DNA from: Escherichia coli
Lineage (GTDB): Bacteria > Pseudomonadota > Gammaproteobacteria > Enterobacterales > Enterobacteriaceae
Reading direction: 5' to 3' (one strand)
NCBI RefSeq assembly: GCF_041886205.1
Contig: NZ_CP169029.1
DNA: 64,000 bases
Below are positions 1 through 64,000 of this stretch, one piece after another. Under the pieces are notes generated by a model that did not search any database, was not told the origin of the DNA, and saw only the letters and a list, made by a program, of their open reading frames with translations. The position numbers were made by a program, and so were the translations under genes. Every line of letters begins with the position of its first letter. Position 1 is the stretch's first letter.

Positions 1-289
1 TCACATCTCCGGCGCGGCCATACGCCTCACCAAAGTTGCGATTACCCGAAGCAATAACGCCATGCAGCAACGCCCGGTTATGCTCGTCGTTTAAAAAGCG
101 AATTACCTGTCGTGGCACCGCGCCAGCCGTACCGCCGCCGCCGTAAGAGGGCACGATCAGGATGTAAGGCTCGTCTACCTGAATCCGTTCCCGCTCATTG
201 AGCGGGATGCGCACCGCGGGCAGACCTAAACGTTCGATAAAACGCTGCGTATTTTCGGAGCTGCTGGAGAAGTAGACGAGCTGGCTCAT
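1..289 (-). CDS. nrdI: NrdI, class Ib ribonucleotide reductase flavodoxin-like protein; N-terminal part only, gene runs off the left edge
   Basis: Minus-strand ATG at 289-287 overlapping the nrdH stop; translation [36 protein letters not shown] matches NrdI; nrdH-nrdI synteny. Confidence 0.85.
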
Positions 290-531
290 GCACTGGCCGC
301 GTGTGGCGCTGGATGCAGACGGTTAATCATGTCCGGACGGAAACCAGACCAGCTAAGATCGCCAGCAATCACTACCGGCAACTGACGAAAGCCCTGAGCA
401 CGCAACGTTTCTGCCGCTTCAGGAACGCGATCGACATTAATCATTTCAAAATCAAAGCCCCGGTTTTCCATCGCCCGTTTGGTGGCGTGGCACTGAACGC
501 AATCGTTACGAGTGTAAATAGTAATGCGCAT
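286..531 (-). CDS. nrdH: NrdH glutaredoxin-like redoxin
   Basis: 81-aa ORF with CVQC redox motif ([21 protein letters not shown]...) recognised as NrdH; followed by nrdI. Confidence 0.93.
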
Positions 532-723
532 GATTCGTATTTCCGTTTAAAATGAAGATACGGCGCGATGATACGCGTCGGGTTGTCTCTCTGTTGATAC
601 AGAGATACTAGATGTAGTTGAAAAAAGATTCAACCACACAATATATAGCAAATAGTGGTCGAAATTACCCTGGATATGAGCGTGACGGGGTAGGGGGATT
701 TTTGTGATTCACCAAGTAAGAAG

Positions 724-748
724 AAACCCCGAAGACAGGCTTCGGGGT
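724..748 (-). terminator. Hairpin downstream of ygaM, probable intrinsic terminator
   Basis: Inverted repeat accccgaag...cttcggggt just 3' of the ygaM stop. Confidence 0.4.
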
Positions 749-778
749 CAAAGACGCGTATTTATTATCATTTTTGCA

Positions 779-1108
779 CTACGATTTGCGCATGCTTAAC
801 AGTGCGCCGATAAAAATACCTACCGCAGCTGCTGTACCCACGCTACACCAGGGTCTTTCACGAACAAAAGAATCCGCGCAGCCAACGGCATCGCGTGCGG
901 CTTGCTGGACGCGAGTACGACCATGCATTCGCGCCCTGGTTTCTTTCAGCAATGCCTGAGCTTTACTGCGTGCGGCTTCAGCTTCCCCTTTGGCGTCGCT
1001 GCCCCAGGACTTCAATACAGATTCGAGGCTGTCAGCTAATTGATTGACATCATTCTGGATATCCTGCACGCCATCATCAACGTCGTTGCGGTTCGGTCGG
1101 TTAAACAT
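779..1108 (-). CDS. ygaM: YgaM, DUF883 (ElaB/YqjD family) membrane-anchored ribosome-associated protein
   Basis: ORF 779-1120; start trimmed to MFNRPNRNDV...; C-terminal hydrophobic anchor; synteny with ygaC/alaE. Confidence 0.85.
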   Translation of the reverse strand: MFNRPNRNDVDDGVQDIQNDVNQLADSLESVLKSWGSDAKGEAEAARSKAQALLKETRARMHGRTRVQQAARDAVGCADSFVRERPWCSVGTAAAVGIFIGALLSMRKS

Positions 1109-1259
1109 ATGATCCCCCATTAGAATTCGATGTAATTTTCAGTGTAGACCATAATTTTCTTAACTGAGGTTCATCGCGGCTTTATGGACTTTTCTGAAAG
1201 CGTTGTGAATGCGCAATCAGGTAAGGTAGGCCCGCGGTTGATAATAACGAGGATCAAAT

Positions 1260-1604
1260 ATGTATTTACGACCAGACGAGGTGGCGCGCGTACTTGAAAA
1301 AGTCGGTTTTACTGTCGATGTGGTAACCCAGAAAGCTTATGGTTACCGCCGTGGGGAGAATTATGTCTATGTTAATCGCGAAGCGCGAATGGGACGTACC
1401 GCACTGGTAATTCATCCAACATTAAAAGAACGTAGTTCGACACTGGCTGAACCCGCTTCCGATATTAAAACTTGCGATCATTATCAACAATTTCCGCTCT
1501 ATTTAGCGGGTGAACGTCATGAGCATTACGGTATCCCGCATGGCTTTAGTTCGCGTGTTGCGCTTGAACGTTATTTAAATGGTTTATTTGGCGAAGCCAG
1601 TTAA
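1260..1604 (+). CDS. ygaC: YgaC, DUF2002 family protein
   Basis: 114-aa [20 protein letters not shown]...; conserved position between ygaM and alaE. Confidence 0.85.
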
Positions 1605-1607
1605 AGA

Positions 1608-1632
1608 CGCGACTGGCGATGCCAGTCGCGAA
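1608..1632. terminator. Bidirectional hairpin between convergent ygaC and alaE
   Basis: Inverted repeat cgcgactggcg...cgccagtcgcg between the two stops. Confidence 0.45.
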
Positions 1633-1640
1633 AAGAAGAG

Positions 1641-2090
1641 TCAGGCTTTTACCTGCTGGTAACGGCTGACTTTAAACAGTCGGCGGCAATAATCGAGGAA
1701 GTAGCCATAAACCGCCCCCATCAACATCGAAACAACGATGTTTGAACTGACCGCCGCCATAATCTGATGCCAGTCTGCGCCCACCACTAACAAGATCGCC
1801 ACATACACCGGTGACTGGAACGTCACATAAGCCAGGATATCCGCCAGATTTTTTATCCAGCCCGACGGGCTAACTTTGCGTGCCGCGCGCATAAACAGAT
1901 CGCGGTACATACCGTATGGCCATGCAATTAAGATGTTCACCGGAATCGCTACCAATCTGGAATAAAAAGACTGTTCGAAGCTCATTCCGGAGAGGAAAAC
2001 TTCAATACACATGTTCACGACAGAACAGTAAACAACCATCGCGAACGTATCTGCAACTGCATGACGCAAGCGTGACTGCGGTGAGAACAT
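1641..2090 (-). CDS. alaE: AlaE (YgaW), L-alanine exporter
   Basis: 149-aa hydrophobic [24 protein letters not shown]... recognised as AlaE; synteny. Confidence 0.88.
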
Positions 2091-2649
2091 GCTAATGCTC
2101 CTTAATAAAAGCGTAATGGGATGTTAATGGAGATGAAAGCAGTGGATCTCATTGCCATCTGCATTTTCGCATAGCGTATATCGCTGGCTATGACTAATCA
2201 ATTAGTGAAAAATTTTTATTTAATCAGTTTTTGTAGATAAAATATTCCGTAACGGCTCGTTTTTTGTACATTGTGGATTTTTACATGCCGATATGATTTA
2301 TTTTTAATTAAATCAATTAGATATGGGCTTGCCTCTAATTTCACTAATGCAAGTTTGGGGGTGAGGTAACGCTATAAGCGTAGAGAATTCGGTGTATGTA
2401 GTGGCCGGGTCATTTTCAGCATTTTTTATGCCAGACAATGTACATTAACAGCAGAAAGCACCGGTGATGGATGTTTTCTTTTATTCTGTTATATTGCATT
2501 TTTATTCACTTTGGTTTTGTCAGGCTTGCGGAATTAGCGAGCAGAGAGCGCCGTTCTGTTCACCAATAATCTAAATTACTCATCAAAATGGCTAATATAT
2601 AATCTTGAAATTATTCTGAGAGTTTCAGAAAATAACAGCTGAAATAATC

Positions 2650-5600
2650 TCGCGCAGGACTGGCATACTAATTTTGTGACATATAAGGTACGCCACATCG
2701 ACATCACCAATCAAATACATACTCTTTTTTGTTTTGGTGCTCCAGCTGTTCCAGCACCATGTCCAAATGAAGTTCAGAAGCACCTCCACTCTCCTCTTTT
2801 GCCTGGCCACTGTCCGCTCTCAACTCCTCCATCTCACGTTTGTACGCCGAAGAGTTCCAATGTCGTCATCAGAAGTAACTGGAAGAGCAAGAGAGACACA
2901 CACACACACAGCCAACTGCATAAAAATTACGACTGTGAATGTTATAGTTGTTAATTAGCCGCCTTAAAGTTGAGAGCTTGTTGCACACGCCGTAATAATG
3001 AGGTGTTACGGTTGGCCAAATATAAATGTCATCAGTGAGCGTGCCAGCCCCCAGTGTTGTCAGGCCCGGCACCTGGAGAGCAATTTGCTGAGCCTCTGAA
3101 AGGCAGATCTTTGTCACTTCCTATTCAATGACTCAGGCGCGCTGCATGTGGGTCTTGTTGCTCTCGAGCGGTTGTTTATGGCATCTTCATCCAGTTGGTA
3201 TTCACATAAGTTGTTATTGGAAACAGAGCCCTATAAGCAAGTCCCGTCGAAGAAGAAATCCTGCCATTTAATGGTATAACCGAGACAGCACACGTGCTCA
3301 TTAGATTAACTACTGGCACCATTCTGATCTTGCATTAACGGAAGGTTCAGATTTGAATCACCGGGATGATGGGATCCAGTGGTTTTTCAAGGAATTGAAG
3401 TCCCACTTTCAGTTAGCATTTGTGGCATGTTGGCTCAACGTCACGCCACCACGTGGTGTCACCTTGATGCTGGAGACGATGTAATCTTCAGGGAAGATGG
3501 TTTTTTATGCAGAATGAAGTGAAATCGCCTTCAAGTAATGACCGATGAGCAATCATCAAGTGCGACGAAGATCCATTAAATTCTCGCTTGTGGATCAGAA
3601 TTCTGGCATCATGTGAAGTTGTTGAAACCAATGGGTCTCAGGAAGAATACTTGAGGTGGCGAATACCATCATCTACCGGAGCGGCCAAGAATGTGTTGGC
3701 GATCCCGGTCTGGTCCATAGAACTCTTTCCGTTGCACAGGAGCAAGTTGAATGCGAAGGCACCTTATTTGTGCAATGGTGCACCAGCTTTCGTGCTTGTT
3801 GTATGGAGGAGACTACAAGAACCCAACTTGTTAGGCGATTGCTTCAGGAACAGGAGCCACGCTGTGCGCTTTACAGGGCGCTGAGATTGTGAGTTGAGCC
3901 ATCAAAGTCATTTTAAGCGTTAGTTAAAATCAAGAAAACGAAGGAGAGTTAACAGTACCAGTCAGGCACAGTGTAATGAAATAAGTTAGAAGCTGTCAAA
4001 GACCGGCCAGCCGGAATGAGATCAATGCCCAAGTATAGATATTTTTTCAACAAATTAGTTTAGTAGTTCATAAGGGAGTACATGTGTTTCTGAGAATTGT
4101 TATCACCGATTCGTCGTTAGCCGTAAGGGTTTGTCTGTCAATCATCAAAACATTGTTGACTGCTTGATCTCCTTGTTCATTTTAATGTGTTTTGCTGTGT
4201 AGTCTTATTAGTCTGTGCTCATTCCCGTGTGCACCAACGCGTCATTTTTGCCCACATTTTTCGAAGCGATTTGTTAGTCAGAAGCGATGGTTGTTTAATT
4301 TGTTGGAGACAGAGAGTGAGAGAGCTGTATGTGTGTCAAGGTCAGGGACCACAAGGTGCCATCAGGTGAAGAAGGTGGAGGAACATTGGACAAAACCGGT
4401 ATGTCAGGCATGTCGATGAGCAGAAGGCGTTATATTGAAATTGCTGATTGGCAAAAGCGTTACTGGTGACTGACTGCTGAACGATAAGGGGAGCCAGAAA
4501 CCGTTGCTGGCATTTTGCTGCATATCCAGGTCGATGTTCAGGTAATGCCACAATGCCGCTGCTGATGCCAGTTTAAATCCGTCAGTCCTGCATCTTGAAT
4601 GGGGATTTCCAGCAGCAGGCTTCATGGATAACGCCAGTTGCAGAAACAGATAATCTTCAGCGTAAAGGAATTATGACAAAGGCGCAGACGTTGGCGAGCG
4701 TTGGATTTGCTGAAGAGGTGATCAATGGCTATCGCCTGCTGGATGCGGGAATTGTGTCAGGAGCTGCTGGATTATCGACTGACTGCGCGGTGATCTCGTC
4801 AGCATAATCGCCAGTCAGGTTTGGTCGATCCGTTGAACATTTCCAGATGCCGCATAAAACCAGGTCGTCGAGGAGAATTGATGTAACGTTAATGACAGAT
4901 CCAGAATGCTGGATTTGCAGGGAGATGGAGTCATAGCCCGCCACCATTGCCGGATGAAGCCGATGATAGCATCCACTTTACCGCTATCTACTGCGTCAGC
5001 GCCCAGCCTTAAGCCATAATCCTTTGTTAGGTTGTCTCCCATCATCCCCTTAATTGTGCTAGCACACCAATTGTTTACAGGATACATTTGCTTCCATATT
5101 GTGGGTGTCAAAATATAACGAACATAAGTAGTCTTGCCTTCACAGCCACCCTTGTCCTCATCCTTTTAGCTCCACCACCCACTAGGCTGTTCTTAGAGAT
5201 GGAGTTGTTGTGAGAAGAGTTTTCTGTACTGTTAATGCCAAATGCATATAATGCCAGCAACTTATCCAGATTCTTTATCTGTTAAGATTATTGTGCTACA
5301 CATAATTCTTTTGAATGCTAGAGCCATTTTTGAGAAGGTTGAAACTGTTGATGGGTTACTTTCTTATCATTATTGGAGCAGTGGAAGACCATGAACTTGT
5401 TGCATACACAACCGGTTAGTCTTTTCAATGCAGGACAATCCACTGAGAAGATATAATCGTTGATCGCAAGGAGCCAGTGAAATAGACCTCGAATTGTTTG
5501 GCTGACGAATAGGATCCCATTCCATCATCACCAACAGGAGCCAGCAGCTGATGAGATGTTAGCAGAACCAATGGACAAGCCACTGCAATGAGTGAGTTCT

Positions 5601-8600
5601 CGTTCTTCTGCTCTGGAACAAACTGGAATTGCTAACTGGAGATGGAGGCCAATCAGGAGAAGGAAAAGTGCCAACAGTGGCCATATGCGGAAGCTGTTAT
5701 TAAAATTGAAACACCTCTTGAGTGCGGTGTGAAGTAGTCTACCACCACCAAATCTTAGAAGACCTGGTGGAGGAAGAGAAAGCATCTACCTAGTGTCCGA
5801 CGGCGGCGGATTAGTTGATCACCGGGAGGAAGCATCACCCCTACGTGAAGGGAAGAGGAACGCGACGTGAAGAGGGCCGAGTCGAGGCAAAGTCGACGAC
5901 GTAAGCACATCAAGGTCAATGAGTTATTCTACACTGGAATATGTCCGAGTATTTACTTAGTGAAGAACCAATGGCTTGATCTAGGTTGGTTACCCCCGAC
6001 TAACCAATGACTACACAGGAGAAAGAAATATATAAATAAATAATAATGACAAGACCTTAGCGGTGGCGTGGAGGTTTTTGTTGTTCATTGTGATGGACAG
6101 AGTTCTGCTCATAAGAAGTATGGACGTACACTGTGGTTTAGATCAGGATTTAGTCAGGTTTATTGATAACTGTTGAGCATCTAAATGCCTTTAGGTTGCC
6201 TTACTTCAGCAGTTGCTAGCGGTGATTGTCATCACACCAGAAGAACAGAGCCAGCAAAGCCCAGCCAATGCCAGGTCAGCAGAACTCGGTCGAGTCAGGA
6301 GAAACCATGAGCGAGCGAGGTACTAGTTAGCAATGATGGAATGCCTGGACCAGAATGAGGAGATCATAGTGGTGAGTGTGCTTTCAGTGACAAAACCAGA
6401 GCCAAAACCAACAGCAACTAGCTGATGGCAGAGCCAGCTGAATTGCCTTTGCCGAGTGAAAAAATGGATGGGTGAAACACCCATCCTCAGCATCAAAACC
6501 AGAACTGATGTGTTCTGTGACAGGTTGGAAGATTGGCGTGTAGCTGGTGATGCTGCTGAGGAAGACAAAGAGCTGCCACAGCAATGGCAGAGAGGATGGC
6601 TGCTGGCCACTTTCAGTGGCTTGCTAAACCAGGTGGTTGATCACCGGACCCGGAAGTGGTGCACCAGCGAGATGCCCCACATTTCGCGTCGGGTTAGTGG
6701 TTTAATTTGTTATTTTTTTGCGGAGTGGCTGCAGATTGTTAGGTTGATTCCTGTTGATGAGATTCCACTAGGTGGGTGCAAGCTCATCCAGTCTACCTCA
6801 TCTCGTAGCTGTAGAGTGAGGGATTGTTTTACACCAGTGTGGTGAGCACTTGCTTTGCCTCAGCAGAAACATGGTGATGGATTTCCAGAGACTGATGAAT
6901 TGATGTTGTCCAGGATGCTGAGTGGAGGATGTGAGAGCAGGTTGGAGAAGACGGTCAGAGGAAGAAAGAAATTACTTTATTGTGGTGCAGGCATGGCTAG
7001 CTGGCTTAGTCGTCTGCCATCCTCGATCCATGGACATTGTCCAGCGGCAACGTCATTGCTGTTGCATGCCAGAGGACTCGGTTCTTCAGCTTTGTCCAGA
7101 TTGTCGTCTTCCGCAGACACTTGCTGAGACCTCAACATTTCAGCTAGCCACCCAGAATCGGGTTACGCAGGTGCCCCCCCCCCCCCACATCTTGAGCCAT
7201 GAGAGATCCAGATCATTTTTGCTAGTTGTGATCTAGTGGAGGGGGCGGTTGGCCTCCATCGAAGGCGTGAGATCGGGTGCTAGGCCCCATTGAGTTGCTC
7301 GATGAAGTAGTTGTATGCCGGGCGCCTTGACGTCGCACGTACGGACAATGTCGCCTTGCCGTCACAGTGCCCAGAGCCTTGCGTGTTGTGTAGACGCGCC
7401 TCCGGCGAGCTGCTTGATGATGCATGGGACATCTTTGTGGTGTAGGGCGATCGAAGGGTTTGTGAGTGGCTGCACAACCTGCACCACCGATTGTTGCTGC
7501 AGTGGGTAAGGAGTAGTGGTGGAGAAACCTGGAGGTCAGTGATAGACGATTGAAGGCCAGGTGCACCGACCTTGTCAGGGCGATGGTGCAGGGAGGTGGC
7601 GCTGCTATGTGTGGAAGTGATGGTCGGCGTGTGTTGTGGTGGTGTGGTAATTCTTCAGTCTTACTGCTTCATAAAGTTGTTGTTACCAAGAGCTGTTGTT
7701 TGGTTAATCTGCAATCTTTGAATTTCATAGTTGCATCATAGTTTGTAAGCGATACTCGGCCTGAGCAGGTGTAGCCTTCAATTGTCTGCATGGCCAACCA
7801 CTTTGGATCAAGGTGCCGAATCAAGCACGGTCGCCCGAACGAGACGATGGCCTTGAATCGACGGCACCGGGAGTCTTGGTCAGCAAGTTTGGTTAACCGC
7901 TTCACCAACGAAGGAGACCCTCTCCAACCACGCCGCCACCCAGAGTTCATTGTCTTCTCCACGGCGATTTTTAGTTAATCTATGCATATTTATTTTAGTA
8001 GTTTTCACGAGACCGAACCTTCTCCATGTACCAGTGGAGCCTTTCCAACTAAGTTGCTCACCCATTGAAAAAGAACCCATCGTTGGTACCGATGCCACTT
8101 GTACTCGATGCTTTGCCTTATGCCAGCGGCATATTTATGGTGAGAAATAGTGGAAAACCAAGTTTGGCTGCTGGCACGACACGGCTTCAACGTCAAGCCG
8201 AACAAGTGGGGTGAGGCTGAATGTTTCTTCGACACTTGGCGTTGGCGAACGACGAACCTGCTGGCTGAATGTTTATTTGGCTCACTGCAAAAGCAGCTCT
8301 CTCCCAGGCCACCTGGAGCAGCAGGCCTTCACTCTTTGTCACCTCTCCCAAGCTGGATGGTGAGTGATTCAGCTCACCAACTCATGAGGAATTTTTGCAG
8401 CACAAAAGGTGTGACAGCTGCCGCGACCAATAAGCTGCTGCAGAGACGAAAACTTGTGCAGAAATTGAATTCAGATGAGCTTCCATGCTCTGTTGATTGC
8501 ATTAATCAAGTAACTAAGAAGATGTGTTGCCTCCAGTTTGAGCCGAGTAGTTTGATGGTTTTTACTATACTGTTCAGAACTGGTCAACTTGGTTGTAGCT

Positions 8601-11150
8601 GTAAAGATGAGTTGAGATGCTGCCTTTACCTTTGCACTCATGCTGGTGCGAGCTGTGACCAGGAGACGACGGAAGGCCGTGGAATTGCCAGCCTCACCAG
8701 CTCAGCCAGAAGCTGTGTCTGACGCCTGCTCAGGCCACTGTGGGCTGCCAATGCTAGTTGCTTTCAGACATTGCGCCAGGAATCGATGGCATAATGGTGT
8801 TGCTGGCTCCAGAACAATTAGGTGTATCTCTTCCTCCATGTAACTGTTGCAGAATGTGTTTGCCCTCCAGGAAGACGCTACCCAGACCAGAAGGAAGGGG
8901 TTACTTATTACTCTTGCTTCAGCTGGTACCTGTCCACTTTAGTGTAGACTGATGTCATCAACGAGCAATGAAATGGGTGGCGGAGGCCAGCCAATGAGTG
9001 GGCAAATGCGTTGTGTGTCATAGTGGTTTATCAGCACCATGCACCGAACGTGACCAGCTTGTTGTGGTTTTTGCTATGTTGTGAGGCCGATCACGGCTCA
9101 TCCCCGTCATGCTGTGAAGAAGGACTGTGCTGAAGTTTATTACTTATTTGTCCGAAGGTTATTAATTAGGGTACATGTTCACTTATGTTGTAGACGTGCT
9201 AGGTCGACGAGGACAAAGGAGATGGAGCTGATTGCCAGGCGGACGGTGGAGGAAAACGGACGAGCCCATTGTGATGGCTGGTCACTGTGAGTGAGTGAGG
9301 AAGATTGTGAGGAAAGTGGATGGAGCAGAGAGAGAGAGAGTCCAGTGAGCCCCCAAGACGGTTTGACCTCAACCACTCAGTGGTGCAACTGTTGATCTGC
9401 ACGCACCGAATGAGACAAGACCAGGTGGTTAGGAAATGCTGCACAGAAGTGGTGCGTCAGGATGCATGTTGTGATGCTGCCTCCACCAGTGTGGCCATCA
9501 AACCATGGTGGTGTCAAGTGGTGTTGTAATGGCGCCAGACACGAAAGTGAGGACAAACTGGCTGTTTATTGTTGCAGCACCGCACTCAGCGTGAGCATTA
9601 GGCCAGGAAGAGAGCAGTTACGAGTTATCCATGTTGCCTGTGCACCACCACTCGTCCAGCTGACTGCTTCTGCGTCAGACTATGCCCTTGCCGTAACCGT
9701 TGCCATTGCCGCGACGGAGCCAACGCCACGGAGCCAGCGTCTGCACATTTGTTGTCAACTCCATGTCAAGCGACCCCTCGGAACGGTTGTGACATTTATA
9801 TGCGGTGGCAGTTTGCCGCCGTTCCATTTCAGAGTTCAGGTGTGCGGGCGACAGAGCGACTCCTGATGAGTTGGTCATCAGAGCCATGCTCCCAAAAGCC
9901 ATGCTTTGAGCTGTCACGGGGACACAAATCCTAGGATCAGGCCTCGCCCTGTGTCTTCAGCAGGAATGTCATTTTACAGTACAACTGCAGTCCACCTCAC
10001 CAAAAAAAAATCAGACGCCCATCTGTGACTCATGAATGTTTGTAGTGGTTAGGTTAGGAGAGGCAGCCACCTAGATCATGTGCCAACATCCTTGCTAGTA
10101 AGTGGTTATGTGTGAGACCAGAAGAGGTTGTTAATTCAGAGTCAACTGCTGTAAGCGGTACAGGTAGCAGCTTACTGTTTCTATGTGTTCAAAGTGACTC
10201 ACCGACTAGTTGCTCTTTCTTTCAAATTTTTGCCAACTAACTTTATATACAACCACTCACCATCAGATCAATGATGAAATATTTTGCCGACTTGTGCAGG
10301 CACATCCATGCTATGTGTGGTGGAAGAGTGAATTTAGACAGCAGAAGTCATTGGAGGTCAAATAATCCTCCACGGTACCCTTTACCACTTTATTTTCACA
10401 CCCACAAATTGATGTCACCGGACAGGCCGTCCAATCACTAGGCCAACAAGCCGTTGAAATGTTCTGCCAGCAGAAGAAAATGTAAATATGCCGCCATTGC
10501 ATCGAATTTTAGTGACTGAGTGACCACCGCCTCACCCTAGCTTCACCATTCCTACCGCCTACATCTACAACCACTCAATTCATTAAACAGCCCTTCAGGC
10601 TCAGGAAGTCTTGCAGAATGTGTTGTAATTATCTAATACAATTGTCAAAGACTTGGTGACCAAAATGAAGTGATCCATCAGTTGCCCAGGTATGCATTGT
10701 AGTCAAGTGCCCTGTTTGTGATGTTATATATATATCTGATGAATGTAATAGGTTACACAGCAGAGTTGTGAATCACAGGTTGTTTTTTCAGTGGACGATG
10801 CATTCATGTAGCCATTCTTTTTACTAGATGAGGAAGGGAGCCATCATCATTTGAAGCTAATTTAAAACATCCAAAAATGTACCAGCTACAATTGTTTTTC
10901 ATCGAAAATAGAGGAGTTGAACATTTACAGTAGCCAGAATAAAGTGAGAGGAAAAATGAAATGCAGAAAGACAGGTTAGGCCAAGATACGGTCAAAGAAC
11001 TCAATAACTAGAGGAAACGACACACACCCGCCCTGTTTTAGGGTAATAAAACATGAGATGACAAACAACTGTGTGGCTGCTTCCGGAAATAAGATGCAGG
11101 CCCGAGCCAAGCATACAATTAGATATGTCACAAACGCCTCAACTAGTAGA
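2650..11150. other. About 8.5 kb block with no credible coding potential and atypical composition (approximate boundaries)
   Basis: Only short overlapping ORFs on both strands with low-complexity, Cys/Trp-rich translations; frequent CTAG; simple runs (CA)n at 2896-2910, C13 at 7174-7186, (GA)n at 9326-9340, (TA)n at 10725-10737; no RBS-led genes. Confidence 0.6.
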
Positions 11151-11155
11151 TATGA

Positions 11156-13285
11156 TCAATCAGTTGTGGAGAATCTTGAGGAACGAGAAACATGATCACT
11201 CCCTGAATGATTGATCTCTCTGATGTTGCTAGGTGAGAGGCAACCTCTCAACCTTCTTTTATTTATTATAACTAGTCCATCATGAGGAGAGTGATTAATG
11301 TTCACAGAATCCCCACGACTAAAGGCCAGAACGTTTTTAGTTGCAAATACACCCTCAAATGCGCTCCATATTCCTGCTTTATCTATATATAATGCGTGGA
11401 ATTCATTGTAGAGCTGCTGATAGGTAGAGCAACCTTTATTAAGCCACGCCTCACCGCCGACACGCGTCGACCCATCATCATTTTTAATTTCAGTCGTTGA
11501 TTTTAATACTTGGCCATCCCAGTAAACTAAAGGCCTGCTGAACGGGAGAGCGGCCATATATGCCATTGCTAATTGTTCATCTTGTTGATGGTTAAATAGA
11601 AAGTCATTGAAAAGATTGCCATTGTTAGGAAAATCGTGGTTAATGTTAATCAATATCCGTCTTTTTGATGGGATGCTTGAGATTGTTGAACCCGGTTTTG
11701 ATGCAAGGGTTTGGAGATCGCCACCAAATGAAAAAGCTTTTATCGTCTTCATGAGCAATGAAAAATCAATGGCGCTTAAATCATCTCTTTCATAAAGCAG
11801 CGATGACATTTGTTGTTCATCCAACTGACTAGTTACCAGATATTCCATGTAATTCATAACGGCTTTTTCATGATATTTTGGGTTAAATAAGTTAGTATTG
11901 TGTAATCGCTCATTATAATTTTTAAGCGGTGGGGTTATTGATCTTTCTATTTGTTCATGTTTTGAGTGTTTTGCTGCATCGTAACGTAAACCTCGTACGC
12001 CATATTTTCGCATTTCACGAACGTATTGATTTTGCAGCATAATAACCTGGTCACTTTTGGGGGTTGTTTTAGGCATTCCATTTAAACGCTTTTCTTTTAA
12101 TGCATAGAGGTTTTCCCATTCATCCTTAGAAATATTATCTTTACTTGCTTCGAAGTCTTTTGCAGTGAGATGTATATCTTCTGGATGGATTTGTTTACGT
12201 TCTTTTGTTACTGGATCTATAGTAAATGGAATCAAAACCTGACCTTGCCAATAGCCAGGGATACCACTTTCTATATCTTTACTGATCTTCGCTCGTATAT
12301 CAGTAGAGGGATAATCCAGGTCATTTTTACCACTACCCCCGATTCCCATAAAGTTAAAGGTATAATCAGGAATGATATCGATACCAAATTTTTTAGCATC
12401 TTTAACCAATGCGATAAAATCCTGCAAATCTCCCATTGGATTATGGATGGTACAAAGATCTTCGGGTTGATAAGCGTGAAACCAGTAACCTTTTTCTTCT
12501 TCGGGAGTTTCTGGTCCGTCGGCGCGGAAAGTTGTCACTGGAGGGATTTGTATATACCCATAATGGCAACGTGCAAACTCAGACATATTTTCCCTGATTT
12601 GCTGGTAGGTGGCATTAAAAGCATGAAGAATCGCTTCGCCAGGTTTTTTAGGGGTGATGATTTCACATTGTGATTTCTGAACAGCAGTAAGAGATTTACG
12701 CTCAAGTGTTTGCCGTAGATGTTCTGGATTGATTAATATTTTAAATGTTTCTTGCTGTCCGGAAGGTGACGTCACGTTAATATTATATACATCGGCTGCC
12801 AGCTCATAGTCAGGGATGTTAATAGCATATGCAACATATTTATCTTTTGGGGAGGGTTTTTCAGATATAATGTGGGTGAAATATTCAGCAGGACCATACT
12901 GGTGAACCCCCTTGTTATCTTCTCTTTCATTCATTGTATCTCTTTGATAAATCCATGTTTTTCCTTCTCCTATCCTGTCTGGCGCTGTAATGCTACGCTG
13001 TGCAGCTTTATTCAGTTCACGGTAAGTTGTATCTGGAAAAAGGGAAATTTTATAATCGTTTTTTAACAGATCATTAATGATTTTTTCTGCGTGAAAAGTT
13101 GATATAATTTCTCTGTCTTTTAAATCCTGAGGATAAACTCCACAAGCATTAATAATATTTGTTACACAGTTTAGATATTCTAATGTATTTAATTTGGAAT
13201 TTAGATCCCCGTCAGTAATGTTCCATGATAACAATGTGGGGGTGTCGATAGGTAAATTTCTTGGTCCTGGTTTTATAGAAAACAT
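11156..13285 (-). CDS. ygaQ: Glycoside hydrolase family 13 (alpha-amylase-like) protein, YgaQ-like
   Basis: 709-aa ORF; GVRGLRYDAAKH resembles GH13 conserved region II; lies beside ileY as ygaQ does in K-12; AT-rich; the C-terminal end may be affected by the junction with the anomalous block. Confidence 0.55.
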   Translation of the reverse strand: MFSIKPGPRNLPIDTPTLLSWNITDGDLNSKLNTLEYLNCVTNIINACGVYPQDLKDREIISTFHAEKIINDLLKNDYKISLFPDTTYRELNKAAQRSITAPDRIGEGKTWIYQRDTMNEREDNKGVHQYGPAEYFTHIISEKPSPKDKYVAYAINIPDYELAADVYNINVTSPSGQQETFKILINPEHLRQTLERKSLTAVQKSQCEIITPKKPGEAILHAFNATYQQIRENMSEFARCHYGYIQIPPVTTFRADGPETPEEEKGYWFHAYQPEDLCTIHNPMGDLQDFIALVKDAKKFGIDIIPDYTFNFMGIGGSGKNDLDYPSTDIRAKISKDIESGIPGYWQGQVLIPFTIDPVTKERKQIHPEDIHLTAKDFEASKDNISKDEWENLYALKEKRLNGMPKTTPKSDQVIMLQNQYVREMRKYGVRGLRYDAAKHSKHEQIERSITPPLKNYNERLHNTNLFNPKYHEKAVMNYMEYLVTSQLDEQQMSSLLYERDDLSAIDFSLLMKTIKAFSFGGDLQTLASKPGSTISSIPSKRRILININHDFPNNGNLFNDFLFNHQQDEQLAMAYMAALPFSRPLVYWDGQVLKSTTEIKNDDGSTRVGGEAWLNKGCSTYQQLYNEFHALYIDKAGIWSAFEGVFATKNVLAFSRGDSVNINHSPHDGLVIINKRRLRGCLSPSNIREINHSGSDHVSRSSRFSTTD

Positions 13286-13844
13286 AATAACGTTCCTCTA
13301 ATGGTAGAGTAATATGATGTATACGGAAACATAAAAATGTTTAATTGTTATGAAAGTAATTGCAAACAGATGTCCTATTTTTATCCAATATTTATATGGA
13401 AAAGGATAATGCTTAAATCTGTTTTTTTAATTATCGATGTGGTCTGGAGAGGCAACTGTCAAAAATCGCTCATACGAAACTAATTATTAGCAGAATAAGT
13501 TCTATAAAAGAATATATTGCTATATGAAGTTTATTTTTATGGAGTGAAAAGTAACAGATATCATAATGATGCGAAAACTCTTCAGTTAATGTAATAAACT
13601 TATATTATTAGATACAAAATCATTACAAAGTATCATTGAATCAATGATAACTATAGATAGTGTTAATTATTAACATTTGCTTGTTGACTGCGAGTATCGA
13701 CTTTGCGAATGGAGGCGATGTCGGGTTTTATGTCGCATGTATTGACGACCCAAGGTGAATGGGAACGCATAAAAATCTGTTATTTACATCATAAGATCAT
13801 CATGTTTATTGCGTGGTTTATAAGTATTGTTATTGCATACTTAA

Positions 13845-13920
13845 GGCCCTTTAGCTCAGTGGTTAGAGCAGGCGACTCATAATCGCTTGGTCGCTGGTTC
13901 AAGTCCAGCAGGGGCCACCA
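13845..13920 (+). tRNA. ileY: tRNA-Ile2 (anticodon CAT, lysidine-modified), ileY-type
   Basis: 76-nt cloverleaf ggccctttagctcagtggttagagcaggcgactCATaatcgc...ggggccacca with 7-bp acceptor stem and CCA end. Confidence 0.93.
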
Positions 13921-13928
13921 AATAAAAC

Positions 13929-13970
13929 AAGGACTTAGACAGGAAGCTGGCTAAGTCCTTTTTGTTTTGT
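13929..13970 (+). terminator. Intrinsic terminator after ileY
   Basis: Hairpin ggacttag...ctaagtcc followed by tttttgtttt. Confidence 0.6.
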
Positions 13971-13976
13971 TTCAAT

Positions 13977-14001
13977 CTGGGTGACGTAATGGGTGACGTA
14001 A
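13977..14001 (+). repeat. Tandem GGGTGACGTAA motifs at the tRNA-proximal island end; possible integrase arm-type or AlpA binding sites
   Basis: tgggtgacgtaatgggtgacgtaa; the same motif recurs at 33759-33804 next to the integrase start. Confidence 0.45.
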
Positions 14002-14036
14002 CTCAACTATAGGTGCCGTAGTCAGGGAGATTTAGC

Positions 14037-14831
14037 ATGAGCTTTAAGGATAAAGTTGAAGAGAAAAAAATGCGCCGTATGGCCCGTCCCCCTGAGTTAA
14101 CGGTAAAGGACTGGATTAGCCTTTATGATCTTCTTCGTTCAGCCAAAGCTCAAGACTCAGAAGCCATGTACGAAGACTTCGCCTCTGTGCTGTTAACTAC
14201 CCTGTCGGTTGAGCATCATCCGGAACTATACCGCCTGGACGGAAACAAACTAAACGCTGTTGCCGATGACCATTTTGCCTGGGACCTACTATCCGCCCCA
14301 ATGAAAGGGAAAATGTCCCCTGAAGAATTGGCGAAGCGCCCGAAGACCCTTTCCCAACTTCTTTGTATCTACGATGAAGATATCAGTAACGACGAGTCAC
14401 TTCGTACACATGGCTTCTTGCGTGACGCTATTGCCCCTATCCTCGATTTCGAGCTTCTGGATAGCATCGAAGATGAGCCTGACTACAAAGAAAAATATTT
14501 CGAGTTGCTAGCAGCGCAAAAGCACTCGACTCCCCCGCCACTAAGAGGGGAAAGTTATGCTATCAAACGAGAAGAGTTGCTGATCACAGCCCTTGCGGTT
14601 ATCTCTCAAAATCAAAGAGACGCTAATAAAAAGGTCGTCCCAACAGTTACTGAACTTCTGAATCAGATAGAAAAACATGCCTCTGCGTTCTGGCCTCACA
14701 GTAAACAACTTCCGATGTCTCGTGAGAATGCTTCTAAAGAGCTAGGCTTCGCCTTACATCTTTTAGAACAACCAAATCAGAATATTGAATTTCTTCGGGA
14801 AGCCAAAAAAGCAAAAAGAAAAAGTGCATAA
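14037..14831 (+). CDS. Hypothetical protein (264 aa), island-encoded
   Basis: Clean ORF with acidic helical composition and a lysine-rich C-terminus; no motif recognised. Confidence 0.5.
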   Translation: MSFKDKVEEKKMRRMARPPELTVKDWISLYDLLRSAKAQDSEAMYEDFASVLLTTLSVEHHPELYRLDGNKLNAVADDHFAWDLLSAPMKGKMSPEELAKRPKTLSQLLCIYDEDISNDESLRTHGFLRDAIAPILDFELLDSIEDEPDYKEKYFELLAAQKHSTPPPLRGESYAIKREELLITALAVISQNQRDANKKVVPTVTELLNQIEKHASAFWPHSKQLPMSRENASKELGFALHLLEQPNQNIEFLREAKKAKRKSA

Positions 14832-14963
14832 AAAGAAATAGTTACAAAAGGTACCCAGTAATCTTCAGGAAGGTACACGAGAAATATACCGTTCAGTTTG
14901 ATTAACTCCGTTCAGTTTCAGCTTTCACCACCAGGAGTTATTCAATTGAAAAATAAACCAACC

Positions 14964-15167
14964 ATGTCTGATAAGGTTGTCGCCCTTCATCAGCCCCAAC
15001 GTCTGATTCGCATTGATACAATGCTTCAGCTCCTCGATTGCAGTCGCACCACCCTCTACCGCTGGGTTAAAGCTGGCATTTTCCCACAGCCGATAATGCA
15101 TGAGGGCCGAACCGTAGGATGGCCAGCCAATACGTATCAATGCTGGCTTGAGCAAAATAACAAGTAA
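14964..15167 (+). CDS. AlpA-family phage transcriptional regulator (Prophage CP4-57 regulatory protein-like HTH)
   Basis: LIRIDTMLQLLDCSRTTLYRWVKAGIFPQPI matches the AlpA/MerR-like HTH pattern; start trimmed from ORF 14898 to MSDKVVAL. Confidence 0.65.
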   Translation: MSDKVVALHQPQRLIRIDTMLQLLDCSRTTLYRWVKAGIFPQPIMHEGRTVGWPANTYQCWLEQNNK

Positions 15168-15272
15168 TTCTGTTTGTTAAAGGGCTGAAATATTCAGCCC
15201 TTTCTTCATCTGACAATGAAACAAACTGGAACAAAAACGATTATTTTCACCTATTCTGCGACATGCTAAAAC

Positions 15273-16589
15273 ATGAGTAACTCTCTGATTAATCAAGTAA
15301 CAAAGCCCTCACCTGGTCAGGAACTCACCTCGGTATTTAATACTATTACGCCCGATAAGCCTGGCAACCTTGTTGAATATCAGCCAAAGGGAACGTTTGT
15401 TTTCAAAGAAGTGATGTGGTCTGTGCTGCCAGAGAAACGCAACCAGGACACGAAGATCATGAAAAGAATCTTCGGGGCAGTTGACAAGGTATCAGCGATG
15501 TCTCGCTTTCTTGCGGTCAGATATGATTTTCGGCTCCCGACCTACAGTGCGGATAATCGCATAATGGATGATTTCCATAATTTACTTTTCCGCCAGTTAA
15601 GTAAGAACTACCCAAAATCGTTTATCAGCTATCTTTGGGTAAGAGAGCAGGGCTCAGGGGAAGCACAGCATTATCACTATTTGTTGATGCTGGATGGCAA
15701 CTATATCCGTTATCCAAATAAGCTGAATACGATTGTCCGACATTGCTGGGAACAGGTTGCTGGTGGTTCGGTATGGTTCCCGGAAAACGGTTATTACTTT
15801 GTGAGCGAAAATGATCTCAAGACCTATACCGAATTGATGCTGAGAGTTAGCTATCTGGGTAAGCGCCGTACTAAAGAGTCAATTGATAAAGGTATCAAAC
15901 TTTTTGGCTCAGGCATGCGCAAACCGAAACCTGTCGCGCCTTCACGCCAAAAGTCTGCAATAACACCCTGCAAGCCAATCAACCAAAAAGCGGAGACGAA
16001 AACCAACGATCAGGATATGACGTTGAAATCCACCTACTCAGGAATGTTGGACAAATATTTTCTGGGCAAAGCCCGATTACCCGCCGTTCTGCGTAAACGT
16101 TCATCCTATGAACTTTATGACGAAAATAAATGGTGGTGTAATTCACCACGTTGGTCCGGCCATCGTCATAACTACGTGTTAGAGGCTCTGATTACTGGGA
16201 TCAGCCTTTCTGATTACGCACGCAAGTACAAGTTGAATCCAGTACGGGTATATGCAAACTGTCGCCGTGTTGGGGGGCAAAGCCTTAAAATTATTCACTG
16301 GGCATGGCATCGCTATTGCTTCCAGAAAAGCAAATCCACACAGGATGACTACATTAACAATCACCGGCTGAATCATAAAACAGCTAAAAAGCAGTTACGG
16401 CGTAAACCAATGAGCTCTCACTGGAGCCAGCACTTTGATCGATATTATCAAAAGTACTGGCCGAAAGGCTGGACTGTGGCCGACTACTGCCGTGAACACA
16501 ATCTGGTCGCCAGCACTGCCAGACGTTATATAGTCGATTTTCCATTTATAGGCCTGATAGACCCGTTCTTGTTGAAACCATGGTTATAG
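15273..16589 (+). CDS. YfjJ/YagK-family protein (inovirus Gp2-like), probable HUH-type replication initiator
   Basis: 438-aa ORF with HUH-like motif QHYHYLLML; AlpA-adjacent position as in CP4-57 yfjJ. Confidence 0.5.
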   Translation: MSNSLINQVTKPSPGQELTSVFNTITPDKPGNLVEYQPKGTFVFKEVMWSVLPEKRNQDTKIMKRIFGAVDKVSAMSRFLAVRYDFRLPTYSADNRIMDDFHNLLFRQLSKNYPKSFISYLWVREQGSGEAQHYHYLLMLDGNYIRYPNKLNTIVRHCWEQVAGGSVWFPENGYYFVSENDLKTYTELMLRVSYLGKRRTKESIDKGIKLFGSGMRKPKPVAPSRQKSAITPCKPINQKAETKTNDQDMTLKSTYSGMLDKYFLGKARLPAVLRKRSSYELYDENKWWCNSPRWSGHRHNYVLEALITGISLSDYARKYKLNPVRVYANCRRVGGQSLKIIHWAWHRYCFQKSKSTQDDYINNHRLNHKTAKKQLRRKPMSSHWSQHFDRYYQKYWPKGWTVADYCREHNLVASTARRYIVDFPFIGLIDPFLLKPWL

Positions 16590-17176
16590 AGATGAAAACA
16601 CCATAACAGTGTCACCTGGTATACTTACTGAGCGCGGCGTAACTTAAATATAAACACTTAGCCGCCATCAGTAAGCAGAGCCTTATCAACACTACCAGGG
16701 AATTATTGTGCAGCATGATAGCTGAGGTACCTCTCAATTCTTGACGGACATTAACGCACAGACAACGCTGATTACCTCCTGTAAGCCAATTTATATCTGC
16801 TTGCTGCCACATATCCGCTGGGACTAATCCCCTTTAAACACCTTTTACTTCAAAAAAATGTTTTCCTTCTGATTTATCCCATACGCGAAATAATGAAGAT
16901 TTTATTTTAATTACTAATACTTTCAATGAGATAAGATGCATACATTCTTACACTCATATGATCACTTTTATTTTTCTTTTAATATCAACACGTTATGAAT
17001 TGATCAGCACAAAAGTCACTGCAGGGGGTTAGCTGATTGAACGTTTCAGTTCGTTTCTAATGGCCACATATAGATTCACATCAAGAACTAGTGATCACTG
17101 TAGGGTAACGGTATGCCCAGATCAGCCTGCAGGGTATTCGCTGCGGATGACATGAAAAACAAAGACAGGGGATTGC

Positions 17177-17824
17177 TTACGGGTCAACAAACACACTGAT
17201 GGGGAGGTTAAACCGGCGCGCAAGTGCTCGCTTGTGATCCAGTGTTAATGTGCAATCCCCTTTCAGGATGCGACTCACCAGAGATTTATTACCAATCTCT
17301 TCTTCAAAATCGCTCTGAGTCAGTTTGTGCTGATCCATCAGTACGCGCAGTAAGGCAACACCCGTTGGGACCGCTGCAATACGGCTATTAAATTCAGCAA
17401 ACTCCGGCGCTTCATCTTCATACTGACCGATTTTCGCAACCAGAATATCCACCAGCGGATGGTCCGGCTCGTGTTCAATCAGATACTCGACCAGAGCCAG
17501 TGCATCTTCACTGTGGAAGCGTACGACTGATGTATAGGTAACATTTTGTTCAGTAATATATTTCATGGCTGCCAGTAAGTAGGAAGCTTTGAAAGTCACG
17601 TCCTGATAGTCCTTAGCTAACAAACTCCCATTCTCTTCAAACCGTTCAACAAATGCTGCAACTTCTTTTGGATCGATACGGCTGGTTTTATCTTTTCCGT
17701 TTCGAACAAACAGCTTTTGTTCTTCAGTATATAGCGTAAAAGGTACCTTCCTTGCCCCAGTAGACAGTTCAACTGGTTGGGAAAAAGACTCCAACATTAA
17801 ATGATAGAAATCTTTATAAGTCAT
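17177..17824 (-). CDS. Protein with C-terminal XRE-type helix-turn-helix and uncharacterised N-terminal domain
   Basis: C-terminal LTQSDFEEEIGNKSLVSRILKGDCTLTLDHKRALARRFNLPISVF resembles HigA/XRE HTH; immediately downstream of the McrC-like gene. Confidence 0.55.
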   Translation of the reverse strand: MTYKDFYHLMLESFSQPVELSTGARKVPFTLYTEEQKLFVRNGKDKTSRIDPKEVAAFVERFEENGSLLAKDYQDVTFKASYLLAAMKYITEQNVTYTSVVRFHSEDALALVEYLIEHEPDHPLVDILVAKIGQYEDEAPEFAEFNSRIAAVPTGVALLRVLMDQHKLTQSDFEEEIGNKSLVSRILKGDCTLTLDHKRALARRFNLPISVFVDP

Positions 17825-17913
17825 GATTACTACTCCCTCATCATTTTAGCACTCAAGAAAATACATGATGTGGTTGATTATCCGGTTGATAATTATGAAT
17901 CGTCATCGTCTCA

Positions 17914-19215
17914 TTACGGGGAAAACAGGGGGAAGGACGATTGCCACTCACCTTCCACTAATGCCCCTGATTCAAGCTCGAAGGGCACACACCAGAGCGA
18001 TAAATGTTTATCAAAATGGAACACTGGCAACGGAGTATCAAAAAACTGATGACGTGGATATATCAGCATCATATTCCCCTTCCCTTGCAGATATTTTTGC
18101 CCATAAGCGAACATCTGATACAGATCAGCCTGGTTAATTTCATACTTTCTCAGGCTGTTATCAGCTCGGCTGTCTAACAGCTTCCATTTGGCATCCAGTA
18201 CCATTACCTGCTCACCTGTGATGAGAAAGTCAGGTTTAAGCATGAACCATTGTTGAGGAGCCCTTTCGCCAGCAGGTACATGATCTAACAAATAATGACG
18301 TTTTGCCTGCTCAATAAGCTGATAATCCCTCAGCAAAGATAAAGCCAAACTGCGCCCCACCCAGCATTCATATAATTTTTCCATCGGGAACAACAGCGAG
18401 ATCCCCTGATGCAACCCATGCTGAAAATCTGGATTCAGTTTTTCCAGAATAAGTTGGCACCATGGCTTGATGGCACGATAAGCATAGAGATATTTACCGT
18501 TGCTCCATTGCGCCAGAGGCTGCGTTGTACTGCCACAAATTGGCTCTATACCGTCCAGTTGGTGGCTCAACGTGTTCGCCTGTCGCCAGCTCTGCCCCTC
18601 TTTGGTCATTTTAAGCACCCAATTCAGGGCCGTACGTAACAGACGGTTTTCAACTCGCTGAGGTGAAAACTCCGCATAACGCACATGAAAGCGAGCATCT
18701 CTACCAGGAGGCTGTCTCATTTGTGCCGTGATGTTCAACTGACCACGGATAAAAGCGCTGTGCTCATCCTCAACAAGGTGGTAGTCGAACCGCAACCCTT
18801 TGTGTACCAGTTCGGTAAGATGCCGCAAGAACTCGCTGAAAATCCACTCATGCATCGGCTGGTTGCTCCGCTGCAATGCAGCCTGATTAACTTCTCGGGG
18901 TGTAATCCCCAATGAAGCGCTGAGCATTCGACGTAAAAGCTGACGCAGGGGGATTATCTCAGTTGGCGCTTCAAATGTGGTTTTGGGCAGAATTTCAATT
19001 GACTCGCCATTCGGGGATTGTAGATAACCGACATAGCTTCCCAAACGCAAAAACCGCTTCCCTTCTCGGCTGAGAATTTGAGAGGTACCACTCCACTTTT
19101 GTTGCAATTGCTCAAGCCAGGAAAAGGTTGCCTCAGAGACAATTCCCAAATCCATACTGGCTGTTTGAGAACTATCACAAGTCAGCAGAGCATATTCCCG
19201 GACCTGGATCATCAT
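17914..19215 (-). CDS. McrC-like PD-(D/E)xK nuclease subunit
   Basis: 433 aa; C-terminal PDF...VLDAKWK catalytic-type motif; start overlaps the stop of the upstream McrB-like gene. Confidence 0.7.
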   Translation of the reverse strand: MMIQVREYALLTCDSSQTASMDLGIVSEATFSWLEQLQQKWSGTSQILSREGKRFLRLGSYVGYLQSPNGESIEILPKTTFEAPTEIIPLRQLLRRMLSASLGITPREVNQAALQRSNQPMHEWIFSEFLRHLTELVHKGLRFDYHLVEDEHSAFIRGQLNITAQMRQPPGRDARFHVRYAEFSPQRVENRLLRTALNWVLKMTKEGQSWRQANTLSHQLDGIEPICGSTTQPLAQWSNGKYLYAYRAIKPWCQLILEKLNPDFQHGLHQGISLLFPMEKLYECWVGRSLALSLLRDYQLIEQAKRHYLLDHVPAGERAPQQWFMLKPDFLITGEQVMVLDAKWKLLDSRADNSLRKYEINQADLYQMFAYGQKYLQGKGNMMLIYPRHQFFDTPLPVFHFDKHLSLWCVPFELESGALVEGEWQSSFPLFSP

Positions 19216-21194
19216 GTGACAATACCCTGATAAGCTTCTACCGACGCGAAAGCACGTTCATTGATGCGAAAACGCCTGTCAGACAAGCTATCCGCAATAT
19301 CTTTCGGGAATAGTTCAGAGAATGACGGTAATTGTGCTGACTGTTGCAACAGGATAAAACGGTTTTCTTTCGCTTTTACCGAATCATTAAGCACCCAACC
19401 AATGCGCTCATAATCATCAAAGAAATACTCTCTCAGTAATGGAATGATTTTGTTCTGGAAGATGCTGGCCAGACAGGCTTCGCGGTCGGCATTATTTTCT
19501 AATTTTTTTAGTGGCATAAAGTAAGCATGGCCAATCATATGTTCACTATCCAGCAGCGCTTCGATCCGCTGATTAATACGCGTTAACAACGTTTCGACAT
19601 CAACACCGAACGCAGTGACCCCAGCTAACAGCTCCGGTCGTGCGGGCATTTCGGTAAAGCTAAAGCGTCGTCTTAGCGCCAAGTCCATTTGGATGAGTGA
19701 TTTATCCGCAGTATTCATCGTCCCAATGACATAAACATTTTGCGGTACTGAGAATGCTTGCTTTGAATAAGGGAGCATCAGCGACCGCTCATCATCGGCC
19801 CCTTGACGTTTGTCCGGCTCAAGAAGAGTAATAAGCTCACCAAAGATACGTGCTATATTACCGCGGTTGATTTCATCTATTATCAGTACATGTGGTAGAT
19901 CCTGACTATCGGCATTCTCAACAGGAGCCAGCAACTGAGTTAATTTTTCACGATCAATCGTCGTATCCTGCAACTCATATAGGGTCATCTGAGATAGTGA
20001 CTTGATGAAAATTTGCTCTTTAGGAAGGCTTGGGGTGTATGTTCTTAACCATTTAACTGAACGCATTTGATGGTAATACTCACGTTCATCATTGGGTAAA
20101 TAACTATACTCACCTGTAATCTCAGCTATTGCACGGAACTTATGATTTCCATCAGAGACGACGACTAAATCGCCATTCTTAATAATATTTTTAAAGGTAT
20201 TCACGGCAACAGCCATATAATTACTGGTGCCTTCCAATGACTGTTTTTCTGATGCAATCCGAGCTTTGACTGACTCATAGGTAGAGCAGTTACTAAAATC
20301 GATATCTTCTCCCCAACCTAGCAGGACATAATTGTTTGCCAGGCAGTCCTCATACACATCCTCTTCTCCGCCCATGGTATTACCCAGAGACATCTTCCAG
20401 ATCCGCCGACCTTTGAGTGAGATAGATTGTGTTGCACTCCCCTGAACTTTAACCCTGGCATTCAGGCACAGCTGTTTAAAAATACCATCCACAACTTCGT
20501 AGCGAAGCGCGCCCGATTTTTCATCAGTAGTTGCGCGAATCCCTTCGATAAAATCTTCATAGGAGAAGCTCTGATGGAAGGTGGTAAACATAATGCGCTG
20601 CTTTTCTACCAACGCCTTATAGCGTTCATTTACCAACTCCCGTAAGTCATTGCCATGATGTTCGAGCGTAGCCTGTTGGTACCACGTATTATCGGCAATT
20701 TTGACCGCCATTTCGGTGGTACTGTAGGTTTTACCCGTGCCGGGTGGTCCAAAGAGAATTTGGTTTAAGGGATACATTAACGATTGTTCCTTATTTTCGT
20801 TGTCTCTTTTTAGTCTGGGTTGGGTAGTTATAGATGGTTTACCACCCAGCAAAGCCACCAGCGTCTGCAACGCTTCAACGGATTCAACATCAGCCGCGAA
20901 ACCATATTGGGATGTACCGTTATCTTTCGGATAACGGCGGTAGCTGGTGCTTTTTACTTTTTCCCAAAGGCAGTGGATACCCGAAATGCGATCAATTTCC
21001 GCTTTTACGGCAAGGGTTTCAGGTGCAAGAACCAATGGACTCTTTTTAACCACGCCGTCCCGGCTGCGTTTGACATACAGATACTTTCCATTCCCGAGCG
21101 CATGTTCGGATGCATAGCTTGGCTCGAATTTTCCCGCCTCAAGCCGGTAACCCAATTCATTCAACGCCTGGTATATCTCGAAAGAATTCAGCAT
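19212..21194 (-). CDS. McrB-like AAA+ GTPase subunit with an unusually long insertion inside the AAA+ module
   Basis: Walker A ILFGPPGTGKTY, McrB-signature LIIDEINRGN and RRRF; about 285 aa between Walker A and Walker B; AAGGAG RBS before the ATG. Confidence 0.75.
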   Translation of the reverse strand: MLNSFEIYQALNELGYRLEAGKFEPSYASEHALGNGKYLYVKRSRDGVVKKSPLVLAPETLAVKAEIDRISGIHCLWEKVKSTSYRRYPKDNGTSQYGFAADVESVEALQTLVALLGGKPSITTQPRLKRDNENKEQSLMYPLNQILFGPPGTGKTYSTTEMAVKIADNTWYQQATLEHHGNDLRELVNERYKALVEKQRIMFTTFHQSFSYEDFIEGIRATTDEKSGALRYEVVDGIFKQLCLNARVKVQGSATQSISLKGRRIWKMSLGNTMGGEEDVYEDCLANNYVLLGWGEDIDFSNCSTYESVKARIASEKQSLEGTSNYMAVAVNTFKNIIKNGDLVVVSDGNHKFRAIAEITGEYSYLPNDEREYYHQMRSVKWLRTYTPSLPKEQIFIKSLSQMTLYELQDTTIDREKLTQLLAPVENADSQDLPHVLIIDEINRGNIARIFGELITLLEPDKRQGADDERSLMLPYSKQAFSVPQNVYVIGTMNTADKSLIQMDLALRRRFSFTEMPARPELLAGVTAFGVDVETLLTRINQRIEALLDSEHMIGHAYFMPLKKLENNADREACLASIFQNKIIPLLREYFFDDYERIGWVLNDSVKAKENRFILLQQSAQLPSFSELFPKDIADSLSDRRFRINERAFASVEAYQGIVT

Positions 21195-21223
21195 TTCCTA
21201 CACCACTCCTTGATGAAAAAGCG

Positions 21224-24200
21224 TTAAGCCCCTTTCAACATATCAAACACCACGCGGGCAAAGCCCTTCGCCAGTTCAGGATTAGAGAGGTATTGCACCA
21301 TCATCTCCTGCTGGGCGTCGTTGCTGTCCATCACGGCATCATCAATGGCTTTCGGGAAATCGCCCAGCATCGCCTGCTCACGCGTATTGTTCGCAATCTG
21401 GGTCATCACCGCCTGGTTTTCTGACAGCTTGTCGCGCACCGCGAAGGCATAATTGATCATGTCTTTATCGGTCAGATTATCGGTGACGAACAGCTCGTTC
21501 AGGCGCGCCAGGATATTCGACAGAAACTCTTCTTTCTTGTCTTTCGGCTTCGCCGTACCGACATCATTCCCCGGTGTGATTTTGTATTCTGCCGCATCTT
21601 CCTGCAGCTTCAGATGCTGTTCGTGGAGTTTCGACAGGCGATAATGGCTCATCTCCACGTTGCTTAAATCAATCTCATCTTCTTCGATACGCTGTTCATG
21701 CAGTAACGGGCGCAGGTGGCGGGCAAATAGGCTCAGTTTTTCCAGGTTCTTGTCGTCGTAATCGACGATTTGCGACATAAACTCGTAAAAGCGGACAAAG
21801 CTGCCGAGGTCTTTCTTGAAGATATCCAGCTTACTTTTTTCTTTCTCGCACTCTTTGAAGCTGTTTTCCGCATTGGTGATCAGCACAACATCGCCGGTCT
21901 TCTTAGTACGTTCGAAGATCGCTTTGGCCTTTACATACTCGTCAATCGCCGAGGTGTAACGCTGTTTCCAGCGCTGCACCGCTGGTTTGCAGATATTACT
22001 AATGGCCGCGTTGGATTTGTTTTTGCTGAAGAACGCTTCGCAGAACTGCTCCACTTCGTTCCACAGGAAAATACCGCTGGTACGCAGCTTTTCAAAGAGC
22101 TCAAAGACCTGTTGCGGGTCGCTGACATCCGTCAGTTCTGCTGTCTGGTAGTACGGCTGGAAAGCCCCCAAAATCTCGTCGGGCTCGTTGTAGAAATCGA
22201 GCACAAAGGTGCCTGACTGCGCCTTCCCCGGATAGGTACGGTTCAGGCGTGACAGCGTCTGTACACACTCCACGCCGCCAAGCTTTTTATCCACATACAT
22301 GGCACACAGCTTGGGTTGGTCAAAACCGGTCTGGAATTTGTTGGCCACCAGCATCACCTGGTAGTCGTCGGTATCAAACGCTTTGCGCATATCCCGGCCT
22401 TTCAGGCCTGGGTTCATATTGATTTCGGTGAACTTCTGGTTAAGCAATGCAAGGCTATTGTGGTCATCTTCATGGAACTCAACTTCACCGGAGAACGCCA
22501 CCATTGCGCTGATCTTGTCGTATTTTTGCTCGGCGATGTATTTATCGAATGCCAGCTTATAGCGCACCGCTGCTTTACGCGAACTGGTCACCACCATCGC
22601 TTTCGCCTGACCAGCCAGTAAGTGCATCACATGCTTGCGGAAGTGCTCAACAATCACCTTCACTTTCTGCGACACGTTATGATCGTGCAGCGATACCCAC
22701 TGGTTGAGTTTGATCTTGGCTTTCTTGCTGTCTACTTCCCGGTCAGGATCGTCCAGCTTTTGCAGCAGCTTGTACGCCACCTTGTAGTTGGTGTAGTTCT
22801 TCAGCACATCAAGTATGAAGCCTTCTTCGATGGCCTGACGCATTGAGTAAACGTGAAACGCTTCCGGTTTGTTCGTTTTCGACGCCGGTTCCTGCGGATT
22901 AGGACGACGGCCAAACAGCTCCAGCGTTTTGGCTTTCGGCGTGGCGGTAAAGGCGTAATAGTTGAGATTGTTGCTGCCTTTACGTGCGGCGACGGTGGCA
23001 TCCAGAATATCTTCTGAAGACATCTCCACATCGTCATCCGCTTCTTCGGTCATAAGCACTTCTTTCAGCTGACGCGCCGTAGAACCACTCTGCGAGGAGT
23101 GCGCTTCATCGGCAATCACCGCGTATTTGCGCTGCTTGAGGCTGACGCTGTTTTCAATCGCCTTCAGGACAAACGGGAACGTCTGGATAGTGACGATAAT
23201 GATCGGCTGCGAGTTTTCCAGCGCGCTGGCCAGCTTCTCCGATTTAGAACCGTCGCCTTCTTTGTTATTGATCCGCCCGACCACGCCATCCTGATGCTCA
23301 AACTGATAGATGGTGTCCTGCAGCTGATCGTCAAGCACGGTGCGGTCCGTCACCACAATCACCGAATGGAACTGCTTCTCGCCATTTTCATCATACAGGC
23401 GGGAAAGCTGATGGGCCGTCCAGGCGATAGAGTTAGATTTGCCCGACCCGGCACTGTGCTGAATCAGGTATTTATTGCCGGTGCCTTCCACTGTGGCGGC
23501 GGTGATCAGTTTATTCACCACATCCCACTGGTGATAGCGTGGGAAAATCAGGCTCTCACTTTTGTACTTCAGGCCAATGGCATCTTCTTTTTCTACGATT
23601 TGCAGATGCACGAAGCTCGCGAGAATTTTCAGCAGATTGTCCGGCAGTAGCACCTCATTCCACAGGTAGCTGGTGGCGTAGTCGTTGGCATCTTCCGGGA
23701 TATCGTTCCCCGCACCGCCGTCATGGGTGCCTTTGTTAAACGGCAGGAAGAAGGTTTTATCGCCCTCGAGTTTGGTCGCCATAAACACTTCGTACTGGCT
23801 GACGGCAAAGTGCACCAGCGCGCCGCGTTTAAAGGTCAGCAGCGGCTCGGGTTTATTAGTGCCTGGGTCCTTTGGCAAACGCGTTTTCTTATATTGCGTA
23901 ATGGCGTTTTGCACCGTCTGCTTAAATTCAGACTTCAGTTCCAGGGTCGCTATCGGCAGGCCATTAACGAACAATACCAGGTCGATACGCCATTTCTTCG
24001 CTTTTATACCGGTATCTTCAAATGCGGCGTTCGATGCATGCGGGCTGTAAACCAGCTCCGGCACGATGCGGCAGATATTCTGTTTATAACGAGCCAGTGT
24101 TTCCGGATTGAGGTTATGTTCCGGCTTAAACTGGCACAGAGAAAAACGCGCGTTATGGCTTTTGATACCATGTCGCAGCACGCCTAAAGTGCCATAGGTG

Positions 24201-24472
24201 CGCGAAAGCATATCAGTAGCGTTGATGTCCGCTTTTTTCAGCTGCGCCACCAGCGCATCGAGGAAATGACGTTCGGTATCGGTAGGGTAAATTTTGGCAA
24301 ACTTCTCCCACTCCTGCGGCTGTGTGGTCTGCACAAAGGTCAGCACATCCTGGGAATACAGCGCACGTTCGCGATCATAGCCGTCAGTTTTGCCACAAAT
24401 CCAGCCTTTTGCTTTCATCTGAGCAATCATTTCGTTCTGGAAGATAAGCTCTTTGGTGCTGTCCATGCTCAT
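21224..24472 (-). CDS. hsdR: Type I restriction enzyme R subunit (HsdR)
   Basis: 1082 aa; N-terminal PD-(D/E)xK (IDLVLFVNGLPIATLELKSE), helicase motif I HSAGSGKSNS, DEAH box VIADEAHSSQ. Confidence 0.88.
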   Translation of the reverse strand: MSMDSTKELIFQNEMIAQMKAKGWICGKTDGYDRERALYSQDVLTFVQTTQPQEWEKFAKIYPTDTERHFLDALVAQLKKADINATDMLSRTYGTLGVLRHGIKSHNARFSLCQFKPEHNLNPETLARYKQNICRIVPELVYSPHASNAAFEDTGIKAKKWRIDLVLFVNGLPIATLELKSEFKQTVQNAITQYKKTRLPKDPGTNKPEPLLTFKRGALVHFAVSQYEVFMATKLEGDKTFFLPFNKGTHDGGAGNDIPEDANDYATSYLWNEVLLPDNLLKILASFVHLQIVEKEDAIGLKYKSESLIFPRYHQWDVVNKLITAATVEGTGNKYLIQHSAGSGKSNSIAWTAHQLSRLYDENGEKQFHSVIVVTDRTVLDDQLQDTIYQFEHQDGVVGRINNKEGDGSKSEKLASALENSQPIIIVTIQTFPFVLKAIENSVSLKQRKYAVIADEAHSSQSGSTARQLKEVLMTEEADDDVEMSSEDILDATVAARKGSNNLNYYAFTATPKAKTLELFGRRPNPQEPASKTNKPEAFHVYSMRQAIEEGFILDVLKNYTNYKVAYKLLQKLDDPDREVDSKKAKIKLNQWVSLHDHNVSQKVKVIVEHFRKHVMHLLAGQAKAMVVTSSRKAAVRYKLAFDKYIAEQKYDKISAMVAFSGEVEFHEDDHNSLALLNQKFTEINMNPGLKGRDMRKAFDTDDYQVMLVANKFQTGFDQPKLCAMYVDKKLGGVECVQTLSRLNRTYPGKAQSGTFVLDFYNEPDEILGAFQPYYQTAELTDVSDPQQVFELFEKLRTSGIFLWNEVEQFCEAFFSKNKSNAAISNICKPAVQRWKQRYTSAIDEYVKAKAIFERTKKTGDVVLITNAENSFKECEKEKSKLDIFKKDLGSFVRFYEFMSQIVDYDDKNLEKLSLFARHLRPLLHEQRIEEDEIDLSNVEMSHYRLSKLHEQHLKLQEDAAEYKITPGNDVGTAKPKDKKEEFLSNILARLNELFVTDNLTDKDMINYAFAVRDKLSENQAVMTQIANNTREQAMLGDFPKAIDDAVMDSNDAQQEMMVQYLSNPELAKGFARVVFDMLKGA

Positions 24473-25791
24473 GCGGTGGCCTCCTGTGGCTCCTCAGCGT
24501 CCTGCGTGTCAGGTGCTACCCAATCACGGACGTCGATTTTTCCGGTGACGGCAGCGGAGATCAGGGCGGTACGGCGTTCCTGGAGAATTTGAATAGTCTG
24601 CTCGACCATTTCTTGAGTTATTTGTATTTTGTCTATCTTTTCCAGTACTTTTTTTGCCAGATAAACCTGATCATCAAAAGGAATATCTCTCACGTAAAAA
24701 TTACTAATTTGCTCTGGACTAATATGCGGCACACTAACACCAGTCAAGTCTATTTCAGCATATTCTCTGAATTCATTGCTACTAAGACATAATTTAATAA
24801 ATGGTTGATATGATTTTATATTTGACCTTATCCTTGCAACTCGCTGCAATAAGAGGCAAGGTAAATCCTGCTCTTTAATTTCTGAAACCCTTGCTCCAGA
24901 ACTAATCCATGGTCTATCCATACCAAAAACAATATCGCCAGCCGCTAATAAATAATCACTGAGCCTATCGAGTGTTCTAACATCCCAATATACAACGTCA
25001 TCCCATTTTATGCTGTCAACACCGACATTAACCCCTCGTAAAAGAGGAATACTATTATCAGGTGAAAATTTAAATTTTGTACTTGAAAATGGATAGCCAG
25101 TTTGAATACTAACTAAGTTTTTTAGCTTAGTTTTCCTCTCATTACTACGTATACTGGCGACACTTGAGATCACGGCCTGACGCTTTTCTTTAAGTAGTTC
25201 AATTAGTTGCTGTTGCTTCTCGATCAGGTTATCGATTTTTGCAGTTTCGTGATCGAGGAAACTGTATATTTTTTCCTGCTCAGTCTTGTCTGGAAGCAGC
25301 AGCTCAATATTTCTAAATTCATCAGGATCCAGATCCCATTGATTGACTCGTATCCCCTTGGAGCGGCTCAGATATTGAGTAACGTAAATCGGGTTGCGAA
25401 GTAAATAATGCACATACCTTGGATGTGCCAGTTCAAAAAGGACATTGTTGGGTTTATAGACAAAATATGCCGGACTAACTATCCCTTCATACTCTGAAAT
25501 TGCGATTGAACCTTGCCAGGCTTTCATCTTATTCATAACCAAATCATTTGGCTCAACCAATTGATAGGGGGACAAATCCTCTGAAGGCTTATTATTGTTA
25601 TCATCTCTGCTTGATTTTGGTATAACACCATAGTCCCGATATACGGAAAGCAATTCTTTCTCTGTATATCCGGTCCGCTTGATCCTGGAAAACAATCTGG
25701 ATATGGATACGGTTTTCCAGTGATTCGGAATCTCCCCCAACCACTCAACCCCAGAATCCTTATACTCCGGATACATCTTATACTTCGCCAT
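24469..25791 (-). CDS. hsdS: Type I restriction-modification specificity subunit (HsdS)
   Basis: 440 aa with two target-recognition-domain-like halves separated by a coiled-coil-like spacer; overlaps hsdM stop and hsdR start. Confidence 0.8.
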   Translation of the reverse strand: MAKYKMYPEYKDSGVEWLGEIPNHWKTVSISRLFSRIKRTGYTEKELLSVYRDYGVIPKSSRDDNNNKPSEDLSPYQLVEPNDLVMNKMKAWQGSIAISEYEGIVSPAYFVYKPNNVLFELAHPRYVHYLLRNPIYVTQYLSRSKGIRVNQWDLDPDEFRNIELLLPDKTEQEKIYSFLDHETAKIDNLIEKQQQLIELLKEKRQAVISSVASIRSNERKTKLKNLVSIQTGYPFSSTKFKFSPDNSIPLLRGVNVGVDSIKWDDVVYWDVRTLDRLSDYLLAAGDIVFGMDRPWISSGARVSEIKEQDLPCLLLQRVARIRSNIKSYQPFIKLCLSSNEFREYAEIDLTGVSVPHISPEQISNFYVRDIPFDDQVYLAKKVLEKIDKIQITQEMVEQTIQILQERRTALISAAVTGKIDVRDWVAPDTQDAEEPQEATA

Positions 25792-28175
25792 CAGGAATGT
25801 ACCTCCCGCAGCAGCTTCATAATCTCGGTACTGACTGCATCCAGATCGGCATCAATCTCTTCCAGTGGGCGCGGCGGCTGATAGACGTAGAAATGGCGGT
25901 TAAACGGAATCTCATAACCGACAATTCCCACCTCACCATCTTTCGCATCACGCTTATCGGCGTTGATCCACGCATCATTTACATGCGGCAGCACTTCTGC
26001 TTTGAAGTAGTTTTCGATCAGGTCGCTGGTCGACATTGCCGGGTTCAGCGGCACGTTTTCGTTATCGCGCAGCTCGCCGTCCTGTTCGAACTCAACAACC
26101 TTGCCTTTGTACTCAAACGCACCGTACAGCGGCTGAGCGGCTTCTTTCAGCACCTTCTTCACCACCGGCTCGGCATCCGGGTTTTTCGTGGTAATGGCAT
26201 CGATAAACTGCTTGTTCTCTTTCGCATCCAGCTTCACGCCAGCCGTTTTGATGGCCCCTTTCAGGGTCAGTTGGAACTGATTGAAGTCATTGCTCACCCG
26301 CGTTTTGCCACCCGCCTGCGCACCCAATACCACCTGAATCTGCTGTGCTTTTTCCATGAACTCGCGCTGTGCCAGCCACAATTTGCTGTCGAGCAGGTCT
26401 TTAATCTGCTTCTCTTTCAGCTCTGCAAATTCGGCTTTGATGATGGCGCGCGCTTCGGCTTCCAGTTCGGAGAAATCACCATAGCTGTCCTCCCTCCACT
26501 GGGATGCGAACTCTTCATACAGGCGTTCCATTGGCGCGTTAAACGGCTTCGGCGCAAAGCGCAGAGTCGCAATCGCTTCATCAGTCACCTGTGCAGATAA
26601 CCGCAGCGGGCGCTCAATGGTCAGGCGGCGATAGCCAAAGTCGGTGCTGTTAAAGATTTTGCTGGCGAAGGTTTTCGGAGCTTCGGTTTTGGCCATGGCA
26701 GGCTGACGGCCACGGTTGGATTTTTGCTCGGCGGCTTTTTCCAGACCCAGTTCTTCCAGGGCTGTGACATCCACCACCTGAAAATCACCGAAGGTCTGCG
26801 TGATCAGTTTGATATCGTCTTCGCCCATCAGGTTGCGCTTGGAACCCAGCGATTTACGCATTTTGCCGCACAGGTTAGTGCCATCAATCAGCTGTACTTT
26901 TCCTTTACGCTCAGGCGCTTTCTTGTTGGAGAGGATCCAGACGTAGGTGGCAATACCGGTGTTGTAGAACATATCTGTTGGCAGCGCGACGATGCCTTCC
27001 AGCAAATCGGCTTCCAGAATGTAGCGACGGATTTCGCTCTCACCGCTGCCCGCACCACCAGTAAACAGTGGAGAGCCGTTAAGGATAATCCCGATACGTC
27101 CGCCGTTGCTCACGGTGCCATCCACATTGTGGTTGTCGCGCATTTTGCTGATCAGGTGCATCAGGAACAGCAGCGAGCCGTCGGAAACACGCGGCAGGCC
27201 CGGGCCAAAGCGACCGTTAAAGCCCTTTTGCGTATGTTCGTCGTTAATCTCGCCCTCAATCTTCTTCCAGTCCACGCCAAACGGTGGGTTAGACAGCATG
27301 TAGTCGAATTGATCCAGCGGTAACTGGTCGTTAGAGAGGGTGTTACCCAGCTTAATGCGGCTGACGTCCTGACCTTTGATCAGCATGTCGGCTTTACAGA
27401 TAGCGTAGGATTCCGGATTCAGCTCCTGACCAAAAGCGCGCATCACCGCGTTAGGGTTCAGCTCGTGCACATATTCCATGCCCGAAGAGAGGAAACCACC
27501 CGTCCCGGCCGTCGGGTCATAAATGGTGCGGATGATACCAGGCTGCGTCAGGGCTTCATCATCTTCCATAAACACCAGTGAAGTGGTCAGACGCACGATA
27601 TCGCGTGGGGTGAAGTGCTCACCGGCGGTCTCGTTAGATCTTTCCGCGAAACGACGGATAAGTTCTTCAAACACCAGGCCCATCTCATAGTTGGAAATCG
27701 CTTTCGGGCTGAGATCGGTGGTGGCGAATTTCTTCACTACTTTGAACAGCAAGTTGGCGTCTTCCAGCAGGCCGACGAACTCACTGAATTTAAAATGCTC
27801 GAAGATTTCACGCGCATCGGGCGAGAACGACTGGACGTAATTCTCCAGGTTGGCTTTGATGTCGTTCTGCCCCATCTTGCCAAGATCCATCTTCGAGGTG
27901 TTGAAGAAGGAAAGCTCGCTGGCGCGCAGCAGAAACTTCTCTTTGGCATCTTCCGGCAGCGTGCTGGTTTTTAATTCATCATATTTCGCCACCACCGCAT
28001 CTTTGGTCTCCGCCAACACACACTCAAGACGGCGCAGCAGCGTAAAGGGCAGGATCACGCGCCCGTACTGAGACTGTTTGAAATCACCGCGCAGTAGATC
28101 GGCCACCGACCATATAAACGCAGCCGTTTGAGAAAAGTTAGTGTTAGTCATAAGCGACACCCAAAAAAATGGCAT
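25791..28175 (-). CDS. hsdM: Type I restriction-modification methyltransferase subunit (HsdM), long form; alternative start at 28151
   Basis: N-terminal HsdM_N-like region ([37 protein letters not shown]), NPPF catalytic motif, about 250-aa C-terminal extension. Confidence 0.82.
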
Positions 28176-28358
28176 AAAAAAGTGGCAAGATTATACCCCA
28201 TCAGGCATAAGATGCTTTGACTTATAACGCATCAGTTTGAAACACAATGGTGATGGGGGTCACAGGGGCTGACATGTACTTTTAAGATTAAAAAGCATTA
28301 ACATCTACTTTTGAAGAAAACAGAAAAAAACAATCACAAACCTTTAAAAACAAAAACT

Positions 28359-31300
28359 ATGCCAATTATTAATAAAAAGTATCAAGAGCTTCAGTTAACA
28401 GATGAGTACATTACCGATCCACTGCTCATGGCCCTAGCCTGGAAGAAAAGCCATCACTACATACGTACCACAAATTGGTATGCTGACAACTTTGAACTAG
28501 ACCTGTCGGCTTTGGACCTAATGCAGCACTGTAAAGATTGGGTCAAGAGAATGCAGGACAAAAAAGAATTTAAATTTTCAGAGCTACAACTTGTTCCTGT
28601 ACCAAAAGCCTGTAAATGGGAGTTTAAGACTGTCGAAAATAAGGTTCTATGGCAACCTTGTGATGAAAAAGAACTTACCCTACGCCCCCTTGCCCATATA
28701 CCCATAGCTGAACAAACCATCATGACATTAGTCATGATGTGCCTAGCCAATACAATAGAAACCAAGCAAGGAAACCCAGACACCAGCTATGACATCGTCC
28801 ACCAGAAAGGTATCGTCAATTACGGAAATAGACTTTATTGTCAGTATATTGACGATAAAGCAGAGCACAGCTTCGGTGCAACAGTGACATATAGTAAATA
28901 CTTCACTGATTATCGGAAATTTTTAAATAGGCCTTATCATTTTGCGTCAAAAGCGCAAGGTGAAATTTCGCCGGACGAAGCCGTTTACATCATAGAACTA
29001 GATCTTGCGAAGTTTTTCGATTTAGTAAACAGGAAGACTCTAATTCAAAAGATAAAAAACCATATCAGTGAGTCAATAAACAATAAAGAAAACCCACTCG
29101 CCAATCATTTATTTAAATGTTTTGCAAACTGGGACTGGACTGCATCTAGCATAAAAAATTATGACATATGCAAGTCAGACGAAGTAACAGAAATACCAAA
29201 AGGCATCCCTCAAGGATTGGTTGCAGCAGGGTTTCTATCAAATATTTACTTACTTGAATTAGATCAATTCTTGCATAATAAAATTAACACAGACATAACT
29301 GATGACATTAAATTTGTTGATTACTGTCGATATGTCGATGACATGCGATTTGTGGTTAAGGTTAAAAAATCAAAAAATAATAATACCGCATTCATAAATG
29401 ATGTAATAACCAATCTTCTTAAAAATGAGATAGATAATCTTGGACTGATAATTAATCCTAAAAAAACAAAAGTAGAAATTTTTAGAGGCAAATCCGCAGG
29501 CATCTCGCGTAGCTTGGAAAACATCCAGACCAGATTAAGCGGCCCAATATCAATGGATAGCGCCAACGAACAACTTGGGCATCTTGAGTCATTATTAAGT
29601 CTGACAAAAACCGATTTTGAACCACCGAAAAATGGTAAATCAAATAGATTAGCTGAGATTGAAAAAGACCGTTTCGATGTCAGGGAGGACACTCTTAAGC
29701 GCTTTTCTGCCAATAAAATCAGTAAGATACTAAAAGAGTTAAGACATTTCATCTCGCAGGATATAGATACTGATGGGGAGGTTATTGCCGGGGAATGGGA
29801 TTATCTGCAAGAACGTTTGGCACGGCGTTTTATTGTCTGTTGGAGCCATGACCCGTCACTGGCACTGCTACTCAAGAAAGGGCTGGAACTTTTCCCTGAT
29901 CCTAAGCTATTAGACCCTATACTTGAACAGCTTTGCTCACTCATTGAAAGCGATAATGAAAAACAAAGTGCAGTAGCTACTTATTGCCTTGCTGAAATAT
30001 TTCGACATTCAGCAATGACTATTCATAAAAAAGACACCTATGCATTCCCTGCACAAGCCAATGTGGATGGGTACTTTGAAAAAATACAACATTGCGCCGC
30101 GACATTCATTAATAAGCGCAGCGCCTCTGACAACGAAACTTGGAACCTGTTAATTAATCAGGCTAGTTTTCTGTTGCTTGTGCGTTTAGATAATACATTA
30201 GAAAAAAATGGCACTGATGCCAGGCATGATCTTATCTTAAAACTGGCATCAGGCTTTAGAACAATTACACTTCCCACTAAAATGGATAGCAAGACTATAG
30301 CCTCATGTATTTTGTTGGCTAGTCAATTAGTTAAAGATAACAAACCATTTATTCGCTCCTGCGCTTCTTTGTGCGAAAGAATTTATGACAAAGAACACGT
30401 CATAAAATTGAAGAAAATAGTTAGCATAATATCACATCAAAACTTATCATTGTTTAAATCCTTAGTTTATCATTCACGACCTTTACAACAGAAGTGGCTA
30501 AACTCAGACTCCGTGAAAATAATAATTAATGAATGCCATATAGATATACAACCTTTGGCGACTTCTTTAGGCATGATAAAAAGTAGTCACTCATTACTTA
30601 GAATCATATCAAGACCTGATAACCCATTTGCCAATGAGATAATGGCATTAAAACTGATGCAAGCCCTTTTATTGGACAGGATTGTTTGCCTGGATAATAA
30701 AAAAGATTATCAAATAAGTGTAGCAAACACCAAAGTGACGTTTCATAACTACTCCAACCCTCCAACATCGAATGTCTTCGATGCAGGAATGGATATGGAT
30801 GCAAAATTATTCAAATCATCGGGATGGGTCGATTCTATTTTCACGGATGATGCAGACACTCAAATATTGTATAGAGTTGCCATGTGCATCCGTTCAGTAC
30901 TACTCGGCAAACAAGACTGGACAGATTTTGGTCAAGCAATTTCCCCCAAACAGGGTTATCGGGGTATTAAAACTAGTAGAGACAAACGTCAATTGGGGAT
31001 GATGACAACACCTGAGTCCATTGCCGGTGAGAACTCTCAGGTTTCTGGTTGGCTTACCACACTCTTATCCAAGTTGCTTGCCTGGCCGGGAATTTCAGTG
31101 GGTGATAATGGATATCAATGGCCAGCAATTTTTACAGTAGATGCTGTCAGAAAACTAGTTGATGCTCGGCTGAGTAAACTTAAGCAGGATTACTGCAAAC
31201 TATCAGGAACTCCGGGACTTACAGAAAAAATACAGTTCAACTGGTCTGACTCGAAAAAAGCCCTAACAGTTGCTATGGTCCAGTCAAAACTGCCTGCAAC

Positions 31301-32135
31301 GAAAGATTTTGTCAGCCATGGACTTCTTTTAAACTCCGCAAAGTATAGAGTGATTCATCGCAGACATGTTGCTGAAGTGGCTGATTTAGTTGTAAAACAC
31401 ACGCTTGCACAAAAAACAACTCAACGAACTCATGGTGAAAAAATAGAGAACATTGATTTAATAGTATGGCCTGAGCTCGCTGTACATAGTGACGATTTGG
31501 ATGTACTCATCGCCTTATCTAGAAAAACGAATGCAATCATATACTCGGGCCTGACATTTATTGAGCAACCTGGAATCAAAGGACCAAATAATTGTGCCGT
31601 TTGGATTGTCCCACCTAAAAGCAATAGCAGCCAGAAAGAAATGATAAGACTTCAAGGCAAGCATAATATGATGGAAGATGAGAAAGGCCGGGTTGAACCC
31701 TGGAGACCATACCAATTGATGCTTGAACTTGTTCACCCCCAATTTACTGATAAAAAAGGATTTGTTCTCACAGGCTCCATTTGTTATGACGCAACCGACA
31801 TCGCGCTAAGTGCAGATCTCAGGGATAAATCAAATGCTTATCTTGTAGCAGCATTAAACAGGGATGTTAATACATTCGATTCCATGGTTGAAGCACTGCA
31901 TTATCATATGTACCAGCATGTTGTGCTCGTTAACTCAGGGGAATTCGGAGGATCTTACGCTAAAGCACCTTACAAGGAGCCGTTTAATCGTTTGATTGCT
32001 CATGTTCATGGCAATGATCAGGTAGCTATAAGTACGTTTGAAATGAACATGTTTGATTTCCGTCGTGATAATATAGGAAAAAGTATGCAATCCGGGTTAG
32101 ATAAAAAAACTGCTCCTGCAGGAATCATAATGTAA
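28359..32135 (+). CDS. Reverse transcriptase-nitrilase fusion, defence-associated RT type 1 (UG1)-like
   Basis: RT motifs GIPQGLVAAGFLSNIYLLELD and YCRYVDDMRFVV (YVDD); C-terminal carbon-nitrogen hydrolase motifs IVWPELAV and LTGSICYDATD; start trimmed from the TTG-initiated ORF 28311 to ATG at 28359. Confidence 0.75.
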   Translation: MPIINKKYQELQLTDEYITDPLLMALAWKKSHHYIRTTNWYADNFELDLSALDLMQHCKDWVKRMQDKKEFKFSELQLVPVPKACKWEFKTVENKVLWQPCDEKELTLRPLAHIPIAEQTIMTLVMMCLANTIETKQGNPDTSYDIVHQKGIVNYGNRLYCQYIDDKAEHSFGATVTYSKYFTDYRKFLNRPYHFASKAQGEISPDEAVYIIELDLAKFFDLVNRKTLIQKIKNHISESINNKENPLANHLFKCFANWDWTASSIKNYDICKSDEVTEIPKGIPQGLVAAGFLSNIYLLELDQFLHNKINTDITDDIKFVDYCRYVDDMRFVVKVKKSKNNNTAFINDVITNLLKNEIDNLGLIINPKKTKVEIFRGKSAGISRSLENIQTRLSGPISMDSANEQLGHLESLLSLTKTDFEPPKNGKSNRLAEIEKDRFDVREDTLKRFSANKISKILKELRHFISQDIDTDGEVIAGEWDYLQERLARRFIVCWSHDPSLALLLKKGLELFPDPKLLDPILEQLCSLIESDNEKQSAVATYCLAEIFRHSAMTIHKKDTYAFPAQANVDGYFEKIQHCAATFINKRSASDNETWNLLINQASFLLLVRLDNTLEKNGTDARHDLILKLASGFRTITLPTKMDSKTIASCILLASQLVKDNKPFIRSCASLCERIYDKEHVIKLKKIVSIISHQNLSLFKSLVYHSRPLQQKWLNSDSVKIIINECHIDIQPLATSLGMIKSSHSLLRIISRPDNPFANEIMALKLMQALLLDRIVCLDNKKDYQISVANTKVTFHNYSNPPTSNVFDAGMDMDAKLFKSSGWVDSIFTDDADTQILYRVAMCIRSVLLGKQDWTDFGQAISPKQGYRGIKTSRDKRQLGMMTTPESIAGENSQVSGWLTTLLSKLLAWPGISVGDNGYQWPAIFTVDAVRKLVDARLSKLKQDYCKLSGTPGLTEKIQFNWSDSKKALTVAMVQSKLPATKDFVSHGLLLNSAKYRVIHRRHVAEVADLVVKHTLAQKTTQRTHGEKIENIDLIVWPELAVHSDDLDVLIALSRKTNAIIYSGLTFIEQPGIKGPNNCAVWIVPPKSNSSQKEMIRLQGKHNMMEDEKGRVEPWRPYQLMLELVHPQFTDKKGFVLTGSICYDATDIALSADLRDKSNAYLVAALNRDVNTFDSMVEALHYHMYQHVVLVNSGEFGGSYAKAPYKEPFNRLIAHVHGNDQVAISTFEMNMFDFRRDNIGKSMQSGLDKKTAPAGIIM

Positions 32136-32155
32136 TAAATATTAGATATTTTTAT

Positions 32156-32194
32156 ATTAGAGGTGAGGAGATGGCGTCACCTCTAATATTTTCG
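32156..32194 (+). terminator. Intrinsic terminator after the RT-nitrilase gene
   Basis: Perfect 10-bp inverted repeat ttagaggtga/tcacctctaa followed by tatttt. Confidence 0.6.
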
Positions 32195-32428
32195 CTGATT
32201 GTATTTAGCATCAAATAATAAAGGTACAATTAATTTAAGTGACTATCATGAAAAAATTAGTTCCGCCATATCAAGTAACCCCGGCACAAATCTATCGTTC
32301 CGTTGCCAGTTCTACAGCCATTGAAACCGGAAAACCCGTGCAAGAAATTGAGCGACAGCTCAAACGTAACCGAACGCTGGCGAAGAACGTCGGCCTCGCC
32401 AGCAAATCCAGAGATCCGATTTAAGCCT

Positions 32429-33736
32429 CTATCTCTGCCCAAACAGGTTAACGACATTGTTTTCCTGCTGTTGCTGGTGGTTATTCACCCGAGACTCCCA
32501 GATCTCGAGAGCCTTACGCTTTTCAACCAGGTAATCGTAACGATCGTAGTGTTTAGAACTCACATCCTGTAGAGCATGGTTCTGAATGCGGTCACGCAGG
32601 TCTTTAGCAATACCCGCTTCGCCCATCAGGGTCTTACAGGTACGACGAATATCACGCGCAATAAAAGATGGGCTCAACGCAAAGTGTTGCCGGTAATAAA
32701 TGATGGCTTGTGCAAAGCTGTCTGTGCGTAGATGCTGTTCCGGTTTAATACGCTGCGGGAAGATGTAAGGACTCTGACTATGATTCTCAGCTTTCAACTT
32801 TTCGAGTATCTCAATGGCTGACTCAGTCAAAGGCACCAGATGATCCCTTTTATTTTTCGACACATCCGCCACTATCAATAACGTTTTTTCTTCCCAGTTA
32901 ACGGCATCCCAACGGCTGGAAACCAGTTCATGAGGCCGCTGGCCACCCGTATAGACACACAAGTTAAGCAATTGGCTGATTAACGGGCCGACCTTTGGTG
33001 CTTTAGGGAAATCCCCCATCAGTTGCTGCAACTCATCCAGCTTCAGCCAGTTTGTCCCTGCCTTCTCCGCTGCAGATTGTTTGGGTATGACACTCACTGG
33101 GTTCATTTGAAGCCCAAACATCACGTTCTGCTGGTGGTTTGCCGGATCGTTGTCAGCCTTCAACCCATAATTGAATGCTGCCATCAGATAAGAGCGAACA
33201 CGATTTGCTTCAACTGATGCGCCACGTTTAATAATGGTGGCCAGAATTTGTTTGATATGAGCGGGGATAACGTCACGCGCTTTCGTCGCTTTAGGTATAA
33301 ATGGATAGGTTTCTTTTTCCAGCCGGTACAAAACCTGTTGCCAGGTGCGTTTACCGTCTTCACGCATTTTGGTGGTGTAACCCAAAATGAGTTGCTCAAT
33401 GCTGCCTTTGAGCTGGTCTTCACGTTGTTGTTGTTCGGCAGAGAAAAGCTGCTCTGCGATTTCAGCTTTGGGGTCTTTCCCTTCTTTAAGAAGACCCGCA
33501 TGTTCTTTACATTGCTGTCTTGCCTGCGCGAGTGACAACTCTGGGAAACGGCCAAGCAGAATGAATTGCCGTTTTCCTTGCCAAAAATAACGATAGTAAA
33601 ATACTCGCTGACCCGATGGCTCAACTTTCACCCCTAATCGCCCTGCCCCACGCTCACCACTTTTATCCCATTCATAATAAGCAGTAGTCTTCGGCTTCAA
33701 GCCACTAATCATTGAGACAGTTAAATTATCAGCCAT
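32429..33736 (-). CDS. P4-type tyrosine integrase of the ileY island
   Basis: N-terminal arm-binding-like domain (MADNLTVSMISGLKPKTTAYYEWDKSG...RVFYYRYFWQGKRQ); start trimmed from ORF 33838 to ATG at 33736; adjacent to attR. Confidence 0.82.
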   Translation of the reverse strand: MADNLTVSMISGLKPKTTAYYEWDKSGERGAGRLGVKVEPSGQRVFYYRYFWQGKRQFILLGRFPELSLAQARQQCKEHAGLLKEGKDPKAEIAEQLFSAEQQQREDQLKGSIEQLILGYTTKMREDGKRTWQQVLYRLEKETYPFIPKATKARDVIPAHIKQILATIIKRGASVEANRVRSYLMAAFNYGLKADNDPANHQQNVMFGLQMNPVSVIPKQSAAEKAGTNWLKLDELQQLMGDFPKAPKVGPLISQLLNLCVYTGGQRPHELVSSRWDAVNWEEKTLLIVADVSKNKRDHLVPLTESAIEILEKLKAENHSQSPYIFPQRIKPEQHLRTDSFAQAIIYYRQHFALSPSFIARDIRRTCKTLMGEAGIAKDLRDRIQNHALQDVSSKHYDRYDYLVEKRKALEIWESRVNNHQQQQENNVVNLFGQR

Positions 33737-33758
33737 AGTATTTTTCAGTCCTTTGTTC

Positions 33759-33804
33759 GTTACGTCACCCAGTCTGATTCTGGGTGACGTAGTGGGTGAC
33801 GTAA
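33759..33804. repeat. Three GGGTGACGTA motifs (one inverted, two direct) upstream of the island integrase
   Basis: gttacgtcaccc ... tgggtgacgtagtgggtgacgtaa; same motif as 13977-14001. Confidence 0.45.
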
Positions 33805-33929
33805 GGATGATACTGAAGGTAAAAACGCAGAACAACATGAAACAACAACCAGCAAATAACCTACTGTTATTTATTAAATTTAATCTAACGTGAAAAAAGA
33901 TGCAAAATCATGAAACATGGATTTCATAT

Positions 33930-33976
33930 GACTCATAATCGCTTGGTCGCTGGTTCAAGTCCAGCAGGGGCCACCA
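33930..33976 (+). repeat. 47-bp direct repeat of the ileY 3' end (attR of the island)
   Basis: Identical to tRNA positions 13874-13920. Confidence 0.85.
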
Positions 33977-34731
33977 AATCATCATTCATGTATCAGGAAG
34001 AGTTAAGGGTACAAGGGGTACTCGATGGCGGTCTATATTTCACGATTAACGCCATTTCAAGGAAGAAGTGCGGTGGGTGGTTTCGAATGAGGGCTGGTGT
34101 TTTGGTACGTGGCATGCCACTGCAATGTATTTATCCATCAGTACTCATTCAAAAGTACCTGGAAAAAATGCCCGCTATGCCAAGCGGGCAAATTGCTTAC
34201 ATGTGGAATTAAGTAATTAACGATAAAGCCAGAGTATTATCATTTATCATGCCTCTTCATTTAATCAGGTTAATTACTCAAATCACTGAACTATTCTCTG
34301 TTCGCTTACTGATGATAAGTGAAGTGTCACAACCACGATTTGTATGTGGACCAATGCCGTAGAGTAAGGATGAAATGTCTCTGCCACGCATTAAACATCT
34401 ACTACTGACCAGAACACCCGCCGCAGGCAGATGAGTCTTGTGAGTATTACAGAAGCATGGCTATGCTCATTAACCAACTCTAATAGATATAAATTCCTAA
34501 CACTCGAAAAACGAATTTCACTAATAAGTCATAACGGGTGATTTTTATCATACAGCGAAATAACCTTTTGTTTATTAAATTTAACATTCTTGTGCTTATT
34601 TAATTAAAAATTCCATGCGTAGCATGTGAAACAGTTAATGTCAGCAAATGTCTCAAATGAGCGATTTTTTATAGTGACAAACAGTAATAACGTTAAAAAT
34701 AGCCATGAAGACATTAACTGAGGAATAGACA

Positions 34732-36081
34732 ATGTTAGTTAGTAAAAGCAACGAATTTAACACTAGCGCAGTTTTGGCTAGCAGGAATTATAATGAAAAC
34801 AATTCTTCCAACCCCATGGGGCTACTAGCTTATAGTATTTTAAATTTAATTTGTAAGGAAGCTGCCTCAGGGACGTACAACGGTGCTATTGAAATTTTAC
34901 AAAAAATGATGTCTGAATGTAAATATCAAGAAGGCAACGCCTTTGTCATTATGGGATCTGGAGAACAATTAAAACGTATTAAATATGATGTTGATGAAAA
35001 TAACTTAAAAGTATTCAACGTACACTTTAATAATAATGAAGAGTTAGTTACTGATGGTGAGCCTGACGTAGTATGTTTAAGCAAGCAGGAGTGGGAAAAT
35101 CTTCTCATTAAATTAAAACCGGAGATTAAAGAAAATGTGTTTTCTGAAAATAACAAATCATCGAGAGAAAATAATGTTGATCAGTATGTTCAATCCGCTA
35201 AAAGAAATGAACAGGCCCTTTTCGATAATATAATAAAAAGTGATTTTCATGTTGCTTCACTTCAGCCAGGTAGTACGCGTAGTGTTATTTCAGAAACGCC
35301 ACGAAATGTCTGTATGGAACCACGTAATTCCTATGAAACCAAAATAGATGAGATTTCATCTTTGTCAGAGTCAAAGGAACACTCCATAGATATTCAAGAA
35401 AAAACAGATGCGTTTGTGAATGAGTTCAAGGGGATATTATTTGATAAAAATGGAACGTCTTCAGAGTTTCTACTTAATTTTTATGAATGTTGCTATGAGT
35501 TTTTACCAAGAGCGCAGCCTCAGGATAAAATCGATAGCTATAATTCAGCACTGCAAGCTTTTTCCATCTTTTGTTCATCTACGTTGACACATAATAATAT
35601 AGGCTTTGATTTCAAATTATTTCCAGAAGTCAAGCTGTCTAGAGAACATCTTGAAACGGTATTCAAATACAAAAATGGCGATGATGTCCGGGAGATAGCC
35701 AAAATTAACATTACTCTCCAAAAAGAAGAGGGTGGTTTATATAATTTACGTGGATTAGATTTTAAGGGATGCTTCTTTTCTGGACAGAACTTCAGTAACT
35801 ATGATATTCAATATGTGAACTGGGGAACGTCATTGTTTGATCTTGATACTCCATGTATTTTTAATGCGCCTGCTTACAACAAGAGTAATGAAAAATCATT
35901 AGAACGCGTCAGCGAAAACGGTTTAAGTGGAGTCTTGTCTGATCGTAATAAAAAAATAAAACTCATCACGGGCGTGGCACCATTCGATGATATTTTATTT
36001 ATGGATGACGACTTTGATGATAGTTCCTCTGAGGATGATCCCGTTGAGAATAGTCCTGTTGTGACTAGTCCCCTTGTATAA
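34732..36081 (+). CDS. Hypothetical AT-rich protein (449 aa), possibly YpjC-like; acidic Ser/Asp-rich C-terminus
   Basis: Long clean ORF, low GC, Asn/Lys-rich; position equivalent to ypjC next to the ancestral ileY junction. Confidence 0.45.
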   Translation: MLVSKSNEFNTSAVLASRNYNENNSSNPMGLLAYSILNLICKEAASGTYNGAIEILQKMMSECKYQEGNAFVIMGSGEQLKRIKYDVDENNLKVFNVHFNNNEELVTDGEPDVVCLSKQEWENLLIKLKPEIKENVFSENNKSSRENNVDQYVQSAKRNEQALFDNIIKSDFHVASLQPGSTRSVISETPRNVCMEPRNSYETKIDEISSLSESKEHSIDIQEKTDAFVNEFKGILFDKNGTSSEFLLNFYECCYEFLPRAQPQDKIDSYNSALQAFSIFCSSTLTHNNIGFDFKLFPEVKLSREHLETVFKYKNGDDVREIAKINITLQKEEGGLYNLRGLDFKGCFFSGQNFSNYDIQYVNWGTSLFDLDTPCIFNAPAYNKSNEKSLERVSENGLSGVLSDRNKKIKLITGVAPFDDILFMDDDFDDSSSEDDPVENSPVVTSPLV

Positions 36082-36485
36082 AGTTCTAAAAGCAGTTTTC
36101 AATGATAAATAAATGGCTATTTTTACGAAGAGATAATAACGTAGATTGAAACAATATGTATTATTGATTGAGTAAACGGGATTATTATTCACACTACATC
36201 CATTTTAGTGTCACTACCAAAGAAAAAGGGGCTACGTTTTCATGTAACCCCTTGATTTATTTGGTGGGCTGGCAGTGACTGAATTGGTGCTGTAATTGGT
36301 TGAAATATTTCATCTAATGTCTGGTTTAACTTTCCTTAGCTGCCTGAAAGTTTTTTGATCTCACCCAGCAATAACAGCGTTACGGTGCACCACGACTGAC
36401 TGAAGAACTGCGTGCTCAGGGTTACCACTTCAACGTAAAACCGTGGCAGGAGGTCCGGACTGAAAAAACTGCTCAGGACATTATC

Positions 36486-36612
36486 GGCAGGGTACGCACT
36501 GGTAGTCTGTAAACTGAACCGACTGGGGCGCAGTATGTGGCATCTTGTCGTGCTGTTGGAGGAGCTGTGCGAACGTGGTATTAACTTTCGTGCTCTGGCC
36601 CAATCTATATTT
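36486..36612 (+). pseudogene. pinH: Serine recombinase (Pin/Gin invertase family) fragment, pinH-like
   Basis: Translation ...[37 protein letters not shown] matches the resolvase catalytic-domain motif; no intact N- or C-terminus. Confidence 0.6.
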
Positions 36613-37007
36613 GCCCAACAATGGGGGGACGGAAGCTGTAAAAGTAAAACAATCTGCGATCTCAGAGTTATTGTGTGATTTTTATGTGAGCAGAAGATAT
36701 TCATCAGAAACGATTATGTAAATCATTTTATTTTGCCGACTGCCTGATTGTCGAAAGAAAAGAATACGCCCGGGTTTCCTGAATAGATTGACTTTTTTAT
36801 CCAACCACACTTCAGCGCACTGCGTTTAAAAAATGCCTCATTCTTATGCGGAATATCATCATTTCATCATGATGTCTTTGATGAGCGGTGAACACAATAC
36901 ACTTGCGCTGTCTCTTCAGGATGAATCCCCTGGTCTGGTGCCTGTGGGCTGATGTTGCAGCAAAGCTAAGGTCGCTTAAACGCTACTCAGTATTCACTTT
37001 TCAGAGG

Positions 37008-40000
37008 ATGAAATTTATGAACAGGACCAGTCCCTATTATTTTCGCCGCTCAGTACTTTCCTTATTGATATCTGCCCTGATATATGCTCCGCCCGGGATG
37101 GCGGCCTTTACTACTAATGTTATTGGTGTGGTAAATGATGAGACTGTAGATGGCAACCAACGAGTAGATGAACGAGGTACAACAAATAACACTCATATTA
37201 TCAACCATGGCCAGCAGAGTGTTTATGGCGGAGTATCTAATGGAAGTATTATTGAATCGGGTGGATATCAAGATGTTGGAAGGAATAACAATTATATGGG
37301 GCAGTCTAATAATACAACCATTAACGGAGGAAGACAGACAATTCATGACGGGGGCATTTCCACCGGTACGATAATCGACAGTGGCAATCAGGACGTTTAT
37401 ACAGGTGGTATCAGCAATGGAACGACAATTAAGGGTGGTAATTCACACATAAGTGGGGGGACTGCGAATGGAACAATCATTGATGGTGGCAGCCAACGAG
37501 TAACAACGCAGGGGCATGTTGACAGTACAACGATAAATAAGTCTGGCTCTCAGGACATCACGCAAGGAAGTCTGGCGACGAACACAATCATAAATGGTGG
37601 ACGACAGTATGTTGAACAGAGCACAGTAGGAACAACCACCATTAAAAATGGCGGTGAGCAAAGAGTATATGAAAGCCATGCGCTGGACACGACGATTGAA
37701 GGTGGAACTCAGTCTCTGAATAATAAGTCAACGGCAAAAAATACTCAGATCTATTCTGGTGGTACGCAAATTGTTGATAACACCAGCACCTCGGATGTTA
37801 TTGAAGTTTATTCCGGTGGCGTGCTTGATGTTAGTGGTGGTACGGCAACAAATGTTACCCAGCACGATGGTGCAATTTTAAAAACAAACACTAACGGTAC
37901 GACGGTGAACGGTACGAATAGTGAAGGTGCATTCTCCATCCACAATCACGTGGCAGACAATGTGTTGCTGGAAAACGGTGGTCATTTAGACATAAACGCA
38001 TATGGTTCGGCAAACAAGACTATTATCAAAGATAAAGGAACAATGTCAGTTTTAACCAATGCTAAAGCTGATGCGACCCGAATAGATAACGGCGGGGTAA
38101 TGGATGTTGCCGGAAACGCGACCAATACCATAATTAATGGTGGCACACAGAATATTAATAATTATGGCATAGCCACGGGAACCAATATCAACAGCGGAAC
38201 GCAAAATATCAAGAGCGGCGGGAAAGCTGACACGACAATTATATCCTCCGGGAGCCGGCAGGTTGTTGAGAAAGATGGTACGGCAACTGGCAGCAATATT
38301 AGCGCCGGAGGCTCGCTGATTGTCTATACCGGCGGTATTGCACATGGGGTTAACCAGGAGACGGGCAGTGCTTTAGTTGCCAACACGGGTGCAGGGACTG
38401 ATATCGAAGGATACAACAAGCTCTCTCACTTCACTATTACCGGAGGGGAGGCTAATTATGTTGTGCTGGAAAATACCGGCGAACTGACGGTAGTGGCTAA
38501 AACCTCGGCGAAAAATACTACCATTGATACTGGCGGTAAGCTGATTGTCCAGAAGGAGGCTAAAACAGATAGCACCAGACTTAATAATGGCGGCGTTCTG
38601 GAGGTTCAGGACGGTGGTGAGGCTAAGCATGTTGAGCAACAATCCGGCGGCGCATTAATTGCTTCCACGACCTCCGGAACACTTATCGAAGGAACCAACA
38701 GTTATGGTGATGCTTTCTACATCAGGAATTCAGAAGCTAAAAATGTAGTGCTGGAAAACGCTGGCTCATTAACAGTCGTCACTGGTTCCCGGGCAGTTGA
38801 TACGATTATTAATGCCAATGGCAAAATGGATGTTTATGGAAAAGATGTTGGCACTGTACTTAATAGTGCTGGCACCCAAACAATATATGCCAGTGCCACT
38901 TCTGATAAAGCAAATATCAAAGGTGGCAAGCAAACGGTATATGGTTTAGCCACTGAAGCAAATATCGAAAGTGGTGAACAAATTGTTGATGGTGGGTCAA
39001 CAGAGAAAACACACATCAATGGTGGCACGCAAATCGTTCAGAATTATGGTAAGGCAATCAATACCGATATCGTCTCTGGCCTACAACAAATTATGGCAAA
39101 CGGGACAGCGGAAGGTTCCATTATTAATGGGGGTTCACAGGTAGTTAATGAGGGCGGTCTGGCTGAAAACTCGGTGCTTAATGACGGCGGCACACTCGAT
39201 GTGCGGGAGAAAGGCAGCGCAACGGGGATACAGCAGAGTAGCCAGGGCGCTTTGGTTGCAACCACCAGGGCGACGCGGGTCACAGGAACACGCGCGGATG
39301 GCGTCGCGTTCAGCATCGAGCAGGGTGCGGCGAACAATATCCTGCTGGCAAATGGCGGCGTGTTAACCGTGGAGTCAGACACCTCTTCTGACAAAACACA
39401 GGTCAATATGGGCGGACGGGAGATCGTCAAAACAAAAGCCACTGCGACAGGCACGACGCTCACCGGCGGTGAACAAATTGTCGAGGGTGTGGCGAATGAG
39501 ACAACAATTAACGACGGCGGAATACAAACAGTTTCAGCTAACGGAGAGGCAATAAAAACAAAGATCAATGAAGGCGGTACGCTGACAGTCAACGATAATG
39601 GCAAAGCGACAGATATCGTCCAGAACAGCGGTGCCGCTCTCCAGACGAGCACGGCTAACGGTATTGAAATCAGCGGTACTCACCAGTACGGTACTTTTTC
39701 CATTTCCGGCAATTTAGCGACCAATATGTTGCTGGAAAATGGCGGTAATTTATTGGTATTAGCAGGTACCGAAGCTCGCGACTCCACGGTTGGCAAGGGT
39801 GGGGCAATGCAAAACCTGGGTCAGGACTCCGCCACAAAGGTTAACTCTGGCGGGCAATATACCCTTGGGCGGTCAAAAGATGAGTTTCAGGCTCTGGCCC
39901 GGGCAGAAGATCTCCAGGTCGCTGGCGGTACGGCAATCGTCTACGCAGGTACGCTGGCGGATGCATCGGTCAGTGGCGCGACAGGAAGCCTGTCGTTAAT

Positions 40001-41597
40001 GACGCCACGGGATAATGTTACGCCAGTTAAACTCGAAGGGGCGGTCCGGATTACCGATAGCGCGACATTGACTCTGGGAAATGGCGTCGATACCACGCTT
40101 GCCGACCTGACGGCTGCCAGCCGGGGCAGTGTCTGGCTTAACAGCAATAATTCCTGTGCAGGTACCAGCAACTGCGAATATAGAGTAAACAGTTTGCTAC
40201 TCAACGACGGTGATGTTTATTTGTCAGCACAAACAGCAGCGCCTGCCACAACTAACGGTATCTACAATACGCTGACAACCAATGAACTTTCCGGTAGCGG
40301 TAATTTCTACCTGCATACCAACGTTGCAGGCTCCCGGGGCGATCAACTGGTCGTCAACAACAACGCCACTGGTAATTTTAAAATCTTTGTTCAGGATACC
40401 GGCGTCAGCCCACAGTCTGACGACGCGATGACGCTGGTGAAAACAGGGGGAGGGGATGCTTCGTTTACGCTGGGCAATACCGGCGGTTTCGTTGATCTTG
40501 GGACCTATGAGTATGTCCTGAAAAGTGACGGCAACAGCAACTGGAACCTGACCAATGATGTCAAACCCAACCCGGACCCCATCCCAAATCCAAAGCCAGA
40601 CCCAAAACCCGATCCAAAGCCAGACCCAAATCCAAAACCAGACCCTACTCCCGATCCAACGCCGACACCCGTTCCGGAGAAACGCATTACGCCTTCTACG
40701 GCAGCCGTACTCAATATGGCAGCAACATTACCGTTGGTATTTGATGCTGAGCTAAACAGTATTCGCGAGCGGTTGAACATAATGAAAGCGAGTCCACACA
40801 ACAATAATGTCTGGGGGGCGACGTATAACACCCGTAATAATGTCACCACCGATGCGGGTGCCGGGTTTGAGCAGACGCTGACCGGAATGACAGTGGGGAT
40901 CGACAGCCGTAATGATATTCCTGAAGGAATTACCACGCTAGGCGCTTTTATGGGCTATTCCCATTCACATATCGGTTTTGATCGCGGAGGACATGGCAGT
41001 GTGGGCAGTTATTCTCTGGGCGGCTATGCCAGTTGGGAACATGAAAGTGGTTTCTATCTGGACGGTGTCGTGAAGCTGAACCGTTTTAAAAGTAACGTAG
41101 CAGGTAAAATGAGCAGCGGTGGAGCCGCCAATGGCAGTTACCACAGCAACGGGCTGGGCGGTCACATTGAAACCGGGATGCGATTTACCGATGGTAACTG
41201 GAACCTGACGCCGTATGCATCGTTAACGGGGTTCACCGCTGATAACCCCGAATATCATTTATCCAATGGCATGGAATCGAAATCAGTCGATACCCGCAGT
41301 ATATATCGTGAACTGGGTGCAACGCTGAGTTACAACATGCGTCTGGGGAACGGTATGGAAGTTGAGCCGTGGCTGAAGGCGGCTGTGCGCAAAGAATTTG
41401 TCGATGATAACCGGGTGAAGGTGAATAATGACGGTAATTTCGTCAATGATTTGTCGGGCAGACGTGGAATATACCAGGCAGGTATTAAAGCCTCATTCAG
41501 TAGTACGTTAAGCGGGCATCTCGGGGTGGGGTATAGCCATGGTGCCGGTGTGGAATCACCGTGGAACGCGGTGGCTGGTGTGAACTGGTCGTTCTGA
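37008..41597 (+). CDS. ypjA: AIDA-I-type autotransporter adhesin, YpjA-like
   Basis: Signal peptide (MKFMNRTSPYYFRRSVLSLLISALIYAPPGMAAF), long repetitive GG-x-Q/T beta-helix passenger, Pro-rich linker, C-terminal beta-barrel ending ...AGVNWSF; start trimmed from ORF 36888. Confidence 0.85.
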   Translation: MKFMNRTSPYYFRRSVLSLLISALIYAPPGMAAFTTNVIGVVNDETVDGNQRVDERGTTNNTHIINHGQQSVYGGVSNGSIIESGGYQDVGRNNNYMGQSNNTTINGGRQTIHDGGISTGTIIDSGNQDVYTGGISNGTTIKGGNSHISGGTANGTIIDGGSQRVTTQGHVDSTTINKSGSQDITQGSLATNTIINGGRQYVEQSTVGTTTIKNGGEQRVYESHALDTTIEGGTQSLNNKSTAKNTQIYSGGTQIVDNTSTSDVIEVYSGGVLDVSGGTATNVTQHDGAILKTNTNGTTVNGTNSEGAFSIHNHVADNVLLENGGHLDINAYGSANKTIIKDKGTMSVLTNAKADATRIDNGGVMDVAGNATNTIINGGTQNINNYGIATGTNINSGTQNIKSGGKADTTIISSGSRQVVEKDGTATGSNISAGGSLIVYTGGIAHGVNQETGSALVANTGAGTDIEGYNKLSHFTITGGEANYVVLENTGELTVVAKTSAKNTTIDTGGKLIVQKEAKTDSTRLNNGGVLEVQDGGEAKHVEQQSGGALIASTTSGTLIEGTNSYGDAFYIRNSEAKNVVLENAGSLTVVTGSRAVDTIINANGKMDVYGKDVGTVLNSAGTQTIYASATSDKANIKGGKQTVYGLATEANIESGEQIVDGGSTEKTHINGGTQIVQNYGKAINTDIVSGLQQIMANGTAEGSIINGGSQVVNEGGLAENSVLNDGGTLDVREKGSATGIQQSSQGALVATTRATRVTGTRADGVAFSIEQGAANNILLANGGVLTVESDTSSDKTQVNMGGREIVKTKATATGTTLTGGEQIVEGVANETTINDGGIQTVSANGEAIKTKINEGGTLTVNDNGKATDIVQNSGAALQTSTANGIEISGTHQYGTFSISGNLATNMLLENGGNLLVLAGTEARDSTVGKGGAMQNLGQDSATKVNSGGQYTLGRSKDEFQALARAEDLQVAGGTAIVYAGTLADASVSGATGSLSLMTPRDNVTPVKLEGAVRITDSATLTLGNGVDTTLADLTAASRGSVWLNSNNSCAGTSNCEYRVNSLLLNDGDVYLSAQTAAPATTNGIYNTLTTNELSGSGNFYLHTNVAGSRGDQLVVNNNATGNFKIFVQDTGVSPQSDDAMTLVKTGGGDASFTLGNTGGFVDLGTYEYVLKSDGNSNWNLTNDVKPNPDPIPNPKPDPKPDPKPDPNPKPDPTPDPTPTPVPEKRITPSTAAVLNMAATLPLVFDAELNSIRERLNIMKASPHNNNVWGATYNTRNNVTTDAGAGFEQTLTGMTVGIDSRNDIPEGITTLGAFMGYSHSHIGFDRGGHGSVGSYSLGGYASWEHESGFYLDGVVKLNRFKSNVAGKMSSGGAANGSYHSNGLGGHIETGMRFTDGNWNLTPYASLTGFTADNPEYHLSNGMESKSVDTRSIYRELGATLSYNMRLGNGMEVEPWLKAAVRKEFVDDNRVKVNNDGNFVNDLSGRRGIYQAGIKASFSSTLSGHLGVGYSHGAGVESPWNAVAGVNWSF
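40561..40672 (+). repeat. Tandem short repeats encoding the (P-D/N/K-P) linker inside ypjA
   Basis: cccaaatccaaagccagacccaaaacccgatccaaagccagacccaaatccaaaaccagaccc, encoding PNPDPIPNPKPDPKPDPKPDPNPKPDPTPDPTPTP. Confidence 0.7.
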
Positions 41598-41609
41598 CCA
41601 TCAACGAAA

Positions 41610-41640
41610 AAGCCCACATCTGTGGGCTTTCATGTTACCA
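41610..41640 (+). terminator. Intrinsic terminator after ypjA
   Basis: Hairpin aaagcccacatctgtgggcttt immediately after the stop. Confidence 0.55.
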
Positions 41641-41825
41641 GGAGCCGCGGCTCTTTTGCGTATCCTGTTTTGTCTCCTCACCGTCTGGTCGGTGTCCTGC
41701 TGAGGCTGCTAACTTCCTGTTTTTGTTGGTGTTGTCCTTACACCGTCCAATCATGATTGGGCTGGCGGAGTCTGAATAACATTTGCAACATAATGTTTTT
41801 ATTGTTTATTTTCCAATTCAACTTT

Positions 41826-41854
41826 CATTGGTATACCTAAGCGTATACCAATGG
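41826..41854. repeat. Palindromic GGTATAC-containing repeat at the left end of the P4-like element
   Basis: cattggtatacctaagcgtataccaatgg; close copy of cgtatacctaaacgtataccaat at 53200-53222. Confidence 0.5.
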
Positions 41855-41932
41855 CGATTTGTTGCAATGATTCCTGTGGTTAAGCGAACTTGTTGTTGAA
41901 TAGCTCACATCAAGAAAAAAACTTTTTTTACG

Positions 41933-42034
41933 GAAAACTGTTCACACTGTTCACTCGCCATTATTTGTCTTTAATTTCAATGTGATATACGGTGAATAGT
42001 CCGTGAACAGTGAACACTTTACTGTTCACTTTCC
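41933..42034. promoter_or_regulatory. Cluster of TGTTCAC/GTGAACA octamer iterons downstream of the primase gene, P4 ori-like
   Basis: ctgttcacactgttcac ... ggtgaatagtccgtgaacagtgaacactttactgttcac; resembles P4 type I iterons bound by alpha. Confidence 0.5.
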
Positions 42035-42079
42035 GGGATTTCAGGTAAAAAAAGACCGGCTGATGCCGGTCCGGGTAGG

Positions 42080-44413
42080 TTATGTCGCGGTGGTTTCGTC
42101 GCACCGGGGCAGCCAGTCGGCGTTGCTTTCCTCCCTGAGCGCAAGGTTCGTCTGCATCCCCTGATTTGTTCGCCGCCTGGCGTAATTCAGCCCGTACTCT
42201 TTCAGCATCGATGACAGCCCTTTGCCGAACATGGTCAGGCTGAGGGTGTTCTTGTAGCCGTGCGCCTCCATGTAAACCAGATAGGCGTGATACAGGTACA
42301 GGCGCGGCTGTCGCGGGATGATATTCGCATTCCCCATGTACATACCGTCAGGCTCGGGCAGCGCCTCCAGATAGCCACAAAAATCGAATGTCGGGTCAGC
42401 GTCGCGCTTGATGCTGAGTGCCTCGTCGGAGTTCTGCTGCGACTGGAGCAGTGTGCGCGCGGTCATCGGGTCGCTGAACGTCTGCATAAGCTGACGCACG
42501 ATGACGGCCAGCTCGCGGGCAATTTTATCTTTCAGCTTCGGGTCACGCTCCTCCGGGGCAATCTGTTCCGGGAAGTGCATTATCACCCGGCGACGCGACA
42601 CGCCGCCGCTGCGGTCGGTGAAGCGCATCGGATTGTTGTTTACGGCCAGTATCACCGCCGGAATATGGGTGGAGTACGCATCGCGGTATTTCGGGTCAAC
42701 CGAGACCGCATCCCCGCCGGTGATGGCCTTGAGTCCTGCCCCGTCACCGCTCCATTTCTCCTGGTCAGGCAGACGTATCAGCGAGAAGCCAATCAGCGCC
42801 GCGCGCTCGCGGGGGGATTCCAGCGTTTCGATAGTCGCTGACGTGGCGTTATCTTCCCCGGCGAGCATGGTCGCTATTTCGGCCAGAATACTTTTCCCGC
42901 TGCCACCGGGACCGGTCACTTCGAGGAAGAGCTGCCAGTCGTAGCGGTTCGCCAGCACCATAAACAGCGCGGCGAGTATCACGTCACGTTTATCGGCACG
43001 CGAACCGGCGGCGCGGTCGAGCCAGCGCCAGAAATTCGGCGCGTGCGTCTCCAGCGTTTCCCCCTCCACCGGCGGGGTGAAATCCACGTCGCACAGGGTG
43101 CGCAGCCAGTGCGTTTTGCTGTGCGGGCTGAATATACCGGTACTGGTATCAAGCACGCCGTTGCGAAAGCCAATCAGCCGCCGTGGCGGGGCATCCTGCT
43201 GCGGAATAATCAGTTTCAGGGTGTCCACCACCGAGGCAATTTTCCCCGACGAAAACGGGGCGCGCAGACGCTGGAACAGCCCGGCCACGTCGCGCGCAAA
43301 GTCTGACGGCGGAATGATTTTCCATATACCGGCTTCATAGCGGGACAGGAGCTGCCCGTTCGCATCCACCGCCAGCGCTTCGCCGTAATGCTCATGCACC
43401 CGCATGGCTTTCTCACTGGTGCTCATGGCGGTAAATTCCGCCTCGCTCATGGTAGAGAAAGGGCTTTCAGCCGGTGGCCGGATGGCGTCATACATGGCTT
43501 TACGCGTGGCCTCCCCACCGTGCTGTGTATACGCATCATTCCAGTCACCGAACACCGGCGGCAGGGCGACCACGCCCTCACAGGACTCTGCGGCCGCAGA
43601 CGCTTTGGTCTGGCCGTCGCCGTTAAGGTCACGGTCGGCGGCAATGACAATCCGGCAGGCCGGGTATTTGTGACGGGCAAGGCTCGCCAGAGAAAGGAGG
43701 TTCACCGACGACAGCGCCACCATGACGGTTTCGCCGGTCAGGTGATGCACGGTGAGCGCGGTCGCGTAGCCCTCCGCTATCCACAGCCGTTTTCCCGCCT
43801 CTTTTTTCCCGTCGAGAATATGACATGTCCCTTTTACCTGCCCCCCTTTCAGGGTGCGCTTGAGACCGTCCGCGTTAATGAGCTGGACGTTAACCAGTGC
43901 GCCGCTATCGTCATACAGCGGGACAACCACATCCCCGGCACGGTACGTCACACCGCCGGTTTTGTGCATGGCCGTCAGTACCTGACATTCCCGGCCGGGA
44001 AAGCCCTTGCGGGTGAGGTAGGCGTTGCCGGTGGCCGGTTGGGTTTTCTCCATCAGTCTGGCGGCCAGCGCGGCCGCCGCTTTGCGGTCGGCCTCCGTTT
44101 CAGCGTCTGCGGCCGCAGTCACCGCCGGGGATACCGGAGGCAGGTTGCCGGTCACGGCGTTCACCTTCCCGGCCGCCTCTGACGGGGTCACGCCGAACAC
44201 TTTCTCAACCAGTTTCAGACCGTCCCCCGCGCCGCACTGGTTACAGAACCACGTCCCGCGTCCCTCCTTATCGTCAAAGCGAAAGCGGTCGGAGCCGCCA
44301 CACACCGGACAGGCCTGATGACGGTTTTTGATGACCGTTACCCCCAGCGCCGGGAGAATGCGCGGCCAGTGGCCGCACGCCTGTTTCACGGTGTCCGTTA
44401 CGTTCATTTTCAT
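42080..44413 (-). CDS. P4 alpha-type primase-helicase
   Basis: 777 aa; N-terminal zinc-binding primase region CPVCGGSDRFRFDDKEGRGTWFCNQCG; Walker A-like GPGGSGKS. Confidence 0.85.
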   Translation of the reverse strand: MKMNVTDTVKQACGHWPRILPALGVTVIKNRHQACPVCGGSDRFRFDDKEGRGTWFCNQCGAGDGLKLVEKVFGVTPSEAAGKVNAVTGNLPPVSPAVTAAADAETEADRKAAAALAARLMEKTQPATGNAYLTRKGFPGRECQVLTAMHKTGGVTYRAGDVVVPLYDDSGALVNVQLINADGLKRTLKGGQVKGTCHILDGKKEAGKRLWIAEGYATALTVHHLTGETVMVALSSVNLLSLASLARHKYPACRIVIAADRDLNGDGQTKASAAAESCEGVVALPPVFGDWNDAYTQHGGEATRKAMYDAIRPPAESPFSTMSEAEFTAMSTSEKAMRVHEHYGEALAVDANGQLLSRYEAGIWKIIPPSDFARDVAGLFQRLRAPFSSGKIASVVDTLKLIIPQQDAPPRRLIGFRNGVLDTSTGIFSPHSKTHWLRTLCDVDFTPPVEGETLETHAPNFWRWLDRAAGSRADKRDVILAALFMVLANRYDWQLFLEVTGPGGSGKSILAEIATMLAGEDNATSATIETLESPRERAALIGFSLIRLPDQEKWSGDGAGLKAITGGDAVSVDPKYRDAYSTHIPAVILAVNNNPMRFTDRSGGVSRRRVIMHFPEQIAPEERDPKLKDKIARELAVIVRQLMQTFSDPMTARTLLQSQQNSDEALSIKRDADPTFDFCGYLEALPEPDGMYMGNANIIPRQPRLYLYHAYLVYMEAHGYKNTLSLTMFGKGLSSMLKEYGLNYARRRTNQGMQTNLALREESNADWLPRCDETTAT

Positions 44414-44424
44414 GGTGTTCTCCC

Positions 44425-44745
44425 TCAGTGCAGCGCCGGTGCGGTGATATGACGGGCGCAGAGTTCATCCATCACGGCCAGCCCGAGAAAGGACAGCGAC
44501 GGCGCGGCCTTGAGTGGTCCGGCTTCCATTAAATCTTCGAGCAGGGCACAGGCAATCTGACGGCCTTTTTCCTCGCCATGCTGGCGCAGGTAGAAGCCCT
44601 CCAGCTCGGTCGCAATGGCGCTTTCCAGCGTACTGAGCGTGAGCTGCGGGTAGCGGTGCTGACGTTCGCACAGGGTCAGCCATGCACAGGCCACGGCGCG
44701 GCGATAGAGCGCGGCGCGTAAGACGGGCGTTAATGGCTTTTTCAT
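44425..44745 (-). CDS. Hypothetical protein, 106 aa (same size and position as P4 orf106)
   Basis: ORF immediately upstream of the primase, start overlapping the upstream ORF stop. Confidence 0.45.
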
Positions 44746-45047
44746 ACGTTGCGCTCCCCGGCCAGCCAGCGCTGATTGCAGCGTTCGACCACACCTTCAA
44801 GCCGGGCGGTCATGAGGTAAATCACCGAGGTGAGCTGTAGCTGCTGCGCCGGATTGTGGCGCAAAGAGGTGCAGTCCTGCACCTGCATCAGTTCGCCGAC
44901 GAGCTGGCCGACGTTGCGAAGATGTTCGAGGCATTCGAGGTCTGCCCGGCTGATGGTGGGCTGGTTTATATTCTGCGACCGTTCCGTACTGTTAACAGGC
45001 ATTATTTCGTCTCCTGAGGACGTGCGTATCCCTGCGCAGATACGCAC
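44742..45047 (-). CDS. Hypothetical P4-like small protein, 101 aa
   Basis: Translationally coupled to neighbouring ORFs in the primase-upstream cluster. Confidence 0.45.
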
Positions 45048-45073
45048 ATTTTATTTTGGGGTGTCGTTTTTAA

Positions 45074-45523
45074 TTACAGATAACGGCGGTAGCTGTTATC
45101 CGGTTTTATTTCCGTTTCCAGCCTGAAATTATTCCGCCATTTATGCGCCACCGGCGCCGGGCGTTTAACCGGGGGAATATCATCAGGATAGTTATCGATA
45201 TTCCGCGCCCGGTATTGCTGTAATGCCGGGTCGGCCGCTATTTCGCGTAATACGGCGTGGCGGTTTTCAGGGTTGCGCTTAAATACATCGGGATGCTCAC
45301 AGGTAAAGTCCCGCAAAAAACGACTGAGCGGAATTTCTGCCATACGGCCACCGGCAATAATACGAATGAGGATGGTGTAGGTGCGCCGGTAAGGGTTCCA
45401 GACCAGCCCCGGACAGCGGTACGGCATATCCCACGGAATACCGTCGGCCAGCACGCCCGACACCACCACATCAGGAAATCCTGTACAGCGATATGTTTCG
45501 CCCGGCTGAGGGAAATCAAACAT
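45074..45523 (-). CDS. Hypothetical P4-like protein, about 149 aa
   Basis: ORF 45074-45565 trimmed to ATG at 45523, which overlaps the stop of the upstream small gene. Confidence 0.4.
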   Translation of the reverse strand: MFDFPQPGETYRCTGFPDVVVSGVLADGIPWDMPYRCPGLVWNPYRRTYTILIRIIAGGRMAEIPLSRFLRDFTCEHPDVFKRNPENRHAVLREIAADPALQQYRARNIDNYPDDIPPVKRPAPVAHKWRNNFRLETEIKPDNSYRRYL

Positions 45524-45815
45524 GGTGCTCCCCTCCGTTTCCCGACGTCGTGGCGAGAAAGTCACGGCACAGGCCTTTGGCTTTCAGCTCTTCCAGGACG
45601 TAGCTGACGTCCTCATGGATATAACTAAAAATCTGCGGCAGGTATAGCTGGTGTAAACCGTTCAGCTCACGGCGCAGCAAATCTCCACCGATGAACTGCG
45701 AGACGGCGCTGGCGCGATTGAGTTTATGGTACGCCTCAATGCTGAGGTGTTCCTGCATGGGGTTAAGGTCATCACGACGCGCTGAGATGGTCTGAGGGGT
45801 GTTTTTATTATGCAT
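45516..45815 (-). CDS. Hypothetical small protein, 99 aa
   Basis: ATG at 45815 preceded by a GGAGG RBS; the N-terminal part of the longer listed ORF is low-complexity and probably not translated. Confidence 0.4.
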
Positions 45816-46403
45816 GTGACACCTCCACAACCGGCAGACGGGCGGCAAGGGAAAGCACGTATTCCCGGACAAGGGTGCGGCGGGCGGCCAGCTCGTCACC
45901 GGCCACGGTGCGGAGCATACAGATACGGGGTTTACGGTCTGCACGACGGACGGCGGCAAACACAAAGACAAACTGAGGGTGTGACGGGGTGAGGGTCGTA
46001 GCCATAAGGCAACCTCCTTCGAGTAGCAAATTATTGCTATCGCCGGAGTTCTCACGCTCAGTGGCGATAGCCCAGACGGGGGTGAGAATACCGGCCTCGA
46101 AGAATACCGGCCAGCCCGAGGGCTGCCCCGCCTGAGCTACCATTGACATGACAGCATGATATGCGATTGCGGACAGGAGACACAAAGTGACGTCTGCACG
46201 ACGATCCGCACACCACGCCATTATCTGGCGCTCTGTGGCGTTAGTTGCGACACAAAAAAAGACGCATGGCGCGTCTGGTGTCGCCTTCGAGTTACTCGGG
46301 TTCTCACGCCCGGTTACCGATTTTGCGGCAACAGCAAAACTGTACCAGGAAACACACAACGGATGCAAGCCAGAAAAAGGGGCTTTGTGAAATCGGCTCT
46401 GAT

Positions 46404-46622
46404 TCATGCGTCGTATTTCCGGTTGCGGTGCGCGACACGTTCTTCCATCCATGCCGTGATTTCAGACTGTAGCCAGGCGACATTTTTACCCCCGAGGGAA
46501 ACCTGCGCCGGGAAAGCGTTACGGGCGATTAAATCGTAGAGCGTGGAGCGGGACAGGCCGCACTGATGAATGACTTCCGGGAGACGTAAAAAACGTTCCT
46601 GAGTCGGGGCTGAAACCGGCAT
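46404..46622 (-). CDS. alpA: AlpA-family transcriptional regulator of the P4-like element
   Basis: [49 protein letters not shown] matches the AlpA HTH family; start trimmed to MPVSAP. Confidence 0.7.
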
Positions 46623-46944
46623 CGGGTGCGCGGCAGTGGGGGACGGTGGTGCTGATGAAACTGTGTGCATAACGCTACCTCGTTAATATCCGCAGAGATC
46701 CGGACGTATCCGTCCGGTATCAGGTAGCGCTCTATTTTGTGAATATTTTTCTTCAATGCAACAGAGGCATGTTGTGTCGTGGAGCAGTTTTGTCTGTTAT
46801 TTAAGCAGCGACCTGAAAATATGAAAAATAATTGGCACATGACGCGCTGAGACGTTCATAAATCACAGTCAATTGATATCGCCTATCAATAGATAAAAAT
46901 ATAATTATTAAAACAATGACTCTCTAAAAGGAGCTTGCCGAAAC

Positions 46945-47050
46945 CAGTGAACAGTAGTGAACAGTTGGTGAACACTTTTCTCTCAACTGTTCACTCTTTA
47001 ATTTATTGTTTTATTTATATTTTTATACTGAGTGAACAGTAGTGAATAGT
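46945..47050. promoter_or_regulatory. Second TGAACAGT iteron cluster, P4 crr-like
   Basis: cagtgaacagtagtgaacagttggtgaacac ... caactgttcac ... gagtgaacagtagtgaatagt, about 5 kb from the ori-like cluster. Confidence 0.5.
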
Positions 47051-47218
47051 TATATGTAAAAAAACAAATAGAGTGAGGGGTTTTCCTGCGACCTTTCTCT
47101 GGCCAGCCGGGTTTTTAAGTCCTGTTTGTGCCATGTCTGCGACAACGGCAATGAATCGAGTTGTTGTCTGAGGGACGGCAGAATGGCGTCAGGTTGAAAA
47201 CACAGAGAGAACCCGACG

Positions 47219-48022
47219 ATGAAACCAGATTTGTTTACCGCAGTAATGAAAACCATCGGCAGCACGCAGGATGAGAACATCCGCACGGCCATTGACAGCG
47301 CACTGGATACCCTTAACGAGAAAGCAAACCAGAACGCAGAGGCCACGATAAATAATGCGCTTGAGGCATTCAGCAAGGCCAAATCCGCGCACACGGAAAA
47401 TATGCTGAAACTGAATGATATTGATGCGGCCATTACCCGCAGTGAGAAAGAGCGTCAGAACGCCCTGAATGAAAGTGCCGAAGCGGAACAGAACTGGCGT
47501 ACCCGTTTTCGCGAACTGCGCGGCATGATGACCCCGGAACTGAAAGCCGAACACAGTCAGCGAGTGGCCGGTCGGGAGCTGGCGGAGGAATTCACCGCCC
47601 TGATTGATGAGCTCAACGATGATAAAGCCAGTACCATGCTGGCCGCCTGTACATCAGGAGATAAGTACGTCGGCACGCATTTTACGGTGTTCTCTGCCTA
47701 CTCCCGGAATGAGTGGGCGACCGTGATGAAAGACATCCCTCCCTCACTGGTGCGCGCATTTGCGTTACGTCTGCGTGAACTCGAAATGAAAGGAGAAGAA
47801 CACCCTCACAACGTTCTCATTCAGGAACTGGGGGAGAATGTACTGGCGCAAAGCAGGTACTACACATTCAACATGGCGCAGGAGCCGGTAATTTCAAAAA
47901 TTGGGCTTCACCGTCCGGCACTCACCGGCGTGGATATGAAACTCTATAAAAGCCCGGTTCTCAGAATGGCGCGGGCTAAAGAGCTGGCACAGAAGAAAAA
48001 ATCGCGGGGGGTTAAGCCATGA
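47219..48022 (+). CDS. Possible Sid-like capsid size determination protein
   Basis: 267-aa alpha-helical protein immediately upstream of the Delta and Psu homologs, in the P4 sid-delta-psu order. Confidence 0.4.
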   Translation: MKPDLFTAVMKTIGSTQDENIRTAIDSALDTLNEKANQNAEATINNALEAFSKAKSAHTENMLKLNDIDAAITRSEKERQNALNESAEAEQNWRTRFRELRGMMTPELKAEHSQRVAGRELAEEFTALIDELNDDKASTMLAACTSGDKYVGTHFTVFSAYSRNEWATVMKDIPPSLVRAFALRLRELEMKGEEHPHNVLIQELGENVLAQSRYYTFNMAQEPVISKIGLHRPALTGVDMKLYKSPVLRMARAKELAQKKKSRGVKP

Positions 48023-48261
48023 TGCGCTGTCCGTACTGCAAACAGGCTGCCCATGTCCGTACCAGCCGTTACCTGTCGGATAACGTCAAACAGAGCTACC
48101 TCCAGTGCGTGAATGTCTTTTGCTCCGCAACCTTTCGCACCACCGAGTCTATCGACGAGGTAATACGGCCACCGGCAGAAGAAAAGCCCGAACCGCCGCA
48201 GACAGTACCAGAAACACCGCCCCGAATTCTGGACTGCGCCCGGTCATCGCTGCGCCACTGA
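48019..48261 (+). CDS. Ogr/Delta-family zinc-finger late transcription activator
   Basis: CPYCKQAAHVRTSRYLSDNVKQSYLQCVNVFCSATF matches the Ogr/Delta C-x2-C...C-x4-C pattern. Confidence 0.8.
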   Translation: MMRCPYCKQAAHVRTSRYLSDNVKQSYLQCVNVFCSATFRTTESIDEVIRPPAEEKPEPPQTVPETPPRILDCARSSLRH

Positions 48262-48277
48262 TTCAGGAGAAAAGACA

Positions 48278-48853
48278 ATGGCACGAGCACTACTGGAACA
48301 GGCCTTTGAAACCTGTCAGAAGAATAAATCGGACTGGGTGAGCAGCAAGTCAGCACTGGCGCGGGCTGAAATGGCGCTGAAAGAGCTGGAGCTGACCTGC
48401 ACCCGTTATGAACCGGAGGCCGCACAGGCGCTGCGGGATGATATTGACCTGAAAAAATGGGCGGTAAATCAGTCGGCCGGGCAGTACATCCGGTCACATG
48501 AGGCCGTGCAGCGTATCAGTATCCGGCGTCAGCTCCACGCCTTTATGCAGGTAAGCGGCGACGCGCTGGCCGCCGCACTGGCACCGGAATTAATGCATCT
48601 CTGCGAACAACCTGACATTGTCAGAGAACGGGCTCTCGACCGGGCGGCCGCCAGTGTTCGCGAAGCGCTGTCCGTTTATGTAACCCGCGGAGGAAATATT
48701 GATTACGCAGAGGATGATCGCGACATTCTGACAACCATCGGTTTCCGGCCTGACAGAGCATCGAGAGACGACAACCGGGCAAAATATACGCCTGAACAGA
48801 GTCAGATTTTCATGCGCCGACAGGCCGCGCAGACCCGCAAAAAATCCGCATAA
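48278..48853 (+). CDS. Psu-like polarity suppression protein
   Basis: 191 aa; remembered Psu-like motifs (KKWAVNQSAGQYIRSHEAVQ, AAALAPELM, DILTTIGFRPD); position after delta. Confidence 0.6.
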   Translation: MARALLEQAFETCQKNKSDWVSSKSALARAEMALKELELTCTRYEPEAAQALRDDIDLKKWAVNQSAGQYIRSHEAVQRISIRRQLHAFMQVSGDALAAALAPELMHLCEQPDIVRERALDRAAASVREALSVYVTRGGNIDYAEDDRDILTTIGFRPDRASRDDNRAKYTPEQSQIFMRRQAAQTRKKSA

Positions 48854-49113
48854 AACGCCCCGAAAATACCCGTCTTTTTAATAAAAATAGCCATGCATGC
48901 CTACGCTGCATGGCTTTGCATGCAAAAACCTGAATTTTCCACACCCCGCCGCACCAGCACTGGCGCGGCCTGAGTCCCTTCATGCGCCTGCATTAAAAGT
49001 GCCCCACGAAGCGGGCAGGCGTGGCGGGGAGAGCATTGCGCGCCAAGCGATATATAATTAATTAATGAAGAAGGATAGAATTAACCATATAGCCATAAAA
49101 AAGGATGCGGGTG

Positions 49114-50685
49114 ATGAAGGCGAGTGATATGCAGCACTTATGTAATATAGCCAGAGAGCTTGTTTCTGATGGCAAGTTTGAAAAGGCGTATGAGTTCACG
49201 TTGCAGATTTATAAATCCCTTGACGAAAATATCTTTGGGGATAATTACTATATACTTCTTTATAATATGGCTGCGAATTTTGTTGATATAGGAGGAATGC
49301 AACCGAATAAAGAGGCTTCTCTGCTAGGCTATAACTTAATGAATGAGCACTTTGACTCTTTTTCTAAAATTATGGATGAATCTACGCTCTATTATAACCT
49401 AGCAAACGCAAAGTCAAACTTGGTTGAAAAAGGCAGTGTTTTTAAACAAACGTTTACAACAATTGAGGATATGGTGGATGTAAAAAATTTATACTGGAAG
49501 GCATTTAAATTACTCGGTGATGATAATACTATATATAGCAAAGAACTGAAGGTCAATTTAGCAAACTCACTCAAGCAACAGTTTAGAGTTGTAGAGTCTA
49601 TTTCATATTATGATGATGTTATTTCCTCGGGGGAAGATATACCGCAAGCATGGATTAACAGGTCTGAAGCCTTAATGCTATTGCTGCAACTCTCTGGTTC
49701 TCATACTATAAAGCATATAAGAGAGATTAGACTTGGATATATGAAAGCAATTGAATCAACAGAGATGCCACCGCCATGGAAACCACACTTTCAATCACGT
49801 GCTGAAAAACTCACGGAAGATATAATCGAAATGTCGGGAAAACCATTTTTTGAAAAAGAAGATGAGCTTGATGAAAAACAGACGCTAGAAGAATATAGCA
49901 AACTTAATAATTATCAAAAATTCGTTTTAGATAACCACTTTGTTCTTTCTGAGCATGGGGTGTATTGTCCTTGCGTAGTTGGGGCTAAAGATAACCTAAC
50001 AATATTACCAACACATAATGATGTTTCTGGTGATTTTATTATTCCCATGGAAATGGTTTTGAATAGGCTAAAGTCTGAATATGCTTTGGCAAGGCGCTCG
50101 TTATTCGAGTATGAGTACATGGAGGAAGTTGATGATGTGGCCTGTTATTCAGAGTTGTATAACGATGAAGTTTTAAATGTTGGTGTTGAGAAGATAAGAA
50201 ATGCATTTCGTATATGTTTTGGTGTGTTAGATAAAATAGCTATTGCAATATGTGAGTTATACGATGTTTATCCAGCCAATAAAATAGTGTACTTTGAAAA
50301 TTTTTGGCAATTAAACCAAAATGGGCGAAGGGATAAGTTTGAAGAAATAAAAACTCCAGCTTTACTGGCTTTATATAGTCTAGCTACTGACCTAAATGAT
50401 AGAAAGAATGGTGAATTATCCTTTTATAAGGATTGGAGAAATGATTTGGAACATAATATAGTGATCGTTCATAAAGATTGCGAGCCTTTAGATATATATA
50501 ATTCCTACGGTTACATGAAGAATATTAGGTTGATATCGGAGTCTGATTTTACTAGACATTTTAAAGTGTTATTGCAAATAGTACGCTCAGCAATTTTTCT
50601 TTTTACCTTTATGGTAAGAGAAGAGGGGGGTAAAAGTAACAAGGATTCATTTTTGATATCAAACTCACTAGATTGGAAAATATGA
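49114..50685 (+). CDS. Hotspot cargo: TPR-like N-terminus plus C-terminal HEPN-like domain, candidate abortive-infection protein
   Basis: AT-rich 523-aa ORF; TPR-like helical repeats; R-x4-H motif in WRNDLEHNIV; start trimmed from ORF 49105 for RBS spacing. Confidence 0.55.
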   Translation: MKASDMQHLCNIARELVSDGKFEKAYEFTLQIYKSLDENIFGDNYYILLYNMAANFVDIGGMQPNKEASLLGYNLMNEHFDSFSKIMDESTLYYNLANAKSNLVEKGSVFKQTFTTIEDMVDVKNLYWKAFKLLGDDNTIYSKELKVNLANSLKQQFRVVESISYYDDVISSGEDIPQAWINRSEALMLLLQLSGSHTIKHIREIRLGYMKAIESTEMPPPWKPHFQSRAEKLTEDIIEMSGKPFFEKEDELDEKQTLEEYSKLNNYQKFVLDNHFVLSEHGVYCPCVVGAKDNLTILPTHNDVSGDFIIPMEMVLNRLKSEYALARRSLFEYEYMEEVDDVACYSELYNDEVLNVGVEKIRNAFRICFGVLDKIAIAICELYDVYPANKIVYFENFWQLNQNGRRDKFEEIKTPALLALYSLATDLNDRKNGELSFYKDWRNDLEHNIVIVHKDCEPLDIYNSYGYMKNIRLISESDFTRHFKVLLQIVRSAIFLFTFMVREEGGKSNKDSFLISNSLDWKI

Positions 50686-50814
50686 AAACATTACGTTGCA
50701 AGTATATCTTGTATTCGTTCAACTTTGACCTGACACACCTCTGGCACAAAGCCCCAATCTCATAGGCGGTTCTATGCCAGGGGCTGAAAGTCTGTCTCTG
50801 GTAACATACACTTA

Positions 50815-51801
50815 TTATGTTATATTGAGGAAATCTGGGATATTAGCTGGTTCAAGGTCAAAAATATATTTAATGATTCCGGCTTTTAGGTTCTCCTCAA
50901 TTCCTTTCCTGAAATCTAGAATACTTGAGATTGTTGCATCATGTTGTAAATGATGTCGCCAGTGAACATCTTTTTCTCGACTATGAAAAGATAACAATCG
51001 GGTTAGAGCCATATGTGCGAACATTCCTGATTGTTCATCGATTGTATAATGGGCAACCACGTGGGAATCAGAATATGATTCTTTCGTAGAAAGATCCCAA
51101 GAATGAAATAATTGCTGAGCAATTGGTGATAGATCCCTTATTTGTTCATTTCTTCCGTTAGTGAAGTAAACATCATCTATGACGGTATGCCAGTTTTCTT
51201 GTGTCCCTTCATCTGTTTCAATGGTTTCAATAATATTTTCTTTCTTGAAACTTATATGAACACCTGAATTAACTTGTGGAGTGTAGGTGAAGTCACCTAA
51301 AACTTTACTCATTAAGCTATTACGCATTGCATCATTGAAATTAAGATTGAAATTTGTTTTTGCCTTTGTAAATAAATCTAGATCTACCAGGCTCCAAATT
51401 CCATGTCTTCTCCAGGCAATTAAAACGGGCAGCCCTAATAATTGGCCGTAAGCTCTTAATCTGGACACGTAATCTGGACGAAAAGACAAAACATTTCCCA
51501 TGTAAGATTTAACTTCAATCAAAACAGTAGTCTTGCCTGCGCCACGCACATTAAAATTTGCTAGTAAATCTGGAACCTGAAAAGTCTTGTTAGAAGTAGT
51601 TGGATACTGCTGTTGATCCAATTTATGGACTAGGTTGCATTGACCTAGCCAACCACAGATAATCGAAAACTCGTCTTCTAACGGGAGGCCAATATTAAGT
51701 CTATTTACACGTTCAGCGATAGCCTTAGCGTCAGCCTCCCAACCCAGTTGCTCTAGAGATTCATGTATAAGTCTCTCTAAATCTGTCGGCTTATCTTTCA
51801 A
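50815..51801 (-). CDS. Hotspot cargo: putative PD-(D/E)xK-fold nuclease-like protein (328 aa)
   Basis: AT-rich ORF convergent with the HEPN-like gene; N-terminal motif FQVPDLL...VLIEVKS. Confidence 0.55.
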   Translation of the reverse strand: MKDKPTDLERLIHESLEQLGWEADAKAIAERVNRLNIGLPLEDEFSIICGWLGQCNLVHKLDQQQYPTTSNKTFQVPDLLANFNVRGAGKTTVLIEVKSYMGNVLSFRPDYVSRLRAYGQLLGLPVLIAWRRHGIWSLVDLDLFTKAKTNFNLNFNDAMRNSLMSKVLGDFTYTPQVNSGVHISFKKENIIETIETDEGTQENWHTVIDDVYFTNGRNEQIRDLSPIAQQLFHSWDLSTKESYSDSHVVAHYTIDEQSGMFAHMALTRLLSFHSREKDVHWRHHLQHDATISSILDFRKGIEENLKAGIIKYIFDLEPANIPDFLNIT

Positions 51802-51960
51802 GGTAGCTCCCTATAGGTTTAGTTCGAACTCAATAAGTTATATGTCATTAACATATTACAAAGTTATGCCATTATCGCTTAAAGCCGATCATCATGTAAG
51901 AATACATTATATCCGTGGCAACGGTTAGTGCTAATTCACAGATATACTGAGCAAAAATTT

Positions 51961-53148
51961 TTAATGATTTACTTTATCTCCCCACCAATCCATCAACTCA
52001 ACTCTTTGAAGTAAATAAGTTGAACGGTTGTAAGCTTTTCGAACTTCATTTTTGTCTGAGTGTGCTAATGCTGCTTCAATAACATCAGAATTAAATCCGG
52101 CTTCATTGAGTGCAGTACTTGCGATGGACCGTAACCCGTGAGCAACTAATTTCCCACCATAACCAATACGCTTAAGTGCGGCATTAGCAGTCTGACTATT
52201 CATTGGTTGCTTAGGGTTATTTCTGCTGGGAAAAACATGTTCACGGTGAGCGCTGATTGGTTTCATCACTTCCAGAATATCTAACGCCTGAGGAGATAGT
52301 GGGACTATGTGCTCACGCTTAGCTTTCATCCGTTCGGCAGGAATTGTCCAGAGCTTTGCATCAAGATCGATCTCTGCCCACCGGGTACTGGAAGCCTCAG
52401 AAGGGCGCACAAGGGTCAGGAGTTGCCATTCGATTAGACAGCGAGTCGGAACAGACAGATTTGACATGACTAAAGAACGCATCAGCTTCGGCAATTCTTC
52501 TGGCCGCAACGTCGGCATGTTTTGCTTTTTGGGCTTCTCAAAGGCCATGCCAACACCGGATGCTGGATTGGCATCAATCAGACCAGTGTTTACGGCATAA
52601 ATCATGATTTCGTTAATGCGCTGCACCAGTCGACGTACAGTCTCAAGCGCCCCACGTGCTTTTATTGGCTCAAGGGCTTCAACCAAAGTTCGGGCTTTGA
52701 TTTGCTGAACGGGGATCTCACCGATGGCAGGGAATACATCTTTCTCCAGTGAACGCCAAATGTCTTTTGCGTAATCAGGGGTAACGCTTTTGCTTTTGAG
52801 ATGGAACCAGTTAGCGGCGACCGTTGAAAAAATACTGTCCAGAGCGATTTGCTGCTGTTCCTCTGCAACTTCGGCCTGAATTTGCGGGTCAATTCCGTTG
52901 GCTAACAAGGCAAGGTAATCCGCTCTTAACCCTCGGGCGTCAGCAAGTGAGAGGGCGGGGAAAGCACCTAGCCCCATCATTGTCCGCTGTTTTGTCGCCG
53001 GACGTTGATAACGGAAACGCCAGAGCTTTTTCCCGCTGGTTTTCACTATCAGGAAAAGGCCATCGCCATCATGCAGCGTTAGATCCTTCTCTAACGCTTT
53101 AGCGCGCAGAACTTCGGTGTTGGTCAGGGGGCGTGTTGTCCGTGCCAC
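51961..53148 (-). CDS. intA: P4-type tyrosine integrase, IntA (CP4-57)-like
   Basis: MARTTRPLTNTEVLRAKALEKDLTLHDGDGLFLIVKTSGKKLWRFRYQRP... resembles the IntA N-terminus; located immediately 3' of ssrA. Confidence 0.88.
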   Translation of the reverse strand: MARTTRPLTNTEVLRAKALEKDLTLHDGDGLFLIVKTSGKKLWRFRYQRPATKQRTMMGLGAFPALSLADARGLRADYLALLANGIDPQIQAEVAEEQQQIALDSIFSTVAANWFHLKSKSVTPDYAKDIWRSLEKDVFPAIGEIPVQQIKARTLVEALEPIKARGALETVRRLVQRINEIMIYAVNTGLIDANPASGVGMAFEKPKKQNMPTLRPEELPKLMRSLVMSNLSVPTRCLIEWQLLTLVRPSEASSTRWAEIDLDAKLWTIPAERMKAKREHIVPLSPQALDILEVMKPISAHREHVFPSRNNPKQPMNSQTANAALKRIGYGGKLVAHGLRSIASTALNEAGFNSDVIEAALAHSDKNEVRKAYNRSTYLLQRVELMDWWGDKVNH

Positions 53149-53166
53149 TGTGGCCGCTCCTTCATG

Positions 53167-53226
53167 AATTGGTATACGCTTTTAGGTATACATCCTACCG
53201 TATACCTAAACGTATACCAATAATCA
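53167..53226. repeat. GGTATAC-rich repeats between the integrase start and ssrA, probable integrase binding or attachment region
   Basis: aattggtatacgcttttaggtatacatcctaccgtatacctaaacgtataccaataatc; matches the repeat at 41826-41854. Confidence 0.5.
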
Positions 53227-53332
53227 CCGGATTTAGCCGGATGTTCTCGGACAACTACAGACACAAAAAAGCCCGCAGAGCTTGTGCTATACGGGCTTTC
53301 TGTACTTCACCGGACGTATCCGGATCATCATT

Positions 53333-53695
53333 TGGTGGAGCTGGCGGGAGTTGAACCCGCGTCCGAAATTCCTACGTCCTCGGTACTACATGCTTAGTCA
53401 GTCTTTACATTCGCTTGCCAGCTGCGGACGGACACGCCACTAACAAACTAGCCTGATTAAGTTTTAACGCTTCAACCCCAGGCAGGGCTTCCACGCGATC
53501 TCTTTTGGGTTTGACCTCTCTTGATCCCCGTCCTAAGAGCGGAGGCTAGGGAGAGAGGGCTCTAAGCAGGTTATTAAGCTGCTAAAGCGTAGTTTTCGTC
53601 GTTTGCGACTATTTTTTGCGGCTTTTTACGAGGCCAACCGCCCCTCGGCATGCACCTTGGGTTTCGCAAATCCCGTCGAATCCAGAATCAGCCCC
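53333..53695 (-). ncRNA. ssrA: tmRNA (SsrA)
   Basis: Reverse complement reads GGGGCTGATTCTGGATTCGACGGGATTTGCGAAACCC ... GGTTCAACTCCCGCCAGCTCCACCA, matching E. coli ssrA over its length. Confidence 0.95.
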
Positions 53696-53909
53696 AATGT
53701 GTAACGATAAGTATACCAGATTTATGAGCGCCATGACCAGCCTCAATGGCGTTATCGTTAAAGATTTAGCACCCATGTAGCCTGATTTTTATTCGATTAA
53801 GCAATGGGATGGCAACATTTTCGTCGGATGTGATAGCCAATAAGATGTTCATTCGCGCCGCCGGAGAGGGAGGCGCGGTGAGGAACTGGTCAATAATTGG
53901 AGTGCAGGT

Positions 53910-54392
53910 TTAACGGTGGGCGTTTTTCATGATACGCGCTTTATCCACCTGCCATTCGCGCTCTTTGATATCTGAACGTTTATCGTGCTGTTTCTTACCT
54001 TTGGCGACGCCGATTTTCACTTTGCACCAGGCATTTTTCCAGTACAGGGAGAGCGCCACTACGGTATAGCCTTCTCGATTGACGCGACCGTACAATGAGT
54101 CCAGTTCGCGCTGGTTGAGAAGTAACTTGCGGGTACGGGTAGGATCGCACACCACATGCGTGGAGGCCACTGCCATTGGCGTGATGTTTGCGCCAAACAG
54201 GAACGCTTCTCCGTCACGCAGAAGGACATAGCTGTCGCTGATATTGGCTTTTCCTGCGCGCAGGGATTTAACTTCCCAGCCTTGCAGGGCAAGTCCCGCT
54301 TCGAACTCTTCTTCGATAAAGTATTCGTGACGGGCGCGCTTGTTAAGCGCGATGGTCGCTGAACCAGGTTTATGTGCTTTTTTCTTCGTCAT
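53910..54392 (-). CDS. smpB: SsrA-binding protein SmpB
   Basis: 160-aa [36 protein letters not shown]... recognised as SmpB; adjacent to ssrA. Confidence 0.95.
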
Positions 54393-54523
54393 AAGCGTCG
54401 TGAATCATCGGTAATCTGAAATCGAAAACACCCCATATCAATCCTGCGGGGGACAAGGCTCTATCTTAGCATGAACCCGATGTTACCCAGCGCCGGGATA
54501 GCGTTTTTTTTACAGCAGGATAA

Positions 54524-55000
54524 ATGATATTATTTGTTGGATTTTTGTTGATGGAAATTGTTATGCCTCAGATTAGCCGGACCGCACTGGTACCCTACAG
54601 CGCGGAGCAAATGTATCAGTTAGTGAATGACGTTCAGTCTTATCCTCAGTTTTTGCCGGGTTGTACCGGAAGTCGGATTCTGGAGTCCACTCCTGGGCAG
54701 ATGACTGCGGCGGTAGATGTCTCTAAGGCTGGGATCAGCAAAACGTTTACTACCCGCAACCAGTTGACCAGTAACCAAAGTATTCTTATGAATCTGGTGG
54801 ATGGGCCGTTTAAGAAATTGATCGGCGGCTGGACGTTTACGCCGCTGAGCCAGGAGGCGTGTCGTATCGAGTTTCATCTCGACTTTGAGTTTACCAATAA
54901 GTTGATTGAACTCGCCTTTGGTCGCGTGTTTAAAGAGCTGGCGGCTAATATGGTCCAGGCTTTTACGGTTCGTGCGAAAGAGGTTTACAGTGCCAGGTAA
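54524..55000 (+). CDS. ratA: RatA (YfjG), ribosome association toxin, SRPBCC family
   Basis: 158-aa ORF recognised as RatA; synteny smpB-ratA-ratB. Confidence 0.88.
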
Positions 55001-55280
55001 AATTGCCGTTGAGGTGGCTTATGCGCTACCTGAGAAGCAGTACATGCAGCGTGTGACGCTGCAGGAGGGTGCGACGGTTGAAGAAGCTATTCGCGCCAGT
55101 GGCTTGCTGGAATTGCGTACCGATATCGATTTAACTAAAAACAAAGTCGGCATTTACAGCCGTCCGGCAAAACTAAGCGATAGTGTGCATGATGGCGATC
55201 GGGTGGAGATTTATCGCCCTCTCATTGCCGATCCGAAAGAGCTGCGCAGGCAACGAGCAGAAAAATCAGCAAATAAATAA
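54990..55280 (+). CDS. ratB: RatB (YfjF)
   Basis: GTG start at 54990 overlapping the ratA stop; product [27 protein letters not shown]... about 96 aa. Confidence 0.8.
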
Positions 55281-55289
55281 CAGACAGGA

Positions 55290-55317
55290 AAAAGGTGCTC
55301 ATTGAGCACCTTTTTTA
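55290..55317. terminator. Bidirectional terminator between ratB and bamE
   Basis: Hairpin aaaaggtgctcattgagcaccttttt. Confidence 0.6.
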
Positions 55318-55341
55318 ACGTTTTTGAGAGCAACTTTATTA

Positions 55342-55683
55342 TTAATTACCACTCAGCGCAGGTTTGTTATCAATGTTGGTCAACACACCGCTACTGTTAA
55401 AGGTCAGCGTCAGCGTTTGCTGCGTTACACCTTCATGACCTGGTTGCTGGCGGAAGACATAGAACCAGGTATTCGTACCAAATGGATCGGACATCAGCGG
55501 TGTACCCAATGCGTACGCAACTTGTTGTTGCGTCATGCCAACACGTATTTTGGATACGTCGTTAGCGGTCAGATAGTTCCCCTGGTTGATGTCAGGACGG
55601 TAAACCACTCGCTCCAGAGTGGAACAGCCTGCGGTCAACATCAATAGTACTGCTGCTGCAGCAGTCAGCGTTTTACAGCGCAT
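55342..55683 (-). CDS. bamE: BamE (SmpA) outer membrane protein assembly lipoprotein
   Basis: 113-aa ORF with lipobox LTAGCS; recognised as BamE. Confidence 0.9.
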
Positions 55684-55831
55684 AGTGATTTGATTCCTTT
55701 TCGGGCCCGAGCAGTACGTGGCTCATCTGTAATATGCCGATGATAATAGACCTTTCATCACTTTAAAACCTTTTGCTTTCCGGTCTTACGGCGTTTTGCT
55801 GTTTACTCTGACCGTGAAGCAGGAAAAAAGT

Positions 55832-57493
55832 TTACGCCGCAAGCAGTTCTTTCGCATTCGCCAGTGTGTTACGTGTGACTTCGCTGCCACCAAGCAGGCG
55901 CGCCAGCTCTTGTAACCGCGCTTTTTTATCCAGGGATTGCATATGCGTTTCTGTCATCGCACCATCGGTTTCTTTGCTGACAAAATAGTGTTGATGACCA
56001 CATCCCGCGACTTGTGGCAGGTGGGTAACACACATTACCTGAGTTGATTCGCCGAGTTGACGCAGCAGTTTGCCGACAACTGCCGCTGTTGGACCGCTAA
56101 TCCCTACATCCACTTCATCAAAAATCAGTGCCGGGGTTTCCATTTTACGCGCGGTAATGACCTGGATTGCCAGTGCGATGCGGGACAATTCACCACCGGA
56201 TGCGACTTTGGCAATAGGCTGCATTGGCTGACCAGGGTTGGTGGTTACCCGAAATTCAATACGATCGGCACCGTCAGCGCCCAGGTGATGCTCGTCAAAT
56301 TTAACATCGATCGTAAACTGCCCATGCGGCATTGAGAGCGCATGCATACTGTCGGTGATCAGCTGTGCAAGTTCTTCTGCATATTGCTGGCGTTGTTGGT
56401 GTAATGCGCGCGCGGTTTCCAGTGCCTGCTGATGATGTTTCGTTACCGCCAGCGCGAGCGTTTCTTGTGAGTCGGCCTGATCGTCCAGTTGCTGCTGTTC
56501 TTCCAGTAGCGACTGGTAATACTGTGGTAATGCCTCAGGGCTGACGTGATGTTTACGTGCCAGCGAAATCTGTTTTGAGAGGCGCTGTTCAAGTTCAAAC
56601 AGTCGGTTGGGATCGAGATCCAGATGATCGCAGTAGTGGCGAAGTTCATCGCTGGCTTCAGCAATCTGGATGGTAGCTTCTTCCAGCATATCAAGTACGC
56701 CGGACAGTTTGCTGTCCATGCCAATCAATTCGCTCACCAGTTGTTTAGCCGTGTAAAGCTGACTTTGCAGGTTTGCGTCTTCACCGTCGGCCATTAATGC
56801 CAATGCATTCTGGCTGGTAGTCAGCAATTGACCGCTGTTCGCCAGACGTTTGTACTCTTCGTCGATTTGCTCAAACTCTCCGGGCTGCGGATTAAATTCG
56901 TTAAGTTCTTTCAATTGGTATTGCAGTAGTTCCGCACGGGCGGCGCGTTCCTGACTTAACTGTTGATGATGCGCGAGGTCGCGGCAGCTTTGATGCCACA
57001 ACTGATAACGTGCGGTCATTTCCTGAAGCAGAGAGGTTTCATTGGCATAGCCATCAAGCAGGAATTTTTGGTGCTCGGGTTTGGTGAGTAACTGATGAGC
57101 GTGCTGACCATGGATCTGAATCAGCAACTGACCCAGTTCGCGCAGTTGTGACAGAGGAACAGCTGTACCGTTGATGAAACCACGGGAGCGACCATCGCTG
57201 CTGATTACGCGACGAAGCAAACATTCATGCCCGTCTTCAAGCTGGTTTTCTTCCAGCCAGCGCAGGGCCGCTGGCGTATCTTTCAGAGAAAAACGGGCGC
57301 ACAGGTCAGCGCGAGCAGCGCCATTACGCACCATGTCGGCTTCAGCTCGACCACCGAGACAAAGGCCGAGGGCATCTATCGCAATAGATTTACCCGCGCC
57401 GGTTTCACCGGTTATTACGGTCATGCCGCTGTGAAAATCAATCTCAAGCTCACGAACGATAGCAAAGTTGCTGATGGTCAGTTGTGCCAACAT
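55832..57493 (-). CDS. recN: DNA repair protein RecN
   Basis: 553 aa; Walker A GETGAGKS; SMC-like coiled coil; recognised as RecN. Confidence 0.95.
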
Positions 57494-57578
57494 AGTCGTT
57501 TTCCTGTATGAAAAACCATTACTGTTATTGTGTACAGTATAAACTGGTTTTATATACAGTAAAGAGGCTGGCGTAAAA

Positions 57579-58457
57579 TTAGAATAATTTTTTTGACCAG
57601 CCGAGCTTTGTGCTTAATGTATTGAAATAACTGTAATCTTTAGGATGAATCAGATTCAGATGGTAATCACAGCGACGAATCAAGACATCTTCACCTTCCT
57701 GAATAGGTAGTGCTATCTGGCTGTCGCAACTGATTTCCAGGTCGTTACGGCGATGCGAAAAACGCAGACGGATCGTGCTGCTGCTGTTTATGACCAGTGG
57801 TCTTGCTGACAACGTATGCGGGAACATGGGCACCAGGGTAATCGCATCCAGAGAGGGGGTCAGAATAGGACCGCCTGCAGAGAGGGAATAAGCGGTGGAG
57901 CCTGTTGGTGTCGAAATAATCAGGCCATCAGATCGCTGAGAAAACGCAAAGATCTCGTCGATATACACTTCGAACTCAATCATATGCGCCACTTTACCAG
58001 GATGAAGTACCACTTCATTTATCGCGGTGCTGATGCGCTTTTGGCAATCTTGCTGACAGACTTGCGCTTCCAGCAAAAAACGTTTCTCGCTGATGTAGTG
58101 ACCTTCCAGCACATCGGCTAATTGTTGCTGGGCGTTATCGGGGTCAAGATCAGTCAGGAAACCCAGGTTGCCACGGTTGATTCCAATAACTTTTATATCG
58201 TAACGGGCGAGCGTGCGCGCCGCGCCCAGCATATTACCGTCGCCACCAACGACTACCGCGAGATCAGCCAGTTGCCCAATCTCCGCGAGCGTGCCAGTTT
58301 TCACATTCTTCAGTTGCAGTTCGTGAGCGATTTGCTGCTCAACGATGACCTCGTAACCTTTTGTGCACAGCCAGCGGTAGAGCATTTCATGTGTTGTCAG
58401 TGCAGTGGGGTGCCGTGGGTGTCCCACAATGCCAATACACTTGAAATGATTATTCAT
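57579..58457 (-). CDS. nadK: NAD kinase
   Basis: 292 aa; GGDGN motif ([14 protein letters not shown]); recognised as NadK. Confidence 0.95.
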
Positions 58458-58546
58458 TTTTCCGAGGTCCTTGTTGCGAAGATTGATGACAATGTGAGTG
58501 CTTCCCTTGAAACCCTGAAACTGATCCCCATAATAAGCGAAGTTAG

Positions 58547-59173
<627 letters not shown>

Positions 59174-59195
59174 TTTCTGTTTTCGTAATAAATAA

Positions 59196-59229
59196 CGGCC
59201 CAGCATGCGAATGCCGGGCCGTTTTTTTA
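59196..59229. terminator. Bidirectional terminator between grpE and yfjD
   Basis: Hairpin cggcccagcatgcgaatgccgggccg followed by a T-run. Confidence 0.6.
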
Positions 59230-60489
59230 CTCCGCCACACTCTCGCGCAGCGGTTTCACAGGAAAAACTTTTACCTGCTTAATCATATTGTCCTGTACGT
59301 CGAGAATATCGATATCGTACTCGCCAATACGCACGCGGGTGCCAGCGACAGGGATCTCTTCCAGAGCTTCAAGAATGACGCCATTAACCGTGCGGGCATC
59401 GTCTTCAGGTAGATGCCAGTTAAAGGCTTTGTTGATTTCTCGCACGTTGGCGGTGCCATCGATAATCACCGAACCGTCGTTTTGCGGCGTAACCTCTTCG
59501 GCAAGTGTTGGCGACATCGACGTAGTGAAATCGCCGACAATCTCTTCCAGAATATCTTCAACCGTCACCAGCCCCTGAATGTCTCCATACTCGTTGACGA
59601 CCAGGCCGACTTTCTTTTTGTTGCGCTGAAACTTCACCAACTGTGTGCTGAGCGGCGTACCTTCCGGTACAAAATAGATCTCGTCCGCGGCGCGCAGCAT
59701 GGTTTCTTTGGTGAACTCTTTTTTCTCCGACATCAACCGCCAGGCTTCACGTACTCGCAGCATACTGATGGCGTCGTCCAGCGAATCACGGTAGAGCACG
59801 ATGCGCCCGTGAGGTGAGTGGGAGAGTTGGCGCAGAATCGATTTCCAGTCATCGTTGATATCAATACCGATAATTTCACTGCGCGGCACCATGATGTCAT
59901 CAACGGTCATCTTTTCCAGATCGAGCACAGACAGCAGCATATCCTGATTGCGACGGGAAATTTGTGAGCGTGATTCGTGCACGATAGTGCGCAACTCTTC
60001 TTTGCTCAAAGAGCCGCTAACCACGATATCGGTTTTGATACCCATCATGCGCATCAGCATACGGGTGATAGCATTCAGCAACCAGACCAGCGGCATCATC
60101 AAAATTTGCAGCGGAGCCAGCAGAAAACTACTCGGATAAGCGACTTTTTCCGGGTACAGCGCGGCAATGGTTTTCGGCAATACCTCAGCAAAAACCAGTA
60201 CGACAAAAGTCAGCACACCAGTCGCAATTGCCACGCCCGCATCGCCGTACAAACGCATCCCGACAATAGTGCCGAGCGCAGAGGCAAGAATATTGACCAG
60301 GTTATTGCCGATTAACACCAGGCTTATCAGGCGGTCTGGCTTACGCAGCAATTTTTCGACGCGTTTGGCCGAGCGATTACCCTGTTTCGCCATATGTCGA
60401 AGACGATAGCGGTTGAGGGTCATCATTCCGGTTTCGGACCCGGAAAAATAGGCTGAAATGACCACCATGATGATCAGAATAATGATCAA
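59227..60489 (-). CDS. yfjD: YfjD, CNNM/CorC-family inner membrane protein with CBS domains (UPF0053)
   Basis: 420-aa ORF with N-terminal DUF21-type transmembrane region then CBS pair and CorC_HlyC-like C-terminus; synteny. Confidence 0.85.
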   Translation of the reverse strand: MIIILIIMVVISAYFSGSETGMMTLNRYRLRHMAKQGNRSAKRVEKLLRKPDRLISLVLIGNNLVNILASALGTIVGMRLYGDAGVAIATGVLTFVVLVFAEVLPKTIAALYPEKVAYPSSFLLAPLQILMMPLVWLLNAITRMLMRMMGIKTDIVVSGSLSKEELRTIVHESRSQISRRNQDMLLSVLDLEKMTVDDIMVPRSEIIGIDINDDWKSILRQLSHSPHGRIVLYRDSLDDAISMLRVREAWRLMSEKKEFTKETMLRAADEIYFVPEGTPLSTQLVKFQRNKKKVGLVVNEYGDIQGLVTVEDILEEIVGDFTTSMSPTLAEEVTPQNDGSVIIDGTANVREINKAFNWHLPEDDARTVNGVILEALEEIPVAGTRVRIGEYDIDILDVQDNMIKQVKVFPVKPLRESVAE

Positions 60490-60533
60490 CGTAGTAGTAG
60501 AAATGTGTTCCAGGGGAAACTCCTTTTCTGGGT

Positions 60534-61325
60534 TTAGCTGATTAACTGCTGGACAATTCGGCTGCCGAAGTAGGCCAGTGTCAGAATTACCGCGCCCGCA
60601 ACGTTAAACCAGACGACGCGGCGTCCACGCCATCCTTCATGGTAATGTCCCCACAGCAGCACAATATAGACAAACCACGCCACGATAGAGAGCACAGCCT
60701 TGTCGATATTTTCCATGCTAAATAGGTTGTGCATGTAGAACAGGCCAGTGCAAAGCGTGAGCGTTAGCAGCACCACGCCAATCTGCGTGATGTGGAACAT
60801 TTTACGCTCGATACTCATCAATGGCGGCATTTCCTGGTTAAATGCCAGCTTCTTGTTCTTCAGTTGGTAATCAATCCACGCCAGTTGCAGCGCGTACAGG
60901 GCGGCGATAATTAGCGTGGCATAGGAAAAGAGCGATAAGCCAATGTGCACCAGCATCCCAGGCGTTGCTTCCAGATGGGTGATGTATTCATTGGGCATGA
61001 AGGTCGCCAGCGCCAGGTTGATAAGCGCAAAGGCATAGACAATGGGTAGCAGCAACCAGCCACGATTGCGAGAAGCCACAATGGTCATTACCGTACAGAT
61101 CATCAAACTGACCAATGAACCAACGTTCAGCAGGCTGAGGTTTTGTCCGCTATCACCGTCGGGTAGGATGCGGGCTTCCAGAGCGATTGCGTGGCAGACC
61201 AGCGCGATGACCGCAGAAATAATAGCCATGCGCCGCCAGCCGCCGTTTTTTTGCAGCAGACCGGGAACAATCAGCGCAAGACTGACGGAGTAGGCGACAA
61301 GCGCGAGCAGAGCAAAAACGGGCAT
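60534..61325 (-). CDS. ypjD: YpjD, inner membrane protein (cytochrome c assembly family)
   Basis: Hydrophobic ORF 60534-61400; start trimmed to MPVFALLALVAY (263 aa). Confidence 0.8.
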   Translation of the reverse strand: MPVFALLALVAYSVSLALIVPGLLQKNGGWRRMAIISAVIALVCHAIALEARILPDGDSGQNLSLLNVGSLVSLMICTVMTIVASRNRGWLLLPIVYAFALINLALATFMPNEYITHLEATPGMLVHIGLSLFSYATLIIAALYALQLAWIDYQLKNKKLAFNQEMPPLMSIERKMFHITQIGVVLLTLTLCTGLFYMHNLFSMENIDKAVLSIVAWFVYIVLLWGHYHEGWRGRRVVWFNVAGAVILTLAYFGSRIVQQLIS

Positions 61326-61491
61326 AGTAATGTCGACAGTTTGAGCAATAAGAAAGAGAAGCAGTATAGCGTCAGGTGAACGCTGCTCCAACCGTTGCAT
61401 AACAACAAAGACGCCTTCATGTTATACTGCGGCAAAATACTGATGATGTGTCGCGATTGCGGCCAACCGTTTCCACCCCAGGCGAGAGACA

Positions 61492-62853
61492 ATGTTTGAT
61501 AATTTAACCGATCGTTTGTCGCGCACGCTGCGCAATATCAGTGGCCGTGGACGCCTCACTGAAGACAACGTAAAAGATACGCTGCGCGAAGTGCGCATGG
61601 CGCTGCTGGAGGCGGATGTCGCTCTGCCGGTAGTGCGTGAGTTTATCAATCGCGTAAAAGAGAAAGCGGTTGGTCATGAAGTTAATAAGAGCCTGACGCC
61701 GGGGCAGGAGTTCGTCAAAATCGTCCGTAACGAACTGGTTGCGGCGATGGGCGAAGAGAACCAGACCCTGAATCTTGCAGCACAACCGCCTGCGGTCGTG
61801 CTGATGGCAGGCCTGCAAGGTGCTGGTAAAACAACCAGCGTTGGTAAACTTGGTAAGTTCCTGCGCGAGAAGCACAAGAAGAAAGTGCTGGTGGTTTCTG
61901 CCGACGTTTATCGCCCGGCGGCAATCAAACAGCTTGAGACGCTGGCAGAGCAGGTGGGCGTTGATTTCTTCCCTTCTGATGTTGGTCAGAAGCCGGTTGA
62001 TATTGTTAACGCGGCGCTGAAAGAAGCCAAACTGAAATTCTACGACGTGCTGCTGGTGGATACCGCTGGTCGTCTGCACGTTGACGAAGCGATGATGGAC
62101 GAGATCAAACAAGTCCATGCGTCGATTAACCCGGTTGAAACCCTGTTTGTGGTTGACGCCATGACCGGTCAGGATGCGGCCAATACGGCAAAAGCATTCA
62201 ATGAAGCGTTACCGCTTACCGGCGTAGTGTTGACCAAAGTGGACGGCGATGCCCGCGGCGGTGCGGCGCTCTCTATTCGTCACATCACTGGCAAACCGAT
62301 CAAGTTCCTCGGTGTTGGCGAGAAAACAGAGGCGCTGGAGCCGTTCCATCCGGACCGCATCGCGTCGCGTATTCTCGGCATGGGCGACGTACTGTCGCTG
62401 ATCGAAGATATCGAAAGCAAAGTTGACCGCGCGCAGGCAGAGAAATTAGCCAGCAAGCTGAAAAAAGGCGACGGCTTCGATCTCAACGATTTTCTTGAGC
62501 AACTGCGCCAGATGAAAAATATGGGCGGCATGGCTAGCCTGATGGGCAAGCTGCCGGGCATGGGGCAGATCCCGGATAATGTTAAGTCTCAGATGGACGA
62601 TAAAGTGCTGGTGCGTATGGAAGCCATCATCAACTCGATGACGATGAAAGAGCGCGCTAAGCCAGAAATCATCAAAGGTTCGCGTAAGCGTCGTATCGCT
62701 GCCGGTTGCGGTATGCAGGTGCAGGACGTTAACCGCCTTCTGAAGCAGTTCGACGACATGCAGCGCATGATGAAGAAAATGAAGAAAGGCGGAATGGCGA
62801 AGATGATGAGAAGCATGAAAGGGATGATGCCACCGGGATTTCCTGGTCGCTAA
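61492..62853 (+). CDS. ffh: Signal recognition particle protein Ffh
   Basis: 453 aa; GTPase motifs GLQGAGKTT, DTAGR, TKVDGD; Met-rich C-terminal M domain. Confidence 0.95.
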   Translation: MFDNLTDRLSRTLRNISGRGRLTEDNVKDTLREVRMALLEADVALPVVREFINRVKEKAVGHEVNKSLTPGQEFVKIVRNELVAAMGEENQTLNLAAQPPAVVLMAGLQGAGKTTSVGKLGKFLREKHKKKVLVVSADVYRPAAIKQLETLAEQVGVDFFPSDVGQKPVDIVNAALKEAKLKFYDVLLVDTAGRLHVDEAMMDEIKQVHASINPVETLFVVDAMTGQDAANTAKAFNEALPLTGVVLTKVDGDARGGAALSIRHITGKPIKFLGVGEKTEALEPFHPDRIASRILGMGDVLSLIEDIESKVDRAQAEKLASKLKKGDGFDLNDFLEQLRQMKNMGGMASLMGKLPGMGQIPDNVKSQMDDKVLVRMEAIINSMTMKERAKPEIIKGSRKRRIAAGCGMQVQDVNRLLKQFDDMQRMMKKMKKGGMAKMMRSMKGMMPPGFPGR

Positions 62854-62911
62854 ATGACCTTATGCGATAGAGTTATTAACTGCTGATTGCATTTTCTCCA
62901 GAAATCAGTAA

Positions 62912-63238
<327 letters not shown>

Positions 63239-63256
63239 TCTGTCACGGTGGTCATG

Positions 63257-63805
63257 ATGAGCAAACAACTCACTGCGCAAGCACCTGTTGATCCCATCGT
63301 TTTGGGAAAAATGGGTTCGTCTTACGGTATTCGTGGGTGGCTCAGAGTGTTTTCTTCCACCGAAGACGCCGAAAGCATTTTTGACTATCAGCCCTGGTTT
63401 ATCCAGAAGGCGGGTCAGTGGCAGCAAGTCCAGCTGGAAAGCTGGAAGCACCACAATCAGGACATGATCATCAAGCTGAAAGGCGTTGACGATCGTGATG
63501 CGGCGAACCTGCTGACGAATTGTGAAATTGTCGTGGATTCATCGCAACTGCCTCAGCTTGAAGAGGGTGACTACTACTGGAAAGACCTGATGGGCTGCCA
63601 GGTAGTAACCACTGAAGGCTACGATCTCGGTAAAGTCGTCGATATGATGGAAACCGGATCCAATGACGTTCTCGTCATTAAGGCAAACCTGAAAGATGCG
63701 TTTGGTATCAAGGAACGCCTCGTACCGTTCCTCGATGGGCAGGTTATCAAGAAAGTCGATCTCACTACTCGTTCAATCGAAGTAGATTGGGATCCTGGTT
63801 TTTAA
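63257..63805 (+). CDS. rimM: Ribosome maturation factor RimM
   Basis: [32 protein letters not shown]...; rpsP-rimM-trmD operon order. Confidence 0.9.
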
Positions 63806-63835
63806 ACCACCGGATAAACGGTAAAAGACGGCGCT

Positions 63836-64000
63836 ATGTGGATTGGCATAATTAGCCTGTTTCCTGAAATGTTCCGCGCAATTACCGATTACGGGGTAAC
63901 TGGCCGGGCAGTTAAAAATGGCCTGCTGAGCATCCAGAGCTGGAGTCCTCGCGACTTCACGCATGACCGGCACCGTACCGTGGACGATCGTCCTTACGGC
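63836..64000 (+). CDS. trmD: tRNA (guanine-N1)-methyltransferase TrmD, N-terminal part; continues beyond the window
   Basis: ATG at 63836; translation [55 protein letters not shown]. Confidence 0.9.

Follow-up and report, generated by a model that had tools for sequence, protein, structure and literature searches.

Two unrelated genes, here called A and B, fill the hotspot between psu and the integrase of a P4-like satellite located at ssrA in Escherichia coli. Within the window (the whole 64,000-nt stretch of DNA that was analyzed) the elements follow the order psu, cos-like site, cargo, int and ssrA, and the satellite also contains an alpha primase and a delta gene. The features of the region, in window coordinates, are as follows.

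48278 to 48853, + strand: psu-like gene, left framework gene of the hotspot (ORF; the equivalents in the related loci L001 and L076-L087 carry Pfam Psu).
49011 to 49044, strand not given: cos-like site, left boundary of the exchangeable cargo (sequence match to the P4 cos region).
49044 to 52015, strand not given: swapped AT-rich cargo module with genes A and B (blastn against the sister satellite L075; GC content).
49114 to 50685, + strand: gene A, a 523-aa TPR and LA2681-family HEPN protein, predicted RNase effector with a repeat sensor (ORF, Pfam, homologues).
49114 to 49938, + strand: N-terminal TPR solenoid of A, residues 1-275, with a proposed sensory or regulatory role.
50041 to 50625, + strand: HEPN_LA2681 domain of A, residues 310-504 (Pfam PF18733).
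50437 to 50454, + strand: R-x4-H catalytic motif of A, R442 N443 D L E446 H447 (alignment).
50699 to 51950, strand not given: B module, present as a discrete 1.25-kb indel when compared to satellites with A only (blastn against L084).
50722 to 50802, strand not given: GC-rich hairpin between the convergent genes A and B, likely bidirectional terminator (RNA fold).
50815 to 51801, - strand: gene B, a predicted 328-aa Hjc-like PD-(D/E)xK nuclease whose C-terminal domain is specific to the family (ORF, profiles, structure).
50818 to 51291, - strand: beta-rich C-terminal domain of B, residues 171-328 (pLDDT mostly >88).
51292 to 51684, - strand: nuclease domain of B, residues 40-170 (D78 at 51568-51570; E96-x-K98 at 51508-51516).
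51906 to 51934, - strand: sigma-70-like promoter 5' of B, TTAGCA, 17 nt, TATAAT (consensus match only).
51961 to 53148, - strand: P4-type integrase, right framework gene of the hotspot (ORF; Pfam in equivalents).
53333 to 53695, - strand: ssrA (tmRNA), integration site of the satellite (ARAGORN; Rfam RF00023, 292.8 bits).

The related locus L001 has the same layout, with the Pfam families Psu, Ogr_Delta and Phage_integrase. The equivalent of the psu-like gene in L075 is annotated as 'phage polarity suppression protein', and the equivalents of the integrase in related loci contain Arm-DNA-bind_3, Phage_int_M and Phage_integrase. The cos-like site is identical at 30 of 34 bases to the P4 cos-region string contained in fragments that Rousset et al. 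cloned. The original prediction, which placed two AT-rich convergent genes between the Psu-like gene and the integrase, in the position where P4 satellites carry exchangeable cargo, holds on both counts. Both ORFs are intact and are separated by a 129-nt gap, and the GC content is 0.34 for A, 0.37 for B and 0.32-0.39 over positions 49000-52000, compared to 0.54-0.64 in the satellite core. The sister satellite L075 has the same backbone, with SIR2 and an ATPase occupying the same slot. Homology to L075 in blastn is confined to 46947-49043 and 52016-53700, placing the junctions at 49043 and 52016.

No near match of the cargo module was found among 5,426 complete E. coli genomes, and Rfam and repeat scans of the cargo identified no RNA element and no meaningful repeat. 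A search for attL and attR as long direct repeats gave none at a seed length of 12; by eye, just short core-like and arm-like matches were seen. The hairpin within the gap between the two genes has a predicted folding energy of -36.4 kcal/mol (z = -2.2 compared to shuffled sequences). Since a consensus terminator scan did not call this hairpin, its function as a terminator is one that we infer from the fold.

The ORF of gene A spans 49105-50685 on the + strand. Its start is most likely at 49114, giving a protein of 523 aa, the length also seen in the homologues; an AAGGA sequence is found 8 nt 5' of this ATG. No promoter-like site was found directly upstream by consensus scan. The TPR repeats lie N-terminal to the HEPN domain, as in the LA2681 proteins with an N-terminal TPR region, and the domain matches PF18733 with E = 3.1e-35 (model positions 8-204 of 204). 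In the WRNDLEHN motif, R442, N443, E446 and H447 are invariant in an alignment of 47 homologues, so that A combines the R-x4-6-H motif and the significant HEPN profile match that characterize the HEPN superfamily. The exact sequence of A is already labelled by NCBI as LA2681 HEPN. Full-length homologues number in the hundreds. The mean pairwise identity within the family is 43% for the TPR region and 66% for the HEPN domain; the far greater divergence of the TPR region fits a sensor-plus-effector layout. Residues H281, C285 and C287 of the linker are invariant. A search of the PDB with the family profile of A returned TPR proteins only, and the same search with A or B as a single sequence gave nothing useful. 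A is without an NTPase switch, the element through which the TPR sensors of Avs/NLR-type proteins usually act on their effectors.

Gene B starts with a TTG codon, which is kept in the relative in L001, and its putative promoter, which agrees with the consensus at 10 of 12 positions, is the highest-ranking such site of the region. The residues P77-D78 and E96-V-K98 (VPDLL and LIEVKS) are invariant in the homologues, of which there are hundreds of full length. B contains the D ... (D/E)-x-K motif on core strands 2 and 3 of the alpha-beta-beta-beta-alpha-beta fold of PD-(D/E)xK proteins. The domains originally read from the sequence, TPR-like repeats with a HEPN R-x4-H motif in the 523-aa product and a D...E-x-K arrangement in the 328-aa product, are thus both recovered, with D78, E96 and K98 placed in a PD-(D/E)xK core.

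The PDB search with the family profile of B returned Hjc only. B itself scores below threshold against the Hjc models (Pfam: 13.5 bits, E = 0.073; NCBIfam: 20.3 bits with a cut-off of 70), while 25 of 47 relatives match Pfam Hjc at E of 1e-3 or better. On these profile scores, B is therefore related to Hjc in fold, yet is no Hjc equivalog. Several homologues carry the NCBI label 'restriction endonuclease'. The C-terminal domain belongs to no Pfam family, and a fold search with B explained the nuclease core alone, giving no convincing structural match to this domain. Using phmmer against 1.84 billion representatives, 66 matches to the C-terminal domain were found, the longest ≤358 aa; the full-length matches (about 320-360 aa) place the domain identically and shorter entries resemble fragments. 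All have the same architecture, and no other domain fusion was seen among these representatives.

Neither A nor B matches any of the 5,027 models of PADLOC-DB v2.0.0, even at E = 1, or a named NCBIfam defence family (June 2026). Across the PADLOC, NCBIfam and PHROGs scans we obtained only weak Hjc-type matches for B and spurious ones for A. This agrees with the earlier statement that neither protein is a named defence system. The accompanying description of the pair as undescribed stands in that sense, but not for the family of gene A, as LA2681 HEPN proteins fused to TPR were described computationally in 2013 (Anantharaman et al. 2013, PMC3710099). We found no experimental work on A or B in the literature searched, where LA2681 was met only in that survey.

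The best explanation, to which we assign a probability of roughly 0.6, is that the hotspot stacks two independent single-gene modules, with A a TPR-HEPN protein acting as an abortive-infection RNase and B a solitary nuclease acting on phage DNA. Both are probably, if putatively, single-gene anti-phage defences. The P4 psu-int slot has been shown experimentally to carry antiviral systems (PMC9122126), and protection against phage was obtained with 6 of 8 unknown loci and 8 of 11 partial loci from P4 hotspots (bioRxiv 10.64898/2026.02.27.708500). A defensive role for unclassified cargo of this hotspot is now the expected outcome (PMC9122126; bioRxiv 10.64898/2026.02.27.708500). Counting against the reading are the lack of any PADLOC match to A or B, of a promoter-like site directly 5' of A and of an NTPase switch in A, and the fact that the tested 'HEPN-TPR' cargo of Rousset et al. 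is not among their validated systems.

In A, the HEPN RNase would be kept silent by the fast-evolving TPR solenoid, and binding of this solenoid to a protein made by the phage, or to a host factor altered by the infection, would release it. On release, the HEPN domains would pair, as is usual for the metal-independent HEPN RNases, and cut tRNA, rRNA or mRNA, so that translation halts and the infection aborts. B would cut DNA as a solitary endonuclease, with a PD-(D/E)xK core resembling Hjc and a private C-terminal domain that directs or gates the cleavage of phage DNA; its likely targets would be modified DNA or branched intermediates of replication or recombination. The modules would share one slot, each with its own direction of transcription. 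The RNase and DNase activities, the triggers and the anti-phage phenotype are inferred. More tentatively, A may be a minimal pattern-recognition RNase, in which HEPN is switched on, without an NTPase or second messenger, by direct binding of a conserved phage protein to the TPR solenoid; the H281/C285/C287 linker would take part in the switch. The C-terminal domain of B may read the structure or modification of phage DNA in a way not previously described.

A and B could instead serve the satellite rather than host immunity, as addiction or stabilization toxins or by manipulating the helper P2-like phage or competing mobile elements. HEPN proteins are frequent as toxins in TA and addiction modules (PMC3710099), Hjc-like nucleases process branched DNA, with a possible use in recombination or packaging, and both families travel with mobile elements, being found in integrase islands, in the hotspots of P2 and P4 and on some plasmids. 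However, the slot is experimentally known to house antiviral systems (PMC9122126), and the neighbours of the two families are mostly defence genes. Each family is also found alone in P2 hotspots and defence islands. B occurs in the P2 hotspot from the portal gene to gpA (L003, L026) and elsewhere adjoins LmuB, Avs2 and an OLD/GajA-like ATPase. A adjoins DinI in the P2 hotspot (L021-L023) and a truncated NACHT antiphage EruA-like gene at another locus, and one homologue lies within an island of AbiEii, Fic, HigBA and ArdA. HEPN_LA2681 is listed in E. coli P2 hotspots (Rousset 2022 Table S5), and a 335-aa E. coli LA2681 protein was scored as a putative defence gene by DefensePredictor. The association of B with defence islands is not universal, as some homologues are found amid ordinary chromosomal genes (for instance in Acinetobacter, L006). 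A conserved antitoxin-like partner of A (MNT or a small adjacent ORF) is not seen, nor does a co-oriented antitoxin gene of the type II TA kind adjoin A in the window or in the A loci. No relative of A or B was detected in 50,697 phage genomes, which makes a core role in the phage or satellite life cycle unlikely. We therefore regard a satellite-serving function as improbable. A literature search for the names EruA and HyoA gave nothing relevant. A 1569-aa ORF beside an A homologue (L024) equals the autotransporter of the window in length, and in view of the absence of DNA similarity between them we consider this a coincidence.

The pair might also form one cooperative system, for instance with B sensing phage DNA and activating or licensing the RNase of A, or as a toxin and its regulator. 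The A-B pair has been kept in many assemblies of Enterobacteriaceae, with amino-acid identities of 99-100% and about 90%, and occurs at two sites of integration. In the validated P4 cargo Aernus, an Hjc-like PD-(D/E)xK protein likewise has an MtlR-like partner, and MtlR is probably HEPN-related. Against cooperation, the Aernus 5A signatures DUF4365 and AbiGii are absent from B (Pfam), B is preceded by its own promoter-like site, and the convergent orientation makes a single operon impossible. A was found within 6 kb of B in none of 47 species-representative B loci, and B is absent from every independent A locus (in Cellvibrio, Citrobacter, metagenomic islands and IMG/VR contigs). Neither family has a conserved partner; over 51 loci B lacks a conserved neighbour, bar one Pseudomonas subclade. 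Adjacency of A and B is restricted to this satellite lineage (L001/L002, L076-L083), and within the same lineage Salmonella P4-like satellites carry A alone (91% amino-acid identity), with psu, A and int but no B in the gene tables of L084-L087. In blastn between the window and L084, homology covers just 48005-50698 and 51951-53200, and the A-only satellites of these close relatives thus define B as a discrete 1.25-kb indel. Judged by gene arrangement and distribution, A and B are two independent, separately mobile modules and not one system, which answers what had been left unclear at first, namely whether the two genes act together or as two single-gene systems. We give a cooperative system little credence.

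The interpretation as two stacked defence modules agrees with the selection on both genes. Compared to a copy at 84% nucleotide identity, dN/dS is about 0.10 for A and B (B 0.098), at a dS of about 0.5, and this holds in every domain; purifying selection acts on both genes. The hundreds of full-length homologues and this dN/dS indicate that A and B are no chance ORFs. Hotspots turn over fast and hold many genes without an assigned function, but the idea that A and B are neutral or decaying passengers of hotspot recombination is close to refuted by the selection analysis, with both ORFs full length, all catalytic residues intact and near-identical copies or close relatives of the cassette in hundreds of contigs from E. 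coli, Klebsiella, Salmonella, Citrobacter and Enterobacter.

If confirmed, the stacked modules would add to the catalogue two single-gene defences that are common in clinical Enterobacteriaceae, and would provide a first function for the LA2681 HEPN family, predicted in 2013. Since A-only and A+B satellites both exist in nature, they offer a ready-made test of the additivity of stacked hotspot modules. Should A be a pattern-recognition RNase and B a DNA reader, these satellites would show layered immunity built by stacking single-gene modules. The finding is of an ordinary kind, although the genes make a clean case for experiment, and it would fit into what is now understood of P4 hotspots without altering it.

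Compared to known nucleases, B is 2.5 times longer than archaeal Hjc (PF01870; PDB 2wcw, 1hh1, 1gef), a small single-domain protein of about 120-140 aa, and differs by about 40 extra N-terminal residues and the private 158-residue C-terminal domain. A housekeeping resolvase role is unlikely, since B is bacterial and located on mobile elements. B shares several traits with Type II/IV restriction endonucleases and with the solitary PD-(D/E)xK nucleases of phage defence, of which DefensePredictor validated 13 systems: the nuclease is encoded by one gene, bears an additional domain that is not catalytic and is found in hotspots and defence islands. In contrast to Type II R-M, no methyltransferase is present in this cargo or in most B loci, and a Dam-type methyltransferase is near B only in a P. 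aeruginosa island. The only Hjc-domain protein in the DefensePredictor tables, WP_000378754.1, is a different protein, with 461 aa and another layout. Aernus is a P4 cargo consisting of a PD-(D/E)xK protein and an all-helical MtlR-like protein (bioRxiv 10.64898/2026.02.27.708500). Its nuclease, for which Foldseek ranks a Holliday junction resolving enzyme first, is also found without the partner, and the authors note 'colocalization unsure' (bioRxiv 10.64898/2026.02.27.708500). Judged by domain signatures, A and B differ from Aernus, as DUF4365, AbiGii and MtlR are absent by Pfam from A, B and 47 B relatives.

A resembles AbiD/F/J/U2/V, ApeA, PrrC/RloC and the DefensePredictor DS-11 CBS-HEPN protein, in which one polypeptide likewise combines a sensor or regulatory domain with an R-x4-H HEPN RNase, and which are likewise found on mobile elements and in defence islands (PMC3710099; PMC13092281). 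It shows no detectable sequence relationship to these single-protein defences in PADLOC-DB v2, and the TPR solenoid that would act as its sensor is about 275 residues long and has no ATPase, CBS or AbiJ-type N-terminal domain. The 'HEPN-TPR' cargo of Rousset et al. 2022 (pFR83, from E. coli ATCC 8739), listed among the 'additional tested systems' and not the validated ones, is a single gene in the same hotspot with, by name, the same two domain types in the opposite order. The two are unrelated in sequence (best BLASTP E = 0.099), and A is not this system. A is instead a full-length member of the LA2681 HEPN family (PF18733), matching the whole model with a conserved R-x4-H motif. The description of this family is computational alone (PMC3710099), with no substrate, trigger or phage phenotype reported in the literature searched and no solved structure of a member found. 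LA2681 as cargo of the P4 hotspot, either alone or stacked with B, is documented here.

Two convergent open reading frames lie between the psu and integrase genes of a P4-like satellite: gene A, encoding a TPR protein with a HEPN domain of the LA2681 family, and gene B, encoding an Hjc-like PD-(D/E)xK protein. The relevant features are:

42080-44413, minus strand: alpha primase gene
47219-48022: sid-like gene
48019-48261: delta
48278-48853: psu
49011-49044: cos-like site GCGGGCAGGCGTGGCGGGGAGAGCATTGCGCGCC, 30 of 34 bases matching the P4 cos-region string of published cloned fragments
49114-50685, plus strand: gene A, 523 aa
50815-51801, minus strand: gene B, 328 aa, TTG start
51961-53148, minus strand: integrase
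53333-53695, minus strand: tmRNA

The A/B region is hotspot cargo. An E. coli satellite with the same backbone, also located at ssrA (BKQWHE), carries a SIR2 and an ATP-binding protein in place of A and B, as anticipated by the original prediction of an exchangeable psu-integrase slot. Homology between this satellite and the window ends at 49043 and restarts at 52016, which places the exact left junction of the cargo exchange at the cos-like site. The genes were also rightly described as AT-rich and convergent, as they lie on opposite strands and the GC content falls from 0.54–0.64 in the satellite core to 0.32–0.39 over 49.0–52.0 kb. No near match of the cargo was found among 5,426 complete E. 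coli genomes; at least eight further Enterobacteriaceae assemblies encode the A+B cassette at 99–100% amino acid identity, and additional ones at approximately 90%. E. coli, Klebsiella, Salmonella, Citrobacter, and Enterobacter are all represented in the A and B protein clusters.

The chromosomal flank from smpB to recN is 100% identical to that of E. coli genomes. A repeat resembling integrase arm sites, GGTATACCTAA(A/G)CGTATACCAAT, is found close to both satellite ends (41838-41862 and 53200-53224), and the 3′ end of ssrA recurs as a short copy (GCTGGCGGAGT) near 41762 (about 41762-41774); together, these suggest that the satellite at ssrA occupies roughly 41.76–53.35 kb. TGTTCAC/GTGAACA motifs form two clusters of five each (41939-42029 and 46947-47038), reminiscent of the P4 repeats at ori and crr to which the alpha protein binds. 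The left end is abutted by a 1569-aa open reading frame (36888-41597) with passenger-like repetitive stretches rich in Gly, Thr, and Asn, a linker rich in Pro and a beta-barrel-like region at the C-terminus, which looks like an AIDA/Ag43-type autotransporter. In Citrobacter (L082, CP056647.1), the same A+B satellite (99.6–99.7% amino acid identity) lies beside ABC-transporter and AprE-type genes rather than at smpB-ssrA, so that at least two chromosomal sites serve for its integration. These flanking genes are shared with two satellites that carry A alone (L084 and L087).

The coordinates, gene lengths and motifs initially proposed for both genes were all correct. The likely start of gene A, the ATG at 49114, lies 8 nt downstream of an AAGGA motif and yields a protein equal in length to its homologs; the DNA immediately 5′ of the gene showed no promoter, a weak point for its proposed role. 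Residues 310–504 match nearly the whole Pfam model HEPN_LA2681 (PF18733, E = 3.1e-35), and R442, N443, E446, and H447 are invariant among 47 full-length homologs (42–90% identity), confirming WRNDLEHN as the R-x4-H motif of a HEPN domain. A confident AlphaFold2 model based on the alignment of these homologs (pLDDT 87, pTM 0.90) predicts a helical solenoid (residues 1–275), followed by a helical domain that holds this motif. No structure has been solved for any LA2681 family member, and the searchable literature mentions the family only in a computational survey (Anantharaman et al., 2013; PMC3710099). Mean pairwise identity within the gene A family is 43% for the TPR part versus 66% for the HEPN part, a pattern that would be expected of a sensor-effector fusion. 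The linker between them (residues 276–309, window 49939-50040) is the most strongly conserved segment in this family, with 70% mean pairwise identity, and its invariant residues S279, H281, Y284, C285, C287, and D293 could form a metal site or part of an activation switch.

In gene B, P77-D78 and E96-x-K98 are invariant and located on consecutive core strands, in line with the predicted PD-(D/E)xK arrangement, and the likewise invariant E42-D43-E44 lies on the preceding helix. The match to the NCBIfam Hjc model (E = 3.7e-4) is far under the curated cut-off and that to Pfam Hjc is weak (E = 0.07), a model that 25 of 47 relatives match at E ≤ 1e-3. Residues 171–328 are modeled as a well-predicted beta-rich domain for which Pfam has no family. 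When 1.84 billion representative proteins were searched with phmmer, this domain turned up in just 66 entries; those of full length are approximately 320–360 aa (the longest ≤358 aa) with the domain at the same position, and the shorter ones look like fragments. With a single architecture in so few entries, the domain is private to the small gene B family.

Whether A and B act together had been left open. Gene A is absent within 6 kb of B at all 47 B loci examined (one genome per species; Alpha-, Beta-, and Gammaproteobacteria and beyond). Conversely, B is absent beside A homologs in Cellvibrio, Citrobacter, metagenomic integrase islands and six IMG/VR contigs. Closely related P4-like satellites of Salmonella (L084–L087) carry A alone (91% identity), with approximately 40 nt between its stop codon and the end of the integrase gene. 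Homology of an A-only Salmonella satellite to the window stops at 50698, 13 nt past the A stop codon, and restarts at 51951, so that B and its promoter region form a clean 1.25-kb indel. This indel, the convergent orientation, the independent distribution and a promoter-like site of B's own (by consensus match) argue that A and B do not work together; on this comparison of loci the question is resolved, and the evidence says that the cargo consists of two single-gene modules stacked together. No conserved neighbor of B was found across 51 non-redundant loci, except in one Pseudomonas subclade with its own flanking genes. In a distant Pseudomonas subclade of family B (L062, L065, and L067; 38–40% identity), 14 nt separate the nuclease gene from the end of an upstream gene of approximately 550 aa, and in L062 and L067 one of approximately 590 aa begins about 30 nt downstream; these genes may form a multigene system around the same nuclease.

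Both genes are probably functional and defensive. Comparison with an 84%-identical copy in the same layout (L001) gives dN/dS values of 0.099 (A) and 0.098 (B), with dS near 0.5; the ratio is low in every domain. Relatives of B occupy the hotspot of P2-like prophages that is bounded by the portal gene and gpA (L003 and L026), adjoin LmuB, Avs2 or an OLD/GajA-like ATPase, or share an integrase island of P. aeruginosa with genes for an AAA_15/21 ATPase and a Dam methylase; an Acinetobacter homolog amid ordinary chromosomal genes is a weak point for the defense reading. Relatives of A neighbor DinI in the P2 hotspot and, in one case, lie inside an island that also encodes AbiEii, Fic, HigBA, and ArdA. 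In Citrobacter and IMG/VR loci (L020, L015, and L016), an A homolog lies 12 nt downstream of a 719–767-aa open reading frame. That of L020 (767 aa) is a truncated EruA-like gene, aligning (E = 1.8e-155) with the C-terminal half of "NACHT domain-containing antiphage protein EruA" from NCBIfam, and has an IS transposase-like open reading frame, recognized by sequence only, just upstream, which suggests a disrupted NLR-type defense gene beside A. HEPN_LA2681 in E. coli P2 hotspots was listed, without testing, by Rousset et al., and a 335-aa E. coli LA2681 protein is among the predicted defense genes of DefensePredictor and absent from its supplementary file of DS-numbered systems. Of the P4-hotspot loci in a 2026 preprint (bioRxiv 10.64898/2026.02.27.708500), 6 of 8 classed as unknown and 8 of 11 classed as partial gave protection, which makes for a high prior for a defense role.

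We envisage that the TPR solenoid of A would bind a protein of the phage or a host factor altered by infection, which would relieve inhibition of the HEPN RNase, leading to cleavage of cellular RNA and abortion of the infection; that A is without an NTPase switch is a weak point of this mechanism. B would cut phage DNA as an Hjc-like endonuclease, its private C-terminal domain setting specificity or gating. The natural A-only and A+B satellites offer an easy experimental design.

A and B are candidate new members of well-known kinds of defense gene, at a location that commonly holds genes of this sort. B is not a classical restriction-modification enzyme, as it is without a methyltransferase partner, nor is it an Hjc, since the Hjc fold is present but the family thresholds are failed and extra domains occur. 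A is not the same protein as the "HEPN-TPR" P4 cargo that Rousset et al. tested. As a member of the LA2681 HEPN family, A resembles single-protein HEPN Abi proteins in its predicted mode of action, but is unrelated to those in PADLOC. The pair is analogous to Aernus, a validated P4 cargo that combines a PD-(D/E)xK protein with an MtlR-like protein, whose Pfam signatures differ from those of A and B.
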